Below, piece by piece: positions 1-64,000 of a stretch of 64,000 nucleotides of DNA; position 1 is the first letter of the stretch; each line of letters starts with the position of its first letter. The translations under genes were made by a program, and so were the position numbers. The DNA is from Promethearchaeota archaeon (GTDB lineage Archaea; Asgardarchaeota; Lokiarchaeia; Sigyniarchaeales; SOKP01): the NCBI GenBank assembly GCA_030603385.1, contig JAUVXW010000008.1:73248-137247 (forward strand). The letters run 5' to 3'. The notes under the pieces are model-generated. The model saw only the letters and a list, made by a program, of their open reading frames with translations. It was not told the DNA's origin and did not search any database.

Positions 1-1
1 G

Positions 2-163
2 GATAGTAGTATAAAAGATTTAAAATCTATGTTTGAAAATTGGGAAACATTTAAGCCCCACCATGAAGTTATTAAATCTAATACTATGGAGTTTTTTGAA
101 GATAGTAAAGATAGAAGCCCCCGATGGTTAGGATTTGGAATTGATTTTCATATGAATTTATAA
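2..163 (+). CDS. 3' end of an unknown protein (partial, runs off window start)
   Basis: Open frame DSSIKDLKSMFENWETFKPHHEV...GFGIDFHMNL ending at TAA 161-163. Confidence 0.5.
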   Translation, partial: DSSIKDLKSMFENWETFKPHHEVIKSNTMEFFEDSKDRSPRWLGFGIDFHMNL

Positions 164-676
164 GAACACTGTGATTCCTTTAAAATTCTATATAAGGTCT
201 CGATACTCATTTTAATTCAGAGATAGGAAAAATTAATCATTGTAAACCATCAACCTTCTCCCTCAAACCATATAATATATTTATGCCCAGAACTTTCTTT
301 AAATCTTTTTTTATTACATTTGCTAATTTTGTACTCACCTTTTCAACTTATTTTCTTACTTTTCTTACTTTCCTAATATATTTAAACTTAATTATAAAAA
401 TATAAGCAGACTTTTTATTCAACCATTATATTTATTTAAAACATATATTATATCAGTTATATTTTAAAATATATAATAGCTACAGCTTATTACAGCAAGA
501 ATATTACTCAAAAAAGAGAAAAAAATGAAAATTTTAGCAGTCCATAGAACTAATGGTAATACTAAATTTCTTAAAGTGTTTTTAAATCAAATTATGAGAG
601 GTCAAACAAAATCTTCTTAATTAAAGGATTTTTTTAGTATTGTAAATGATATATTTCTGGTGCATTTCATTATATA

Positions 677-1231
677 TTAAATAATAGGGCTGATAACATG
701 AGTACAATTTGGATGTTGGGGTATTGTTTTTGCATAACGATTATAATTTTCGTTTTCATATATATCAATAAGCTTATTGTATAAAGGCTTCACTTTATGT
801 TTTTTTCCTGCCATCTCCGTAGTACATAATGTATTATGATCTTCATACTGAGAATGTGGAATAAAGCAATCCTCTTCTCCAGAATCATTTAAAATCTCCA
901 TAACTGCTTGATTATAAAATCTGCTTAATTGGATTCGTACCAAGCGTTCTGCCCAATCTCGAGTAAATACTCTACTATTATCTGCATATTTTGATGTATT
1001 TCTAGGTATTTTATTTTGAACTTGATGGTATGCTGTATTTAAATCAGGAATTTCTCCCATTATCAATTTTTGAAGAATCTTAATAAATTCCTTTTTTCTA
1101 CTCTCCTCTTCGATTACTTTTCCTGCTGTTGGTCTAGTTTCGATTAATTTTATTATTTTATTCTTTAGTTTATGATTTTTTGATAAAACATGTAATATTT
1201 CATAAAAGTTATTGGCATATAGCTCACTCAA
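677..1231 (-). CDS. Hypothetical protein with C-terminal HPNC motif (MuF/phage minor head-like)
   Basis: 184-aa ORF, SD-like GGCGG upstream; ends IPQHPNCTH, resembling the MuF PPxHPNCRC motif. Confidence 0.6.
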   Translation of the reverse strand: MSELYANNFYEILHVLSKNHKLKNKIIKLIETRPTAGKVIEEESRKKEFIKILQKLIMGEIPDLNTAYHQVQNKIPRNTSKYADNSRVFTRDWAERLVRIQLSRFYNQAVMEILNDSGEEDCFIPHSQYEDHNTLCTTEMAGKKHKVKPLYNKLIDIYENENYNRYAKTIPQHPNCTHVISPII

Positions 1232-1925
1232 TTTAATTTACCGCCTACTATATTTTATTATTTTTTCATTTTTAAATTAATATTTTCTATAATACTATTT
1301 TGAGATACTTAAGGTTTGTAGGTGGTATGGAAATTTAAATATATGTTGTATTTGGATAATAGCCTACTATTAATGGGAATCCCGACCTTAGGATCCTGAA
1401 CTGCATGGTGATACCAGGTTTCGTATCGTCTTTATCCTGAAAAGATCGCTTTCCTCTCATATCACTTGAACTTATAATGTCGATCACATACAAAAATATA
1501 CACCTCATTTCATTAATATTAGAGATCTTTACATTATAGGTTTTTTTTTTCATATTTAATTAAAAATAATAAAATCTCAAGATCTAAAATAGTTTATAGT
1601 AGTATAAAGTATTTTCAGCTTATAATTATTTACAAAATTTAAGGGAAGTTTATAAAGAAAGAATTAAAGAAAAGATCTTTAAGTTATTTATAAAGGCAAA
1701 ATTGTACGATGCAAAAAATGAAAGTATATAAACACATAATCATATATAATTGAATAGATGTGGAATTAGCTAAATTTAAACATATAAAATTTATGTATAT
1801 AATCATTAGATTATTAAAAATAGGTTTTCTTGATAAAAATGCAAAATATTTGAATTTTTATAGGAGATTTTTTAAATTATATAAAAATTGATTAATATTC
1901 GTATATTTAAAACATTCTTAGACAA

Positions 1926-4442
1926 ATGAAAGATAAAAACATAGAAAAAGAAAACAGTTATCAAGAAGGAAAAGAAAGATATTCAAATGGAAAGGCATTT
2001 CAAAATGAATTGCATATTAATGGGTATTATAATTGTGATAATCAAGAATTAGACAATATGGATTTACAACATAATACCGATGAAATCCCTGTTTCCGGAG
2101 AAATATTTGATTATCTAAAATCTTGGGACAAAGAATTTAAAGACAATAATAAAAGCTATTGTGTTAAACAACAGGACAAATTAAATGAAAGTAATGATTA
2201 TTATGAGAAGGATGTCTATAAAACAAGCCAATCATCGGAAAATAGTGAACCAAATGTTTGTAATAAGTTGTTTAACACTGATTGTAAGGAAAATACTGAT
2301 AATATTGTAAAAGAATCATTTGTAGTCTCGCTAAGTCTAAGAGATAAATTGTTTGAAGATTTCTTAGTCCAGAAAGAAGATATCGAAAAATGTAAGTATA
2401 TCCCAAAATTTAGAGATTTCCAAAATATACCTAAATATGAAGGGCTTACCAAAAAATACTTTAGTCATGTTAGAAATGAATGGTTCAGGGAAATTCTGCA
2501 TAAGGATAGCTTTATAGAATACCGAAATGAAATAATGTTAAAAAATTTTTTTCAAAATGATAAAAAGTTATTTAATTTAATCCAGAGTAATCAATATCCT
2601 GAAGGTGTTCTAATTTATAATCTTATTAAACATTTAGATTTATCGTTTCCAAAATTAGAAAAAGCAATTTATGGAACTAATAACAATAATATAATAAGAG
2701 TATTACAAAATCTAGGTGTCTTTAAATGGGAAGGTTTAACCTCAAAAATTAAGAGTTTCATTTTATCAATAAAGGACATATCTTTAAAACAACAAGCTAT
2801 AAAAGAGTTCCAGAAATACTTAAAAACTAAAGTTTATAATGGGTTTAAACGAAATAATTTTCCAAGAATTGAAAAATTTACATTAAAAGATTATCCAGAA
2901 GGTTGGTTAATTTTGAAATTATGTGAAATCAGTTTAATTTCTGATACAAAATTAGGAAAATTGATTGATTATAGTGATTTACCTTATCACTTAACAGAAT
3001 TAAGACGTTTCAAAGGAAATAGAATTGAGAGCATAAAGAATTTTATCTCTAATATCGATGATAAAGAAAAAAAAGAGAAATCTTTTGTAATTCTATCGAA
3101 TTATATTAAGTTTATTGTATTTTCTCAACTTAATAGAGAGGGTGTAAAAGAAATCGATGAATTTTTGGATATTAATCCAAAAAAATGGTTAATATATAAT
3201 TTATGTGTTATTTATTTAATAGTAATTCGAGATTTTGGTAAAAAAATTGATTATAAAGATATTATAACATCTGTTCACACACGATATGACTTTTCAGATA
3301 TAATAATCAAAAGAATTCGCAACTTTATAAATAAAACAGATGATCTCCAGAAAAAAGAGATTGCGACGCAAGTTTTGAGTATATATTTGAAGAGAGCCAT
3401 TTATAATAAATTAAAACAAATTGATTTACCTAATTACAAAAAATTCAAAAGTAAGATGCACCCTGCACTATGGTTAATAGTTCAGATTTGTTCGATTTAT
3501 TTACTACATCCTTTTGAGTTAGAAAAGCTCATTAATTATAGTGAATTATCAAAACGCTTGAAAGTTATATCGTATTTTACTAATACCACAATAACTAAAC
3601 TTAGAAAGTTTATTAGGTATAGTGGGACATCGAAACAAAGACAAATAGCTAGAGATATAATAAATAGATTTCTTGAGGTTAGAAATGAAGAATTTCAAAG
3701 ATATACTGGACCAAAGGTTCAGAATTTAAAAATGATAAATAATTATTCTGAATTGGTCAATCATTTAGAATATGTATATAAATTAGGAACATTTCCTGAA
3801 GAAATTTTAGAAGGATATCATGAATATCCACGTATATCAAGATTTAACCAACAATTTAGATTTATTTCCATTGAAAAGAAGAGAGTTTTTATTAAAAAAA
3901 TGATTTCAGATGGATTAATCAAAAAAGTTGACAGCAACGATTCTAAAATTCATAATTCAGTTTATAACTTAATAGAATTATCAAAAAATAAGTATTATAA
4001 ACCTTCTGAGATTTATAATACACACAATAGCCCTGGTCATGAGTCTGTTTTAAATAAAATATTAGAGGAAGATTCTAATTCCGTATGTCTGGAAATTCCT
4101 ATTTGGATGTGGCATAAAGACCATTACTTGACAGGTCATATTGATTTAATCCTTGTCATGGATGATATCATATATATATGCGATTATAAACCGGAAGAGA
4201 CTCCAATTCCCGAAACTACTCGATTATCATATTCATTCATGAGATCTATTCCACAAGTGGCCTCATATGCATTAGTTTTAAAGAATTTATTTAACATTAC
4301 TGATATAATGTGCATTACATTCAATAAAAGTGGAGCTTGGATATATGAACCAAAAACAACTTTAACACACTTAAACAATTTTATTAAAAAAAATAAACAA
4401 TATAAAGCGAGTGATAGACCTTGGGAAAAGTATTTCCTATGA
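1926..4442 (+). CDS. Large protein with four internal repeats and a C-terminal PD-(D/E)xK (RecB/Cas4-like) nuclease domain
   Basis: EIPIW...GHIDLIL...ICDYKP...QVASYA motifs; repeats begin at aa 224, 323, 417, 512. Confidence 0.75.
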   Translation: MKDKNIEKENSYQEGKERYSNGKAFQNELHINGYYNCDNQELDNMDLQHNTDEIPVSGEIFDYLKSWDKEFKDNNKSYCVKQQDKLNESNDYYEKDVYKTSQSSENSEPNVCNKLFNTDCKENTDNIVKESFVVSLSLRDKLFEDFLVQKEDIEKCKYIPKFRDFQNIPKYEGLTKKYFSHVRNEWFREILHKDSFIEYRNEIMLKNFFQNDKKLFNLIQSNQYPEGVLIYNLIKHLDLSFPKLEKAIYGTNNNNIIRVLQNLGVFKWEGLTSKIKSFILSIKDISLKQQAIKEFQKYLKTKVYNGFKRNNFPRIEKFTLKDYPEGWLILKLCEISLISDTKLGKLIDYSDLPYHLTELRRFKGNRIESIKNFISNIDDKEKKEKSFVILSNYIKFIVFSQLNREGVKEIDEFLDINPKKWLIYNLCVIYLIVIRDFGKKIDYKDIITSVHTRYDFSDIIIKRIRNFINKTDDLQKKEIATQVLSIYLKRAIYNKLKQIDLPNYKKFKSKMHPALWLIVQICSIYLLHPFELEKLINYSELSKRLKVISYFTNTTITKLRKFIRYSGTSKQRQIARDIINRFLEVRNEEFQRYTGPKVQNLKMINNYSELVNHLEYVYKLGTFPEEILEGYHEYPRISRFNQQFRFISIEKKRVFIKKMISDGLIKKVDSNDSKIHNSVYNLIELSKNKYYKPSEIYNTHNSPGHESVLNKILEEDSNSVCLEIPIWMWHKDHYLTGHIDLILVMDDIIYICDYKPEETPIPETTRLSYSFMRSIPQVASYALVLKNLFNITDIMCITFNKSGAWIYEPKTTLTHLNNFIKKNKQYKASDRPWEKYFL

Positions 4443-4536
4443 TTATGAATTAAAATCTATTATTTTTTTAGAAAAAAATTAAAACAAGAAGAAAATTTAC
4501 TTATTTAGTTAATTATTACCTTAAAAGGGATAAATA

Positions 4537-5973
4537 ATGTCATTTATACAGCATAAAGAATTGAAATCATATTTTGGGATTATTTTAGGAAATAGAGACG
4601 TATTTCCAAATCATTTAGTAAAAGAAGGTAGAAAAGATATTATAGATGTAATGAATGAATTAGGATATCACTATGTTATTTTAGATGAGGAAGCCACACC
4701 ACTGGGGGCAGTTGAGACGTACTCAGATGCTAAGAAATGTGCAGAACTTTTCAAAAAGAATTCTGATAAAATTTTGGGGATAATTTTATGTCTTTGCAAT
4801 TTTGGTGACGAGAAAGCCGTAGCCAACACACTAAAACTTGCTGATCTCAATGTTCCTGTTTTAATTCAAGCATGTTCAGATGAGATTAGTAAGATGGATC
4901 GAGAACATCGAAGAGATGCGTTTTGTGGAAAAATTTCTGTTACAAGCGTATTATATCAACATGGAATTCCATTTACTCTAACAAAATATCACACTTGCGC
5001 AATAAAATCGGATTTTTTCAAAGATGATCTTCACCGATTTGAAAAAATATGCAAGATTGTGAGCAAGCTTAGGAATGCGAGGTTGGGTCAAATTGGCACA
5101 AGACCCAATGCATTTGAGACTGTTAGATATAGTGAAAAAATTTTGGAATTTAACGGGATAAGTGTAGAACCAATAGATCTATCAGAAATTTTTGGATTAA
5201 TTGAAAAATTAAAGGATAATGATCCAAAAGTAAAAGATAAGATTGACATTATAAAGAATTATACCTCTACATCTTCATTTCCAGAAGATGGTATTCTTAA
5301 ACTTGCAAAATTAGCTGTTGTTATTGAAAATTGGGTAAAAACAAATGACTTAGATGGATTTGCTTTTCAGTGCTGGCCTTCAATACAAGATAACTTTGGG
5401 ATCGTCCCATGTGCTGTCATGAGTATGTTTAGCGAAGGACTTATTCCAGCAGCGTGTGAAGTCGATATCTCGGGATTAATAAGTATGTTAATATTACAAA
5501 TTGCTTCTGAAACGCCCTCAGCAATTTTAGACTGGAATAATAATTATGGAGATGATCCTAATAAAATGGTTCTATTCCATTGCAGTAATTTACCAAAATC
5601 TTTTTTTCAAGATACGCGAATGACTATTCATCCCATAATTTCTGATCAAAAAGGTGGAGAGGTAAGTTTTGGAGCAATTCAAGGTCGTATTAAAACCAAA
5701 CCTTGTACATTATTAAGGATTGAAACAGATGACTTATATGGTGATATTAAAGCCATCATAGCAGAAGGAAAATATACTGAGGATTCTCTAAACACTTTTG
5801 GAGGATACGGAGTAGTTGAGATTCTTAATTTACAATTCTTATTGAAATCTCTATGTTTAGGAGGATTCGCTCATCATGTAGCATCAACTTTAAATGAAGT
5901 TGGTGATATTGTCTATGAAGCTATTTCAAAATATCTTAATTATAACGTAGAATTTCATAATAAGAATATTTAA
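4537..5973 (+). CDS. L-fucose/L-arabinose isomerase family protein
   Basis: RRDAFCGKIS, QCW, ACEVD, LDWNN, FHCSN and FAHH motifs of the FucI/AraA-like family. Confidence 0.8.
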   Translation: MSFIQHKELKSYFGIILGNRDVFPNHLVKEGRKDIIDVMNELGYHYVILDEEATPLGAVETYSDAKKCAELFKKNSDKILGIILCLCNFGDEKAVANTLKLADLNVPVLIQACSDEISKMDREHRRDAFCGKISVTSVLYQHGIPFTLTKYHTCAIKSDFFKDDLHRFEKICKIVSKLRNARLGQIGTRPNAFETVRYSEKILEFNGISVEPIDLSEIFGLIEKLKDNDPKVKDKIDIIKNYTSTSSFPEDGILKLAKLAVVIENWVKTNDLDGFAFQCWPSIQDNFGIVPCAVMSMFSEGLIPAACEVDISGLISMLILQIASETPSAILDWNNNYGDDPNKMVLFHCSNLPKSFFQDTRMTIHPIISDQKGGEVSFGAIQGRIKTKPCTLLRIETDDLYGDIKAIIAEGKYTEDSLNTFGGYGVVEILNLQFLLKSLCLGGFAHHVASTLNEVGDIVYEAISKYLNYNVEFHNKNI

Positions 5974-6115
5974 ATCTTTTTTATTTCATTTTTCTTTTAA
6001 GAAATTACTTGACTAATTTGTATGCCTGTATTCAGATTATATATTTATATAGAAGTATATCTAAATACTTTTAATAGAATTTCAGAATCAGTAGAAATTC
6101 CAAATCTTTAACAAA

Positions 6116-6664
6116 ATGATTACAATGAGTGAAGTTATAATAACTCAAAAATTAACCTCAAAGAAATATGTTTCTTCAATTTGTTGTCTAAGTTTCATAA
6201 TATTAGTATTCTACATAGGTTTAGGTGTATTCCCTAACGTCATTGAACCTGGTATAGTAGCCGCTCTTGCTTCAACTCTCTTTATTTTAATTCTTGGAGG
6301 GGTAAGTATATTTTTTTTATTTTATCTTTTATGGAGATATCGTGGTACTGGTAAAGTAAGAACATTTTCTATTTCAGATGAATTAATAAAAATAATGGTT
6401 CCCAAAAAGCATAATTTTCAAATAAATTGGTCTAATTTTGATACTATTCAAATGTATAAACATATTTCTAGATCACAACTTGCTAATTACAAGATCTATA
6501 AAATTAATTTCCTTTTAAATAATAATATAATTCAGGATGTTGATATTGAATTATCAGTAGATTTTAGCAAAGGAAAATGTAAACAGATTAGATCTTTATT
6601 AAATCAATATGCTGTAAGAATGAATAAAGAATATTTCTGGGGTAAAAGAAGAAAAAAAAAATGA
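6116..6664 (+). CDS. Two-TM membrane protein with basic C-terminal domain
   Basis: Two hydrophobic helices followed by a soluble domain. Confidence 0.65.
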   Translation: MITMSEVIITQKLTSKKYVSSICCLSFIILVFYIGLGVFPNVIEPGIVAALASTLFILILGGVSIFFLFYLLWRYRGTGKVRTFSISDELIKIMVPKKHNFQINWSNFDTIQMYKHISRSQLANYKIYKINFLLNNNIIQDVDIELSVDFSKGKCKQIRSLLNQYAVRMNKEYFWGKRRKKK

Positions 6665-6767
6665 TTCTTGAAGATATTTTATATGAAGTATTAGTAACTA
6701 ATTTAGGATGGAATGTTAGCGTACTTACAAAGTAAATTCAGGTTCTAATAAATACAAACCTAAAAAT

Positions 6768-7862
6768 TTATTTTTTTCTTTTTATTAAAAGATCCTTTTG
6801 GAAAAACCCTGAATCGATAAGTTTACTTCTCTCGTCATTCATATGAGTTAATAAATCAAATGGATAAAAAATTTGACTATCATTATGGTAATTTAAGACA
6901 CGTTTCCGAGTTAAATATATTGAATATTCAGAAATGTCGCATCCAATCCATCTTCTTTTTAACTTTTCTGCGGCTAAAAGAGTAGTGCCTGATCCACAAA
7001 AAAAGTCAGCAACTAAATCTCCCTCATTAGAACCAAGCTTTATTAATCTCTCAAGTAAAGAATGATGCTTTTGTGTGGGGAATCCTGTCCATTCTTTTGA
7101 AGCAGGTTGTAAACAAGGGATCTTCCAGACATCATCTAATTTTTTATCATTGACAATACGATATCGTACATGTCCATTCTCATCTTTTAAATTTTTCAAT
7201 ACACCATTAACATTAATCCTCATTAGCTGCTTCCTTGGTTTCTTACGAGGGAGTCTGATTTCATTAAAAGTGTAATTATCCGATTTGGAATATACCAAGA
7301 TGTTATCATGTGCGCGTGGTAAGTTTTTTTTCCCTGCAGAATATTTATTATAGTAATACCATATTATATTATTTACAAAATTATTTTCTCCAAAAACCTC
7401 ATCTAGTATCAATCTTATATAATGACTCGCATGCCAATCTAGGTGAATAAACAATAACCCTGTGTTTGATAATAATTTTCTAAACAAGGTTATCCTCTGG
7501 TAAAACATTTGTAAATATGAATCTAAATCCTTATTCCAGTGATCATAATAAGCAATTGAATCAAAAGTCTCGTTTTTTTCTGTAATTTCAATTTTATAAT
7601 TAACGCCAGAAAAAAAAGGGGGATCTACGTAAATTAAATCAATTTTATTTTCAAATTCATTTAACAAGTGGCATAAAACTTCTAAATTTTGTCCCCAGAA
7701 TAATTTGTTTTTCCAACCTTTATAGGATGATCTAACTGGAATTTCTTCATTATCTAAACATGCTTGAATCATAAAGGATTCAAAAAAATTGGAAAATTCT
7801 TTTTTTAGATTATCTAATTTTAAAGTAATATCTGCCTTATTCTTCCAAATTAAGTTAACCAT
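6768..7862 (-). CDS. Site-specific DNA methyltransferase (N6/N4, beta class, Mod-like)
   Basis: DLIYVDPPF precedes FPTQK and DFFCGSGTT; no res gene adjacent. Confidence 0.9.
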   Translation of the reverse strand: MVNLIWKNKADITLKLDNLKKEFSNFFESFMIQACLDNEEIPVRSSYKGWKNKLFWGQNLEVLCHLLNEFENKIDLIYVDPPFFSGVNYKIEITEKNETFDSIAYYDHWNKDLDSYLQMFYQRITLFRKLLSNTGLLFIHLDWHASHYIRLILDEVFGENNFVNNIIWYYYNKYSAGKKNLPRAHDNILVYSKSDNYTFNEIRLPRKKPRKQLMRINVNGVLKNLKDENGHVRYRIVNDKKLDDVWKIPCLQPASKEWTGFPTQKHHSLLERLIKLGSNEGDLVADFFCGSGTTLLAAEKLKRRWIGCDISEYSIYLTRKRVLNYHNDSQIFYPFDLLTHMNDERSKLIDSGFFQKDLLIKRKK

Positions 7863-7885
7863 TCTAATATAATAAAAAGAATTTT

Positions 7886-8620
7886 TTATGTGCTTTCTAC
7901 TTTCTCGATTAAATCATCAAACTCTTTATCTGATAGAAAACCCTTATGAGCCATTATACCCTTGATCTCTTCCATAAGTTGAGGTGCTCCTTTTGCTTCA
8001 GAAATGGTTTCTTCAAGGTATTCAATTTTTAGTTTAAGGGCGTTTATTTCCTTTGTTTGGGAATCTCGTTCATCTTTAAGGCTTTCGATTTCTACATATT
8101 TATCTGAAATAGTTGTCTGCAGTTCTTTTTTAAGATCTGCAATTTCATTTTCTCTTTGCTGTAATTCATCTTTAACACCTGTCTTTTCACTTTCTAAATT
8201 GTCTTTTGCTTCTTTTTTTTCTCTTTCTAAGGTTTCTGCCTTTAAAGAAGATTCTTTTAACTTATTTTCTAATTCTGTAATTTTAGAATTAGCTTCTGAC
8301 AAATTATCTTCTAATTCTGTTTTGGATGATTTAAATTTAGTAATCTCCGCATCTGCATAAAGCTTCTCTTCTCTTGCTCGTTCGAAATTTTTTTGTGTTT
8401 CCAAAAGACTCTGTGACTGTTCCTCTGCCTTTTTCGATACATCTGAGAATTTTTCTTTAGTTGATTTAAGATCAACTGAAGTCTTTTCTAGGTCTTTTGT
8501 TTTTTGAGCTAGTTGCTTTTCTAAATTATTAATTTTAGATCTTAGATCTAACAAGAACTTTCCCTCAACAGGTAATTTCTTATCAGGACGTGTTTCGGCC
8601 TTAGCCCAGTCGATTGATAT
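7886..8620 (-). CDS. Coiled-coil protein, paralogue of 8763-9488 (probable ATA start at 8620)
   Basis: The frame extends 22 codons upstream of the track start as ISIDWAKAETRPDKKLPVEGKF, matching the paralogue N-terminus; C-terminal KGFLSDKEF. Confidence 0.8.
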   Translation of the reverse strand: MSIDWAKAETRPDKKLPVEGKFLLDLRSKINNLEKQLAQKTKDLEKTSVDLKSTKEKFSDVSKKAEEQSQSLLETQKNFERAREEKLYADAEITKFKSSKTELEDNLSEANSKITELENKLKESSLKAETLEREKKEAKDNLESEKTGVKDELQQRENEIADLKKELQTTISDKYVEIESLKDERDSQTKEINALKLKIEYLEETISEAKGAPQLMEEIKGIMAHKGFLSDKEFDDLIEKVEST

Positions 8621-8762
8621 CTCACTTTCACCTTTAGATATATAAATTTTTTATTTTTATTTTACTGTATATTTATTTTCTTAAAATCTATTATATATAA
8701 ATTTTACATTAAAATATTTAATACACTAGGGTTTTCATAATTATTTTAATAACTGTACTTTA

Positions 8763-9488
8763 TTACTGCACAGTTGAGTAAATCTCTTCAAATTCCTTAT
8801 CTGAAAGAAAACCCTTAACATCTAATAACTCTTTAATTTTTTTTATTACGCTTAATATCTCTTCTGATTTTGCTATTTGTTCCTCAATAGATTCGACCCT
8901 TTTAATTTGATAAGAAATTTTTCCTTTTTCAACCTCTAAATTCTTTTTAAGGAACTCAATTTCTTTATCTCGTTGCCCTAATAGAGATTTTGAATTTTGT
9001 ATTTCTTTTTCCTTATCTAATAAATTTTTAGCTTTACTTAGCAAATCTTCTTCTTTAGTTTGGATTTCTTTTTCTTTTCGTAATATTCTTTGCTCTACTT
9101 CCTCAGATTTCTTCACAGCAAGTTTTAATTGACTTTCCAATGTCGTAATTTTTTTAGTAGATTCATTTAATTTTTCCTCTAAATCGGATTTTGCTGCCGT
9201 CAATTGCGTAACCTTAATGTCTGCATGAAGTTTCTCTTCATTAATTTTATCAAGTGATTTTCTAGCCGAAGACTTTTTTAGAGTAAGTTCAATCAAACTT
9301 TTCTCTCGTCCTGCTAATTTTCTTTTCGTAATTTCTAAATCTTCGGCAATTTTTTCTAATTCTTTAACAAGTTCATTTAACCTTTGTTCTAAATCCTTAT
9401 TTTTCGTTCTAAATTCTAATAAAATCTTACCCTCTACAGAGTGTTTCTTTTTGGGGTTTTCCTCTACTCTTACCCAGTCTATACCCAT
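8763..9488 (-). CDS. Coiled-coil protein with IDW...VEGK head and KGFLSDKEF tail
   Basis: Heptad-rich K/E/L composition; three blocks shared with the adjacent gene. Confidence 0.85.
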   Translation of the reverse strand: MGIDWVRVEENPKKKHSVEGKILLEFRTKNKDLEQRLNELVKELEKIAEDLEITKRKLAGREKSLIELTLKKSSARKSLDKINEEKLHADIKVTQLTAAKSDLEEKLNESTKKITTLESQLKLAVKKSEEVEQRILRKEKEIQTKEEDLLSKAKNLLDKEKEIQNSKSLLGQRDKEIEFLKKNLEVEKGKISYQIKRVESIEEQIAKSEEILSVIKKIKELLDVKGFLSDKEFEEIYSTVQ

Positions 9489-9657
9489 ATTAATCCACTA
9501 ATTTTGTTAATAAGAAGTTCAATATTTATTATTTTATTATTTTAAAATTTACTTCTTTATTAAATCTTTAAAATTAAATTAATTTTTCATAAAAAATAAT
9601 TATTTTAGTGAAAAATCATTGATTATATAAGATTAAATAAGGATAGATATATTTTTC

Positions 9658-10460
9658 ATGGTTAAAATTGAAATTGGAACTGCAGGATGGGATATAAAGA
9701 CTGGGTTGGTCCTTTTTATCCAAAACAGTTAGAGAGAAGCCATCATTTGGAATATTTTTCTAAATACTTTGATGTTGTGGAGATTAATTCTACTTTTTAT
9801 AATCTCCCCTCTATAGATATGGTTAGAAATTGGAAATTACGTGTTCCTGCAAATTTTTGTTTTATTGTTAAAGTGTGGCAAAAAATTACTCATAATCTTG
9901 ATGATCCTGATTTAGATTCACACATTGTAAAGTTCTTTTCTACAATAGAACATCTAAATGGTAAAATTAAGGCGTTTCTATTACAATTCCCACCTTGGTT
10001 TAAATACACCGAAAACCATTTTGAAAAATTAAAATCATTACTAAATGAACTTCCTTTAGAATATAAGTATATTATTGAATTAAGAGATAATTCTTGGTTT
10101 AATCCTGAAATTCTAGCTAAGTTAATTGATAGGGAAAAAAGAATACTTGGAACAACATATATGCCTGGAGTTATAGCCTATTATATGGAAAATCAAAAAT
10201 TTTATTATATTAGGCTAATTGGAGATAGAAAACTCACTATTTTTAATCGAATTCAAAGAGATCAAAAGGATGCTCTAATTGACCTCTATAAGAACGTTCA
10301 AAATTTGATGAACATACCTGAGATATCTGAAATATTTATTATTGTGAATAATCATTTCCAAGGTTCGGCTCCTGAAAGTGTAACTAATTTAAGAAAGAAA
10401 TTTGGAATATCTTATAACAGTTTTAATAAGCAAAGAAGCTTGTCAGAATATTTAAAATGA
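9658..10460 (+). pseudogene. DUF72 (YecE-like) gene with a 1-nt frameshift near 9693 (pseudogene or sequence error)
   Basis: ATG 9658 gives MVKIEIGTAGW; YKDWVGPFYP...VEINSTFY...LLQFPP continues in another frame. Confidence 0.75.
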
Positions 10461-10551
10461 AATCTTTTAATGATAATGCATTCGCTTTTGGATTTTTAAA
10501 TCGCTCTTTTGAATAAGAAAGTTTAAATATATTGAGTTTAACTAATTTTTT

Positions 10552-11784
10552 ATGGATATCATCGATAATTTAAAGAAACTAGGTAAAAATTGGAGATTAA
10601 CAGCTCTTTTAGTCTGGATGTTAGTAGGAATAGCTATTATTCCATATCCTAACCGTATTGTTTCAATAATTGGCATTTTGATATTTTTACCATTCTTAGT
10701 TTTTTTAATGTTCTTGTTTTTGCTTTCTCTTATTTCTAAGAAGAATATTTTTGAGTACTCCCCATGGAAAATAATTGTGTTTTTGTTGATTTCTTTACCT
10801 ATTATGCTTTTTATTTCAATAATTTTAATAGTACTATTAGCAATTTCAGTTGTCTCTTACTTTTTCTTTACATCATGGTTTATCCTTTATGGATGTTATT
10901 TATTAGGAAAAAATATTGATACTAAATTATATAAAACTCCTAAATTAAGACCTTTTATAAGAACTCTCATCTTTTTCGGAGGTTTAGCTGCTTCTCTTCT
11001 ATTCTTATATCTATTTATTATAGGGCCTACATTATTTGATTTTTCTGTTATAATCGAAACACCAATAGATTTCCCATGGTATCTTAATGGAATTTATATA
11101 CTTGTTGGAGGAGTTCTTGTTGGACTCGCAATTGTTTGCATTGTTTATATGTTTAAAAAAAGCTTTGCTGGTTGGTTTGGTACATTTGCAATATTGGTTT
11201 CAATCTATACACTATTTCTGATATTAAAGATCTATCTAGGTATTGTTGATACTGAACCGGATGAGATTGGTTCTATTTGGGCTTACATTGCAGTGATAAT
11301 CCCAGATCTATTTATTATCTTTTATTCTCTGAGTACTCTTATGGGATCCCAAGCAGAACTTTTAAGTAAAAGATTTAAAAGGTTTGGACTTGATGCAGTA
11401 ATAATTTGGTTGATACTTTCAAAGGTAACATATGAATTTATTCACTACTTCCCTTACGATGTCTTTCAAGAAGTAAACGTTCCTTGGCTTAATGCCTTAT
11501 CTACTTTAGATACTAATGATCTTATTAATCTTGTCAAAAATGTTGCTGTACTAATATTCTTTATAGCTTTATTAGTAGTAATAGGAATATATGAGATTAA
11601 TAAATATGCTAAAGAGCAGAAACAGTTAAAAATAGAAGTTGATTTGGATGTAAAAGAATTACTCGCCCCCCAACCAATTTTAGAAGAAAAACATGAAACC
11701 GAGGCAAGTGATCCTTCAGAACCCATAGAAGACACTGAAATTTATGATAAAACTGATGAAGACAATGAAGACGAAGTATTTTAA
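10552..11784 (+). CDS. Polytopic membrane protein with acidic C-terminal tail
   Basis: About 9-10 hydrophobic segments in a 410-aa ORF. Confidence 0.8.
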   Translation: MDIIDNLKKLGKNWRLTALLVWMLVGIAIIPYPNRIVSIIGILIFLPFLVFLMFLFLLSLISKKNIFEYSPWKIIVFLLISLPIMLFISIILIVLLAISVVSYFFFTSWFILYGCYLLGKNIDTKLYKTPKLRPFIRTLIFFGGLAASLLFLYLFIIGPTLFDFSVIIETPIDFPWYLNGIYILVGGVLVGLAIVCIVYMFKKSFAGWFGTFAILVSIYTLFLILKIYLGIVDTEPDEIGSIWAYIAVIIPDLFIIFYSLSTLMGSQAELLSKRFKRFGLDAVIIWLILSKVTYEFIHYFPYDVFQEVNVPWLNALSTLDTNDLINLVKNVAVLIFFIALLVVIGIYEINKYAKEQKQLKIEVDLDVKELLAPQPILEEKHETEASDPSEPIEDTEIYDKTDEDNEDEVF

Positions 11785-11930
11785 ACCGATTAGATCAGTT
11801 TTTAATACAATTTATAAAATTAATTAATTTTTTTTCTTTTTTGTAAATTAAAAATTCTTCATAGATTAATTGGTTAATAATTAGTTTTATCAAAGAATAT
11901 TTCAAATGATGTTATATTTAATCTCTACTA

Positions 11931-12458
11931 GTGGTTAATATGAGTAATTATGAATCTAATGTTGAGGAATTATTTCTTGAAAAATTTGAGAAATTAGCAT
12001 TAAGAGTTGAACAACTTACTGATGAAATTTTGAAAATGAAGGATAAATTAGATAAAAATTATAAACTTAATAGAACATTTGGCTTGAAAACAATTAGAAA
12101 TTCTGAATCTTTAGAATTTGCAAAGGATATAATGGGTATTGGAAGCCCAACAAAAAGATATCTTTTATCCTTAAGAGCGATTACAGAAGAATGGAAAGGA
12201 AGAAAAAATGATATTCTCTTAACCATCAGACAACAAGAACAAGAAACTCATTTAGATTTAAAGGCTCTTGGAATCAGAATTCCAATAAATGATATCAAGA
12301 ATATTTCACTATTAGCTAAAGAAATTTTATCTCTTCTATATATTTCTTGTGATTTACATGGCACGTCTATTAATGAAATACTAAGGGACATTATTACTGA
12401 GATAAATGAAAATGGATATAAAATGGTTCAAGAAATTAAACAAAAAATGGTTTTTTAG
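11931..12458 (+). CDS. Coiled-coil plus possible PC4/p15-like ssDNA-binding domain protein
   Basis: N-terminal heptads; LRAITEEWKG...TIR...LGIRIP resembles the PC4 pattern. Confidence 0.55.
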   Translation: MVNMSNYESNVEELFLEKFEKLALRVEQLTDEILKMKDKLDKNYKLNRTFGLKTIRNSESLEFAKDIMGIGSPTKRYLLSLRAITEEWKGRKNDILLTIRQQEQETHLDLKALGIRIPINDIKNISLLAKEILSLLYISCDLHGTSINEILRDIITEINENGYKMVQEIKQKMVF

Positions 12459-12512
12459 CAATACATTTAGTTTTTCTTTAGATTAACATACTCTTTATAG
12501 ATAAATTAATGA

Positions 12513-12534
12513 TCGTGAAACCATAGTTTCACGA
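12513..12534. promoter_or_regulatory. Perfect 9-4-9 inverted repeat, candidate operator or hairpin
   Basis: TCGTGAAAC-CATA-GTTTCACGA upstream of the crotonase/hbd operon. Confidence 0.5.
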
Positions 12535-12606
12535 AATTTTATTCTAAATGAACTCATAATGGAGATGAAAAATTTAGATAGTTGTTTTAAATGTTATGAG
12601 ATTATT

Positions 12607-12626
12607 TTTAATGAATACTCATTAAA
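12607..12626. promoter_or_regulatory. 8-4-8 inverted repeat, candidate repressor operator
   Basis: TTTAATGA-ATAC-TCATTAAA, 35 bp before the start at 12662. Confidence 0.45.
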
Positions 12627-12661
12627 TGAAATTTTTATGATAAAATCGAGTTGAAAAGAAT

Positions 12662-13450
12662 TTGGATTATGAAGATATAATTTTCGAAATAAAAGATCGT
12701 GTTGCGCGAATAACTATTAATCGTCCTGAACGATATAATGCGTGTACACAAAAGACAGTTCATGAATTAATAGATGCTTTTAACAAGTGCATAGACAACG
12801 AAATAGGTGTTGTGGTATTTACGGGTGTTGGAGAAAAAGCGTTTTGCACTGGTGGAGATCAGAGTACCCGTGAAAAGGGGGGATATAAAGGAGGACATTT
12901 GTTACCCCTTGAGGTAGGCTGGCAACGTGTTACACATTTAATACGTACTTTACCTAAACCCGTTATAGCTCGAGTGAATGGATATGCTATCGGAGGTGGC
13001 CATGTTTGGCATGTTAATTGTGATCTAAGTATTGCAGCAGAACATGCACAGTTAGGACAAGCAGGACCTCGTGTAGGCTCGTTTGATCCTGGCTATGGAA
13101 CTGGTGACTTAATGCGTGCTGTAGGTTTAAAGCGTGCGAAGGAAATCTGGTATCTTTGTCGACGGTATACAGCTCAACAAGCTCTCAAAATGGGACTTGT
13201 AAATGCTGTGGTACCTATGGAAAAATTAGATGAGGAAGTAGAACAATGGTGTCAGGAATTATTAGAGAAGAGTCCTACAGCCTTGAAAATGCTAAAATAT
13301 GCTTTTTTAGCTGAGACAGATGGTGTTACTGGGGTTACTCAGCTTGGTGTTGGTGGCTTATCACTTTATTATGGCACAGATGAAGCTGTAGAAGGAAAAA
13401 ATGCATTTTTAGAAAAACGTAAACCAGACTTTAACCAATTTAGAAAATAG
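12662..13450 (+). CDS. MenB/BadI-family crotonase (naphthoyl-CoA synthase or 2-ketocyclohexanecarboxyl-CoA hydrolase)
   Basis: AFCTGGDQ, YAIGGGHV, GPRVGSFDPGYGT, EIWYLCRRY, EGKNAFLEKRKPDF. Confidence 0.85.
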   Translation: MDYEDIIFEIKDRVARITINRPERYNACTQKTVHELIDAFNKCIDNEIGVVVFTGVGEKAFCTGGDQSTREKGGYKGGHLLPLEVGWQRVTHLIRTLPKPVIARVNGYAIGGGHVWHVNCDLSIAAEHAQLGQAGPRVGSFDPGYGTGDLMRAVGLKRAKEIWYLCRRYTAQQALKMGLVNAVVPMEKLDEEVEQWCQELLEKSPTALKMLKYAFLAETDGVTGVTQLGVGGLSLYYGTDEAVEGKNAFLEKRKPDFNQFRK

Positions 13451-14310
13451 TGAGGATAATGAAAATAAAAAATGTATGTGTAATCGGAGCAGGGATTATG
13501 GGATCAGGAATTGCCCAATTAATAGCAACTCACGGTTATAATGTAAATTTAGTTGATGTAAGTGAGGAGTTATTGAAAAAAGTTAAAAATTCGATAGAAA
13601 TTAATTTAGAGAGGTTTTTTGTTGCTAAAAATAAAATAACTAAAGAAGAAGCAGAAAAAATTTTAAACAGAATTAGCCTAAATGTTAATAAACATGAAGC
13701 TGTTAAGGATGTTCAAATAGTAATTGAAGCTGTTTTTGAAGATATGGATTTAAAACAACAATTATTTTCTGAACTGGATAACCTGTGTAAAAAAGATGTA
13801 ATTCTTGCGTCTAATACATCATCTTTAAGTATCACAGATATTGCCTTAAAGTCTAAAAATCAAGAAAGGATAATAGGAATACATTTCTTCAACCCAGCTC
13901 CGGTAATGAAATTGATTGAATTAATAAAGGGAAATAACACTTCTGATGAAATTGTAGAAAAATCAAAATTATTTTCTGAAAGTTTAAATAAAACAGTGGT
14001 GACTGTAAATGATTCACCTGGTTTCGTAACAACTCGACTTATTTATGTATTATGTAATGAAGCAATTAATTTGTTTACGAAAGGAATTGCCAGTGCCAAA
14101 GATATAGATACTGCATGTAAATTAGCATTCAATTTTCCTATGGGCCCTTTAGAACTTTCTGATTTAGTTGGTAATGATATATATTATCATATTGGGAGGT
14201 ATTTAGAAGAAGAGCTAGGACAAAAGTATCAACCAAGCCCTCTTTTACAAGAAATGGTAGAAAGCGGACTTCTAGGGAGAAAAACGAGGAAAGGTTTCTA
14301 TGAGTACTAA
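13450..14310 (+). CDS. hbd: 3-hydroxyacyl/3-hydroxybutyryl-CoA dehydrogenase
   Basis: VIGAGIMGSGIA, ASNTSS, HFFNP, PMGPLELSDLVG, GRKTRKGFY. Confidence 0.9.
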   Translation: MRIMKIKNVCVIGAGIMGSGIAQLIATHGYNVNLVDVSEELLKKVKNSIEINLERFFVAKNKITKEEAEKILNRISLNVNKHEAVKDVQIVIEAVFEDMDLKQQLFSELDNLCKKDVILASNTSSLSITDIALKSKNQERIIGIHFFNPAPVMKLIELIKGNNTSDEIVEKSKLFSESLNKTVVTVNDSPGFVTTRLIYVLCNEAINLFTKGIASAKDIDTACKLAFNFPMGPLELSDLVGNDIYYHIGRYLEEELGQKYQPSPLLQEMVESGLLGRKTRKGFYEY

Positions 14311-14548
14311 ATTTCACCGCCATTTTGGACCAAGTGTTTTTTCTCATTTTTTTATAAAACTTTAATATTTACTTATTGCATATAATTACTTTTTGCATTT
14401 AAAATATGTATTAATATAACGTAAAAGTCATATTTTGATTATTTTTTAATATAAAAAGTCTTATTAAATATTCGTAATATAAAAAATTGGGTTAAGGTTT
14501 TTAGGGGTTTATAAATTCGAGAATCTCTTTCCTAAAAAATAATTTATT

Positions 14549-15037
14549 ATGAGTAAGTCTAGGCTAACAAAAAAAAATCTGGAATTTGAAGAGCAAGTTG
14601 ATAGAAACGATAAAAACTACATGAATTTAGTTGAGAAATACAATCAATTAAAGGAAGAAAATCAAAATTTATCAGACGAAAGTAAAATTTTAAAAGATCT
14701 TATCATCGAAAGTACTAAGAAAAATTATCAAATATCTTTAATAGAAGCAGGTAATTTAAATAATTCTCATAAAAATTCAGAAATTAAAAATTCTTTCTAT
14801 ATCCAGATAATTTTAGGAATTATTGTAATTGTTTTATCATTAGGATTTCACATTTTATATTTATCCATTACAGATTGATTATTATATAATGGCGGAGATC
14901 CAGGATGTTGGATTAAAAACTGGTTGGGTATTGATATCCATGCAAGTTTTTATCTTGATGTTATGTTATATTCGTTGATCGCGCTTCAGTCTCTTCTAAT
15001 AATTTTAATAATAAGAACCCAACTAGCAAAAGCATAA
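14549..15037 (+). CDS. Coiled-coil plus two-TM membrane protein with an in-frame TGA at 14876-14878
   Basis: After the TGA the frame stays open for 52 codons (LLYNGGDPGCWIKNWLG...second TM) to TAA 15035-15037. Confidence 0.6.
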
Positions 15038-15101
15038 TTAAATTTCTTTTAAGAAGATTTATATCTATAGAATAAAATTAGGATATTGACCAAAGATTAT
15101 A

Positions 15102-16850
15102 TCATTTCTTTACTAAGATTAGTTTATCTTCTTCAAGAATTATTTTATCTTTATTTAAAGGACTGAAATTGTATGTACTTCTCATTGCATAAACGATTAA
15201 ATCTCCAAATATTTTTAGTTTTAATGTTTTGAATAAATCATTTATCATTTGAAGATCTTCAGGAATTGATACACCAAAGAAAGGATTTAACAATAAATAT
15301 ATCGAAGCACCTAAAATTATACCAAAAAGTAAGCTAATTCTACTATTAAATGGGAAAAACCATAATATAAAAAACAGAATAAATAAATTTGGTACTAAGC
15401 GATATATTCTAATTTTATAATTTACTTTAAGCTTCCGTTTAAGTTGAAAGATTGTATAAGGTAACAGAAAGAAGGCGGATATCAACATCACTATCCCAAT
15501 ACCTAAGATCCCAAAAAGAAAAAGAAAAATTGGAGATAATCCTGTTATTATTATGATTGTTATTAGAAAACCTCTTGCTGCGGAATTAGCATTTCCAGAT
15601 CCTATTAGAGCATTTCCAAATAGGGTCGAATATCCATAAATAAACTGACCTAAAACTATAAGAATGAATAAAGTTTGTGCCATAGAAAAGATTTCGCTAT
15701 TGAAAGTTCCTCCCTCCATAAATAGATCTCTATGTAAATAAAATAGCAATTCCCCTGAAAGGGCTACCATTGCAGTGAGAAACCCAAGAGCTAAAATGCT
15801 GGAAATTCTTGTTGAATCGTTAATTGAAGCCTCTACAGTACCATAACTCTCTTTAGCAAACGCTTCAGCAATCTCAATGCTCAATGGAGCAGAGTAATAC
15901 AATATTACTGTTTTAACAGCTCCGTAAGTCATTAAGACAGTTAATAAACTCAATGCTAACCCCTGATATTCAGGATCTGAAAATATAGCTAAATATATAG
16001 CAGTAAAAAAAAATAAAATATCTTCGAAAAATTTTGAATTTTGAATATTAGTTAGCATTGAATAGGCAGAATTTTTCATATATAGCAATATTTGATGTTC
16101 CTCAATTAATTGACTAATTTCTGGAGATGTTCTTTTTTTCATAGTCCTTGTTCTTAAACCTGCTTGAATTATTTCTTTAATTGAATAAGGGGCCTGCTTG
16201 CTAAAAAAAAAAGCAAATAAAAATAATGTAGTAATATTGAAAAACGGGTGAAATGCAAACCAAAAAGGGCTGATATTAAAAGAGATAAAAATGTATCCCC
16301 AAAATAATAGAAAAATCCCTGCAAATATTGATAAAAATGCAATTATATCGTATCTATTCTTAATTTCTAACCCAATTTGAAAAACATAGTTGCTATATAT
16401 TAAAATAGAGCTAACTCCTGACGCAAAAATACATTCTCTTAATAATTGATTTGTTTGAACAAAACCAAAAATATAGGATATCATAATCATCCCAAGTCCT
16501 AATATCAACCCAACTAGAAACAGAATTTTCGAATAGGTTGCTGCTTTTAAACGCCCTAATTCTTCATTAACAATAAAGGCAGTTTTTATTTCTGCAATAA
16601 AATATCTTGAAATTCCTATCCCCATCAATCCTACAATACCGTTTATTGCGGTTGTTAATCCGAAATATTTTAACCCTTCCCATCCTGTACCTAATATTAT
16701 GAAAACCCAAATACATCCCGCATTAATTAATGCAAAAAACATATAAAGAGATCCAGAAGTTATCACTCGCGAACTCCCTTCTTGCTCAAAGAACTTTCGA
16801 TCTCTTGAGAAATCAATTTTAAGTTCTTTTCTCTCTGGTATTTTTTCCAT
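15102..16850 (-). CDS. MOP-superfamily (MATE/Wzx flippase-like) transporter
   Basis: About 14 TM segments with a polysaccharide-flippase-like pattern. Confidence 0.7.
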   Translation of the reverse strand: MEKIPERKELKIDFSRDRKFFEQEGSSRVITSGSLYMFFALINAGCIWVFIILGTGWEGLKYFGLTTAINGIVGLMGIGISRYFIAEIKTAFIVNEELGRLKAATYSKILFLVGLILGLGMIMISYIFGFVQTNQLLRECIFASGVSSILIYSNYVFQIGLEIKNRYDIIAFLSIFAGIFLLFWGYIFISFNISPFWFAFHPFFNITTLFLFAFFFSKQAPYSIKEIIQAGLRTRTMKKRTSPEISQLIEEHQILLYMKNSAYSMLTNIQNSKFFEDILFFFTAIYLAIFSDPEYQGLALSLLTVLMTYGAVKTVILYYSAPLSIEIAEAFAKESYGTVEASINDSTRISSILALGFLTAMVALSGELLFYLHRDLFMEGGTFNSEIFSMAQTLFILIVLGQFIYGYSTLFGNALIGSGNANSAARGFLITIIIITGLSPIFLFLFGILGIGIVMLISAFFLLPYTIFQLKRKLKVNYKIRIYRLVPNLFILFFILWFFPFNSRISLLFGIILGASIYLLLNPFFGVSIPEDLQMINDLFKTLKLKIFGDLIVYAMRSTYNFSPLNKDKIILEEDKLILVKK

Positions 16851-17036
16851 AAATAATAAGCTATCTCTTAACTAATTATTCAATATGAATTTTTTAGTTA
16901 AAAAAAAGTTTTAGAAAAAATCTAAAAACATGTAAAAGAATAGAGTTGCCCATCTTATTTATCTAGTAATAATAGAGAATTTTATGATTGACTGTTTTTA
17001 CTACATAATATTATTAAAGATAATCAGATGAGTTAA

Positions 17037-17210
17037 ATGGTTGGTAAAGATATTATATGTGAGAATTGTGGAGAAAATACTGACTCAGAAATATTTAATT
17101 GTGAAGATTGTAGTAATATTCTCTGCGATACGTGTAGTAACATCTGTAAAAAATGTGGAAGCTATTTATGTGATAATTGCTATCATGAACATAAAAAAAA
17201 CTGTAAATAA
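17037..17210 (+). CDS. 57-aa Cys-rich zinc-finger microprotein (not in ORF track)
   Basis: MVGKDIICENCGENTDSEIFNCEDCSNILCDTCSNICKKCGSYLCDNCYHEHKKNCK; stop abuts the next ATG. Confidence 0.8.
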   Translation: MVGKDIICENCGENTDSEIFNCEDCSNILCDTCSNICKKCGSYLCDNCYHEHKKNCK

Positions 17211-17606
17211 ATGAAAGGTTCTTATATTTTAGTTATTCACATTCCTGAAATGATTGAAATAACTATTGGTGCTTTAGACAGCGTCTTATTTGACAAAGGG
17301 TTTTATTTATATATTGGATCTGCTATGGGCGGTTATGGTTCAAATACCTTAGAAAATAGAGTAAAAAGACATATTTCACCTTCAAATAATAAAAAAACTC
17401 ACTGGCATATTGATTACTTATTAAATTATGAGAAAAGTATTATAACACAGTTATACTTAATTCCTTCATTATATCGTCTAGAGTGTATAATTGCTAAAGA
17501 AATGATGGAGTTTTCAGACGATATTATTGAAGATTTTGGATCATCTGATTGTATGTGCAACAGCCATTTATTTTATTTCCAGCAATTTAAAGAGTTTAGA
17601 TATTAA
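17211..17606 (+). CDS. GIY-YIG (Uri superfamily, DUF123) nuclease
   Basis: KGSYIL...YLYIGSA...RVKRH...HWHIDYLL...FGSSDC.C.SHL. Confidence 0.85.
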   Translation: MKGSYILVIHIPEMIEITIGALDSVLFDKGFYLYIGSAMGGYGSNTLENRVKRHISPSNNKKTHWHIDYLLNYEKSIITQLYLIPSLYRLECIIAKEMMEFSDDIIEDFGSSDCMCNSHLFYFQQFKEFRY

Positions 17607-17855
17607 AGTAATTTAACTCAAAAAAAATAATAATAAAAATGTAAAAATTATCGTATGGAGAATATTGAAGGGAAAAGTCAAAAATTTAAAACATAATATT
17701 TGATTAAGGATTACGATTAGATTGTGAGTAACTGTTTCCAATCAGATTTATTGAAGTACATTTTGATATTTTTGAAAAATTAAATAAAATCCTTAAAATT
17801 TTTTAAACTTGCAATTGAATTTTACATATCAGAAATCAAAATAAAAAAATAAAAA

Positions 17856-18803
17856 GTGAAAAATATGGGAATGTTAGATGGAAAAGTTGCCATAATAACT
17901 GGCGCTGGTCGTGGTCTTGGTCGTGAGGAAGCCTTACTATTTGCTAAGGAGGGATGTAATTTATTAGTAAACGATTTAGGCGGCAGTTTTGATGGTAGTG
18001 GGGCTGAAGCTAAGGTTGCTGATGAAATTGCAGAAGAATGTAAAAAATTGGGAGTTAAAGCTGTAGGAAATTATGATTCAGTCACTGATTTTAATAAGGC
18101 AAAAGCAATGATTGATCAAGCAATTTCTGAATACGGAAAGTTAGATATTGTTGTAAATAATGCTGGAATTTTACGGGATAGGATGCTTTTTAATATGACA
18201 GAGAAAGAGTTTGATGATGTTATAGCTGTACATTTGAAAGGTACGTTTAACATGACTCGTCATGTTTCTTCATATTTTAGAGAACAAGGAAAGGCTAATC
18301 CCGATTTAGGTGTTTTTGGGAGAATAATCAATACTGCTTCAGATGCGGGTTTATTAGGAAATGTGGGTCAAACTAATTATGGTGCTGCAAAAGCAGGTAT
18401 TGCTGCCTTTACAAATATCGCCTCAATGGAATTAGGTAAATATGCTACGGTTAATTGTATTGTGCCTGTAGCTAGAACGAGACTCACAACAGATGCAACA
18501 CCGACAATGGTAGGGACAATGAGTATGAAAGATAAAAGAGGTTTTGATATCTTCAATCCCACTAATGTTGCTCCTATGGTTGCATTTCTAGCTTCAGATC
18601 ATGCAATTAAGATTACAGGAGAAGTTTTCAGAGTGGTAGGTGATCGGGTTTTCTCATTAATAGGGTGGACTACCTATAAGCAAATAGATAACAATGGAGA
18701 ACCGTTCTCTCCTCAAATTTTAGCAGAACGAGTTCAAGAAGAATTATTAAAAGGTAAACCTAAAAAAGAGACTTTAGCAAGTTCACTTGCATCTTTAATG
18801 TAA
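17856..18803 (+). CDS. Short-chain dehydrogenase/reductase (3-hydroxyacyl-CoA dehydrogenase-like SDR)
   Basis: TGAGRGLG, VNDLGG, NNAGILRD, NYGAAKAG. Confidence 0.9.
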   Translation: MKNMGMLDGKVAIITGAGRGLGREEALLFAKEGCNLLVNDLGGSFDGSGAEAKVADEIAEECKKLGVKAVGNYDSVTDFNKAKAMIDQAISEYGKLDIVVNNAGILRDRMLFNMTEKEFDDVIAVHLKGTFNMTRHVSSYFREQGKANPDLGVFGRIINTASDAGLLGNVGQTNYGAAKAGIAAFTNIASMELGKYATVNCIVPVARTRLTTDATPTMVGTMSMKDKRGFDIFNPTNVAPMVAFLASDHAIKITGEVFRVVGDRVFSLIGWTTYKQIDNNGEPFSPQILAERVQEELLKGKPKKETLASSLASLM

Positions 18804-18858
18804 ATGTAATTTCATTTTTTTTTTTTTTTTACACTGAAGAATAATCTTTTTGTGAATG

Positions 18859-19365
18859 TTATTTGTCAATTAAATCATTAAAGAATTTATCATCAAAGTG
18901 ATCTTTTTCTTCAGTATCTCCTTTCTCATCTTTGTACGAATAATAGAGGGCTAAAAACGTTCCCGTTAATAGACCAATAACTGCTCCAGAAAGAAAGGTA
19001 TATCCTACATACAAAAAGAAAACAATTATATGCCCCCCAATAGTTATCATTACTAAAATCGTCTGGTATAAACTAATAAATACACAAGCTAAAATACCTC
19101 CAGAAATCCCTACAATAATACCATATTTTAAGAATTCTTGATGTGGTTTTCGATTTCTAAAAAAGTTTAATAGCCCAAAAATAGATCCTAATAAAAATTC
19201 AAGATCAGCAAAAAGGACAACTCCAAAAAAAAGTATTTCTCCTACTATCATAGATATAATTGAAATTATAACATAACATATGGTAGTAATTAACGCAGAA
19301 ATCCATATGCCCCATTTTACATTCTTTTCTTTAATTATATTAATTACGTCACTCATTTTTCTCAT
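18859..19365 (-). CDS. Four-TM membrane protein
   Basis: Hydrophobic helices and charged tail. Confidence 0.7.
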   Translation of the reverse strand: MRKMSDVINIIKEKNVKWGIWISALITTICYVIISIISMIVGEILFFGVVLFADLEFLLGSIFGLLNFFRNRKPHQEFLKYGIIVGISGGILACVFISLYQTILVMITIGGHIIVFFLYVGYTFLSGAVIGLLTGTFLALYYSYKDEKGDTEEKDHFDDKFFNDLIDK

Positions 19366-19732
19366 TAAAAGATAGGTTATATTAAGAAAATGAAAAAAGA
19401 ATATGTTAAGTATATTACTAATTTTTTAATAATAGGGAACTTAACTGTATTTTTAAATTTTTTAATCATCACAACGTCATCTTGAAACCTAAGGAAATTC
19501 ATTCCTTTGAATGTTTTATTCAAGTTTTTATCCTTTAACATCCCTTTCTTTATAGTGTCTGAAGATAATGTGTATCATGGAAATAATCGAATTTTATGGA
19601 TTTATTTAGAAGAAGTTAAAAAATGATAAATAGCTTTTTTAATTTAGATTTGTATATTTATTTATAAAATTACACCTTACATAATAATTAAAGAATTTAT
19701 AATCTCACAAAATCAAAATTGGAATGAGTTAA

Positions 19733-20086
19733 ATGAGTGAAAGAATAACAGAAATACTTGATTCTTTAAAGGCGATTAAAGGAGTTCATGGGGCGGCTCT
19801 TATTGAGAAATTTGGTTTAATTAGAGGTAGCGCATTACCCGGATGGGTAGACCCAGAAGCTGTAGCTGCTATGGTGACCTTAATTTTGAAAGCAAGTCAA
19901 AGAGCAACTAAAGAATTAGAACAAGGGCAATTCTTTAGTGCGATAATAGAGTCTGAGAAGGGAAAAATACTTTTTAGCGAAATCGAGGGTAATATTCTCA
20001 CGATAATAACTACAAAAGAAGCTAAGCTTGGTATAATTAATCTAAAATTGGATGCTGCTAGTAATGAAATCAGAAAAGGGTTATAA
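19733..20086 (+). CDS. Roadblock/LC7 (MglB-like) protein
   Basis: GVHGAALI..FGL....LP....EAVAAM...ELEQG...IIESEKG...AKLG. Confidence 0.85.
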   Translation: MSERITEILDSLKAIKGVHGAALIEKFGLIRGSALPGWVDPEAVAAMVTLILKASQRATKELEQGQFFSAIIESEKGKILFSEIEGNILTIITTKEAKLGIINLKLDAASNEIRKGL

Positions 20087-20117
20087 TTTTTTCTCTATTT
20101 TTTTAAATTAAAATATC

Positions 20118-21587
20118 TTATATAATTATTCCAATTTGCTTCAGCATTTTGAACATTATTCTTCTAGTAATTTCTGGGTCAGCTTGTCCCTTAGTTTTAC
20201 CCATAACTCTACCTATTAAAGCTTCAATTGCTTTTGGATTTTTACGACAATCTTCAACGATTTTCGGGTTTTCTTTAATTACTTCTTTACAATTTCCTTC
20301 AATAATTTCTTCATTAGAAATTCTCTTTTTACCTTTCTTCTCAATTATTTTAGAAATAGAAGAACCATTCATCATTTCACTTATGAATGTTTTTGCTATT
20401 TTAGTGGTAATCTTTCCTTCATTAATGTTGTTGATTAAATCAACTACCAGTTTGGGTTGAACTTTTGTTTCTGTTATTGTCTTATTTTGCTCATTTAAAT
20501 GCCGCAATATATCATTCATCAGCCAATTACAAAATTGTTTATACTCATTCGGGCCGAACGATGGGTCAGAATTCACTCCATCTTCATAAAAGTCAGCGAT
20601 ATCTTTATCTAGAACTAAATTCTCTGAGTCAAATTCTGATAAATTATAATCTCTTTGAAGTCTTATTGCTCTCTCGTTTGGCATTTCTGGTAATTTATCT
20701 TTAACTTGCTGGATGAAATCTTTATCAATTGCTATTGGAACTAAATCTTGTTCAGGAAAGTAGCGATAATCTTCTTCAAATTCTTTCATTCTTAGCGAAA
20801 TAGTAATCCTTCTTTTATCGTCCCAATGTCTTGTTTCCTGGGTTAGCTTCTTACCTCGTTTTAATAGATTTCTTTGTCTCTGAATTTCCCACTTTAACGC
20901 ACGTTCTACTTCCTTAAAACTGCTAATATTTTTAACCTCACTTCGCTCATGTCCTTTAATTGATATATTAGCATCCACTCGAGCAGCTCCAGTTAAGTCT
21001 AAATTTGATATCCTTGTATATTGAACAATTGACTTTAATTGTTTGAGAAACTCTCTCGCTTCTTCAGGAGATCTAATAACTGGTTCGGATACGATTTCAA
21101 TAAGACAAACACCAGATCGATTGTAATCCACTAAAGTATATGGAGATGTCGCGATTGACCCTTTATGTACCAATCTTGCTGGATCCTCTTCTAAATGGAT
21201 TCTGTTAAGTCTTATCTCTTTTTTTTTGCCATTTATTTTAACTGTTATATTCCCTCTATCTGCGAAAGCTCTCCCTCCTGCTTTATTGTACTGACTTATC
21301 TGAAAGCCCTTTGGTAAGTCTACGTAGAAATAATTTTTCCGGAAGAAAAACATTGAATCATTAATTTTACTATCTAATGCTAATGCAAGTCTTGTAGCAA
21401 ATTCGATTGCTCTTTCGTTTATCACAGGCAATGATCCCGGTAACCCTAAACAAATGGGACAATTATGAGAATTTGGTTCAGCTCCTCTATAATCTGCATT
21501 ACAACTGCAGAATAGTTTAGTTTTCAAATTGGTGAGTTGAATATGAACTTCTAATCCAATTATCACGTCTTCATAATTAGAACTCAC
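20118..21587 (-). CDS. gatB: Asp/Glu-tRNA amidotransferase subunit B
   Basis: IGLEVHIQL, RKNYFYVDLPKGFQISQ, DYRYFPE; probable GTG start at 21587 after GGAGG. Confidence 0.95.
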   Translation of the reverse strand: MSSNYEDVIIGLEVHIQLTNLKTKLFCSCNADYRGAEPNSHNCPICLGLPGSLPVINERAIEFATRLALALDSKINDSMFFFRKNYFYVDLPKGFQISQYNKAGGRAFADRGNITVKINGKKKEIRLNRIHLEEDPARLVHKGSIATSPYTLVDYNRSGVCLIEIVSEPVIRSPEEAREFLKQLKSIVQYTRISNLDLTGAARVDANISIKGHERSEVKNISSFKEVERALKWEIQRQRNLLKRGKKLTQETRHWDDKRRITISLRMKEFEEDYRYFPEQDLVPIAIDKDFIQQVKDKLPEMPNERAIRLQRDYNLSEFDSENLVLDKDIADFYEDGVNSDPSFGPNEYKQFCNWLMNDILRHLNEQNKTITETKVQPKLVVDLINNINEGKITTKIAKTFISEMMNGSSISKIIEKKGKKRISNEEIIEGNCKEVIKENPKIVEDCRKNPKAIEALIGRVMGKTKGQADPEITRRIMFKMLKQIGIII

Positions 21588-21588
21588 T

Positions 21589-23070
21589 CTAATTCCCTCC
21601 ATCTTTAATAGGAGCTAGTTTCCTAAAGAAATTTAATTCTTTCTCAAGTAAATATCCGATATTGAGAATTATTTTTTCACTGAAATAATTACCAATAATT
21701 TGAAATCCAATCGGAAGGCCTTTCGTATCAAATCCACATGGAATCGAAAGAGCAGGTAAACCCGCAAGATTCACGGGACAAGTTAAAATATCCATAAAAT
21801 ACATCTGTAATGGGTCATTTACTAATTCTCCAATTTTGAATGCCGTGGTGGGCATTGTAGGGCATACGATAGCATCACATTGATTTAAAGCATTTTGAAA
21901 GTCATTTTTAATAAGAGTTCTAACTTTCAATGCCTTAATATAAAACATATCATAATAACCAGCAGATAGGGTATAACTTCCTAGTATAATCCTTCTCCTT
22001 ACTTCCCTTCCAAATCTTTCACCCCGAGTTTTACTATAAACCTCATATAAATCTCCACTAAGATCACTGCTCATACTTCCGTATCTTAAACCATCATACC
22101 TAGCCAAATTCGAACTTGCTTCGCTCATTGCTATTAAATAATAAGTAGGAATCGCATATTCTAAATGTGGAAAGGAAATCTCAATTGTCTCAGCTCCTAA
22201 ACTATTCAATTTATTAATGGCTCCTTTTACTTTATTTTTTACTTCCTTCTCCAAACCTTCACCAAAAAATTCTTTAGGAATCCCAAGAGTCATTTTTGAA
22301 ATTGGGTTTTGAAGTTCTTCTGTGTATTTATCCACCTTAATATCAACTGTAGTGGAGTCTAAAGGATCATAACCAGCAATGATTTCTAATAATATTGCTG
22401 TGTCATATACACATCTTGATATAGGTCCAATTTGATCTAACGAATTTGCATATGAAACTAATCCATATCTAGAAACTCTCCCATATGTTGGTTTTAAACC
22501 CACTACACCACAATAAGAAGCGGGACATCTAATACTTCCCCCTGTATCACTTCCTAGTGAAACTGGCGTTTGACCTGAAGCTACACATGAACCCGATCCT
22601 CCACTTGATCCTCCCGGAACTCTTTCTAGGTCCCAAGGATTATAAGTTGGGCCATAACAACTATTTTCAGTAGAAGAGCCCATAGCAAATTCATCCATAT
22701 TTGTACGACCCACACATATTGCTCCTTCCTTTTCGATTAAACGGTTAATAACAGTAGCATTATAAGGTGGATAATATCCTTCTAAAATCTTAGAGCCACA
22801 AGTAGTAGGACTATCCTTAATACAAATAAGATCTTTTATTCCCATAGGTAATCCATAAAGTCTCCCTACAGGCTTACCTTTATTTAATTTTTCATCTAAT
22901 TGTTTTGCTTTGTTTAGTGCTTTTTCTTTAGATAGGTGAACAAAAGAATGTAATTTGTCTTCAGTTTTTTCTATTCTTTCATAAATTTGGTATATTAATT
23001 CTTCGATGGTAATTTCTTTACTCTTTATTTTCTCAATTAGTTCATATGCCATGTATTCATAGAGTTTCAT
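21589..23070 (-). CDS. gatA: Asp/Glu-tRNA amidotransferase subunit A
   Basis: Amidase signature PGGSSGGS, GSDTGGSIR, NLARYDG, EVRRRIILG. Confidence 0.95.
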   Translation of the reverse strand: MKLYEYMAYELIEKIKSKEITIEELIYQIYERIEKTEDKLHSFVHLSKEKALNKAKQLDEKLNKGKPVGRLYGLPMGIKDLICIKDSPTTCGSKILEGYYPPYNATVINRLIEKEGAICVGRTNMDEFAMGSSTENSCYGPTYNPWDLERVPGGSSGGSGSCVASGQTPVSLGSDTGGSIRCPASYCGVVGLKPTYGRVSRYGLVSYANSLDQIGPISRCVYDTAILLEIIAGYDPLDSTTVDIKVDKYTEELQNPISKMTLGIPKEFFGEGLEKEVKNKVKGAINKLNSLGAETIEISFPHLEYAIPTYYLIAMSEASSNLARYDGLRYGSMSSDLSGDLYEVYSKTRGERFGREVRRRIILGSYTLSAGYYDMFYIKALKVRTLIKNDFQNALNQCDAIVCPTMPTTAFKIGELVNDPLQMYFMDILTCPVNLAGLPALSIPCGFDTKGLPIGFQIIGNYFSEKIILNIGYLLEKELNFFRKLAPIKDGGN

Positions 23071-23150
23071 TTACAGCAAACCACACTTTTAAATATTGTA
23101 GGAAAAGGATCTATTTAATATCTCTTATTTGGTGTCATGAGTTCATTTTT

Positions 23151-24452
23151 TTAAGGTGCTTTTCTTAACATAGTTCTGGGGAATGGAATGGCATCTTTAA
23201 TATTATCTAACCCACATAACCACATAATAACTCTCTCAACACCTAAACCATAACCAGAATGAGGTACACTGCCATAACGCCTCAATTCAAAGTACCACTC
23301 ATAATTTTTTGGATCTTCCCCGTCAGCTTCTAATCTCTTTATCATATTCTCTAGTAATAAAGAACGCTCTGAACCACCAACAATTTCACAATATCTTTCT
23401 GGCGCTAACATGTCAAAACATAATGCTTCTTTAGGATTTTCTTCACTTGGTGGTTTATAAAAACCCATAATTTCTGTGGGATAATGCGTGACAACAACAG
23501 GAACTTTGAAATGTTCAGCAATTTTCGTTTCTTCCATAGTTCTTAAATCTTTACCCCAAGGAACATTCATTTTATATTTTGTATTAAGGATATCTAAAGC
23601 TTCTGAATATTTTATAGTTGGATATTCAGCTTCTGTATAATGCTCTAACAATTTAATATCTCTCTCTAAAATTTCTAGTTCTTTTTTATTATGCTTCAAT
23701 ACTTCTTTCACAATAAACCTAATTTCATCTTTAGCAACTTCTGTAACTTCATCAAGTTGCATCCACGCAGCTTCCATTTCTGCCATCCAGAATTCTGATA
23801 AATGTCTTGATGTTTTTGATTTTTCTGCTCTAAACGTTGGACCCATATTGTAAATTTTACCTAATGAAAAAATACCTGCTTCAGCATATAATTGCCATGT
23901 TTGACTAAGATATGTTATGTCGTCAAAATATTTAACCTCAAATAGGGTGGCTCCACCTTCAGATTGGTTGGGTTGGAAAATAGGTGCATCAAATTTATAA
24001 TAACCATGACTTCTAAAAAATTCATGTATAGCTCCAACAACTGTATGCCTGATTTTTAGAATTGCATTTAATTTTCTTGATCTTATCCAAAGATGCCTAT
24101 TATCATATAAAAGCTCTGGTGATTGATGTTCTGTAATTGGAAACGGTTCAGCTATTTGAACGATTTGTAAATCTGACACAGAAACCTCATAACCCGTTGG
24201 AGCTCTTTCATCCTCCTTTAGATCCCCTGAAATTTTAACCGAAGATTCAATTGTTAACTTTTCAGCTTTCTCAAATATCTCTGGGCTCTTAGCTTTTGAT
24301 ATAACACATTGTATTATGTCCGATTCATCCCTTAGGACTATAAATACAAATTTATTTGATTTTCTTTCTCTATATACCCAACCTCTTAAATTCACATTAG
24401 AATCTTCTTGTTTTAACGATTCTTCAATGGTTGTATATTTTAAATCCTTCAT
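23151..24452 (-). CDS. asnS: Asparagine--tRNA ligase
   Basis: OB-fold N-terminus; FRAEKSKTSRHLSEFWMAEMEAAW, EIVGGSER, YGSVPHSGYGLGVER typical of archaeal AsnRS. Confidence 0.85.
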   Translation of the reverse strand: MKDLKYTTIEESLKQEDSNVNLRGWVYRERKSNKFVFIVLRDESDIIQCVISKAKSPEIFEKAEKLTIESSVKISGDLKEDERAPTGYEVSVSDLQIVQIAEPFPITEHQSPELLYDNRHLWIRSRKLNAILKIRHTVVGAIHEFFRSHGYYKFDAPIFQPNQSEGGATLFEVKYFDDITYLSQTWQLYAEAGIFSLGKIYNMGPTFRAEKSKTSRHLSEFWMAEMEAAWMQLDEVTEVAKDEIRFIVKEVLKHNKKELEILERDIKLLEHYTEAEYPTIKYSEALDILNTKYKMNVPWGKDLRTMEETKIAEHFKVPVVVTHYPTEIMGFYKPPSEENPKEALCFDMLAPERYCEIVGGSERSLLLENMIKRLEADGEDPKNYEWYFELRRYGSVPHSGYGLGVERVIMWLCGLDNIKDAIPFPRTMLRKAP

Positions 24453-24546
24453 TTTTGAATTGTGAGAATGTTTTATGAATTTAAACTTACAATACTAGTA
24501 GAAATAAGCGATTTCTAAAAAATTTGACTGATTTTAATTCTAAAAT

Positions 24547-25332
24547 CTAATTTTCTTCCTGCTTTCTAAGAAGATATTTAGAGAAGATATTCATATAAAG
24601 ACACTCTTCCGGTGCCATTTCGGGAGTTAACTGGGGATTTTCCGTGAACTCAACATTGCTTCCCCTAATAATAACCACTGGAGTTTGTTGATCAGCTTCA
24701 CTTAGAAGAAATTGAGCGGCACTAGTAAGATCATCTGCTATCGCTCTCATTGTAATTTCCATAGGTCTTTTAAAGAGATCTGGGTGTCCTCGCAAATCTT
24801 CAACAGGTTCAAATCCAGCTGTAGCTATAGCGATTCCAATAGTACCTTTTCTGAGAGGTTGAACCCTTGAATCTGCTATTATCACTCCCAGTTTTTCTAT
24901 CCCAAACTCTTTTCTTAATTCTTTCCAGTATTCCCAAACAACTTTTTTAAGATCCTTTGGGAGTAAAACAACTCTATTTGGTCCTGCATTTGATTGATCG
25001 ATTCCAGCATTAGCAATTAAAAAATTATTCACCTTGGCTAAGATGACATGTGTCATTCCTCCTAAAATCATTGACGCTTCCTGCATTATCAGTTCTACAA
25101 AACGTTCATCCATATCATACTCTTTTGCCATTTCCTTCGCTTTTTCTGAAACATTTGTTACATCAGATAGGTTTATCACTCTTCCCTGTGAAGTAGCTAT
25201 TACTTTTTCTGCAATTACAATAATATCTCCTTCTTTTAAAGATTCCCCTTGTTTGGCTATGTTTTCAATTATGATACTCAATAAATTATCATTTTCTTTA
25301 ATAAGGGGTAGTTTAATTGAAAATAGTTCCAT
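24547..25332 (-). CDS. cofE: CofE-family gamma-glutamyl ligase
   Basis: IAEKVIATSQG, ANAGIDQSN, VIIADS, PVVIIRG. Confidence 0.85.
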   Translation of the reverse strand: MELFSIKLPLIKENDNLLSIIIENIAKQGESLKEGDIIVIAEKVIATSQGRVINLSDVTNVSEKAKEMAKEYDMDERFVELIMQEASMILGGMTHVILAKVNNFLIANAGIDQSNAGPNRVVLLPKDLKKVVWEYWKELRKEFGIEKLGVIIADSRVQPLRKGTIGIAIATAGFEPVEDLRGHPDLFKRPMEITMRAIADDLTSAAQFLLSEADQQTPVVIIRGSNVEFTENPQLTPEMAPEECLYMNIFSKYLLRKQEEN

Positions 25333-25514
25333 TGTAGGAAAGAAGAATTAATTTTATTTAATATTATTTCGGTTTTATCAAAAAGTGGTGATAATTAAGT
25401 TAATTAGATAACAAATGAAATAATAAAATTATATCAATGGATAAAATTAACGTGACTCTAGATCTTCATCAATTAAACTTATTTGAAATAATGAGTTCAT
25501 TTTATTGATAACAC

Positions 25515-26378
25515 ATGAAAAATTTATACCTGAATTTATTTGATACTTTAGAGATTGGGGATAACTTCCCAACGGTAATAATGGGTGTTTTGAATTTAAG
25601 TCCTGAGAGTTTTTACCAAGGATCTGTTTATTCCAATACTCACTCTTTAGAGAATGCTACAATAGAAATGATAAATAACGGTGCGAAAATATTAGATTTG
25701 GGTGCTCGATCTTCTGCTCCCTGGTCTCAAAAAATTACTACTGAAAAAGAAATTAACCGATTAAGTTCAGCTATGGAATCTGTTTGCAACATCATTCCAG
25801 ACGATATTATTATCTCTGTTGATACTCAATATAGTGAAGTTGCTCAAGTTGCTTATGACATTTCTCTAAAACATAAAAAAAAAATTATCGTCAATGACGT
25901 AAGTTGTTTAAAAACAGACCCTTCCCTACAAGATTTTATAATTGAACATGATCTTCCAATCATTTTAATGGCATCGAAAAAAATTCCCGGAGATTTATGT
26001 ACAATTGAAGAAATAATCCAAGAATTTGAAAAAACTATAAAAAAACTTCAATCACAGGGCTATAATGCGAATCAGATTATTTTAGACCCTGGTATAGGTA
26101 AATGGATTAAAAAAAAAGTACATACTTATGATTTGAAAATAATAGGGAATTTAAAAAAGCTTAGGAAACTTGAGAAACCTATTTTAGTAGCCATTTCAAG
26201 AAAATCGTTTATTGGTACTACACTAAATCTTCCTGATCCTGAAGATAGATTGAGTGGAACGCTCTCTTCAACAGCAATAGCGATCTATAATGGGGCTCAT
26301 ATTGTTCGAACTCATGACGTAGACAAAAGGCTCTTTGAAATGGTAAAAATGGCTGAGGAAATCCGAAGAAATCAGTAG
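25515..26378 (+). CDS. folP: Dihydropteroate synthase
   Basis: MGVLNLSPESFY, SVDT, ILDPGIG, SRKSFIG, VRTHDV. Confidence 0.9.
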   Translation: MKNLYLNLFDTLEIGDNFPTVIMGVLNLSPESFYQGSVYSNTHSLENATIEMINNGAKILDLGARSSAPWSQKITTEKEINRLSSAMESVCNIIPDDIIISVDTQYSEVAQVAYDISLKHKKKIIVNDVSCLKTDPSLQDFIIEHDLPIILMASKKIPGDLCTIEEIIQEFEKTIKKLQSQGYNANQIILDPGIGKWIKKKVHTYDLKIIGNLKKLRKLEKPILVAISRKSFIGTTLNLPDPEDRLSGTLSSTAIAIYNGAHIVRTHDVDKRLFEMVKMAEEIRRNQ

Positions 26379-26661
26379 TTCTCTATTTTTTTGTAAAAAA
26401 TCTATCTTGAAGAATTGGGCAGGTAGAATTAATAATTATAATAATAATTATTGAATTGAATATATTATTTAATTAAATAGCAGATCTCCGAATACTGGCA
26501 AAATAAAACAACTCTTTAGCGTTCTTGAGCGATGAAAAAATGTACTTATATTTAAATTTGAGTATTACTATATATTATATGTAAATCGTTAAATTATCAC
26601 ATAAGTTCAATTTAGATTAGATAAATTTAACCTTACAAACTACATGTAAAATCGAATTCTT

Positions 26662-28686
26662 ATGCCTGAAAAAGAAAATAACTCTTATGATGCTGATGAT
26701 ATCACCGTTTTGAAAGGCTTGGACGGAGTAAGACGTCGTCCAGCAATGTACATCGGCGATCAAGGGAAGAAGGGACTTCACCACCTTATTTTTGAAGTAC
26801 TTGATAACTCTGTCGATGAAGCGATTGGGGGATATGCTGATGAGATAAAGGTAACGCTTTACAAAGATAATTCAGTTCAAATATCTGATAATGGTCGGGG
26901 GATTCCTATTGATGAACACCCCGAATATAAGAGACCTGCACTTGAAGTAATCATGGAACATTTACATGCTGGTGGTAAGTTTGATAATAAAAGTTATAAA
27001 ATTTCAGGTGGCTTACATGGCATTGGGCTTTCAGTTGTGAATGCTTTAACTGAATGGATGGATGTTGAGGTCTGTCGTGATGGACTCCTCTATAAACAGA
27101 AATTCTCAAAAGGAAAAAAAGCGACAGAAGCCGAAATAACAGAAGTAAAACCCACGAAATCTTACACAAAGATCAAATTTTATCCAGATAATTCTATTTT
27201 TGAATTTGATCCAAATGATCCAATATTCAGTGCACATACTATTACTACAAGGATACGAGAGCTTGCATTCCTTAATCCACACACGCGATTTGAACTTCAT
27301 GATAAATTTAAAGACGAAACAGAAGAATTTCATTATGAAGGAGGATTAAAAGAATTTGTAACGTATTTAAATAAAGATAGACAGCCTTTACATAATGATA
27401 TTATTTATATAAGCGATTCTTTTGATGATAAAGATGGTTCTACGGTAATGTGTGAAATTGCAGCGCAATACAACCAAGGATATCAGACAAATATTCTATC
27501 TTATGCAAATACAATAAACACAATTGAGGGAGGAACCCATTTGACCGGATTTAAATCAGCCTTGACAAGGGGTTTTAATTCTTATATCGAAAATTATATG
27601 GAAAAGAAGTATAAAGACCATGTATTAAGTGGGACTGACACAAGAGAAGGATTATCCGCAGTAATTTCAGTTAAACTTCCTGAACCTCAATTTGAAAGTC
27701 AAACAAAAATTAAGTTAGGAAATCCAGAAATTCGTCAGATTGTAAGCCAGATGGTTACTGATAGATTAACTCAATATTTAGAGGAACATCCACAAACAGC
27801 TAAGAGAATTATTTTAAAAACTATTAATGCTAAAATAGCTCGTGAAGCAGCTCAAAAAGCTAGATTGCTAATCCGTAGAAAATCTGCATTAGATAGTGCA
27901 AGGATGCCTGGCAAACTTGCTGATTGTTCTTCTAATAATCCCGAAGAATCTGAACTTTTTATCGTTGAGGGAAATTCAGCTGGAGGTTCTGCTAAGCAAG
28001 GAAGAGATAGAAATTACCAAGCCATTCTTCCTCTTAGAGGTAAGATATTAAATGTAGAAAAAGCACGTATAGATAAGGTACTTCAAAACAATGAGATTCA
28101 ATCTATTATCAAGGTCTTGGGAGTAGGATTTCAAGAAGATAATGAACAAAATGGGACAAATGGGACAAATGCTGGAACTGAAGAAGCTGAAGAAACTGAA
28201 AAAAACTTAGATTTAAGTAAGTTGCGATATCACAAAGTAGTAATAATGTGTGACGCAGATATCGATGGTTTCCATATTGAAACCTTATTACTTACTTTCT
28301 TTTTTAGATATATGCGTCCTTTAATAGATGAAGGACATCTCTATATTGCATGTCCGCCGTTATATAAAGTCAGTTATAAGAAAAATAAAGAATATGTTTA
28401 CACAGATAAAGAAAAAGATGATTTTATCCAAGAACTAAAAACAAAATATGAACTAAAAGATACATCCTCAGTTAAGATCTCTCGATATAAAGGGCTTGGT
28501 GAAATGAATGCAGAGGAGCTCTATATGACAACAATGAATAGAGACACTAGGAAACTAAAGAAAGTTACTTATGAAGATTATTTAGAAAACGATTTAATGT
28601 TTACTAAACTCATGGGTAAAGAAGTAAAACCCCGGAAAAAGTTTATAATCAGCCATTTTGATGAAGTAAATGTGTTAGATATCTAA
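26662..28686 (+). CDS. gyrB: DNA gyrase subunit B
   Basis: VRRRPAMYIG, SGGLHGIG, EGNSAGG, PLRGKILNV, DADIDG, RYKGLGEM. Confidence 0.95.
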   Translation: MPEKENNSYDADDITVLKGLDGVRRRPAMYIGDQGKKGLHHLIFEVLDNSVDEAIGGYADEIKVTLYKDNSVQISDNGRGIPIDEHPEYKRPALEVIMEHLHAGGKFDNKSYKISGGLHGIGLSVVNALTEWMDVEVCRDGLLYKQKFSKGKKATEAEITEVKPTKSYTKIKFYPDNSIFEFDPNDPIFSAHTITTRIRELAFLNPHTRFELHDKFKDETEEFHYEGGLKEFVTYLNKDRQPLHNDIIYISDSFDDKDGSTVMCEIAAQYNQGYQTNILSYANTINTIEGGTHLTGFKSALTRGFNSYIENYMEKKYKDHVLSGTDTREGLSAVISVKLPEPQFESQTKIKLGNPEIRQIVSQMVTDRLTQYLEEHPQTAKRIILKTINAKIAREAAQKARLLIRRKSALDSARMPGKLADCSSNNPEESELFIVEGNSAGGSAKQGRDRNYQAILPLRGKILNVEKARIDKVLQNNEIQSIIKVLGVGFQEDNEQNGTNGTNAGTEEAEETEKNLDLSKLRYHKVVIMCDADIDGFHIETLLLTFFFRYMRPLIDEGHLYIACPPLYKVSYKKNKEYVYTDKEKDDFIQELKTKYELKDTSSVKISRYKGLGEMNAEELYMTTMNRDTRKLKKVTYEDYLENDLMFTKLMGKEVKPRKKFIISHFDEVNVLDI

Positions 28687-28701
28687 TCTATATAATTTTA
28701 T
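28667..28701. repeat. Left 35-bp direct repeat (gyrB 3' end to cassette ATG)
   Basis: TAAATGTGTTAGATATCTAATCTATATAATTTTAT; 33/35 identical to 29427-29461. Confidence 0.9.
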
Positions 28702-29425
28702 GCAAATATTCAAAATAAATATGCAAATATTCAAAATAAATAGTTATATAACATTAAAGTTGGAAAATAGTAAGACTAATATTTACATCAATGAAATTTT
28801 ATTTAGACAATGTAAATACTTATTATTAAAAAGACTAAAAATTAATGACTTAGGAACTTATTTAAACGAATTCAAATCTATTGATGAAGAATCTGAGAAT
28901 TTAGATCATTCATTAGAGCATGAGCCTTCTGAAATACCGCCTAAGACCGAGTTTTGGGCACATTGTTCCAATCTACAAGTCTGGGCAGAACATAACTACG
29001 ATACCAATATGCTACATTATTCGCTTTCGTTTGATCTTTTGAAGAAATTAGCAGAGGTCGGTGATATACAAGCAAAAAGAGGATTTAAAGATGAATTAGT
29101 TAGAAGGCTTCTAAGTGGTTATATCCCCGTGTTTTGTTACTTATTCTTTGAAGGGTTCTTGAAAATTTTTTCTAAGGATGAAATAAAAGATATATTGAAG
29201 GAAGTTAAAAGAAAAAATTACTTAGTTTACCTCGTCTATTCGACAATCTTAATTGGAGAAGATGAAAACTTTCTACAGTATAACAAAAAGAAATTGATAA
29301 AATTTACATTTATGATAGAGAATTTTCTAGAATCTGACTGCTTCGAAAATCTCCATCTAAAAGATCCAGAAATTGATGATTTCGTAAATGCATTAAGAAA
29401 ATTAAAACAAAAAATAAAAAATTAG
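28700..29425 (+). CDS. Lokiarchaeal 'EFWxHCSNLQxW' family protein inserted between gyrB and gyrA
   Basis: FKINSYITLKLE...FRQCKYLLL...EFWAHCSNLQVWAEHNYDT...LLKKLAEVGD; first 21 nt tandemly duplicated. Confidence 0.8.
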   Translation: MQIFKINMQIFKINSYITLKLENSKTNIYINEILFRQCKYLLLKRLKINDLGTYLNEFKSIDEESENLDHSLEHEPSEIPPKTEFWAHCSNLQVWAEHNYDTNMLHYSLSFDLLKKLAEVGDIQAKRGFKDELVRRLLSGYIPVFCYLFFEGFLKIFSKDEIKDILKEVKRKNYLVYLVYSTILIGEDENFLQYNKKKLIKFTFMIENFLESDCFENLHLKDPEIDDFVNALRKLKQKIKN

Positions 29426-29426
29426 T

Positions 29427-29461
29427 TAAATGTGTTGGATATCTAATTTATATAATTTTAT
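29427..29461. repeat. Right 35-bp direct repeat
   Basis: TAAATGTGTTGGATATCTAATTTATATAATTTTAT, starting 1 nt after the cassette stop codon. Confidence 0.9.
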
Positions 29462-29493
29462 ATTTATTTAAATTAAAATATTAGGTCATTATT

Positions 29494-31941
29494 TTGACTT
29501 CAGAACAAATTGAAGAGATATTGTTAAAAGAAGAGATGGTAAGTAGCTATATAGATTATAGCATGAGCGTAATCATCGGAAGGGCCATTCCTGATGTAAG
29601 AGATGGACTTAAACCTGTTCAGAAAAGAATTATCTATGCGATGTCTGAAGGTGGATGGGATTCGCGTTCTTCTCTTGTTAAATGTGCTAAAATAGTAGGA
29701 CAAGTTTTAGGGAATTATCATCCTCATGGGGATTCAGCTATATATGGTGCGCTTGTAAGAATGGGGCAGGATTTTTCTCTAAGATATCCATTAATAGATC
29801 CACAAGGTAATTTTGGTTCAGTTGATGGAGATCCTCCCGCAGCTTATAGATATACAGAAGCAAGACTTTCTCGTATTTCTGATGAATTAATTGAGGATAT
29901 AAATAAAGAGACTGTCGAATTTATACCAAACTTTGATGATAGTAAGGTTGAACCTGTTTATTTACCTGCAAAATTGCCAAATATTCTAATAAATGGGACA
30001 AAGGGTATTGCTGTAGGTATGGCTACTTCAATGCCTCCTCATAATTTAAATGAAATTTGTCAAGGTATAATTGCCACTATTGACGATCCTGAAATATCAA
30101 TTCAAGAACTTATGGAAATTATTAAAGGTCCTGATTTTCCTACAGGAGGGTTTATTTCAGATATAAATGGTATTTATAATGCATACACTACTGGAATTGG
30201 TAATGTAAATATTAGAGGGAATGTTGAAACTGAGGTTAAAGGTGAAAAAACTAGCTTAATTATTACAGAAATTCCTTATTTAGTAAACAAATCTTTATTG
30301 ATAGAATCAATTGCTAAATTAATAAGGGATGGTGTTCTTAAAGATATAAGAGATTTAAGAGACGAATCTGATAGACACGGGATGCGTATAGTTATAGATT
30401 TAACTAAAAATGCTCAACCCGTTATCATTAAAAACATCTTATTTAAAAGAACTAGACTGTTTAACAGTTTTAATATTATTAACTTAGTTTTAATTAACAA
30501 TGGAAAGCAACCAAAAATTTTAACTTTAAAAGAAATAATTCAAGAATATATAAATCATCGTCTCCTCATCATTAAAAGGAGAATAGAATTTGATCTAAGA
30601 AAAGCTGAGGATCGTCTTCATAAAGTAGAAGGTCTACTCATTGCTTTGAATGATATTGATAACGTTGTAAATATAATTAAAAAAGCGAAGGATACAAAAG
30701 AAGCAAAGATAAAATTAATAGAAGCCTACAGCTTAAGTGAAATTCAGGTTCAAGCGATACTGAGCATGCAATTATCCCGTTTGACTAATTTAGAAAATCA
30801 AAAATTAGTAGATGAGGAGAAATCACTTAATGAGAGCATTAAAAAATACAAAGAAATTATAGCGAGCGAGCAAATACAGTTAGATATAATAAAGGGTGAA
30901 CTAACTGATCTAAGTGAAAAATATGGAGATCCAAGGAAATCTAAAATAGAATTAAGTGGAGATGAATCGCTTAATGAAATTGAAAAAAAAGACCTTATTA
31001 AAAATGAGCCAACGATAGTTATTTTTACAAAGAATCAATATATAAAAAGGATTTCAGTTGAAGAATATCGTACTCAAGGAAGAGGGGGGCGTGGTAAAAA
31101 AGGAATGACCATACGTGAAGAAGATTTCATTATAGATTTATTTGTATGTTCTACACACGATACAATTCTGGTGTTTACCTCAAAAGGAAGAGTTTATTCA
31201 ATAAAAAGTTATAATATTTCCCTTCAAAAACGCACAGCGCGTGGAAAACCAATTATTAATTTAATACCCCTACAACCTGGTGAAAAGATATCTTCAATGA
31301 TACCCATTAATAACTTTAATACCAATGAAATGCTCATAATGACAACGAAAAATGGGATAATAAAGAAATCCCCGCTAAAACTGTTTTCAAAATTTAGAAG
31401 TACAGGTGTTAGAGCTCAACGAATAAGACCAGATGATGAATTAGTAAGTGTAAAAAGGCTTTCAAACGAGCTAGAAGATATTTTTATAGCAACGAAACTT
31501 GGATACGCTATTAGATTTGACGAATCTGAATTGCGAGAGTTAGGAAGAACCTCTATGGGTGTAAAAGGCGCGGATTTAAGAGAAGGAGATGAAGTCATTG
31601 ACTCACTTTTAGTCTCAAATGATGAAATCATCTTAACTTTAACTAAAAACGGATATGGTCAAAGAACCTTCGTAAAGGAATATAGAAAAACAGGTAGAAG
31701 CGCCAAAGGAGTCATAAACATAACACTAAATAAAATAAAAAATGATAAAGTAATCGCGATTAAAATTGCTAAACATATGGATCTATTAATTGGAACAGAA
31801 CAAGGGCAAATGATAAGAGTACCTGTAGATTCAATAAGAATTACTCATAGAAAGGCAAAGGGTGTTAGGGTCATTAAGTTGTATGAAAATGATTCGGTAA
31901 TTGGAATCGGAAAGTGTGAAAAAGAAGATCAAATATCTTAA
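29494..31941 (+). CDS. gyrA: DNA gyrase subunit A
   Basis: [23 protein letters not shown], GyrA-box QGRGGRG, beta-pinwheel repeats. Confidence 0.95.
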
Positions 31942-32300
31942 CTTTTATTTTTAAGATATGGAACAAGGCAAATAAATACAAGATTATCTTTACCTAAATT
32001 ATCTATTCCATGTTTTTCATTAGGTGGAATGTATATTATATCTCCCATTTTTGCCTTTTCTTGCTGCCCTTTATCATTATAAAATTTACCCTCCCCAGAT
32101 AATACATATATCTCATGATCTTCTGGATGATTGTGAAGTGGAACCATTCCCCCCGGTTTAATTTCAAATCGTCTCATCGCAAAATTCTTTGCACCAGAAT
32201 TTGTGTCAATTAACCATCTCACATAAACATCCTTTACTTCTCTCCCATCCATTAAAGTAGCTTGTTTTTCTTCTACATCTGCATAATTTTTTTTTATCAT
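31938..32300 (-). CDS. Cupin domain protein
   Basis: [21 protein letters not shown]...[13 protein letters not shown]. Confidence 0.9.
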
Positions 32301-32374
32301 AATTTAAACAAAATTCTTAATCTATTAAAATGATATCAAATTAAAATTAAATTAGATAAAGATAGGTTCCCACC

Positions 32375-33307
32375 ATGACAAAGAAAATTTCTATTGGTTT
32401 TGACCATACTCATAATAATAAGCTTATTATCGAAAATCAAGCTTTTACTGACTTTATACAGTACTTATTTGATTCCGGTTTTCAACTAGGAAAAATTGAG
32501 GCTGGAATAACTTCTGAAAAACTAGCTAGTTATGATCTTTTCATAATTGGAGTCCCACATTTGGGTCCTAATTTAGGTTTAGATGAGATAAAAGATTTAG
32601 TCGATTATGTTAAGAATGGTGGAAGTCTCCTTATAATAAATGATGGTGGTGGAGACTACGAAAACAAAAATAATTTATCTGAATTAACCAAAAACTTTGG
32701 GATAAGTTTTAATAATGATATATTGTATGATAACAAATCGTTCTCCCAAGAAAATTCTCATCCTATTATTAAAGATTTCAGCCCTCATTATATAACAAGA
32801 GATTTAAACCAATTCATACACTCTAATGGTTGTACATTAACAGTAGATAAGTCTATTGAAGATGAGAAAATTGATGTTAATAGTATTGCATATTCTTCAG
32901 AAAACACTTCATGGCATAGTTATCTAAATGAAGATGGTTGGCATGATGAATCATTGCAGCATCTTCCTATTATAGGGGCAGTACACTATGATATAGGGAA
33001 AGTTGTTACCATTGGTAATCTCTCAATATTTTCAAGTTTAAATAAACTATATGGCATCAGTGCGGCAGATAACTTTAAATTGGTATCTAATGTTATTTCT
33101 TGGTTATTGAACAAAGCTGGTTCTGAAGAAGAAAGGGCGTTAAAGCCTATCTTCTCAACTGTTGCGATAAGTCAAGACCTATTTTATTGGACTAAAGATA
33201 TGATAAATCTAGGAAGATGGAAAAACCTTGAAGAAGCAATCAATTTTGCTTTAAGAATAGTTAAACTAAGATTGAAGGAATCTAAGAAGAATGATAAAGA
33301 CGAATAA
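32375..33307 (+). CDS. GldG/IFT52-like (GIFT/DUF4350) domain protein with C-terminal ribbon-helix-helix-like segment
   Basis: FDHTH.N, YVKNGGSLLII, FGISFN, GKVVTIGN..IF, DNFKLVSN..WL; tail STVAISQDL...GRWKNLEEAINFALR. Confidence 0.65.
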   Translation: MTKKISIGFDHTHNNKLIIENQAFTDFIQYLFDSGFQLGKIEAGITSEKLASYDLFIIGVPHLGPNLGLDEIKDLVDYVKNGGSLLIINDGGGDYENKNNLSELTKNFGISFNNDILYDNKSFSQENSHPIIKDFSPHYITRDLNQFIHSNGCTLTVDKSIEDEKIDVNSIAYSSENTSWHSYLNEDGWHDESLQHLPIIGAVHYDIGKVVTIGNLSIFSSLNKLYGISAADNFKLVSNVISWLLNKAGSEEERALKPIFSTVAISQDLFYWTKDMINLGRWKNLEEAINFALRIVKLRLKESKKNDKDE

Positions 33308-33821
33308 AGACGAATTATTGATTGGATTGATTGGTGATACTCACATTCCTTCGAGAGTATCAGAAATCCCCGCTCATATATTAAATGATTTTAAGGAAAA
33401 AAAAATTGACTATTTAATCCACGTCGGAGATTTCACTGATTTGAAAGTATATAATAACCTTCTAGAAACATTTGGAAAAGATAAAGTAATTGGGATTTTA
33501 GGAAATATGGATAATCATCAGTTAAAAAAAATCCTACCTGAAAAAGTCGAATTAAATTTATATGGACACAATATTTTCATAACACACGGGACGGGAGGAC
33601 CAAATATTATAATAAAAAGGTTGAATAAATTGTTTGATTTAACTGATTATGATATCATAATTTTTGGTCACGTTCATCACCCATATAATGAAAGATGGAG
33701 AGATGGAAAGCTATATATTAGTCCAGGCTCCCCCACTGACAAAGTTTTTACTGATATTAACTCTTATGGTTTTCTTAGGATATCTAAGGAAAAAATTGAA
33801 CCTGAAATTGTATATTTATAA
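33291..33821 (+). CDS. YfcE/MJ0936/Vps29-like metallophosphoesterase
   Basis: GDTH, HVGD, GNMD, THG, GHVH, SPGS. Confidence 0.85.
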   Translation: MIKTNKDELLIGLIGDTHIPSRVSEIPAHILNDFKEKKIDYLIHVGDFTDLKVYNNLLETFGKDKVIGILGNMDNHQLKKILPEKVELNLYGHNIFITHGTGGPNIIIKRLNKLFDLTDYDIIIFGHVHHPYNERWRDGKLYISPGSPTDKVFTDINSYGFLRISKEKIEPEIVYL

Positions 33822-33988
33822 AAATAATCTAATTTTAATCTTCTTTGGGTCAATAACTAATGCTAATATTTCTATATGTTTACTATTAAAGGAATAGTTA
33901 AAAAAATAAATCATTAAAAAAAATAAATATATCAAAGCTTAACTATAAAAATTCCAGAAAACTAAAGCAAGAATTTTTTTAAAAAAAG

Positions 33989-34723
33989 GTGAATTTAATT
34001 AAAGATCCTAAGGACTATATTTGGGCTCTACCTATTATTGGTGGTGTATTAATACTTATCTCTTTTTTTACCCCAGCTCATTATTTTAATGAATTTGGGC
34101 TTGATGCAAATTATTGGATGTGGGGATTATATCATTTATCCGCTCCCGGTTATGGTTCTGAAACCATTTTTATGTTTACAGAAGAATTTGGTCCTTCACA
34201 ATATACGATGTCTATATTTTTCTCAGGCCTTATTCCTGCAGTACTAATATTGATTGGGTCAATAATACTTATTGCTTCTTCCAATGCTGTTAGGACTGGC
34301 GGAAGAGATATTAAAAATGTTGAAAATGGATGGATTGGGATAGGAGTCGTGATGATCATAGCTTCAATAATCTATATTATTGGAATAGATATTACTTGGA
34401 TGAATTTGACGGAATATGTATATGAACAAGAGTATGGGCCTATGCCACCAGGATCACCAGGCTTTTGGGATATATTTGACCCCGGGTTTGCTGTTATTGC
34501 TCCATTTATTGGAGCTGGATTGTCTATTGCTGGAAGTATTGCTAGTAAAACTATTAAACCCAGAGAGGAACCTATATTTGTTGGAGAAAAAAAGGGAATC
34601 ATAACAAAAAAGCCAATAGGCGAAAAATCTCATCAGATTAACTTCCGTTCTGAATGTGGTCATCAACTTTTATATAGTGGAACTAAATTTTGCTCACATT
34701 GTGGAAATGAATTAAAATATTAA
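33989..34723 (+). CDS. Four-TM membrane protein with C-terminal zinc ribbon
   Basis: YWMWGLY loop, four TMs, FRSECG...FCSHCG. Confidence 0.75.
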   Translation: MNLIKDPKDYIWALPIIGGVLILISFFTPAHYFNEFGLDANYWMWGLYHLSAPGYGSETIFMFTEEFGPSQYTMSIFFSGLIPAVLILIGSIILIASSNAVRTGGRDIKNVENGWIGIGVVMIIASIIYIIGIDITWMNLTEYVYEQEYGPMPPGSPGFWDIFDPGFAVIAPFIGAGLSIAGSIASKTIKPREEPIFVGEKKGIITKKPIGEKSHQINFRSECGHQLLYSGTKFCSHCGNELKY

Positions 34724-34839
34724 TGAATCTTAGATAAAGAGTTACCATCTACAATTATATTTATTTTTGGCAATTTAATTTAAGATAGGAAACGCTTAGA
34801 TAAAACAATTCTAATTAAAAACAGTAGAAAAAAATTAAT

Positions 34840-35469
34840 TTATGCTGCTTCCATTGACTTTCCTGAAAGCTTTTTATAGTGATTTAGGACTGCTTGACGA
34901 GCCGCATAGACAAAAGCTCTCTTTACATTAATTCCTTGGATAGCAATTGTTTCATAAATTAATGTATGGTCTAAATGTGCAGTATCCAATGCTTTTCTAA
35001 TTTTAGATACTTCCACGATATCCTCTAGGTCGCGTTTATTGGCTAAAACTACCATAGGCACATCCGGTTGGTCAAAGAGTTTTTCTGGTATCATTTTATT
35101 ACCATAAAATCGTAGTAATTCCTTTAAACTCCAAATATTTTCGGTCCATTGGTCAATTAAAGAATCCCAGGTAAAAATAAGAGCATCCGTGCCTTTAAGA
35201 ACAGTTTGACGTTGGAATTTGTGTCTTCGTTGTCCCGCAACAGTATAAACCTGAAAAACCACATTGGAAACCCGTGCCACAACACGATCAAAAAATAGTG
35301 TGCGTCCTGTGGGATCTTGTATCTGTTGCATATCTCCAGAGGCTAATCCTTCACGACGATATACCCAATCCAGTGCGGTTGTTTTACCCCCAAGTGATGG
35401 ACCGTAGAAACAAATTTTGAATACTAAGGTTCCATCGCCTCTTCTACTAGGAATACCTGCCACCTCCAA
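34840..35469 (-). CDS. MglA-like small GTPase
   Basis: YGPSLGGKTT, GRTLFFD, YTVAGQ, ANKRDL. Confidence 0.9.
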   Translation of the reverse strand: MEVAGIPSRRGDGTLVFKICFYGPSLGGKTTALDWVYRREGLASGDMQQIQDPTGRTLFFDRVVARVSNVVFQVYTVAGQRRHKFQRQTVLKGTDALIFTWDSLIDQWTENIWSLKELLRFYGNKMIPEKLFDQPDVPMVVLANKRDLEDIVEVSKIRKALDTAHLDHTLIYETIAIQGINVKRAFVYAARQAVLNHYKKLSGKSMEAA

Positions 35470-35873
35470 GATTTTTGACTTTCATTATAATCAATTATAT
35501 CTACTTGAAAATTTATAATTTAAAATTCAGATTTATATTATTAAATCAATAAAACTCTTGTAATATAAAAATTTGCAAAAGAAAAGTTTTGCGATTATTA
35601 ACTATTAAAAACCTTGTTCTTATTTGTATTTACTTCTAATATCCAAATATTATTAATAGGTTGTGAACCAAAATTAATTTAAATAATTAAAAGCTATTAA
35701 AAATATATAATTTTAAACATACTTAATAAAATTGATAGAAAATTTTAAGAGGTGTAGAGAGAATTTATTGTAAAATTAATGGAGTTAATATTCCGCTTGT
35801 ATCAACAGGAACATCACCTTTTTTCGGACCACCTACATTTGGAAATAGAGCCCAAGCTTACCGAGAAAAATTT

Positions 35874-36479
35874 ATGACAAATGCAGATGCAATGCTGGAA
35901 ATTATGGAAGGATGTTATGAAGCAGGAGGTCGAGGTATTGAAGCAGTACCTGGGGGTGCTGTCTGTAAGGCTATCAAAATAATGAAAGAAACACACAATG
36001 ATTATATAGTGACCGGTTCTACTTTGCCAGGGCCTAATCCTAATGTTGAGGACTTAATTGATGTTGAAGCAAAAGTAATTTTTGTGCATGGTGCTTATTC
36101 AGATAGAAAAGATGAAACGCTCCTCAAGTTATTAGATGATATTTCCTCTCGAGGTGTCATCCCTGGAGTAGCTACTCATAATCCGCTTTCTACCATAAAT
36201 TACATTTTTGAAAATGCTCCAGATGTTAAGGCATTTCTGATCCCTTTCAATGCTAATGGGTTTATGATGGGAGACAAAATAGCTTTAGAAGAATTGGTTG
36301 ATACAAATAGTGACTGCCACTTTATTGGCATGAAAACTCTGGATACTGGACGATTAGAACCAGAAAAGGCATTTGAATACATTTCTAAACATAATATTTG
36401 TGCTGTTGCGATTGGTATGGTGGGGGTTGAGGAAGCACAAATTTCTACTAAGGTTGCTCTAAACGCTTTGCAAAAGTAA
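35874..36479 (+). CDS. Aldo/keto-reductase-like hypothetical protein (true start probably near 35763)
   Basis: In-frame upstream extension KINGVNIPLVSTGTSPFFG; GVATH, IPFN..G, IGMKTL..G. Confidence 0.6.
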   Translation: MTNADAMLEIMEGCYEAGGRGIEAVPGGAVCKAIKIMKETHNDYIVTGSTLPGPNPNVEDLIDVEAKVIFVHGAYSDRKDETLLKLLDDISSRGVIPGVATHNPLSTINYIFENAPDVKAFLIPFNANGFMMGDKIALEELVDTNSDCHFIGMKTLDTGRLEPEKAFEYISKHNICAVAIGMVGVEEAQISTKVALNALQK

Positions 36480-36597
36480 TTAAAATTAATAAATGGTTTT
36501 CTATTAAGATGTACAAAAATGACTCAGAGATTCATATCTTCTTTGATGATTATGATCATCAAAATTATGATTATAGAAAACATTAAGTTGAAGTAAT

Positions 36598-37752
36598 TTA
36601 GTAAAAAGGATTATGGTATCTTCCTTCTTCTTGTCGAGGTTGATATAATGTCTTTTGTCTAATTTCCTTATCAATCAAACCTTCGATATGACATAAATAT
36701 TCATATTCATCCTTTAAGCAAAGCGTTATCGCGACACCTTTTTTGCTCATTCGAGAAGTCCTTCCAATTCGGTGGACATAGACATCAGGAAATTTAGGAA
36801 TATCATAATTGAACACATGAGAAATATTTTCAATATCTAAACCTCTCGCGGCAACATCAGTGGCGATAAGCATATTAATTTTATGGTTTCTAAAAGCTGA
36901 AAGTACATTTTCACGTTGAGCCTGCGAAAGACTACCGGAAATTATATTCACTCGATAATCAAAATTTCTAGCTGATTTCAACCTGTTTGATAACCAGGCT
37001 GCTGTCTTTTTCGTATTTACAAAAACTAATGCATGTTTAGGTTTTTCTCTTCTTAGTATCTTCAGAAAAGTGTTAAATTTCTGTTGGTAACTATCAATCA
37101 TATAATAGAATTGCTTAGTACTTCCAACTGTTATATTATCTCTACTCAAATTTAAAAAATTAAACTTGTTTTTTGAAAATCTTTTAACAAGTTCTCTAAT
37201 TTCTGAATAGAGGGTTGCTGAAAATAATAGAAACTGATAGTCTGTTTTTATTTGATTTAAGATAAATTGAACATCAGGAGCAAATCCCATATCCCAAAGA
37301 CGATCTCCCTCGTCTAAAATAACGAACCGAAGGTTTCTAAAGTGGAGATTCCTCCTTTTATAGAGATCAATAACTCTCCCAGGGGTCCCTACGATTATAT
37401 TAACACCTTGCTCTAGCTTTCTTATTTGGTTAGTAATCGAGACACCACCATATATCGTCATAGATTTAACTTTTGGATTTCTTAAATCTCTTATAACCCC
37501 TTCAACTTGTTTAGCAAGTTCCCTTGTTGGTACTAAAATAAGAGCCTCGTTGTCAAGGAATTTTAAGTTTTCTATTATAGGAAGTACAAAAGCTAAAGTT
37601 TTCCCACTTCCTGTCTTAGCTTGAGCCATAATATTTTGACCCTCTAATATTAAAGGGATGGCTACTTTTTGGACAGGCGTAGGTTTAAGTATATTCAAAT
37701 TCCGTAAAGCGTTAACATTTTTACTGTTAATGCCTAATTCTTCAAAATTCAG
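36598..37752 (-). CDS. DEAD-box RNA helicase (DEGD variant), probable CTG start
   Basis: Q motif FEELG...PTPVQ, AKTGSGKT, PTRELA, TPGR, DEGD, SAT, ARGLD, HRIGRTSR. Confidence 0.9.
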   Translation of the reverse strand: MNFEELGINSKNVNALRNLNILKPTPVQKVAIPLILEGQNIMAQAKTGSGKTLAFVLPIIENLKFLDNEALILVPTRELAKQVEGVIRDLRNPKVKSMTIYGGVSITNQIRKLEQGVNIIVGTPGRVIDLYKRRNLHFRNLRFVILDEGDRLWDMGFAPDVQFILNQIKTDYQFLLFSATLYSEIRELVKRFSKNKFNFLNLSRDNITVGSTKQFYYMIDSYQQKFNTFLKILRREKPKHALVFVNTKKTAAWLSNRLKSARNFDYRVNIISGSLSQAQRENVLSAFRNHKINMLIATDVAARGLDIENISHVFNYDIPKFPDVYVHRIGRTSRMSKKGVAITLCLKDEYEYLCHIEGLIDKEIRQKTLYQPRQEEGRYHNPFY

Positions 37753-38019
37753 TTTATTTCACAAAAAGTTTTATCGTTTTTTCACACAATTTCAAGAAGG
37801 AAAATGATTCTTTAAAGAAAAAGCTTTCTATAATTACTTTTAATATTGTACTTATAATATATTGTAAGTTCGAAAATTCTTTACAATATTTCATTTAGAA
37901 AAATTCGTGTAATTGTTTCGTTCATTTTCCGATTTCCGAATATTAAAAAACATGGAGTAACATCATATATAAAGATAAATCGAATTTGAAAAGAGATAAA
38001 AAAGTTTTGGGCTTTAAAA

Positions 38020-41000
38020 ATGAAAGAACTCTTGAAAATGTATGATGTTTCTGAGGAAGCTATTAAAGTATATCTTGAAGGAGTAGGTAAATTTCCATTT
38101 ACATTATCAGAAATACATAAAACTTTACCAAAATCTTCGGTTGATGAAGTTAAACAAACTGTGAGTGAGCTTATTGACAAAAAACTGGTTTTAATTATGA
38201 AATCTAAATTTTCAGACATTTTTCCTCATTATCTTTTTCTTCCACCATTCGCAGCAGTGATTAATGCTTTCTCAAAATTAGATGAAAATTATGAGGATAT
38301 AACCCCTCAAGTTAAAGAAGACAACACTACGATTGAAGTGTTTCAAGATAATTTATTGCAAGATATTGAATTGATTAGTCAAGATTTAATAGAAGTAATT
38401 TCAACTCAATTTGAAGGCAATCAGACAACAGAGATTTTATCTGAAGTTGAGAAAAATGTTAAGAAATTCTCTCAAGTATTGTTAACTGAAGTAAATGAAT
38501 TAATTGCAAAATTAAAAACACGATCCATAGTTAATGAGATTGAAATTGAGCGTGTAATGAGAGCTGTTAATCAGAAAATTGATGAATCTGAAGAAATAAT
38601 TTCTAATATGTTTACTCAATTTAGAGATATCATTGGTGAGATGGGTTCAGCAAGTATAAATACTGAAGTTGAATCATTTAAAACATTTATTAGAAAATTA
38701 GGTGAATCAATTGATAAGAGAAGTAATGAAATTGTCCAAGATCCAAAGTCTTCACCTTTAAAAAATCAACAAAAGTTAGAACAATCATTCTACAATGTCT
38801 TAATAGATTATATAAGTAAGGATCATATTTCTGTTGACAAATTTCTACCTCTTAATAGCCTTGAAAAGATACAAGAAATTATTACTCTTTTGTTAGAAAG
38901 ATGTAAAGAAGAATTAATTATAATCGTTCCAAATATAGAAGACTTTATACCCCTAGATGAATTTGATTTAGAATATTCTGAAGACGCTGATTCTGAGCTT
39001 TCCATAAGGAATATATCTCCAACTTTAAAGAAGCCAGTTATACCTCCAAAGAGCAAACCTTCCATTAGTAAGAAACAGAAAAAAGAATTAATAGAAAAGA
39101 TTGATTTTACAGCAAAACGAGTTGCTGACCTTAAAGGATATGAGTTGAGTCATGATGTCGCTGATATTTTAGCAAAGATTTCAGAAATTAATCCTGAATC
39201 TCTTATCATCGAGAATGTACAAGGTTGGTTAAATAGGTTATTACTTATAAGGAGATTTCTTGATCAAAATACGCAATATTTAATACTAGAAGATATTGAG
39301 AAATGGAAAAAAGATTATTTAAAAATTAAGAAAAAAGAAGCTGAACCTGAGCAGACTGTAAAAGATGGCTCTGAGAGTGCGATATACAATGGAAAAAACA
39401 TTGATCCTGGAATGATAGTCAAAGATTTAAAATTATCAATAATTTCTACTGAACTCCATAACAATAAACATGTTAATGCTCTAAAAAAGAAGGGTATTGA
39501 ATATTTAAGGCTTAAGAATAATAATACAGTTGCCATTATTGGAGATGGTATGTATTTAGTATTTGGTATTAGTCAAAAGATTAAAAAAGATTCCAATTAT
39601 GAAATTACTGGATTTACTACATCGTTTAAACCTTTAATGGAGCTGATCCAACCAAATATTCTAAAAATTATTAATGAAGCTAAACCAACTAGGGAAATTC
39701 AGATTAATGAAGGATTTAATGAAATTATCGAGAATATAAATGATTATAGCGGAAAGAAAATATCCACAAAATTAAAGGATCTACTTAATGTAGCTTTTGA
39801 AAAGGACGGGATCTCCCTTAATATTTTAGAATTTAAGTTGTTGGTTAGCAAGTTAGAAAAGATTTATTACCCTCTAGAGGATGATATGAAAGCATACGTA
39901 ATTGAAGAATTGGATAAATTGAATAAAGAATTTTCCTCGTTAGAATTAATGTATCCCCCAGAGTTTAGACCTCCAATTATTGATGAGAAATCAACAGAAG
40001 TATTAGAACAAGGACTTGAGTCTGAAGATAAAGAAATTGAACCGCTGGATCCTGAGAAAGTGAATAACCTTTTCGATCTCTTTTTGGAAAAAATTGATGA
40101 CCTTAAAGGTGTAGAGTTAGGGGTTCAGATTGATAAATTCATAGAAGTAATTTTAAAATTGCAAGGTCATTCACAAATCGTTGATTGGAAGAGTAATTTA
40201 TCTAATTTAGATAAGGCATTAGATGAACCACTTAAAGAAAAAATAAGACAGGATTTCCTTACTTGGAAGAAAGGGATTTTAAATCCAGCACTTACAGGTC
40301 AAACACCAAAATCGGAAGAATATGTTGATTCATCGGCAACTCAGAAAGATTACATGTCCGAAATTGAAGAGGAATACATAAGTCCTGGATTATCACAATC
40401 ACAATTTCAATCAGATGACATTACTTCTTCTGAATCTAAAGGTGATAGTGAAGAACAAAAAATTGATCCATCTGTAAAAATGAAAGAGGAATTTGACGAT
40501 ATTGAGAAAAATTTCACGGAATTAAACGGTGTGGATATTAGTAAAAAAATACAAAATATTGTTGATATATTTTTAGAAACTGAAGGGTATTCAATGGATC
40601 TTAAAGAAATTAAAGATTGGATAAGTAAACTTCGAAGAATAAGAAAGCCACTTGATGATGAGATCAAAGAAGATTTTGTTATAGCTTTCTTTAAATGGAA
40701 AGAAAAATATTCAAAAGGAGACTCAGACAACCAGACATTAGATTTTGGTCCTTCTTTTGAATATTCAGAAGAAGATCATGATACTCTTGATGGGGAAAAC
40801 AGAAAAAGTTTAAATAATAAAATCGAAAGTTTGATTCAAGCCACTAATATCTCTACAGGCAATAAATTGAGTGGTGAATTGCAAGATATATCAGATATTG
40901 TTTTGCGATCTCATGGCGCTGTCGCTGCCAATGTTATAAGACAATGGATTAGTAAATTAAGATCGATAAGAGATCTCTTAGAAGATGAAATCCGGGAAGA

Positions 41001-41043
41001 ATTTCTAGAAGAGTTAGAGATGTGGAAAGAAAAATTTGTTTAA
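38020..41043 (+). CDS. TrmB-like wHTH / coiled-coil / PLD-like protein with five helical repeats
   Basis: N-terminal EAIKVYL...TLSEI...ELIDKKLV; recurring F...G..(I/L)S..L...W...L...WK units. Confidence 0.6.
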   Translation: MKELLKMYDVSEEAIKVYLEGVGKFPFTLSEIHKTLPKSSVDEVKQTVSELIDKKLVLIMKSKFSDIFPHYLFLPPFAAVINAFSKLDENYEDITPQVKEDNTTIEVFQDNLLQDIELISQDLIEVISTQFEGNQTTEILSEVEKNVKKFSQVLLTEVNELIAKLKTRSIVNEIEIERVMRAVNQKIDESEEIISNMFTQFRDIIGEMGSASINTEVESFKTFIRKLGESIDKRSNEIVQDPKSSPLKNQQKLEQSFYNVLIDYISKDHISVDKFLPLNSLEKIQEIITLLLERCKEELIIIVPNIEDFIPLDEFDLEYSEDADSELSIRNISPTLKKPVIPPKSKPSISKKQKKELIEKIDFTAKRVADLKGYELSHDVADILAKISEINPESLIIENVQGWLNRLLLIRRFLDQNTQYLILEDIEKWKKDYLKIKKKEAEPEQTVKDGSESAIYNGKNIDPGMIVKDLKLSIISTELHNNKHVNALKKKGIEYLRLKNNNTVAIIGDGMYLVFGISQKIKKDSNYEITGFTTSFKPLMELIQPNILKIINEAKPTREIQINEGFNEIIENINDYSGKKISTKLKDLLNVAFEKDGISLNILEFKLLVSKLEKIYYPLEDDMKAYVIEELDKLNKEFSSLELMYPPEFRPPIIDEKSTEVLEQGLESEDKEIEPLDPEKVNNLFDLFLEKIDDLKGVELGVQIDKFIEVILKLQGHSQIVDWKSNLSNLDKALDEPLKEKIRQDFLTWKKGILNPALTGQTPKSEEYVDSSATQKDYMSEIEEEYISPGLSQSQFQSDDITSSESKGDSEEQKIDPSVKMKEEFDDIEKNFTELNGVDISKKIQNIVDIFLETEGYSMDLKEIKDWISKLRRIRKPLDDEIKEDFVIAFFKWKEKYSKGDSDNQTLDFGPSFEYSEEDHDTLDGENRKSLNNKIESLIQATNISTGNKLSGELQDISDIVLRSHGAVAANVIRQWISKLRSIRDLLEDEIREEFLEELEMWKEKFV

Positions 41044-41051
41044 TCGGAAAT

Positions 41052-43244
41052 TTATATAAAAACAACTTGTTCGACTAAATCTCTGATTTTTATTAACTTC
41101 CTATTTATTAAAATTCGAACTTTCTTTGATGTGATTTTTGGATTATTGATGAATAATTCTTGAACCATCACATGACACGTTTTACCTTTTTTAGCTAATT
41201 TTCTATGAATTGGATTATTTTCATCGTAAGTCGGAATAGGAAACATAAAAGGTCGCTTATGTATATGCCTTGAACTTTTTATAAGTCTTATATTTTTTGA
41301 TAAATTTGGAGCGTTCAAAATTGCTGATAAATAATAAGCTTCTTCTTGTATATCAGTAGAATAATAATAGTTTTCCGATCCAATAATTACTTTTTGTTCT
41401 TCGTTATTAATAACAGTAGCTTTTAGATGAGAGCCACTTGCGTTGTAAACAACAAGAAAAGATTTATTATTTATTTGCTTTTGTAATTTATTCCAATAAT
41501 TCAAATTATCATATAAAGTATCTATCTTGGTCGTTTCCTTTTTATTTTCTTGATAAAAACTATTTACTTCATTATAGAAACCTTGAGCCTTCGGATAATG
41601 TTGAAGAAAATCATGGTTAAACATTAGTTGTTCATTAATCGGTAAAAACACATCTTTCAATTCTTTTAAATGAAAAGGGATAAGCTGTAAGTTTAAAAAG
41701 GTTTTAAAGTGAAATTTTTGCTCAATTTCTTTATTTTGAAATTGAAATTCCCATCTTTCTTTTGCTCTTGATAAAATATCAGGATCAGAATCAATTATAA
41801 GATATTTCCCTTTTTTTTCTCTAATTTGGAAAAATACAAGAGCTCTAGGAACTAAGGTTGCTCCTTGTAGAAATTTTTTTTTATAGGGGCTATTTTCTAA
41901 ATTGTTTAAAATATTTAATTCGTGGATTGGTAAAATTAATTTAGCACCATTATCCTCAATTTTTAAACTTGAATAATATATTTCTTCTTGTAATTCAATT
42001 TTGTTATTAAAGATCTTTGCTTTTATCGGATACCGTTTACTAATTGATATATTGCTATTTTGACCAATATATTCCGCTTTAAGACAGACGTGATTGACAT
42101 TAAAAAAATAATTATTAGGGAAATCCCAAATTTCTAAATCTTTATTGAAAATTGAAAACGCCCTAAATTCGAAGCAATGGTCGCCGATCAAGGAACTTTT
42201 GGGCATGACAAAAAATATTTTACCCTTCTTTTTCAGAAATTTTACAGGGATAGCATAAAAAAAAATCGCTGCTAATTCTATATGAGTAATATATTGACTT
42301 GAAGGTTTAATATCTAATTTATCAGATAATTCTCGAATTTTTATCTGGTAGTCTTTATCAAACAAATCCTTATATGTTAACCATGGAGGATTTCCTATCA
42401 CTAAATCAAATGAATTAAATATGTCATTTATATTTAGATTTAAAATTTTTTTACAATAATCTGGAAATAAAGAATCACAGAGAAAAATATTTATATTTGG
42501 GAATTGTTCTTCCTCAATTTTGAAATGTTCTAAAAGTATTAAAAAGATGTTGACTTTTGCTGTAATAATCGCTAAAGGGTTTACGTCAAATCCAAAGACA
42601 TTATTTATTGCTTTAAGCTTATTGGAAGGAGAATTCTGAGAATCAAGAATCTCTATTATTATACTAATTAAGAAATTTCCTGAACCGCATGATGGATCTA
42701 AAATTTTTGACCCAAATTCATAGAAATCCTCCAACATCTTCTTTACAAGATGTAATGGAGTAAAAAATTCTCCTCTTTTATGTCTAATGTCAGAAATGAA
42801 AATTTGTTGATAGAGCTGACTGAATATATCCTGTTTTTCAAATATACCGCCTTTTATTTCATTATATATCTTCTTAAATAGTCCTTTTTTGATAGATGTC
42901 CAGAAAAAGTATTCAAATTCGAAGATTTTAAATTTTTTGATTCTCTTTTCAACGCTATCATTATATATCTCTTCAAAACTAAGATTTTTAATAAATCCTA
43001 TCTTAACCAAGACTAAAATCTTTAATATTTGGGCAAAATAAGTATGTTTTTGAAAAAGCTCTGAAGAAATATCCTTACCATAAATATTATTGAATGTTTT
43101 TACCCATTTTTTATAATTAATTTCATAATTCTTCTCGGAGATAGAACTATGTTTGAGGAATTTCATAAATTCATTATATATCTCTGAATTTACACCAAAA
43201 ATCTTTGTAATAACTTCGGAATTTATTAATTTTTTAATTCCCAT
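41052..43244 (-). CDS. N6-adenine DNA methyltransferase (gamma class, Eco57I/Type IIG-like) with target-recognition domain
   Basis: GEFFTP, ILDPSCGSGNF, VIGNPPW; YYLSAILN TRD-like tail. Confidence 0.85.
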   Translation of the reverse strand: MGIKKLINSEVITKIFGVNSEIYNEFMKFLKHSSISEKNYEINYKKWVKTFNNIYGKDISSELFQKHTYFAQILKILVLVKIGFIKNLSFEEIYNDSVEKRIKKFKIFEFEYFFWTSIKKGLFKKIYNEIKGGIFEKQDIFSQLYQQIFISDIRHKRGEFFTPLHLVKKMLEDFYEFGSKILDPSCGSGNFLISIIIEILDSQNSPSNKLKAINNVFGFDVNPLAIITAKVNIFLILLEHFKIEEEQFPNINIFLCDSLFPDYCKKILNLNINDIFNSFDLVIGNPPWLTYKDLFDKDYQIKIRELSDKLDIKPSSQYITHIELAAIFFYAIPVKFLKKKGKIFFVMPKSSLIGDHCFEFRAFSIFNKDLEIWDFPNNYFFNVNHVCLKAEYIGQNSNISISKRYPIKAKIFNNKIELQEEIYYSSLKIEDNGAKLILPIHELNILNNLENSPYKKKFLQGATLVPRALVFFQIREKKGKYLIIDSDPDILSRAKERWEFQFQNKEIEQKFHFKTFLNLQLIPFHLKELKDVFLPINEQLMFNHDFLQHYPKAQGFYNEVNSFYQENKKETTKIDTLYDNLNYWNKLQKQINNKSFLVVYNASGSHLKATVINNEEQKVIIGSENYYYSTDIQEEAYYLSAILNAPNLSKNIRLIKSSRHIHKRPFMFPIPTYDENNPIHRKLAKKGKTCHVMVQELFINNPKITSKKVRILINRKLIKIRDLVEQVVFI

Positions 43245-43302
43245 TTTGAAAAGTAAAGAACTATAATGTAAAAAAGAATTGAAAATAAAAAAAAAGGTTA
43301 TC

Positions 43303-43848
43303 TTACTTTCTCATAAATGTTGGAAGCATGAAAGAAAAAATCTTTGCAATTTTCCTTAATTTTGCTTTCTCTTGTATTGATGTGATAATTAATACCGAAT
43401 TTGATAGTTCTTCTCTATCCAAAGAACCCCCTGAATAAATTGCTTGGTTAGTATTGAATACCAACAAAAATCTCACATTGGGATTATTAATTATACTTAT
43501 CCCTTCAGTAACCTTCAAATCATCATAGATAGGTCGAAGATTTTTTGGTAAATCTCCTCTATCATTTGTGATTAAAAGTACAGGAATCCCTTTTTGAGTA
43601 ACTTTTTTTAATTCCTTTGAGTAGAACTCATCAACTTTCGGTGTAACAATATTTAGTTGTTCTTTAGTTGACGCAATTAAATTTAACAGTTGATCATTAA
43701 GCACATTTCTTTTCTCTTGCCCACCAGAAGATTCTATGTTAAACATTCCAACTAATGTCATAATTTTATTTTCTAATGAAGCTATTTCCTGCTTCAAACG
43801 TTTATTTTCTACACGTAACTCGAGTAACCGGTCGGAAATTTTATACAC
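43303..43848 (-). CDS. Coiled-coil plus PLD-like/TrmB effector-type domain protein
   Basis: LNLIASTKEQLNIVTP...KGIPVLLIT; no HKD motif. Confidence 0.6.
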   Translation of the reverse strand: MYKISDRLLELRVENKRLKQEIASLENKIMTLVGMFNIESSGGQEKRNVLNDQLLNLIASTKEQLNIVTPKVDEFYSKELKKVTQKGIPVLLITNDRGDLPKNLRPIYDDLKVTEGISIINNPNVRFLLVFNTNQAIYSGGSLDREELSNSVLIITSIQEKAKLRKIAKIFSFMLPTFMRK

Positions 43849-44041
43849 TCACCATTTTTGTCAATTTTTTCAACTCAAAACATGCTTCCATTCATTAAAT
43901 AAGTTTTAATTAATTTCTTTTTAAATAATGAATTTTACAAGTTTGATATTTTAAATTTAATTTAATTCTTGTATTAATTAATTAAAATTTTCTTTATAAA
44001 TATTTTTTATCCCATATTTTTTTATATAAAAAGTTTTAAAT

Positions 44042-46633
44042 TCACGGTATTAACCTTTTCCAAGGTTGTCCGAAGAGTATAAAACTTGATACTGCTAGGC
44101 TGCTTCTTAAATCAATTCTTGCAGCACCGTCTTTTTTTAGTGAATCTTTAAATTGTTGTTCCACAATTTCTTCCATCTGCTTTGCTATACATTGTTGACG
44201 AGCCTTAAGAAGTGATACTCCTTGGCTATTATTATTGAATAAATTAATGAAAAAGATTGAGGTAATATCTTTCGTTTCTTCGTTGAAAAGTGGGTAAGTT
44301 CTCGAAATAATCCCAGTAAATTTAGTTTGATCGAATTGAGCAACAACCTCTCCAAACGTTTTAAGAACATTCTTTAGTTTTTGACCTTCGATATCAAAAA
44401 TCTGAGTGTTGAAAAATAATAGAGGTTGTAAATTTGAGTTATCTTGACTTAAAGCATTATTTATTTTTTTGAATGTGATGATTTCATTATCATTAGCTAG
44501 TAAGTAGCTATCATTTGGGCTCCATTTAGAATAAAATATATTTCCTACAAATATAATAATATGATAAAAATCTTTTGAGAAGTGGTCTAAGAACTTTTCT
44601 CGTGTCGAATTTGGGCCAATAAGCGTAGTAATTTGATTGATATTTTCCACATTATTAAAAAAATTGATAATATAGTTTACTTCATTCGCACCAGCTATAA
44701 ATGGGTATATTAATTCTTTTCTTTTCAATTCCTCATTCCATTTTAAAGGACTTGTAGAATTTATCGCATCAATTATTAAAACATTAAATTTTCTATTAGC
44801 TTGCTCAGATGCAGGTTCATTTAAAGATCTTTGTTCAAAAGAAAACCCTCCAAGCGGTATTTCACCAATTTTATATCCAATCGAATATTTTAGCAAGAAA
44901 AAATTATTATCATATATCAAATCAAAAGGAATAGTCATGTTATCCATGACAAAATAAATTTGAGGTATAGCCTTCAAGCTTTCAATTTTGAAAGATTTAA
45001 AAAAATCTCTAATTAATTTTGGTAAAAAAATATATAACATTTCCCCAAATTCGTTAAGGTTGAACATAAACTTTCTCTTTTCAGTCTCATAGAAAAGTTC
45101 ATTATATATATCTAAAATTTGAGTATCATTCCAGTATTCATTAGTTATGTTACCCTCTAAAATTTGATGATCCGTTGAAAACATACGATACGAAATCATC
45201 CCCTTAGAATTTATTCTTAGGACCATGTTTTTTATGGAAAAACTTTCAAAATCTAATCTGAGAGAATTATCCCCATCTTTAAATGAATAAATCTGATTGT
45301 TTAAAGGTTCTACCTCATTATATAGCGACACAACATCTTTTATTAATTTATTAAAATCTTTTTCAAGATAAAGTATTATTTTTTGAGCTATTTTAAAATT
45401 CTTTTCTTCAAAAAGGGCACGATAGAACATCATCCTCCAAAAATCTCTTTGTTCTAAAGAAAAGAACATAGATTTGAATTGCCAAAGCAAGTTACATGTA
45501 TAGAAGTAATGAAAAATTTGAGCACTCGTTTGAGGCATTTTTAAATGGGTGTCTAACTTTTCTAAAGACTGTAATAAATACCTTTTCTCTTTCATTTCAA
45601 CAAACTTTTTGCAAGCTTCAACCCATAGTTCAATTAAAATGTTATCGTAGGATAGATCTGTTTTATACAAAAATAAATCTTCTAAGAAATCATAAATCTC
45701 AAATGCTATTTCAAAGCGATTTCTATTAATTGAAAAATCAATGAATTTTCGAATATAAGTAACTGCATCCCCATATGATTGATATTCTTGCATTTTTGAG
45801 AAAATATTTCTAATGATAATTATAATCCAAGAATGTTCTCCTATATCATTCAAATAATTTATAAGTTCTTCAAGATCCACTAAAATAGTATTAAAACTTC
45901 TTTCATTGATCGATATTCTACTGATACTATTAAATTCGTTTTTTAAATACTGTGGAAGGCGATTGATTAAAATTTTATTAATTATTCTCACAAATTCTGA
46001 GGAATCTTCCATAAGGTTATATTTAATACAGACATCTTCTAAAGTCATATAAATAAATAATGTTCTTTTACTTGGTTCCAATTTTAACACAGTTTTACCC
46101 AATTTTTCCATACTTAAATGAAAAAATTCTGAAGGTGCTACGGATTTCCTCAAAAACATTAATAAAATTTGTAATTCTATTAATTTCTGATATTCATCTT
46201 TTTCATGTAATTTTACAGAAAAAGAATTGATGAATTTAGTGATTCCTTTCTGAGATAAATCCTCCATTTTTATAAACTGCTTAAGAAGATTTATCCCAAA
46301 ATTATTGAATAAATAAAAATCATCCAAATTAGCTAAGAATGAAAAAAATCTTTTATATGCATCGATATATCGGATTAAATCAATTTTAACTTTTCCTTCT
46401 TCCCGTCTTACGAGTGAATTTAAATATATCCACCAAGAATTCGAGATTATCATTAATAATTGATGCTTCTTCTGGATATCTAACCATTCATTTTTTTCTA
46501 TATCCATTCTTAAATTATCAAGTAAATTTGAAGCCCATTTATGATTAGCACCAAATAATAATTTGCGTGCAATTATTATTTTTTTTTGAAAGTCTATTAA
46601 AAATTCCTGCTTTATATCTAAACTAACAGTCAT
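44042..46633 (-). CDS. Alpha-solenoid protein with a degenerate C-terminal CHAT (caspase-like) domain
   Basis: GEMLY..LP, IPFDLIYD, GANEV..I, SLLKARQ, FILFGQP; catalytic His and Cys positions read VGN and FNTQ. Confidence 0.7.
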   Translation of the reverse strand: MTVSLDIKQEFLIDFQKKIIIARKLLFGANHKWASNLLDNLRMDIEKNEWLDIQKKHQLLMIISNSWWIYLNSLVRREEGKVKIDLIRYIDAYKRFFSFLANLDDFYLFNNFGINLLKQFIKMEDLSQKGITKFINSFSVKLHEKDEYQKLIELQILLMFLRKSVAPSEFFHLSMEKLGKTVLKLEPSKRTLFIYMTLEDVCIKYNLMEDSSEFVRIINKILINRLPQYLKNEFNSISRISINERSFNTILVDLEELINYLNDIGEHSWIIIIIRNIFSKMQEYQSYGDAVTYIRKFIDFSINRNRFEIAFEIYDFLEDLFLYKTDLSYDNILIELWVEACKKFVEMKEKRYLLQSLEKLDTHLKMPQTSAQIFHYFYTCNLLWQFKSMFFSLEQRDFWRMMFYRALFEEKNFKIAQKIILYLEKDFNKLIKDVVSLYNEVEPLNNQIYSFKDGDNSLRLDFESFSIKNMVLRINSKGMISYRMFSTDHQILEGNITNEYWNDTQILDIYNELFYETEKRKFMFNLNEFGEMLYIFLPKLIRDFFKSFKIESLKAIPQIYFVMDNMTIPFDLIYDNNFFLLKYSIGYKIGEIPLGGFSFEQRSLNEPASEQANRKFNVLIIDAINSTSPLKWNEELKRKELIYPFIAGANEVNYIINFFNNVENINQITTLIGPNSTREKFLDHFSKDFYHIIIFVGNIFYSKWSPNDSYLLANDNEIITFKKINNALSQDNSNLQPLLFFNTQIFDIEGQKLKNVLKTFGEVVAQFDQTKFTGIISRTYPLFNEETKDITSIFFINLFNNNSQGVSLLKARQQCIAKQMEEIVEQQFKDSLKKDGAARIDLRSSLAVSSFILFGQPWKRLIP

Positions 46634-46654
46634 AAAATTTTAATTTCCTTAATT

Positions 46655-47842
46655 TTAATTATTGTTTTGATTGGGGCTTTCCATTTCTTCTCCTTCGGAG
46701 ACTTTAGGGTTTTGTTCCCATCCTTTTTTCAATTTTCCCTGTGCCCATAAAACACTAGCTCCAACCCAACTAACATTCTCTCTTCCTGAGGCTGCTAATA
46801 CATTAATTTTTTCTTTTATTCTATCTGAGAAGAACTTTGAAATCTCAATTTTTAATCTCTTATCCAATCCAGGGATCAAACTTCCGCCACCTGCAAGAAT
46901 AATATTCGATAATAAATCCTCCCAATTCTCTCGATCCCATGTACGAACAACTTTAGCAATTGCCTCAGGTAATCCAATATAATCAATATGAATTATTGAT
47001 GGATTAAATAGAGGCTCTGAAATAAGAAACCTTTCTGAATTAATTTCTAAATTAGATCCATCAGGTAAATCAATGTTACTTTTATATTTTGTAAATCCAT
47101 CCTTTATTCGTCTGATCTCCTCTTCTGGATCTAAAATACATAATGATAATTTATCTTTTATCTCCTTAGTAATTATATGATCAAGATATATTGATTTTCC
47201 AGACCCAATTTGGGTTAAAAGTATGTTAAGAAGATAATTAGTTATATCTTTACCAGCAATTGGATATGTATCTCTTGCCATTACATTAGAGAAACCATGT
47301 AAGAATGTTGTAATATAGGTATTTTCCTCTCCCATACTTACGATTACTCCACTTGTCTTCCGGAATGTAGATATTATTCCTTGACTTTCAGATAAAAATA
47401 AAACACTTGGAAAATCAAACACATTAAAAAAAATATCTTTTAATTTGGTTTTCTCTAATTCAGGCATGAAGAAGGGCATAATTATGATAATTGGTTGTTT
47501 AAATTGATTTTCTTCCATTATTTCTAACTGTTTGTAATGATGATAAAAGAATTTCATTAAAATTGTAAAATTATTTTCTTTTTTAAACTCATGAACCGTC
47601 AGTATATTAGAATATTTTAGCGCTTCATGACCAAATAACTGATTGTCGACATTCTTTTCACTAATAAATATATCTTCAAGACCAGTAATTACATCTGAAG
47701 TAAATAAATAATCAGTATTATCTACATAGACACTGGGAGCAATAATATCTGGATAATCATTACCTGCCCATCCCAGTCGAAAAAAATTATTACCTATATC
47801 GAGAATTAATGGACGTAGTTGGGTTTTATTTTCAAATGACAT
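46655..47842 (-). CDS. Divergent actin-related protein (Asgard ARP)
   Basis: ILDIG...GWAG..YP, IAGKDITNYL, LPDG...ERF..EPLFNPS, NIILAGGG, SWVGAS. Confidence 0.9.
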   Translation of the reverse strand: MSFENKTQLRPLILDIGNNFFRLGWAGNDYPDIIAPSVYVDNTDYLFTSDVITGLEDIFISEKNVDNQLFGHEALKYSNILTVHEFKKENNFTILMKFFYHHYKQLEIMEENQFKQPIIIIMPFFMPELEKTKLKDIFFNVFDFPSVLFLSESQGIISTFRKTSGVIVSMGEENTYITTFLHGFSNVMARDTYPIAGKDITNYLLNILLTQIGSGKSIYLDHIITKEIKDKLSLCILDPEEEIRRIKDGFTKYKSNIDLPDGSNLEINSERFLISEPLFNPSIIHIDYIGLPEAIAKVVRTWDRENWEDLLSNIILAGGGSLIPGLDKRLKIEISKFFSDRIKEKINVLAASGRENVSWVGASVLWAQGKLKKGWEQNPKVSEGEEMESPNQNNN

Positions 47843-47894
47843 ATTCTTCTGATAATTTTTAATTTATTACATCATTCAGAAAAAAAGCGTATAT

Positions 47895-48755
47895 TTAGTA
47901 CCTTATTTCATGAATTAAATCGTCTGTGACTCTCTTTAATTGATATTCCTTAATTTGTAATTCTAATAATCCTAATACTCTTTTAAATTTGCCAGACATA
48001 GATTCTATGTCAACTTCTGCAACCTTTTCAACTTCATCGCGTTTGATTTTAAACAACTCTAACTCTGCCGCGATCTTTTTATATTGATTGTTTATTGACA
48101 CAACCAAATCATCTGTATTTTTCTTGGTTATTTTACGCATTTTTCTTAAAATTGCTAATATATTAGAAATAGAATTCTCCCATCTCTCGTATCTCTCATT
48201 ATAACTCTTTAATAAATCCTCAAAAAATATCGTTAATTTAGCATAAATATTATCTTTTTTAATCGATGGTTGTGTTTTTTTCTCTGGAGGTGTTGGGGCT
48301 AGTTCTTCTTTAACTTCTAAGGCTTCTTTTTCACCTGAAGTTGGCACTGTTGAAGCTTCTACTTGAATCTTCGGACGAGTTACAGTTTTAAGTTTTTCAT
48401 GACTTATTGATGGTTTTGCCCTTTCCTTAGACTCAGAGGCTAATAAAACTTTCTCTCGTTTTTGGGAAGGTTTTCTTTGGGTCAAAGGGACATCTTCCAA
48501 AGCGTACGCTGCAGCTATTTTACTTTTGCTTTCATGAGATAACTGAGGTGTAATTTTTTCATCTCCCTCTTTTTTAGGAAGCTCAAATCCCCTTCCTTCA
48601 GTAGCTTCCTCCATTAAGCTCTGTAATGTCGTTTTTGTAGTTTTTATTGAATGCAAAGCATCATCTAAGGAATAATCTTGAATATCCCCTATCTCTTCAA
48701 CTTCTTCAACTATTTTTTTTTTCTTCTCTTTCTTCTTCTTCTTCTTCTTCGCCAT
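47895..48755 (-). CDS. Poly-Lys / disordered / coiled-coil protein
   Basis: Probable ATG at 48755 (MAKKKKKKKEKKKK); charged linker; ~110-aa helical C-terminus. Confidence 0.65.
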   Translation of the reverse strand: MAKKKKKKKEKKKKIVEEVEEIGDIQDYSLDDALHSIKTTKTTLQSLMEEATEGRGFELPKKEGDEKITPQLSHESKSKIAAAYALEDVPLTQRKPSQKREKVLLASESKERAKPSISHEKLKTVTRPKIQVEASTVPTSGEKEALEVKEELAPTPPEKKTQPSIKKDNIYAKLTIFFEDLLKSYNERYERWENSISNILAILRKMRKITKKNTDDLVVSINNQYKKIAAELELFKIKRDEVEKVAEVDIESMSGKFKRVLGLLELQIKEYQLKRVTDDLIHEIRY

Positions 48756-48796
48756 AGAATATACCCATATACTTAATAAAATTCTCATTTATGAAT

Positions 48797-49204
48797 TTAT
48801 TCAAAAGGTAGGATATCAACATTAATTGCTTTTCCGTTTTTTATCAAGGTTTCTCTTAATTCTTCCATATTAACATTTTTTGGAGATGGACTAAGTACAG
48901 TCCAAATTGCTGTTTTCGATTTTTCTAAAATGATACTCTCTCCCCACATCAAAGAAATCCCAAAATCTCCGAATATTGTTGCAATTTTTGCTAAAGAACC
49001 AGGTTCATCGTTCATTGTAATTCTAAACTTGATAGGTTTATCCTCCCTTGAAATTCCTACTGGTGTTATCCGTATTTCCTTTGTTTCTGAGTCGCTTACA
49101 AGCATTAACTGTGAATCTGTTGTAATGCCAAGATTTTTCCTAGTTACTAATGGTAGTACTATCCTCCCTCGATTATCTATAGATATAATTTTAACATCCT
49201 TCAT
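48797..49204 (-). CDS. AbrB/SpoVT DNA-binding plus ACT domain regulator
   Basis: IDNRGRIVLP..RKNLGI; MNDEPGSLAKIA..FG..GI. Confidence 0.85.
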   Translation of the reverse strand: MKDVKIISIDNRGRIVLPLVTRKNLGITTDSQLMLVSDSETKEIRITPVGISREDKPIKFRITMNDEPGSLAKIATIFGDFGISLMWGESIILEKSKTAIWTVLSPSPKNVNMEELRETLIKNGKAINVDILPFE

Positions 49205-49356
49205 ATTTCTTAATATATTACTATTTCTTTTAATAATTACAATATGGAAATAATTTTCTTATAAATATTAACGAAATTATTATTAATAATTTTAATGAAA
49301 ACTTTACATAGAAGAAGTTTAAAATTGAAATAATATAAAGAATTAGTATGTAAAAC

Positions 49357-51555
49357 CTATTCTTTATGGGCTTTTAATTTTACTGTAAGATCCCGCGCTC
49401 GTTTAGAATACCAAATTAATAATTCTCCCGCATCTTCTGGCTCGAAATATTCTCCACCGCACAATGATGCTGCGCGTGTCATTAATTCTCGATCTGGGTT
49501 ACCTAAGCCGAGTATATAAATTACTACATTTGGATTTTCACTAAACAATTTAACGGATTGAAGGAATGGTTCTTTCTGCGTGGGTTGGCCGTCTGTAAGG
49601 AGTACGATCATTGTAGGCTGGTCTGGGTTCATTTTTTCAAATTCTCCAAGCACTTGGTGCGCAGCATTCATCGCTAAATGCATGTTGGTAGCTTGACCAT
49701 AACTGTTGCCAATTCTATCCACGATCATTCTTGCGGCATCTTCGAGTACTCCCTTTTTACCACTTGCTGAATCCATGTAATAGCTGTTTCCAAAAGGAAG
49801 CGTCTGTGCCTCATCAGCAAACCTAATAACTGAAACTTTTTCTCCAAAACCTCTTCCTACCTTTTCGCTTAAGAACAAAACTGCAGCAAAAGCAGCCGAA
49901 ATTCTACGAGGTATGTAAATACCATCTTTGAAATTTTTTAAAAACTCTTGGATTTCTCGAGATTCCATAGCCGCTTTTATTCCTTCGATAGCAGGTGCTA
50001 TGTTAGTGACAAGCACATCTCTGGCCATCATGCTCCGACTAATATCGATTATTAGAATAGCGTTGAAAGGGATTAACCCTACTGGGCTCAAAGATAATGT
50101 AGTGTTTTCAGTAACACTTGCAAAAATATCTCCAGCAAGATCAGGAACTGTATCAAGAATTGAGCAAGCTATGTTTACAGCATTCCATCTTAGTTTAATG
50201 CCTTTAAATATAACATAATTTGATATCCAGCCCTTCATAGAGGATATGTTTTCTCGTGCCGTGCTTATAATGTCCCATAAACCCTCACCCGAAATAGCGG
50301 AAATTCCTAGTGATATACTTTGTAAAGGGATAATTGTTCTTTGATTTTTAGAAACTTTTACTTCAAAGCTTCCAATCCCAGAAGCTTCTAATATCTCGCT
50401 ATCAATGATAATTACATCATCGGGAGTTGATTCTAAAACATCTACTTTTCCAGCACCCATAGCCCCGGTAAGTTCATCCTCGAATGCCAGAATATCATTT
50501 TGCTGAATCGAGAGAGAATATTGAGTTCTTGGGCTCACTAAAGCATATCCCATTAAATTAGGTTGAGATTCAACTTGCAACATTAATTCAGATGCTCTCT
50601 CTATAGGAGGTTCTGTTGAATATATGACTATTTGGTCAAATTTAATATTGGTATCCTCATAAGTATCAAAACTCATCTTTAAATCAGTCATAGCTATATT
50701 TGCTTCATCAATCCGAGCCGATCCCATAGATCTTGTTAATGGATCTTCCCAAGCTATTAGCATTCCTTGCCCAAGACCTAATTGTTGAAGAACATTAGGG
50801 CTTAATTGAATTCTCCCTCCTTCTATATTATTATCTATTACAGGATTAAGAATTATACCATGTTTTTGACTCGCTAACATATTAATATCGATTTTATTCG
50901 GGTAAGGTTCAACTGGAGCTGCTGGCTGGGTTAATGGTTGTGTGGTAGGAGATGGAGGAAATCCTGGCGTCGTAGGTTGAGGTGGGGGTGAAGGTAATGG
51001 TGATAAGGAAGGCTGAGGTGCAGGAGTAGGTGGTGATGGAGTGAGTAGAGGTATTGGTGCAGGTTGTGAGGATGGCTGAAACATTGTAGGGGGTTGGGGG
51101 ACTGGTGTCGGTTGAATCTGTGGAGGTGGTGCAGGTTGTGGAGATGGCTGCGGAGTGGCTGTGGGTTGAGGAGGAGTTATTACAGGAGAGGGTGGAGGTG
51201 TAGGTAATGGGGACAATGTAGACGGTTCCGTTGGTGCTGGAGTGGGCTGTTGTGTAGGAACTTTAGGAACCTGTATTTTAGGTGTAAGGGAAGCAGCAGC
51301 ACTAGCAGGGCGAACGGTTAATTCTACTCCTGAAAATTGTAAATCTTCAAGAACGTTTTTTGCGAATTGTCCAGCGAAATCTAACATATCATTTGATATC
51401 TCTATGATAGCTACTTTTTTCAAGTTATTATCAGAATTTATAACCTCTACTGAATCTCCATTTTTTACACCTAATTTATCAGCATTAGATTGACAGATTA
51501 TTACTTTATCTGATATTTCATTATTACCATCTACAAAAAGTTTGAGTTCTGCCAT
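49357..51555 (-). CDS. CDC48-N-like barrels, Pro-rich linker and vWA (MIDAS) domain protein
   Basis: Three LG(V/L)xxG(D)-type barrel units; P/T/Q-rich aa 91-219; DISRSM, TNM and LLTDG. Confidence 0.75.
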   Translation of the reverse strand: MAELKLFVDGNNEISDKVIICQSNADKLGVKNGDSVEVINSDNNLKKVAIIEISNDMLDFAGQFAKNVLEDLQFSGVELTVRPASAAASLTPKIQVPKVPTQQPTPAPTEPSTLSPLPTPPPSPVITPPQPTATPQPSPQPAPPPQIQPTPVPQPPTMFQPSSQPAPIPLLTPSPPTPAPQPSLSPLPSPPPQPTTPGFPPSPTTQPLTQPAAPVEPYPNKIDINMLASQKHGIILNPVIDNNIEGGRIQLSPNVLQQLGLGQGMLIAWEDPLTRSMGSARIDEANIAMTDLKMSFDTYEDTNIKFDQIVIYSTEPPIERASELMLQVESQPNLMGYALVSPRTQYSLSIQQNDILAFEDELTGAMGAGKVDVLESTPDDVIIIDSEILEASGIGSFEVKVSKNQRTIIPLQSISLGISAISGEGLWDIISTARENISSMKGWISNYVIFKGIKLRWNAVNIACSILDTVPDLAGDIFASVTENTTLSLSPVGLIPFNAILIIDISRSMMARDVLVTNIAPAIEGIKAAMESREIQEFLKNFKDGIYIPRRISAAFAAVLFLSEKVGRGFGEKVSVIRFADEAQTLPFGNSYYMDSASGKKGVLEDAARMIVDRIGNSYGQATNMHLAMNAAHQVLGEFEKMNPDQPTMIVLLTDGQPTQKEPFLQSVKLFSENPNVVIYILGLGNPDRELMTRAASLCGGEYFEPEDAGELLIWYSKRARDLTVKLKAHKE

Positions 51556-51715
51556 ATTTACTCACTAATTTTACTCAATTTTTTAATATAATATAAGTGA
51601 TATAGATTAAAATGTCTATCAATTATTGTTTACTTTCTTTATTAATATTAAACTAATATCAGTATAAGATATTTATCAAGAATTGATAAAATCATACACA
51701 TAAATATATTTATTT

Positions 51716-52003
51716 ATGCAATTGAGGAATTTACGGTCAATACTAATCAAATATGCTATAGATAAAAAATCTCGTCAGAGAGAAGAGTTAGAGTGTATAT
51801 GGTGGGATGAGAATGGCAGTCCAGCAGAATAAAAAGAAACTAATTTAGCAATATCGCGAAGACCTGTTAGAGAAATGTACAAAATAGATAGGGCCTTAGA
51901 TAAATCTATTTGTTTTTATCCCGTATGTCAGAAGGCGGACCAAGATATGATATTTAATCCAATAATGAAGATGTGGTTTGGGAAAAAAATTAGAATAAGT
52001 TAA
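51716..52003 (+). pseudogene. Degraded small gene (internal TAA at 51830)
   Basis: Protein-like frame ...ECIWWDENGSPAE*KETN...ICFYPVCQKADQDMIFNP..KMWF. Confidence 0.35.
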
Positions 52004-52054
52004 CAGCCTAGTTTATTATGTATGGGATGCTACTCTTGGAAATACCTTTCTCCG

Positions 52055-52444
52055 TTATTGAATTGGGTAACGGGTCCCTATCTCTTTACTGTAGTATCTA
52101 AAGATTTTAACGAGCTTCCCTAATTCAGGCATTTGTCTGGATGCACCCATTAGGAAAAATCTACCAGCAGCACTAAGAATGATAAAACCATTATCACCAC
52201 GTAAAATAACTTCAAGCATATTTGTAAATCCTAGAGAATCAATTGCATCACTACCAGACTGCATAACTACTGCACTTAAACTAGCAAAAAGGTCAGGATC
52301 CACACTATAACCGGGAACTGCACTAAAAGCGAGTCGGAGTCCTTCTCGAGTGATAAGTGCCAGCGAGTCCAATTCGCTGTATTCAGTAATTGATCCGAGA
52401 AACTGGCTAAGGGACTGTGCTTCGTCAGGAGTTAATTCTGCCAT
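52055..52444 (-). CDS. Roadblock/LC7 protein
   Basis: LALITREGL...DLFASLSA...LG...EVILRGDNGFII...ELG. Confidence 0.85.
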   Translation of the reverse strand: MAELTPDEAQSLSQFLGSITEYSELDSLALITREGLRLAFSAVPGYSVDPDLFASLSAVVMQSGSDAIDSLGFTNMLEVILRGDNGFIILSAAGRFFLMGASRQMPELGKLVKIFRYYSKEIGTRYPIQ

Positions 52445-52575
52445 AATATATTAAATTTTTTTTATTCAATTAATAATAATTAAAAAATTTTAACTTAAAA
52501 AATTATATTTTAAGAATATTTGAAATTTTTAACTTTTCTAAATAAAATAAGAGAAAGGTTATTGAAAAAATTCAC

Positions 52576-53415
52576 TTACTTACCTTCTAATTGGTGTTTA
52601 ATTTGATCTTTTAATAATTCTCGTTTGGATTTACCTTCAACAGGCTTAGATGACTGGCCAGAGCGTTTAAGAAACTCTATTGCTAATATCTTGCCATTCT
52701 TGCTAAGGATACGCGGCGAATAGTTTTCCGCAAAGAAGATTCCCTCAGGGATCGCACCCACTTTTGAGATTTCTTTAGTAATTTGCTTTTCACCTAAGAA
52801 TTGTTGTACTTTTTCAACGACAGAATAAGCTTGGTTCCCGATTATTATTAATTCTCTTTCAAAACCAGAAGGCATTTTTATTTCTTCTAATTTTGCCATA
52901 ATCTCTTGAAAATCGATTTGAGTTTCCTCGTGCATATATGCTGTCATCGATCCTTCTCCTCTATATAAAGGGCCTGCATTTTGTTCTGCTCGTGATTTAC
53001 TCCCTGCAATATTCATTCCGTCAGCGGGTTCTGGAGTTCCAAAAACATTCCTTTCTCTCAATGGATGAACGGATGGTGGGGCAACTGGTTCATCTTTTAT
53101 TTCTTTAGCAATTCCTCCTTCTGTTCTTCCACCAATAAGTTTTATAAATTCAGAATCTTCTTCACCTTCGTCAAGAGGTATTACACTGTAATGCATTCCT
53201 ACTTGACCACGGATTTCTTGAGATCTCTTTGCCCCAATAAATTTAGATCTAACACTGCTTTTTATACCCTTCCAGAGATAAACTTTTCTTGATTCATCAT
53301 CAACGAGAACATAACATTCATCAGTACTTAACACATCCTTAATTGGACCTTCTGTTGTCAGTTCGGTTGTTGTTCCATCTGGATTAATAAGAAAGACTTG
53401 CGTTATTTTAATCAA
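52576..53415 (-). CDS. Single gelsolin domain plus C-terminal domain (1DGelX-type)
   Basis: LSTDECYVLVD...VYLWKG..SS...DEGEEDSEF; C-terminal GFERELIIIG...IPEGIFF domain. Confidence 0.85.
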   Translation of the reverse strand: MIKITQVFLINPDGTTTELTTEGPIKDVLSTDECYVLVDDESRKVYLWKGIKSSVRSKFIGAKRSQEIRGQVGMHYSVIPLDEGEEDSEFIKLIGGRTEGGIAKEIKDEPVAPPSVHPLRERNVFGTPEPADGMNIAGSKSRAEQNAGPLYRGEGSMTAYMHEETQIDFQEIMAKLEEIKMPSGFERELIIIGNQAYSVVEKVQQFLGEKQITKEISKVGAIPEGIFFAENYSPRILSKNGKILAIEFLKRSGQSSKPVEGKSKRELLKDQIKHQLEGK

Positions 53416-53631
53416 TCTCCTCTATTCTTTTATGAAAACTAGCTTATGGTTAAATAAATTATATTAATTGCAAATTGTTACTCAAAATATTAATTCTAAA
53501 ACCTCAACTTAGTTATCATAACAACTAGTTTAATAATATAATAAATTAGAAACTAATAAATTTTTATCAAAAAACAAAAATACGTTCTGACGTCTCTTAA
53601 TTTGTTATCAAAATATTTATCTTTAGATGAA

Positions 53632-55197
53632 TTAAAGATTAAATAATTTCTTTGTTACACTATTAATATTGTTAATCATATCTACTGCCGTAAAACGCGT
53701 TCCTATATTCTGTTTACAATATTCACCAATGCTACCGTTAAGGAACGCGCCAGAACATGCTGATTTAAATAGGTTATTATCTGTAGCCAGAAAAGCAGCA
53801 CATAGTCCAGCTAATACATCCCCTGTACCTCCTATTGACATTTCTGGACATCCTATACGATTAATTTTTATTTCTTTCCCATTACTTATATAGTCATATG
53901 GTCCTTTTACGAGAAGTGTAAAATCATATTTTTTAGCTAACTTTAATACTGCCTTACTCCTTTCTTCAATCTGGTCATACGAGGGTAACTCTATGCCCGT
54001 CATAATTTTTAATTCGCCTTCATGTGGGGTTAAAATAACATTCTGACCCTTTAATAATTCAAGATGATTTTTAACTAATTTTAAAGAATCAGCATCAAGT
54101 ACACATGACTTCTTCTCATGTTTGAGTTTTTCTAGTAGTTTGAGTAATAATTCTTCAGTTTCTTTTTGCAATCCTAAACCCGGACCTATAACTACTGCAT
54201 TAGACCATTCAATTAACTCTGAGATCTCATCAAATGAATTCATATTTAACCATTTACCGGGGCTTGTCCTTATGATCATGTTTGGAGAATAATTCCTTAT
54301 AGCATCTCCAACAACTTCTGGAACATAAGTTATGACCAAATCTATTCCAAAATTAATCCCTGCTAGTGAGGAATATGCAGGAGCTCCGGAATAATTTTTG
54401 GATCCTCCTATAACAAGGATTCTTCCAAATTGCCCCTTATGATTATCAACATTTCTAGTTTTTAGAGTTGGAATTAAATCACCTTTTCCTACAAATAGGG
54501 ACGCCTCAGAGGGGATTCCGATAGATCTGATTATGATTTCTTTTATATAATCGCTTTTAATGTCTAATCCTTTTTTAATTCGGTGAAGTGCTACAACTAA
54601 ATCTGCTCTTACAGCTTTATGAATCACTTCTCCAGTATTTGGGTTCATCCCAGAAGGTATATCAATTGATACGACTTCTATTTCGTTTTCCTCTCTTAAT
54701 TTATTTATAACATCGATAGTTGTTGATATAGGTTCTCTAATTTTTCCAGACACTCCTGTTCCTAGTAAACCATCAACAATTAAGCTTAGTTTCTTATTAT
54801 CTTCTCTCAATAATCTAATATTCCCAATTTCTGTAGAATCACTTATTATTATCGTCTTAACCATATAATTAATCTTGTTCCTAATTACTTCCCAATTAAA
54901 CTGTGATGCATGAGTCCTTATTTTTTCTGGAGTTCCAACTAGAATTACCAATGATTTAATATTAAACGCACTTAAGTGTCTTGCAACTACAAACCCATCT
55001 CCTCCGTTATTTCCGGTACCACAAAAAATAGCAACAGTTGACTTATCGCTAAGATTATATCTTTTTACAATTTCATCAGCAATACTGTATCCAGCACATT
55101 CCATTAAATGAATTAAGGGAATTCCTAACCATTGAGCATTATTATCGGCTATAGCAACATCTTCAGCCGAAATTTTTTCAGAATTAAATCTTTCCAT
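53632..55197 (-). CDS. nnr: Bifunctional NAD(P)HX epimerase/dehydratase (YjeF)
   Basis: GTGNNGGDG, DGLLGTG, SIDIPSG, HKGQFG, LTPHEGE, GGTGDVLAG. Confidence 0.95.
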   Translation of the reverse strand: MERFNSEKISAEDVAIADNNAQWLGIPLIHLMECAGYSIADEIVKRYNLSDKSTVAIFCGTGNNGGDGFVVARHLSAFNIKSLVILVGTPEKIRTHASQFNWEVIRNKINYMVKTIIISDSTEIGNIRLLREDNKKLSLIVDGLLGTGVSGKIREPISTTIDVINKLREENEIEVVSIDIPSGMNPNTGEVIHKAVRADLVVALHRIKKGLDIKSDYIKEIIIRSIGIPSEASLFVGKGDLIPTLKTRNVDNHKGQFGRILVIGGSKNYSGAPAYSSLAGINFGIDLVITYVPEVVGDAIRNYSPNMIIRTSPGKWLNMNSFDEISELIEWSNAVVIGPGLGLQKETEELLLKLLEKLKHEKKSCVLDADSLKLVKNHLELLKGQNVILTPHEGELKIMTGIELPSYDQIEERSKAVLKLAKKYDFTLLVKGPYDYISNGKEIKINRIGCPEMSIGGTGDVLAGLCAAFLATDNNLFKSACSGAFLNGSIGEYCKQNIGTRFTAVDMINNINSVTKKLFNL

Positions 55198-55293
55198 AAC
55201 AATTAATCTTAAGATTCTGAATTAAAAAATATTATTTAATTAGATGGATTATACTGCAACAAATTAATACACTTTAATAAAAAGGATTTCTAA

Positions 55294-56553
55294 ATGGATA
55301 CTCTGAAAGAAGATATTGATGAAGCAAAAAATAGACTAGAAGCTTGGTGGGACCATGAAATAATTGATCGTCCTGTTATTTCTTATTATTTTCCTCGTAA
55401 TGGTAGTTCAATTGCGGGATTCCTTGATATTATTTTTTTTGGCTGGAAATTAGCTAAAAATCCTGATGGAATAGAAGAGGTAATCACTGATTTTGAACGG
55501 CGGATACAAAATTTAACTTATGGCAGTGAGAGCATTCCTTCCTTTATCCCTTATTATGGGGCTGGAATTATGGCAGCAATTTTTGGTGTGATCCCAAAAT
55601 TTCATACTCAAACTGTGTGGTTCAGTCGCCCTACTTCTCCAAATGATGTAGTTGCTTTACTTGAAGACGTTAAGCTAAATGCCAATAATCCATGGTACTC
55701 AAGATTATTACGAATAACTGAATATGCTGCTAAACACTCTCAGAATAATTATCAAGTCTCAATGACAGATTTAGGGGGGATATTAGACATTTTATCTTCT
55801 TTTCTTGGTCCCAAAGAGGTCATACTAACAATGAAACGACGTCCTGATATTATTGACGCCTGTCGAGCAATAATTTTAGAGAAAACTTTGAAAGTGTATG
55901 ATGACCTTCAAAACATTATCAATAAATATAATGATGGATGCAATGCTTGGCTTAATGTCTGGAGTAGAAAACGATGGTATCCAATTCAATGTGATTTTTG
56001 TGCAATGCTCAGTCCTACATGGTTTAAGCGATTCGTCCTACCAGATATAATTGCTCAAGCGGCGCATATGGATTATTCAATATATCATTTAGATGGCCCT
56101 AATGCATTAGTACATTTGGATGATTTACTTTCTATACCAGAACTTACAGGAATACAATGGGTACCTGGGGGTGTCAGAGAACCTATGGGCCATGAGAAAT
56201 GGTACACTCTATATAAGAAAATTCAGGCAGCAGGGAAAAACATTGTTAGTACTGTAACACCTAGCCGTCTTTCCACCATGTATCGAAACTTTGATCCTAA
56301 GGGTTTGTACTTACGTACAATATTTTTTAATAATAAACTCGCTGACTTCTATTTACCACACTTTGTAGGAGGAGATGGGGGAGAAATAATAGAAAAGAGT
56401 ATGGAATGGGCGGAGAAAAGGAATTTGAACAGAATGAGTCGATCTGATTTTGAAACCTTTATCAATAAAAATAAATTCAAACTTGAGAATAAAGATCCTA
56501 AAAAACTACTTCAGGAAATTAATAGGAAACTGAAAAGGAAAAAAGAGGTATAA
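55294..56553 (+). CDS. Uroporphyrinogen-decarboxylase-fold (MtaA/CmuA-related) protein
   Basis: QCDFCAMLSP..F.RFVLP, YHLDGP, IQWVPG. Confidence 0.75.
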   Translation: MDTLKEDIDEAKNRLEAWWDHEIIDRPVISYYFPRNGSSIAGFLDIIFFGWKLAKNPDGIEEVITDFERRIQNLTYGSESIPSFIPYYGAGIMAAIFGVIPKFHTQTVWFSRPTSPNDVVALLEDVKLNANNPWYSRLLRITEYAAKHSQNNYQVSMTDLGGILDILSSFLGPKEVILTMKRRPDIIDACRAIILEKTLKVYDDLQNIINKYNDGCNAWLNVWSRKRWYPIQCDFCAMLSPTWFKRFVLPDIIAQAAHMDYSIYHLDGPNALVHLDDLLSIPELTGIQWVPGGVREPMGHEKWYTLYKKIQAAGKNIVSTVTPSRLSTMYRNFDPKGLYLRTIFFNNKLADFYLPHFVGGDGGEIIEKSMEWAEKRNLNRMSRSDFETFINKNKFKLENKDPKKLLQEINRKLKRKKEV

Positions 56554-56560
56554 TTTCTTC

Positions 56561-56839
56561 TTAAAAACGTTTCATATAGTAATATTCATATAATTTTGTC
56601 ATCCCAAGTTTATGATATAGATCCAATGCTTCAGTATTTACCTTTTCTACTTGTAACCAAATGTATTTTACCCCATTCGCTACAGCCCATTCATCTATTA
56701 ATCTAATTAACATAGAAGTGGCTATATTTTGCCTTCTATAATTCGGATGGACAAAAACATCTCCAATATACAGGTATCCTTGAGGAACTAAAACTGCTAA
56801 AAGTGTTCCAATAACTTCATTATTGTGTTTTGTAAGCAT
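56561..56839 (-). pseudogene. C-terminal part of a GNAT acetyltransferase
   Basis: VHPNYRRQNIA, WLQV...N..AL.LY.KLG; N-terminal region missing. Confidence 0.65.
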
Positions 56840-56983
56840 ATGATGGGTGAAACGGATATTCGAATGATGTTAAGTGGAAAGGTAAGACTCGAAGGAGATA
56901 TGGCAAAAAATAAAACAAATTTCACAGTAATTCTTTATGCTTCTTACATTAATAATGCAAATACTTTTAAAAAGAAACGTTGA
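56840..56983 (+). pseudogene. C-terminal fragment of an SCP2 sterol-carrier-like domain
   Basis: MMGETDIRMMLSGKVRLEGDMAK resembles the SCP2 C-terminal G(K/R)L(K/R)xxGD motif. Confidence 0.45.
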
Positions 56984-57024
56984 ATCAATAATAAAGAAAA
57001 TTACATATAAAGTCAAAAAAGTAA

Positions 57025-57543
57025 GTGATAAATATGGCAGATTTAAAAGGTAAACCTACACTTGGGGGCATCGTATTTTTGATTGTAGGGTTTTTGCATA
57101 TACTTATTCCTGCGTGGGGTATTCTGATTCCTGACATTGGGGCATCGTTCTTTTGGTATTGGGGCTTCTATTTTGCGGGCAGCGGTGGCACTACTACATC
57201 AGGTATTGGCCCAGTTGATGCTTGGGTAACTGCTGGTAGAACTGCAATGACATTAATGATAATTTGTTTTGTAATCCTAACAATAACTCTAATCTTAGCC
57301 AAAATATTAAAAACATTTAAGACTGAAAAAAATCTTACTATATTTGGGATTGTCTGGTTGATAACAGGTATTTTATTGTTAATTGCTCCATCGATATACT
57401 TAACAGAAGTAAGTGATATTATATTTGATGAATATTCTTGGGGTATAGGGATATTATTCTCATATAGTCTCGCATTTGGACCTCTTTTATTAGGAATTTT
57501 TGCTCTCTATAGACAGATGAAAGGAGAAAAGATTGGAACTTAA
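57025..57543 (+). CDS. Four-TM membrane protein (FWYWG loop; similar layout to 33989-34723)
   Basis: TM1-P-...WxWG loop, then three more TMs. Confidence 0.7.
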   Translation: MINMADLKGKPTLGGIVFLIVGFLHILIPAWGILIPDIGASFFWYWGFYFAGSGGTTTSGIGPVDAWVTAGRTAMTLMIICFVILTITLILAKILKTFKTEKNLTIFGIVWLITGILLLIAPSIYLTEVSDIIFDEYSWGIGILFSYSLAFGPLLLGIFALYRQMKGEKIGT

Positions 57544-57715
57544 ATTTATATAAATGTAAACTCTAAGAAGAGAAGAGATAATTTTTTTTATCTCTTTTTA
57601 TTTTTATTTATCAATCGTATATTTAGCTTAAGTATGAAAAAAAATTGATTAAGAAGAAGATAAAGCCCTTTAAAAAAATATTTAAATTAACTTCTTAGAC
57701 TTGAATTAAAAGGAG

Positions 57716-57853
57716 TGCCGGTGGAGGGATTTGAGCCCTCGAACCTCCAGAATACATCCAGTCTGACCCAATTTTTCAGAAGGATTATGAGTCTGGCGCC
57801 TATTAAACATATGACTATTGCAGATGCTTTATAACCAGCTAAGCCACACCGGC
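57716..57853 (-). tRNA. Elongator tRNA-Met(CAU) with two introns (23/24 and about 37/38)
   Basis: GCCGGTG/CACCGGC acceptor stem; CCAGA-CTCATA...TCTGG; GAGGG/CCCTC T-stem; removing the 30- and 33-nt inserts gives a 75-nt cloverleaf. Confidence 0.85.
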
Positions 57854-58040
57854 ATATAAGGTATATGAAGACTAGTAATTTTTTAAATTTAAAATTATTA
57901 TTATCTTTTTTGGTTTTTGTTTAATATTTAATTAATAAATCAATTCTCTGTTTGAATATCTATTAAATTCATTAAGACGTTCAATCAATCAAACATTAAC
58001 GAGCAAATATAAAAGAAGAGATTCCTATTTGTCATAAAAA

Positions 58041-58143
58041 AGCCTCAAGGGGGCTTATCCTTTTCGAGCTAAATGCCCGTAAATTATGATCCCCCGACCT
58101 TTGCCTTACCAAGGCAACGCTCTACCGACTGAGCTATTGAGGC
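58041..58143 (-). tRNA. tRNA-Thr(GGU) with a 30-nt T-loop intron (59/60)
   Basis: GCCTCAA/TTGAGGC, GCTC/GAGC, TTGCC-TTGGTAA-GGCAA, GGGGG/CCCCC; 73 nt after intron removal. Confidence 0.9.
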
Positions 58144-58253
58144 ACCTTTTTTTAAAACCTATGCTATTAACATTAAATTATTGCTAAATTAAAAATTTTT
58201 TTACAGAAAGTAAATTTTAAATAAAAAAAAGGTAGGATATTTTATTTTTTCAT

Positions 58254-58931
58254 TTATAAATTAGCGGTAAATAATACTCCTAAAGTAATATAGAATTGGG
58301 CTAATATATAAGTAGTCATAATGATGAGCCTTGCGTTAATAAACTCTCCAGCCCATTTATTTACAGCTATACAAGCGTCAGAAAGTATAAAGGAAATTGA
58401 ACCCATATAAACTAAAACAAATGGTAATCCTTGAAACTCTGCAAATCTTAAGATCGCTGCTATATGCATTATTAGGATCGCTATTAAATAGACTAACACA
58501 GGAACCTTCATATCTTCAGTTTTCTTAATGAACCTTGGTACGGTAAATACGAGTACTAAGATTGCTGGTCCTAATAAGAAGTAACCCCAAGTATCAAAGT
58601 TCGTAATATCAGTTATAGATAAGAAGAATGATATTATATAGAAGATCTGGTTAATTAAGAAGGCTCCCATTCCAAATAAAAACCATTTATCTTCATTTTC
58701 AAGCATCAAGAAAATATCTCCAGCACAACCACCAAGTAACGCAATAACAATTAACCAGTCAACATTGGTTATTGAGGTTGTGTCAACTACTCCAAAAATA
58801 TAAAATAGAATCAATAAGGGCATCAAAAGTGGCTTAGTGCAATATTCAATTTTTTTATTGTCTTTGTATTCTGCAAACACTTCTACTATAACAAGGATAA
58901 AGAATAGTACTAAAAAGATGTATTCAATCAT
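58254..58931 (-). CDS. YhhN / lysoplasmalogenase family membrane protein
   Basis: KPLLMP, GDIFL, F..SD, TYILAQ. Confidence 0.85.
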   Translation of the reverse strand: MIEYIFLVLFFILVIVEVFAEYKDNKKIEYCTKPLLMPLLILFYIFGVVDTTSITNVDWLIVIALLGGCAGDIFLMLENEDKWFLFGMGAFLINQIFYIISFFLSITDITNFDTWGYFLLGPAILVLVFTVPRFIKKTEDMKVPVLVYLIAILIMHIAAILRFAEFQGLPFVLVYMGSISFILSDACIAVNKWAGEFINARLIIMTTYILAQFYITLGVLFTANL

Positions 58932-59071
58932 AGTTTTTCACTAAAGAGATGTGTAATATAGTAATATCCAAATAATTAAAAAATGTTTAAATAATTTTAG
59001 TATATTGATTTACAGATTTGTGATCTCACCTTGTTAATTACAGAGAGATAGATTTATATATAAAGCAAAAT

Positions 59072-59110
59072 TAGTTCGAATTAGAACAATGTTTGTTCGA
59101 CTTCGAACAA
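59072..59110. promoter_or_regulatory. Tandem palindromic operators (probable MarR sites) just after a TATA box
   Basis: TAGTTCGA-AT-TAGAACAA (59072-59089) and perfect TTGTTCGA-CT-TCGAACAA (59093-59110); TTTATATATA at 59053. Confidence 0.7.
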
Positions 59111-59151
59111 CCCAATCTAAAAAGTTAAAATTAAAAGAAGAGATGAGAAAT

Positions 59152-59622
59152 ATGGAGTTGGAAGAAGCAAAAAAAATAAGTTTGGAATTAATAGAGACCT
59201 CTAAAGCCGCTTACTTAACAACTATTGACTCTGAAGGTTATCCCATAACAAGAGCAATGTTTAATTTAAGAAATAAGGAACAGTTTCCAGAATTTTCTGA
59301 GTTTTTCACTGAACAAGATAATGAATTTATTATATATATCTCAACAAATACATCATCATCGAAAATTGATCACATCAAGAACAATCCCAAAATTTCTGTT
59401 TATTTCTGCGATCCTGAAGAATTTAAAGGAATTATGTTTGGAGGTGAGGCAGATATTGTCGATGATATGAAAATGAAACAAAATATATGGTTAGATTGGT
59501 GGACAAGGTATTATCCAAAAGGATTAGAAGATCCTGATTATACTTTACTAAAATTGAATCCTAAAAATGCAAGATTTTACTATAAACTAAATCAAGTTAA
59601 ATTCAATCCAGGAGAAAAATAA
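59152..59622 (+). CDS. Pyridoxamine 5'-phosphate oxidase-like (general stress protein 26) family
   Basis: LTTIDSEGYP.TRAM, STN.SS.K...I..NP, PKG.EDPDY; the track start at 59089 lies within the operators, so a later ATG is preferred. Confidence 0.8.
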   Translation: MELEEAKKISLELIETSKAAYLTTIDSEGYPITRAMFNLRNKEQFPEFSEFFTEQDNEFIIYISTNTSSSKIDHIKNNPKISVYFCDPEEFKGIMFGGEADIVDDMKMKQNIWLDWWTRYYPKGLEDPDYTLLKLNPKNARFYYKLNQVKFNPGEK

Positions 59623-60068
59623 TGGAAAAATTGAGAGAAGGAGGATTTTTAATCTCAAAGATCCGTCAATTATCAGAAAGGATTTTTGCTAAATTGCTTC
59701 GTGATTATCAGGCTATTGAGATAAATCCAGCCCAAGGTAGAGTTATGTTTCCACTTTGGAAGAAAGATAACATTTCTTTTCATGAACTTAAAGAAAAGAC
59801 GTTATTGAGTAAAGCGACATTATCTCACTCGTTGGATAATCTTGAAGAAGCGGGTTACATAAAACGGGTGCCTTCTCCAAAAGATAAACGAACTATAAAT
59901 ATAAAATTGACGGAAAAAAACAAAGAGTTACAGGATAAATATATTCAAGTTTCTAATCAAATGAAAGATATATATTACAAAGATTTTATAGAAGAGGATA
60001 TAGATGAGTTTGAAGGCTATTTAAGGCGACTTTTAAACAATTTAACAAACTATAGTGAAAAAAAGTAA
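59622..60068 (+). CDS. MarR-family transcriptional regulator
   Basis: QGRV...L, LSKATLS..LD.LEEAGYI.R....DKR...I.LT. Confidence 0.9.
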   Translation: MEKLREGGFLISKIRQLSERIFAKLLRDYQAIEINPAQGRVMFPLWKKDNISFHELKEKTLLSKATLSHSLDNLEEAGYIKRVPSPKDKRTINIKLTEKNKELQDKYIQVSNQMKDIYYKDFIEEDIDEFEGYLRRLLNNLTNYSEKK

Positions 60069-60094
60069 GCCATAAAAAGAAAATAATTCAACTA

Positions 60095-60316
60095 TCATTT
60101 CTTTTTATTTTTTATTTCTTTAATAATTTCTAAAAAATAACAATAGGAACAATAAAATCTTATCCCTTGATTTTGCCATATTTTTATGATTTTATCATGT
60201 TGCGGTTCAGGATAGTTCTGAATAAAGGTATTAAAGCTATATTCCCTTTTACAATTTCCACAATATCTTATTGAAGCATGACGAAGTTCGGGTGATAACT
60301 CTTTTAATTTTGACAT
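60095..60316 (-). CDS. Small CxxC...CxxC zinc-binding protein
   Basis: YCGNC...FYCSYCY. Confidence 0.6.
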   Translation of the reverse strand: MSKLKELSPELRHASIRYCGNCKREYSFNTFIQNYPEPQHDKIIKIWQNQGIRFYCSYCYFLEIIKEIKNKKK

Positions 60317-60349
60317 TCTGTTCTATTCTCTTAAGTATCAGTTAATCGT

Positions 60350-61285
60350 CTAATTTTCATCTTTCTTTCTAGATATTTTTGGTATATGTATTTTAACTCC
60401 TGGAAAATGAATTTTAGGAACTTGAATTTTTGGCATAATCATTTGGGTGTTAAAATTCTCATCCAATTCAATTTTTTGATTTTGAATTTTAACAGGAGTT
60501 ACAAATTTTTCATTATTTTCAGTATAAATAGGAAATTCTTCCACCTTATCAACCAATTGGTCCAAATCGCCTTCTTTTTCTTCATCCAAATCTTTTTCTA
60601 ACATGTTTTTCTCAAGTTCGTCATTATTGATAATTTCATTTTCAATTGTTTCGATGAAATCTATAAACTGGTCTTTTTTCTCTCTAAGTACTGTTTTATA
60701 ATACTTTCTAAAATTCTCAATAAAAGCAAATTCTTTAAATTTATCGTACTCAAACACCCATCCAGTTTCTACATCATATAACATTCCTGTAATTTTCACT
60801 TCTGGTTTATGCATATGTAATCTTTGCAAATTTTCTACTTGTTGTTTGATATTTCTCAATACATCTATAAATGGTTTGAAAAAATTTCTAATTTCAGAAA
60901 AGAGATCTAAATTCTCCCCTGACTGATAAGAAAGAAATTCATATGGTATTTTCCGTTTTAATTCTAATAATTTAATTTTTGTCATACAGCAGTCTAAATG
61001 ACCTAAAATTATAATATATTTAATCTTATATTGATAAACAGTAAGTAAAATTGATCTCAGAGTATCTTGAGTATAAAGATTTCCTGCATTTCTTAGGACA
61101 AAGATATCTCCAGGATTTAGTTGAAATATTCGGTGAACATCTATTCTAGGGTCAAAACAAGTAAGAATTAAAACAGGATATTTTGGAATTTTATCATTAA
61201 CTTCAATATTTTCTAAGCCCTGCGATATCTTCCATTGATACCGTAAATTTCCATTTATTAGTACATTTTCAATATTATCAATCAT
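60350..61285 (-). CDS. Beta-class carbonic anhydrase with long acidic/Pro-Lys tail
   Basis: LTCFDPR, RNAGN, GHLDC, YDVETG. Confidence 0.85.
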   Translation of the reverse strand: MIDNIENVLINGNLRYQWKISQGLENIEVNDKIPKYPVLILTCFDPRIDVHRIFQLNPGDIFVLRNAGNLYTQDTLRSILLTVYQYKIKYIIILGHLDCCMTKIKLLELKRKIPYEFLSYQSGENLDLFSEIRNFFKPFIDVLRNIKQQVENLQRLHMHKPEVKITGMLYDVETGWVFEYDKFKEFAFIENFRKYYKTVLREKKDQFIDFIETIENEIINNDELEKNMLEKDLDEEKEGDLDQLVDKVEEFPIYTENNEKFVTPVKIQNQKIELDENFNTQMIMPKIQVPKIHFPGVKIHIPKISRKKDEN

Positions 61286-61350
61286 GCTTTCTATATCTCG
61301 TTTTTAATCTCCTAAAGAATTATAATAAAAATATTAAAATGAAAAAAAAA

Positions 61351-62520
61351 TTATTTTTTAACTAAAATTTCCTTAATTTTCTCAGATCCACCATTGCCAA
61401 AAAATTCCTTAATTTTGTCAGAATATTCAGGTAACAGTTGTAAGAATGGCATTATAGCTTTTGAAAGCGATGAAAATGCTTCATTGCCATCACCCATGAT
61501 AAACATTTTATCAGGTTTTATATGTTTAAATATTTCAGGTAATATGTTTGTCAATTGAACAGCTAAGAATCTTTCATCTGCGCTTCCCATAGCCTCTACT
61601 TGTTTCTTGAAACCCTCCGCCTGAGCAAGCATTTGTTGTCTTATATTCTCAGATTCACCTTCAGCCTGGGCTATTAACCTTCGTTTTATTTGTTGAGCGT
61701 CAGCATCGGCTTCAATAATTTTCTTCTGTCTATCACCATCAGCCTCGATTTTTTTACGTTCTCTCTCTTGTTCTGCAATAGCAATTTCTTTATCTTTTCT
61801 TCGTATCTCAATTTCTCTTTCTACGAGTTGTTCTTGTATACCTACCTCATTTTTTACTTCTAATTCTCTCATTCTTGAATCTCTTTCAGCTTCAGCTTTA
61901 GCAATTCTAGCTTTTCGAAATTCTTCTGCTTGTTTAGTTGCCTCCATGTTTTTTTTTAGTTCCGGTTCTCCAATAATGACTTCTAAAATTTCTAAAGATT
62001 CAATAACTATTCCCCAATCAGCAGTTAATTCATGTAGATCCTTTTCAATGGGATCAATAATCTCCCTTCTTTCTCTAATGATCTTTTCCAATGGCATGTT
62101 AGCACAAGTAGTACGAATAATCGCTTCTGCTGCACCCTTTAATATTTTTTCAACATAATTATCATCTCTTGCATTCCATGATACAGCACTAAACGCTTTT
62201 TCTGGATCAATGACCTTCCAAATCAATAACCCTTCGATTTCTATATTTTGGTACTCAGTTGAAACTACTTGTTCATGAGCTTCAACCACAGTTTGAATAC
62301 TAGTAGTTGGAATGACAATATATTCATCTATTAATGGGAGAAGGAATAAACTTCCACCCAACCCTGCATGCTTGACTTTACCATTACGTAAATGAATTAC
62401 AAATTGGTTTGTTTTGAACTTTCTATATCGAGCAGCTAGGAATATTACAAACAGAAATACAACAATCCCTACTGTGACACCTATCCCTACAAATAAAGGA
62501 TTTAATTCTTGATATATCAA
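61351..62520 (-). CDS. SPFH/flotillin family protein
   Basis: N-terminal TM, band-7 domain, AEA-rich coiled coil. Confidence 0.9.
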   Translation of the reverse strand: MIYQELNPLFVGIGVTVGIVVFLFVIFLAARYRKFKTNQFVIHLRNGKVKHAGLGGSLFLLPLIDEYIVIPTTSIQTVVEAHEQVVSTEYQNIEIEGLLIWKVIDPEKAFSAVSWNARDDNYVEKILKGAAEAIIRTTCANMPLEKIIRERREIIDPIEKDLHELTADWGIVIESLEILEVIIGEPELKKNMEATKQAEEFRKARIAKAEAERDSRMRELEVKNEVGIQEQLVEREIEIRRKDKEIAIAEQERERKKIEADGDRQKKIIEADADAQQIKRRLIAQAEGESENIRQQMLAQAEGFKKQVEAMGSADERFLAVQLTNILPEIFKHIKPDKMFIMGDGNEAFSSLSKAIMPFLQLLPEYSDKIKEFFGNGGSEKIKEILVKK

Positions 62521-62634
62521 CTTTTTTTTTAAAACCTCCTTTTTTTTATTTTTAATCGAAAATTTTTAATTTTTTGTTTAAATCTCGAAAAATCATTACC
62601 TTTTCTTTTAAGTAAATATAAATCATAATCTATT

Positions 62635-63576
62635 TCATCTTCTCCTTTTTTTAATTGACCTCTTAGAATTATCAACTAATAAATAACCATTTTTCGCGTC
62701 GCATATGTATACACGATCACCCCTTTCAAAAATCGATTCTTCTATTACAGGTTTAACATGCAATCGTTCAAACTTTAATGGTGTCTTTGAAGGAATTTTA
62801 ATTACTCCCCCTCTGTCATCAACTTTTAATATTACCTCCCCTTCTTTTCCAATTAAATTCATTGTAGATGAAATTCTATAATAGCGCGATTTTGCCAGAA
62901 TTTTCCAAAGAGAATTTATTAATTTTATAGATAAAAATGAAATTGCAGGGGTGACGAAGAATATTAAATATCTTAAATTTACACCTAAAAGGTAATAAAA
63001 AGATAAACCTGAAATTCCATAAACTAGAAATGCGGTTGAAAACAAAAGCATAATTGGAGCAGGAGTAATAGTGGGTATTAAACCTGAATCAAACTCGCCC
63101 TCCATTTCTACGTCTAAGTCAGAATCCACATCTAATTCTGCTTCGACATCTAAATCCGCTTCAACTTCAACAGCATCTACATCGATTTCTGCCTCTATGT
63201 CATAATCAACATCTACATCAGTGTCGATATCTATATCGCCATCAATATCAATATCGACATCAGCATCAGCATCAATATCAATATCAGCATCGACATCAGC
63301 ATCAATATCTATTTCGGCATCAACGTCTACATCCACTTCGGCATCTATTTCACCAGCCCCCGTTATATTTGACTCCATTTGAGCTAAGAATGTGGAAATA
63401 ATCGATAATAAAAATCCTCCTATAAAAAATCCCAAACACAGGCTTAAAAAAATACTATAAAAATTATTATAGAGAAAGCCAATTGATGTCATTAATAGAC
63501 CAACAACTATAATCAGAAATATAGCAATATTATCCTTCCTTTTCCAGCGAAAGTACATAAATCCCTTATTTCGCAT
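62635..63576 (-). CDS. NfeD-like (YqiJ-type) flotillin partner with an acidic (D/E-hydrophobic)n tract
   Basis: TMs, DADVDADIDID tract, C-terminal LIGKEGEV...OB-fold. Confidence 0.8.
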   Translation of the reverse strand: MRNKGFMYFRWKRKDNIAIFLIIVVGLLMTSIGFLYNNFYSIFLSLCLGFFIGGFLLSIISTFLAQMESNITGAGEIDAEVDVDVDAEIDIDADVDADIDIDADADVDIDIDGDIDIDTDVDVDYDIEAEIDVDAVEVEADLDVEAELDVDSDLDVEMEGEFDSGLIPTITPAPIMLLFSTAFLVYGISGLSFYYLLGVNLRYLIFFVTPAISFLSIKLINSLWKILAKSRYYRISSTMNLIGKEGEVILKVDDRGGVIKIPSKTPLKFERLHVKPVIEESIFERGDRVYICDAKNGYLLVDNSKRSIKKRRR

Positions 63577-63616
63577 TGAGCGTCTAATTTTTTATTTTTT
63601 TTAAGTTTTTTTTTCA

Positions 63617-63814
63617 TTAAATTCTATATATTAAATTACAATGCTTACATCTAAAAAAACGGTGTCTGGCTCGTGGTATGGCATGGAAATCGGTAAAGAT
63701 TCTAATACATCCATACATTTTATCTATTGGAGATATTGTATCAATAACAGAGTCAGTATATCTCATTTTTCTATTACATTGTTTACAGTGCTCTCTCTTT
63801 CTTATTCTATTCAT
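63617..63814 (-). CDS. Small basic zinc-ribbon protein
   Basis: CKQC...FRCKHC. Confidence 0.55.
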   Translation of the reverse strand: MNRIRKREHCKQCNRKMRYTDSVIDTISPIDKMYGCIRIFTDFHAIPRARHRFFRCKHCNLIYRI

Positions 63815-63836
63815 TTTAATTCAAATAAATATAAAA

Positions 63837-64000
63837 CTATAATTTACTTCCGCATTGATAACAAAACCGGGCTTCCCTATCAACATTTTCGCCACAATAC
63901 CTACAAAAATTGACTTCATTAAGAGTAGGGGCTACTTCTGTAGGTTTCTCCTGATCTTGAGGTTCGAGTTGTTTCTGAATAGTTTCTCGAACAACATAGG
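63837..64000 (-). CDS. 3' end of a protein with a C-terminal zinc ribbon (partial)
   Basis: ...EVNFCRYCGENVDREARFCYQCGSKL* with TAG at 63839-63837. Confidence 0.8.
   Translation of the reverse strand, partial: YVVRETIQKQLEPQDQEKPTEVAPTLNEVNFCRYCGENVDREARFCYQCGSKL

Follow-up and report, generated by a model that had tools for sequence, protein, structure and literature searches.

The window analysed here is the whole stretch of 64,000 nt (positions 73,248 to 137,247 of contig JAUVXW010000008.1) from a Promethearchaeota archaeon whose genome is a metagenome-type assembly of 58 contigs, 94% complete and with 7% contamination. Within it gyrB and gyrA lie among other housekeeping genes (F420 ligase, a pterin-binding enzyme, a cupin and others), and between the two sits a single gene bounded on both sides by a 35-nt direct repeat. 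Neither this cargo gene nor its neighbours matched an integrase or transposase in Pfam, and no inverted repeats were found at the unit ends, in agreement with a preliminary description of the locus. Its features are the following.

26662–28686, + strand: gyrB, 674 aa, intact, its last 20 nt lying in the left repeat (ORF; Pfam DNA_gyraseB, Toprim, HATPase_c, gyraseB_C).
28667–28701, + strand: left copy of the duplicated 35-nt target, made up of the gyrB end and 15 nt of spacer, single-copy in relatives and unique in the genome.
28675–28686, no strand assigned: 12-nt palindrome TTAGATATCTAA, which is the gyrB codons Leu-Asp-Ile-stop (sequence).
28687–28694, + strand: TATA-like octamer TCTATATA of the left copy, 34 nt ahead of the native start at 28721; putative cargo promoter (sequence; genome-wide octamer peak).
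28699–28740, + strand: 21-nt tandem duplication, 2 x TATGCAAATATTCAAAATAAA, at the left junction, which makes the first ATG (28700) and repeats MQIFKIN (repeat search; homologues begin at M8).
28702–29426, + strand: inserted segment, 725 nt, GC 27.4% versus 30.1% for the window, not in relatives (relatives' junctions).
28721–29425, + strand: cargo gene, 234 aa from the native start, 241 aa from ATG 28700 (ORF; homologue alignment).
29427–29461, + strand: right copy of the target duplication, a non-coding pseudo-end of gyrB plus the start of the spacer (repeat search).
29447–29454, + strand: TATA-like octamer TTTATATA, 47 nt ahead of the gyrA start; putative gyrA promoter element (sequence; relatives' spacers).
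29494–31941, + strand: gyrA, 815 aa, with a TTG start kept in relatives (ORF; Pfam).

The two repeats are identical at 33 of 35 positions and are spaced by 760 nt. Their pairing scores 27, where the best pair in 30 simulated sequences of 64 kb reached 16, and is thus real, non-random and far above chance. Since gyrB spans 26662–28686, the left repeat consists of its final 20 nt, stop codon included, and the 15 nt downstream. An ORF of 241 aa (28700–29425) starts within the last bases of this copy and its TAG ends 1 nt ahead of the right one; removing one unit leaves a 47-nt spacer up to the TTG of gyrA at 29494. Where the left copy holds the perfect palindrome, the right copy reads TTGGATATCTAA. 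All of this bears out the layout first reported, with one correction regarding the start codon. Positions 28699–28719 and 28720–28740 form a perfect tandem duplication equal to the first 7 codons of the ORF, and the ATG at 28700, which overlaps the repeat, must be secondary because all homologues start at the second ATG (28721). The ORF start also resembles the spacer just past the repeats (12 of 16 positions similar), a likeness that we attribute to chance in AT-rich sequence because homologues conserve the ORF start.

The unit had been called promoterless, a description that now appears doubtful because each repeat copy has a TATA-like octamer at a distance typical of this genome. Genome-wide, such octamers peak at −35 to −26 from the ATG, and the octamer of the left copy lies at −34 from ATG 28721 and at −13 from ATG 28700. 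The spacers of relatives have an AT-rich TATA-like element in the same place as 29447–29454. The duplication would thus have left one putative promoter in each copy, with the left one probably serving the cargo. A scan for sigma-70 promoters and intrinsic terminators gave nothing above shuffled sequences, these models not being applicable to archaea.

It is evident from related genomes that the site is normally empty, and the search for such a site, proposed at the outset, was rewarding. In all 40 species of the genus with both flanks assembled (40/40) gyrB and gyrA abut and are insert-free. The 17 junctions that we read base by base have a single copy of the site and a spacer of 42–52 nt, and in the closest relative (G002) this spacer measures 47 nt, the same as the one restored here by removing a unit. 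No orthologue of the cargo was found among 400 genomes of the phylum. This single-gene insertion at the gyrB end is lineage-specific. At the coding position of the palindrome relatives have TTAGATAT(T/C)TAA, and the palindrome is explained by gyrB coding constraint, as Leu-Asp-Ile-stop is kept there. Relative to these genomes each repeat copy shows one change, which fits a duplicated target. In the left copy position 11 has the ancestral base and position 22 the derived one, and in the right copy this is reversed. Across the whole genome only the two copies of the 35-nt repeat occur at 0 mismatches, the nearest other 21-mers having 3 mismatches, and the insert is single-copy, with no second copy in the genome. 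Because the site is single-copy and empty in relatives, the repeat is unique, attC-like hairpins are lacking (see below) and the palindrome is gyrB coding sequence, we regard the repeat as a duplicated target and not as an att site.

The cargo protein comprises an N-terminal TEFWAHCSNLQVW domain and a helical C-terminus. This domain of ~165 aa has invariant C, D, F, HCSN and W residues, and all the family-invariant residues are kept in the cargo. As stated in the preliminary description, Loki-type Asgard archaea have an expanded set of this family, and LRR modules are frequent fusion partners; we also found frequent fusions to TPR or Ras-like/GTPase modules. In this genome the family has 17 matches, the cargo itself among them, and 24 of 24 sampled genomes of the genus have matches too. 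The closest homologues of the cargo have 84–85% and 59% identity. Homologues were not recovered from JGI metagenome contigs, and viral contigs gave one distant member only. Nor were GyrA fragments found on contigs of 1338, 1992 or 8406 nt, which were matched to those of the close homologues by size alone. Pfam, PADLOC, Rfam and a tRNA scan of the unit returned nothing. The structure model of the cargo (pLDDT 83) had no match in PDB by Foldseek at E <= 0.001, and in the VIA wide fold search the whole model reached a best Z of 6.3, with helical hairpins only, and the N-terminal domain alone 3.8. The matches to PI-PfuI (Z 3.6) and lambda integrase (Z 2.6) were at noise level.

The gyrB site is not alone in this genome. 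We tabulated 20 repeat-flanked units with unrelated repeats of 29–385 nt, among which at least three further single-gene units share the same architecture and have empty sites in sister species (C51, with a 137-nt repeat; C12, 114 nt; and C34, 66 nt). The length of the duplication is thus variable within one genome (35, 66, 114 and 137 nt at the verified empty sites). The cargo of these other units is unrelated (a hydrolase, membrane proteins, a protease) and they carry 110–240 nt of upstream sequence. Three inserts in the genome end on the TAG or 1 nt past it, two events landed 15 nt behind the stop of another gene, and in one event the flanks are 96–98% identical to the empty site.

The likely explanation, in our opinion, is that a complete, seemingly promoterless gene copy of outside origin entered the gyrB–gyrA junction through insertion with long target duplication, independently of any recombinase or specific sequence. 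We favour this process because the repeat is longer than 30 bp, unique and present once at the empty site, because there is no mobility gene and because the length varies between events. Incoming DNA would have been captured in such a way that 35 nt of the target were left on both sides, most likely as a linear fragment joined at staggered breaks or through a replication template switch re-entering 35 nt upstream, and the joining would then have been completed via fill-in by host repair enzymes. The cargo would be a passenger. The event may have survived because the duplicated stretch spans both the gyrB stop and the TATA-like box ahead of gyrA, so that gyrB remains intact, gyrA still has its promoter and a copy of that promoter now precedes the cargo. 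A 21-nt slippage duplication, later or simultaneous, would have set the native start at the usual distance behind the TATA-like box, and a leaderless mRNA from ATG 28721 would result.

Insertion with long target duplication has been described for bacterial restriction-modification (RM) genes (Nobusato et al., 2000, Gene 259:99; Furuta, Abe and Kobayashi, 2010, NAR, PMC2853133). The repeats in the latter study are longer than 30 bp, unique in the genome, align with the empty site and often span a start or stop codon; no archaeal case passed that screen, and the authors proposed that double-strand breaks made by the RM systems drive the event. The unit at gyrB shares with these cases the lack of a mobility gene, the unique repeats of more than 30 bp with one copy at the empty site, the variable length and the spanned stop or start codon, but the published examples are bacterial RM genes, whereas the present unit brought a non-RM gene into an Asgard archaeon, and a driver based on RM breaks cannot apply. 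The event at gyrB is an archaeal case of a known, integrase-free type of gene gain and not a new integron-like system.

Next in standing comes a Campbell-type event, which we consider rather improbable. A small circle bearing the gene and its own copy of the gyrB end and spacer would have entered by homologous recombination across ~35 nt, the repeats would be chimeras of host and element, and the cassette would spread between strains at this single site. A crossover between positions 11 and 22 would produce the arrangement of the two differences seen in the repeats, and the repeat of C34 runs on as a 26-nt stretch differing mostly at every third base, which resembles a homeologous gene end. 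Nevertheless, such an arrangement of the two positions has a chance expectation of about 1 in 4, an ancestral-state crossover test on C51 and C34 was uninformative or contrary, and a donor with the gene already beside gyrB would be required, a configuration seen in 0 of the 40 genus species.

An integron-like or site-specific cassette was the mechanism put forward in the preliminary description. In such a scheme, integron-like or Xer-like, a host tyrosine recombinase would use the palindromic repeat as att or attC to insert or excise the 760-nt unit. This is now largely refuted and must be considered very unlikely. Both copies hold GTTRRRY-like heptamers (GTTAGAT and GTTGGAT) along with the palindrome, the genome has five tyrosine recombinase genes, and integron gene cassettes and integrase-less attC clusters have been reported in Archaea, including Asgard integrons (Ghaly et al., 2022, PMC9668308). 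However, all five recombinase genes sit on other contigs, attC-like folds at both ends and on both strands were no better than in shuffled sequences (z from −0.9 to +0.3), the palindrome belongs to conserved coding sequence, nothing else in the genome comes close to the 21-mer and the repeats of the other units are unrelated and of many lengths. The attC site of an integron cassette is an imperfect inverted repeat of ~57–141 nt that forms a bulged hairpin at the cassette 3' end, whereas the unit at gyrB has just the loopless 12-nt palindrome. A single, apparently promoterless ORF as a compact inserted unit is what the gyrB unit has in common with integron cassettes; unlike them it has no attC hairpin, no attI and no shared recombination site, no IntI with attI and Pc was found beside it, and where cassettes have a 7-nt core its flanking repeat is a 35-nt copy of the target. 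Islands that target tRNA genes or gene ends likewise leave a copy of the neighbour's gene end beyond the insert and the gene intact, but they carry an integrase, whereas this unit is one gene with one duplication and no integrase.

Other mobile elements fare no better in comparison. The hallmarks of casposons are terminal inverted repeats, a casposase and a duplication fixed at 13–15 bp (PMC8464041). They resemble the present case as archaeal insertions at the 3' end of a conserved gene with target duplication, yet here inverted ends are absent, no match to Cas1 was found in the 94%-complete genome, and the duplication is 35 nt and ranges from 31 to 385 nt among units. The features of transposons, IS elements and MITEs (terminal inverted repeats, a short fixed duplication, multiple copies) are not those of the unit at gyrB.

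That the EFWAHCSNLQ-domain protein moves its own gene as a one-gene selfish element had also been suggested, and we hold this to be even less probable. Among the 17 N-terminal-domain matches of this genome, two (the gyrB site and C51) have target duplications, both inserts ending 1 nt past the TAG, which purely random capture does not predict and which counts against the reading that we prefer. Repeats that are weaker or of longer range flank a third match, C35, and three metagenomic members, and the domain has invariant Cys, Asp and His-Cys residues. Against this, ~95 of the ~100 other members examined lack such repeats, searches with Pfam and PADLOC and of the fold matched no nuclease or recombinase, LRR, TPR or GTPase modules usually accompany the domain in one protein, as they do in signalling proteins, and unrelated cargo shows the same architecture. 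With flanking repeats at only ~5 of those ~100 members, the proposal that this mechanism explains the spread of the family is weak too.

About as improbable is that the assembly is at fault here, or that the gene is ancestral and was lost in every relative through recombination between the repeats. A metagenome-type assembly of this fragmentation and contamination might suggest the former, and repeats can promote deletion, but the two 35-nt copies share no exact match longer than 13 nt, which would not mislead a k-mer assembler, and their flanks tie each of them to its own place; the ancestral gene would have to be lost in all 40 species, and the 400 phylum genomes yielded no orthologue. Least probable of all is a retro-copy, with reverse transcription of a leaderless mRNA followed by its insertion at staggered nicks. 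The insert does span from the start codon to 1 nt beyond the stop and variable long target duplications are typical of target-primed insertion, but RVT_1 reverse transcriptase was not found in the 94%-complete genome, the other units include their 110–240 nt of upstream sequence, and there is no A-tail beyond coding Lys/Asn codons common to homologues.

The ways in which compact prokaryotic genomes take up genes when no integrase or transposase is involved are poorly understood. Insertion with long target duplication was first described in 2000 and still lacks a mechanism, and the cases so far are bacterial RM genes only. A bolder reading, to which we give a small chance, is that Loki-type archaea have a dedicated machinery moving units of promoter plus ORF that are cut exactly at the stop codon, landing at a fixed short distance behind stops, with the long duplication handing over a promoter copy. 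If true, such recombinase-free mobility of gene cassettes would form a new class and rank as a main route by which Asgard archaea gain accessory genes. Capture with long target duplication, the reading that we prefer, would account for several young insertions in this genome whose exact empty sites are seen in sister species, one of these insertions lying between two essential genes. The process works in Asgard archaea and with ordinary cargo, and it can give the newcomer a copy of its neighbour's promoter. These events make a genus-wide census of junctions and the transformation of a model archaeon worthwhile.

In the genome under study, gyrB and gyrA are separated by a single ORF (the cargo) lying between two direct repeats, the insert and one repeat copy together making a unit of 760 nt. 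The parts of this locus, in window coordinates, are the following.

26662-28686: gyrB (Pfam)
28667-28701: left repeat, 35 nt; the last 20 nt of gyrB including the stop, then 15 nt
28675-28686: palindrome TTAGATATCTAA
28687: TATA-like TCTATATA in the left repeat copy, 34 nt before the native ATG at 28721
28699-28719: first copy of a perfect 21-nt tandem duplication (left junction), identical to 28720-28740
28700-29425: cargo ORF, 241 aa, the sole ORF between gyrB and gyrA
29427-29461: right repeat, 33/35 identical to the left one
29447: TATA-like TTTATATA ahead of gyrA, at -47 from its TTG
29494-31941: gyrA, TTG start (Pfam)

The direct repeats, the single ORF and the 12-bp palindrome of the preliminary description were all recovered. 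The repeat pair scores 27, against a maximum of 16 in 30 simulated 64-kb sequences of equal composition, and a k-mer assembly loop is an implausible source of the repeat, since the longest exact match between the two copies is only 13 nt. In relatives, the end of gyrB and the start of gyrA abut (the two matches overlap by ca. 46 nt in the closest genomes in a DNA search), and all 17 junctions read base by base show a single repeat copy, the gyrB stop, a 42–52-nt spacer and the conserved TTG of gyrA, with the insert absent. The spacer of the closest related genome of the same genus (G002), 47 nt, equals that of the window after taking out one unit, as had been expected of a compact gyrB-gyrA pair. 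The flanks are adjacent on one contig in 40/40 genus species genomes having both, searches of 153 further genomes from the order and 400 from the phylum found no cargo orthologue (E <= 1e-52), and the genome under study holds no second copy of the insert. Compared with relatives, each repeat copy carries one derived base (C at 28688 in the left copy, G at 29437 in the right one), which fits a duplicated target with later drift, while the palindrome encodes a conserved Leu-Asp-Ile-stop for which relatives have TTAGATAT(T/C)TAA. Judged by this sequence comparison, the segment between gyrB and gyrA was inserted, and the repeat represents its target.

The cargo had been described as promoterless, with a start overlapping the left repeat. 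An ATG is indeed present at 28700, but it arises, like the second copy of the peptide MQIFKIN, from the 21-nt tandem duplication; since all homologues begin at the position of the second ATG, the native start is 28721. Across the genome, TATA-like octamers are commonest at -35 to -26 relative to start codons and under-represented at -15, and without the 21-nt duplication the native ATG would stand at -13 from the left octamer. With the octamer at -34, within the genome-wide peak, as a putative promoter, the cargo is probably not promoterless and the duplication probably restored the promoter-to-start spacing.

The proposal of an integron-like or site-specific cassette was not supported. The 21-nt core of the repeat has no further occurrence in the genome beyond its two copies, neither end, folded as a single strand for each of the two strands, does better than shuffled sequence (z -0.9 to +0.3), and no Rfam family or tRNA was found at the unit. 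An att or attC site was rejected on the unique core, the folds and the position of the recombinases: all five tyrosine recombinase genes are on contigs other than that of gyrB-gyrA, and the adjoining genes are housekeeping ones, in agreement with the earlier statement that no integrase or transposase is linked. Neither Cas1 nor RVT_1 was found in the 94%-complete assembly.

The cargo belongs, as stated in the preliminary description, to an Asgard family expanded in Lokiarchaeia and often fused to LRRs. Its N-terminal TEFWAHCSNLQVW domain retains every residue that is invariant in the family (C38, D62, F85, H88, C89, S90, N91, and W95), and the cargo matches 17 places in its own genome (own locus counted) and 24/24 sampled genus genomes. 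Most homologues are longer and have an LRR, TPR or Ras-like C-terminus; the named ones are labelled Promethearchaeota or Loki-type; full-length relatives are metagenome proteins only (84, 85 and 59% identity). A distant member (40% identity, 114 residues) is located on a 111-kb contig filed as viral (L188, IMGVR_UViG_3300005253_000015). In the AlphaFold model (pLDDT 83) a small beta sheet leads into an array of helices. Foldseek found no PDB match to this model at E <= 0.001, and the matches from VIA wide were confined to helical hairpins (best Z 6.3); with the N-domain by itself (pLDDT 81.5) the best fold-search Z was 3.8, and Pfam and PADLOC had no match. Nothing suggests a nuclease or recombinase, and the idea that the cargo catalyses its own movement finds no backing in these searches. 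The invariant Cys, Asp, His-Cys-Ser-Asn and Trp (residues 38, 62, 88-91 and 95), with no known fold detected, could mark a metal site or a catalytic centre in an Asgard domain not described before.

When isolated direct repeats were sought across this genome, ca. 20 repeat-flanked units came to light, three of which (C51, C34, and C12, named by contig) were compared with sister species for empty sites.

C51:16047-17919 (L002): cargo-family member between 137-nt direct repeats, 135/137 identical
C34:131905-132710 (L163): gene for a small membrane protein, following an RNase Z-like gene whose end forms the 66-nt repeats
C12:38166-39401 (L189): alpha/beta-hydrolase unit between 114-nt repeats
C20:18286-22164, C33:21240-21958, C15:62638-64198, C38:68743-70273, and others: further single- or few-gene units, 39–148-nt direct repeats

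The C51 insert (1599 nt) begins with 110 nt preceding the ORF and runs through the latter to 1 nt past its TAG; its site is empty, with one repeat copy, in G002 and in the congeneric G019, where flanks 96–98% identical indicate a very young event. The C34 site is empty in G002 and G024, and another congener, G004, has a different filler of 1150 nt there. Beyond its 66 nt, the C34 repeat carries on for 26 nt at ca. 70% identity; most of the mismatches there fall on every third base, a pattern resembling a homeologous gene end or partial gene conversion. Each C12 repeat takes in the final 96 nt of the upstream Fer4/flavodoxin gene, its stop and a further 15 nt. The hydrolase unit has moved, since its C12 site is empty in G002 while G002 and G004 carry the same 1008-nt unit elsewhere, at a locus empty in the genome under study (C48:23341-23365), where the genes flanking it in G002 adjoin each other. 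In G019 the C34 and C12 inserts are present but lack ca. 95–100 nt, with most of the redundant repeat copy among the lost bases (C130, C175; L168, L173, L195); such copies therefore decay, and seem to be deleted quickly. In five units (gyrB site, C12, C33, C34, and C20) the upstream gene is co-oriented and its 3' end lies in the repeat; several of the further units listed above, C20 and C33 among them, hold such an end. Nothing is common among the repeat sequences, and cargo is unrelated between units. Separately, an interspersed repeat of ca. 46–50 nt, GAAAGGTAAATTCAGAGTCTGATTTCAATGAAAATTCCTTTGAAAA, appears on three contigs (C19:35916-41008, C13:34296-35420, and C42:22596-26401), recurring every 500–4000 nt; it is not a CRISPR array.

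Flanking duplications are not a general trait of the cargo family, through which its spread might have been explained: among ca. 100 other members with flanks, only C51 has a repeat directly after the stop, and a few more (L103, L148, L098, and C35) have repeats farther out. Within the genome under study, 2–3 of the 17 family matches are in repeat-flanked units, a higher share than the ca. 1% of genes overall, though on a small count with rough denominators.

What the gyrB site shows is a unique foreign gene that has no linked enzyme and lies at a duplicated target. Integrons have been reported in Asgard archaea (PMC9668308), and casposons have a 13–15-bp duplication and inverted ends (PMC8464041); the defining features of both are absent here, and the evidence lends no support to an integron-like, self-catalysed reading. 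Nobusato et al. (2000) and Furuta et al. (2010) characterised insertion with long target duplication by genome-unique repeats >30 bp, of variable length, that align with an empty site; no mobility gene is present and the repeats often lie across a start or stop codon (PMC2853133). The gyrB-site insertion shares the unique repeat >30 bp, the empty site and the lack of a mobility gene, its repeat spans the stop codon, and repeat length varies among the events of this genome. The published cases are bacterial restriction-modification genes, and no archaeal one passed the screen (PMC2853133), whereas the host here is archaeal.

Most probably, a linear fragment was joined at staggered breaks by host repair or replication or, alternatively, a template switch re-entered 35 nt upstream, with fill-in creating the target duplication. 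Position would be set by selection, because both neighbours in a compact genome stay intact only when the duplication reaches across the end of a gene; after the insertion gyrB retains its stop and gyrA its TATA-like TTTATATA. Both cargo-family inserts (gyrB site and C51) end 1 nt past the TAG stop, the C12 insert terminates on a second in-frame TAG, and two events are located exactly 15 nt beyond the stop of the upstream gene, recurrences which could be coincidental given so few events, or could hint at a more specific process. The gyrB-site insert is a new archaeal case of a known, mechanistically unsolved type of gene insertion, and we read the cargo family as a fast-turnover accessory family that often uses a generic insertion route, rather than as a self-mobile gene.
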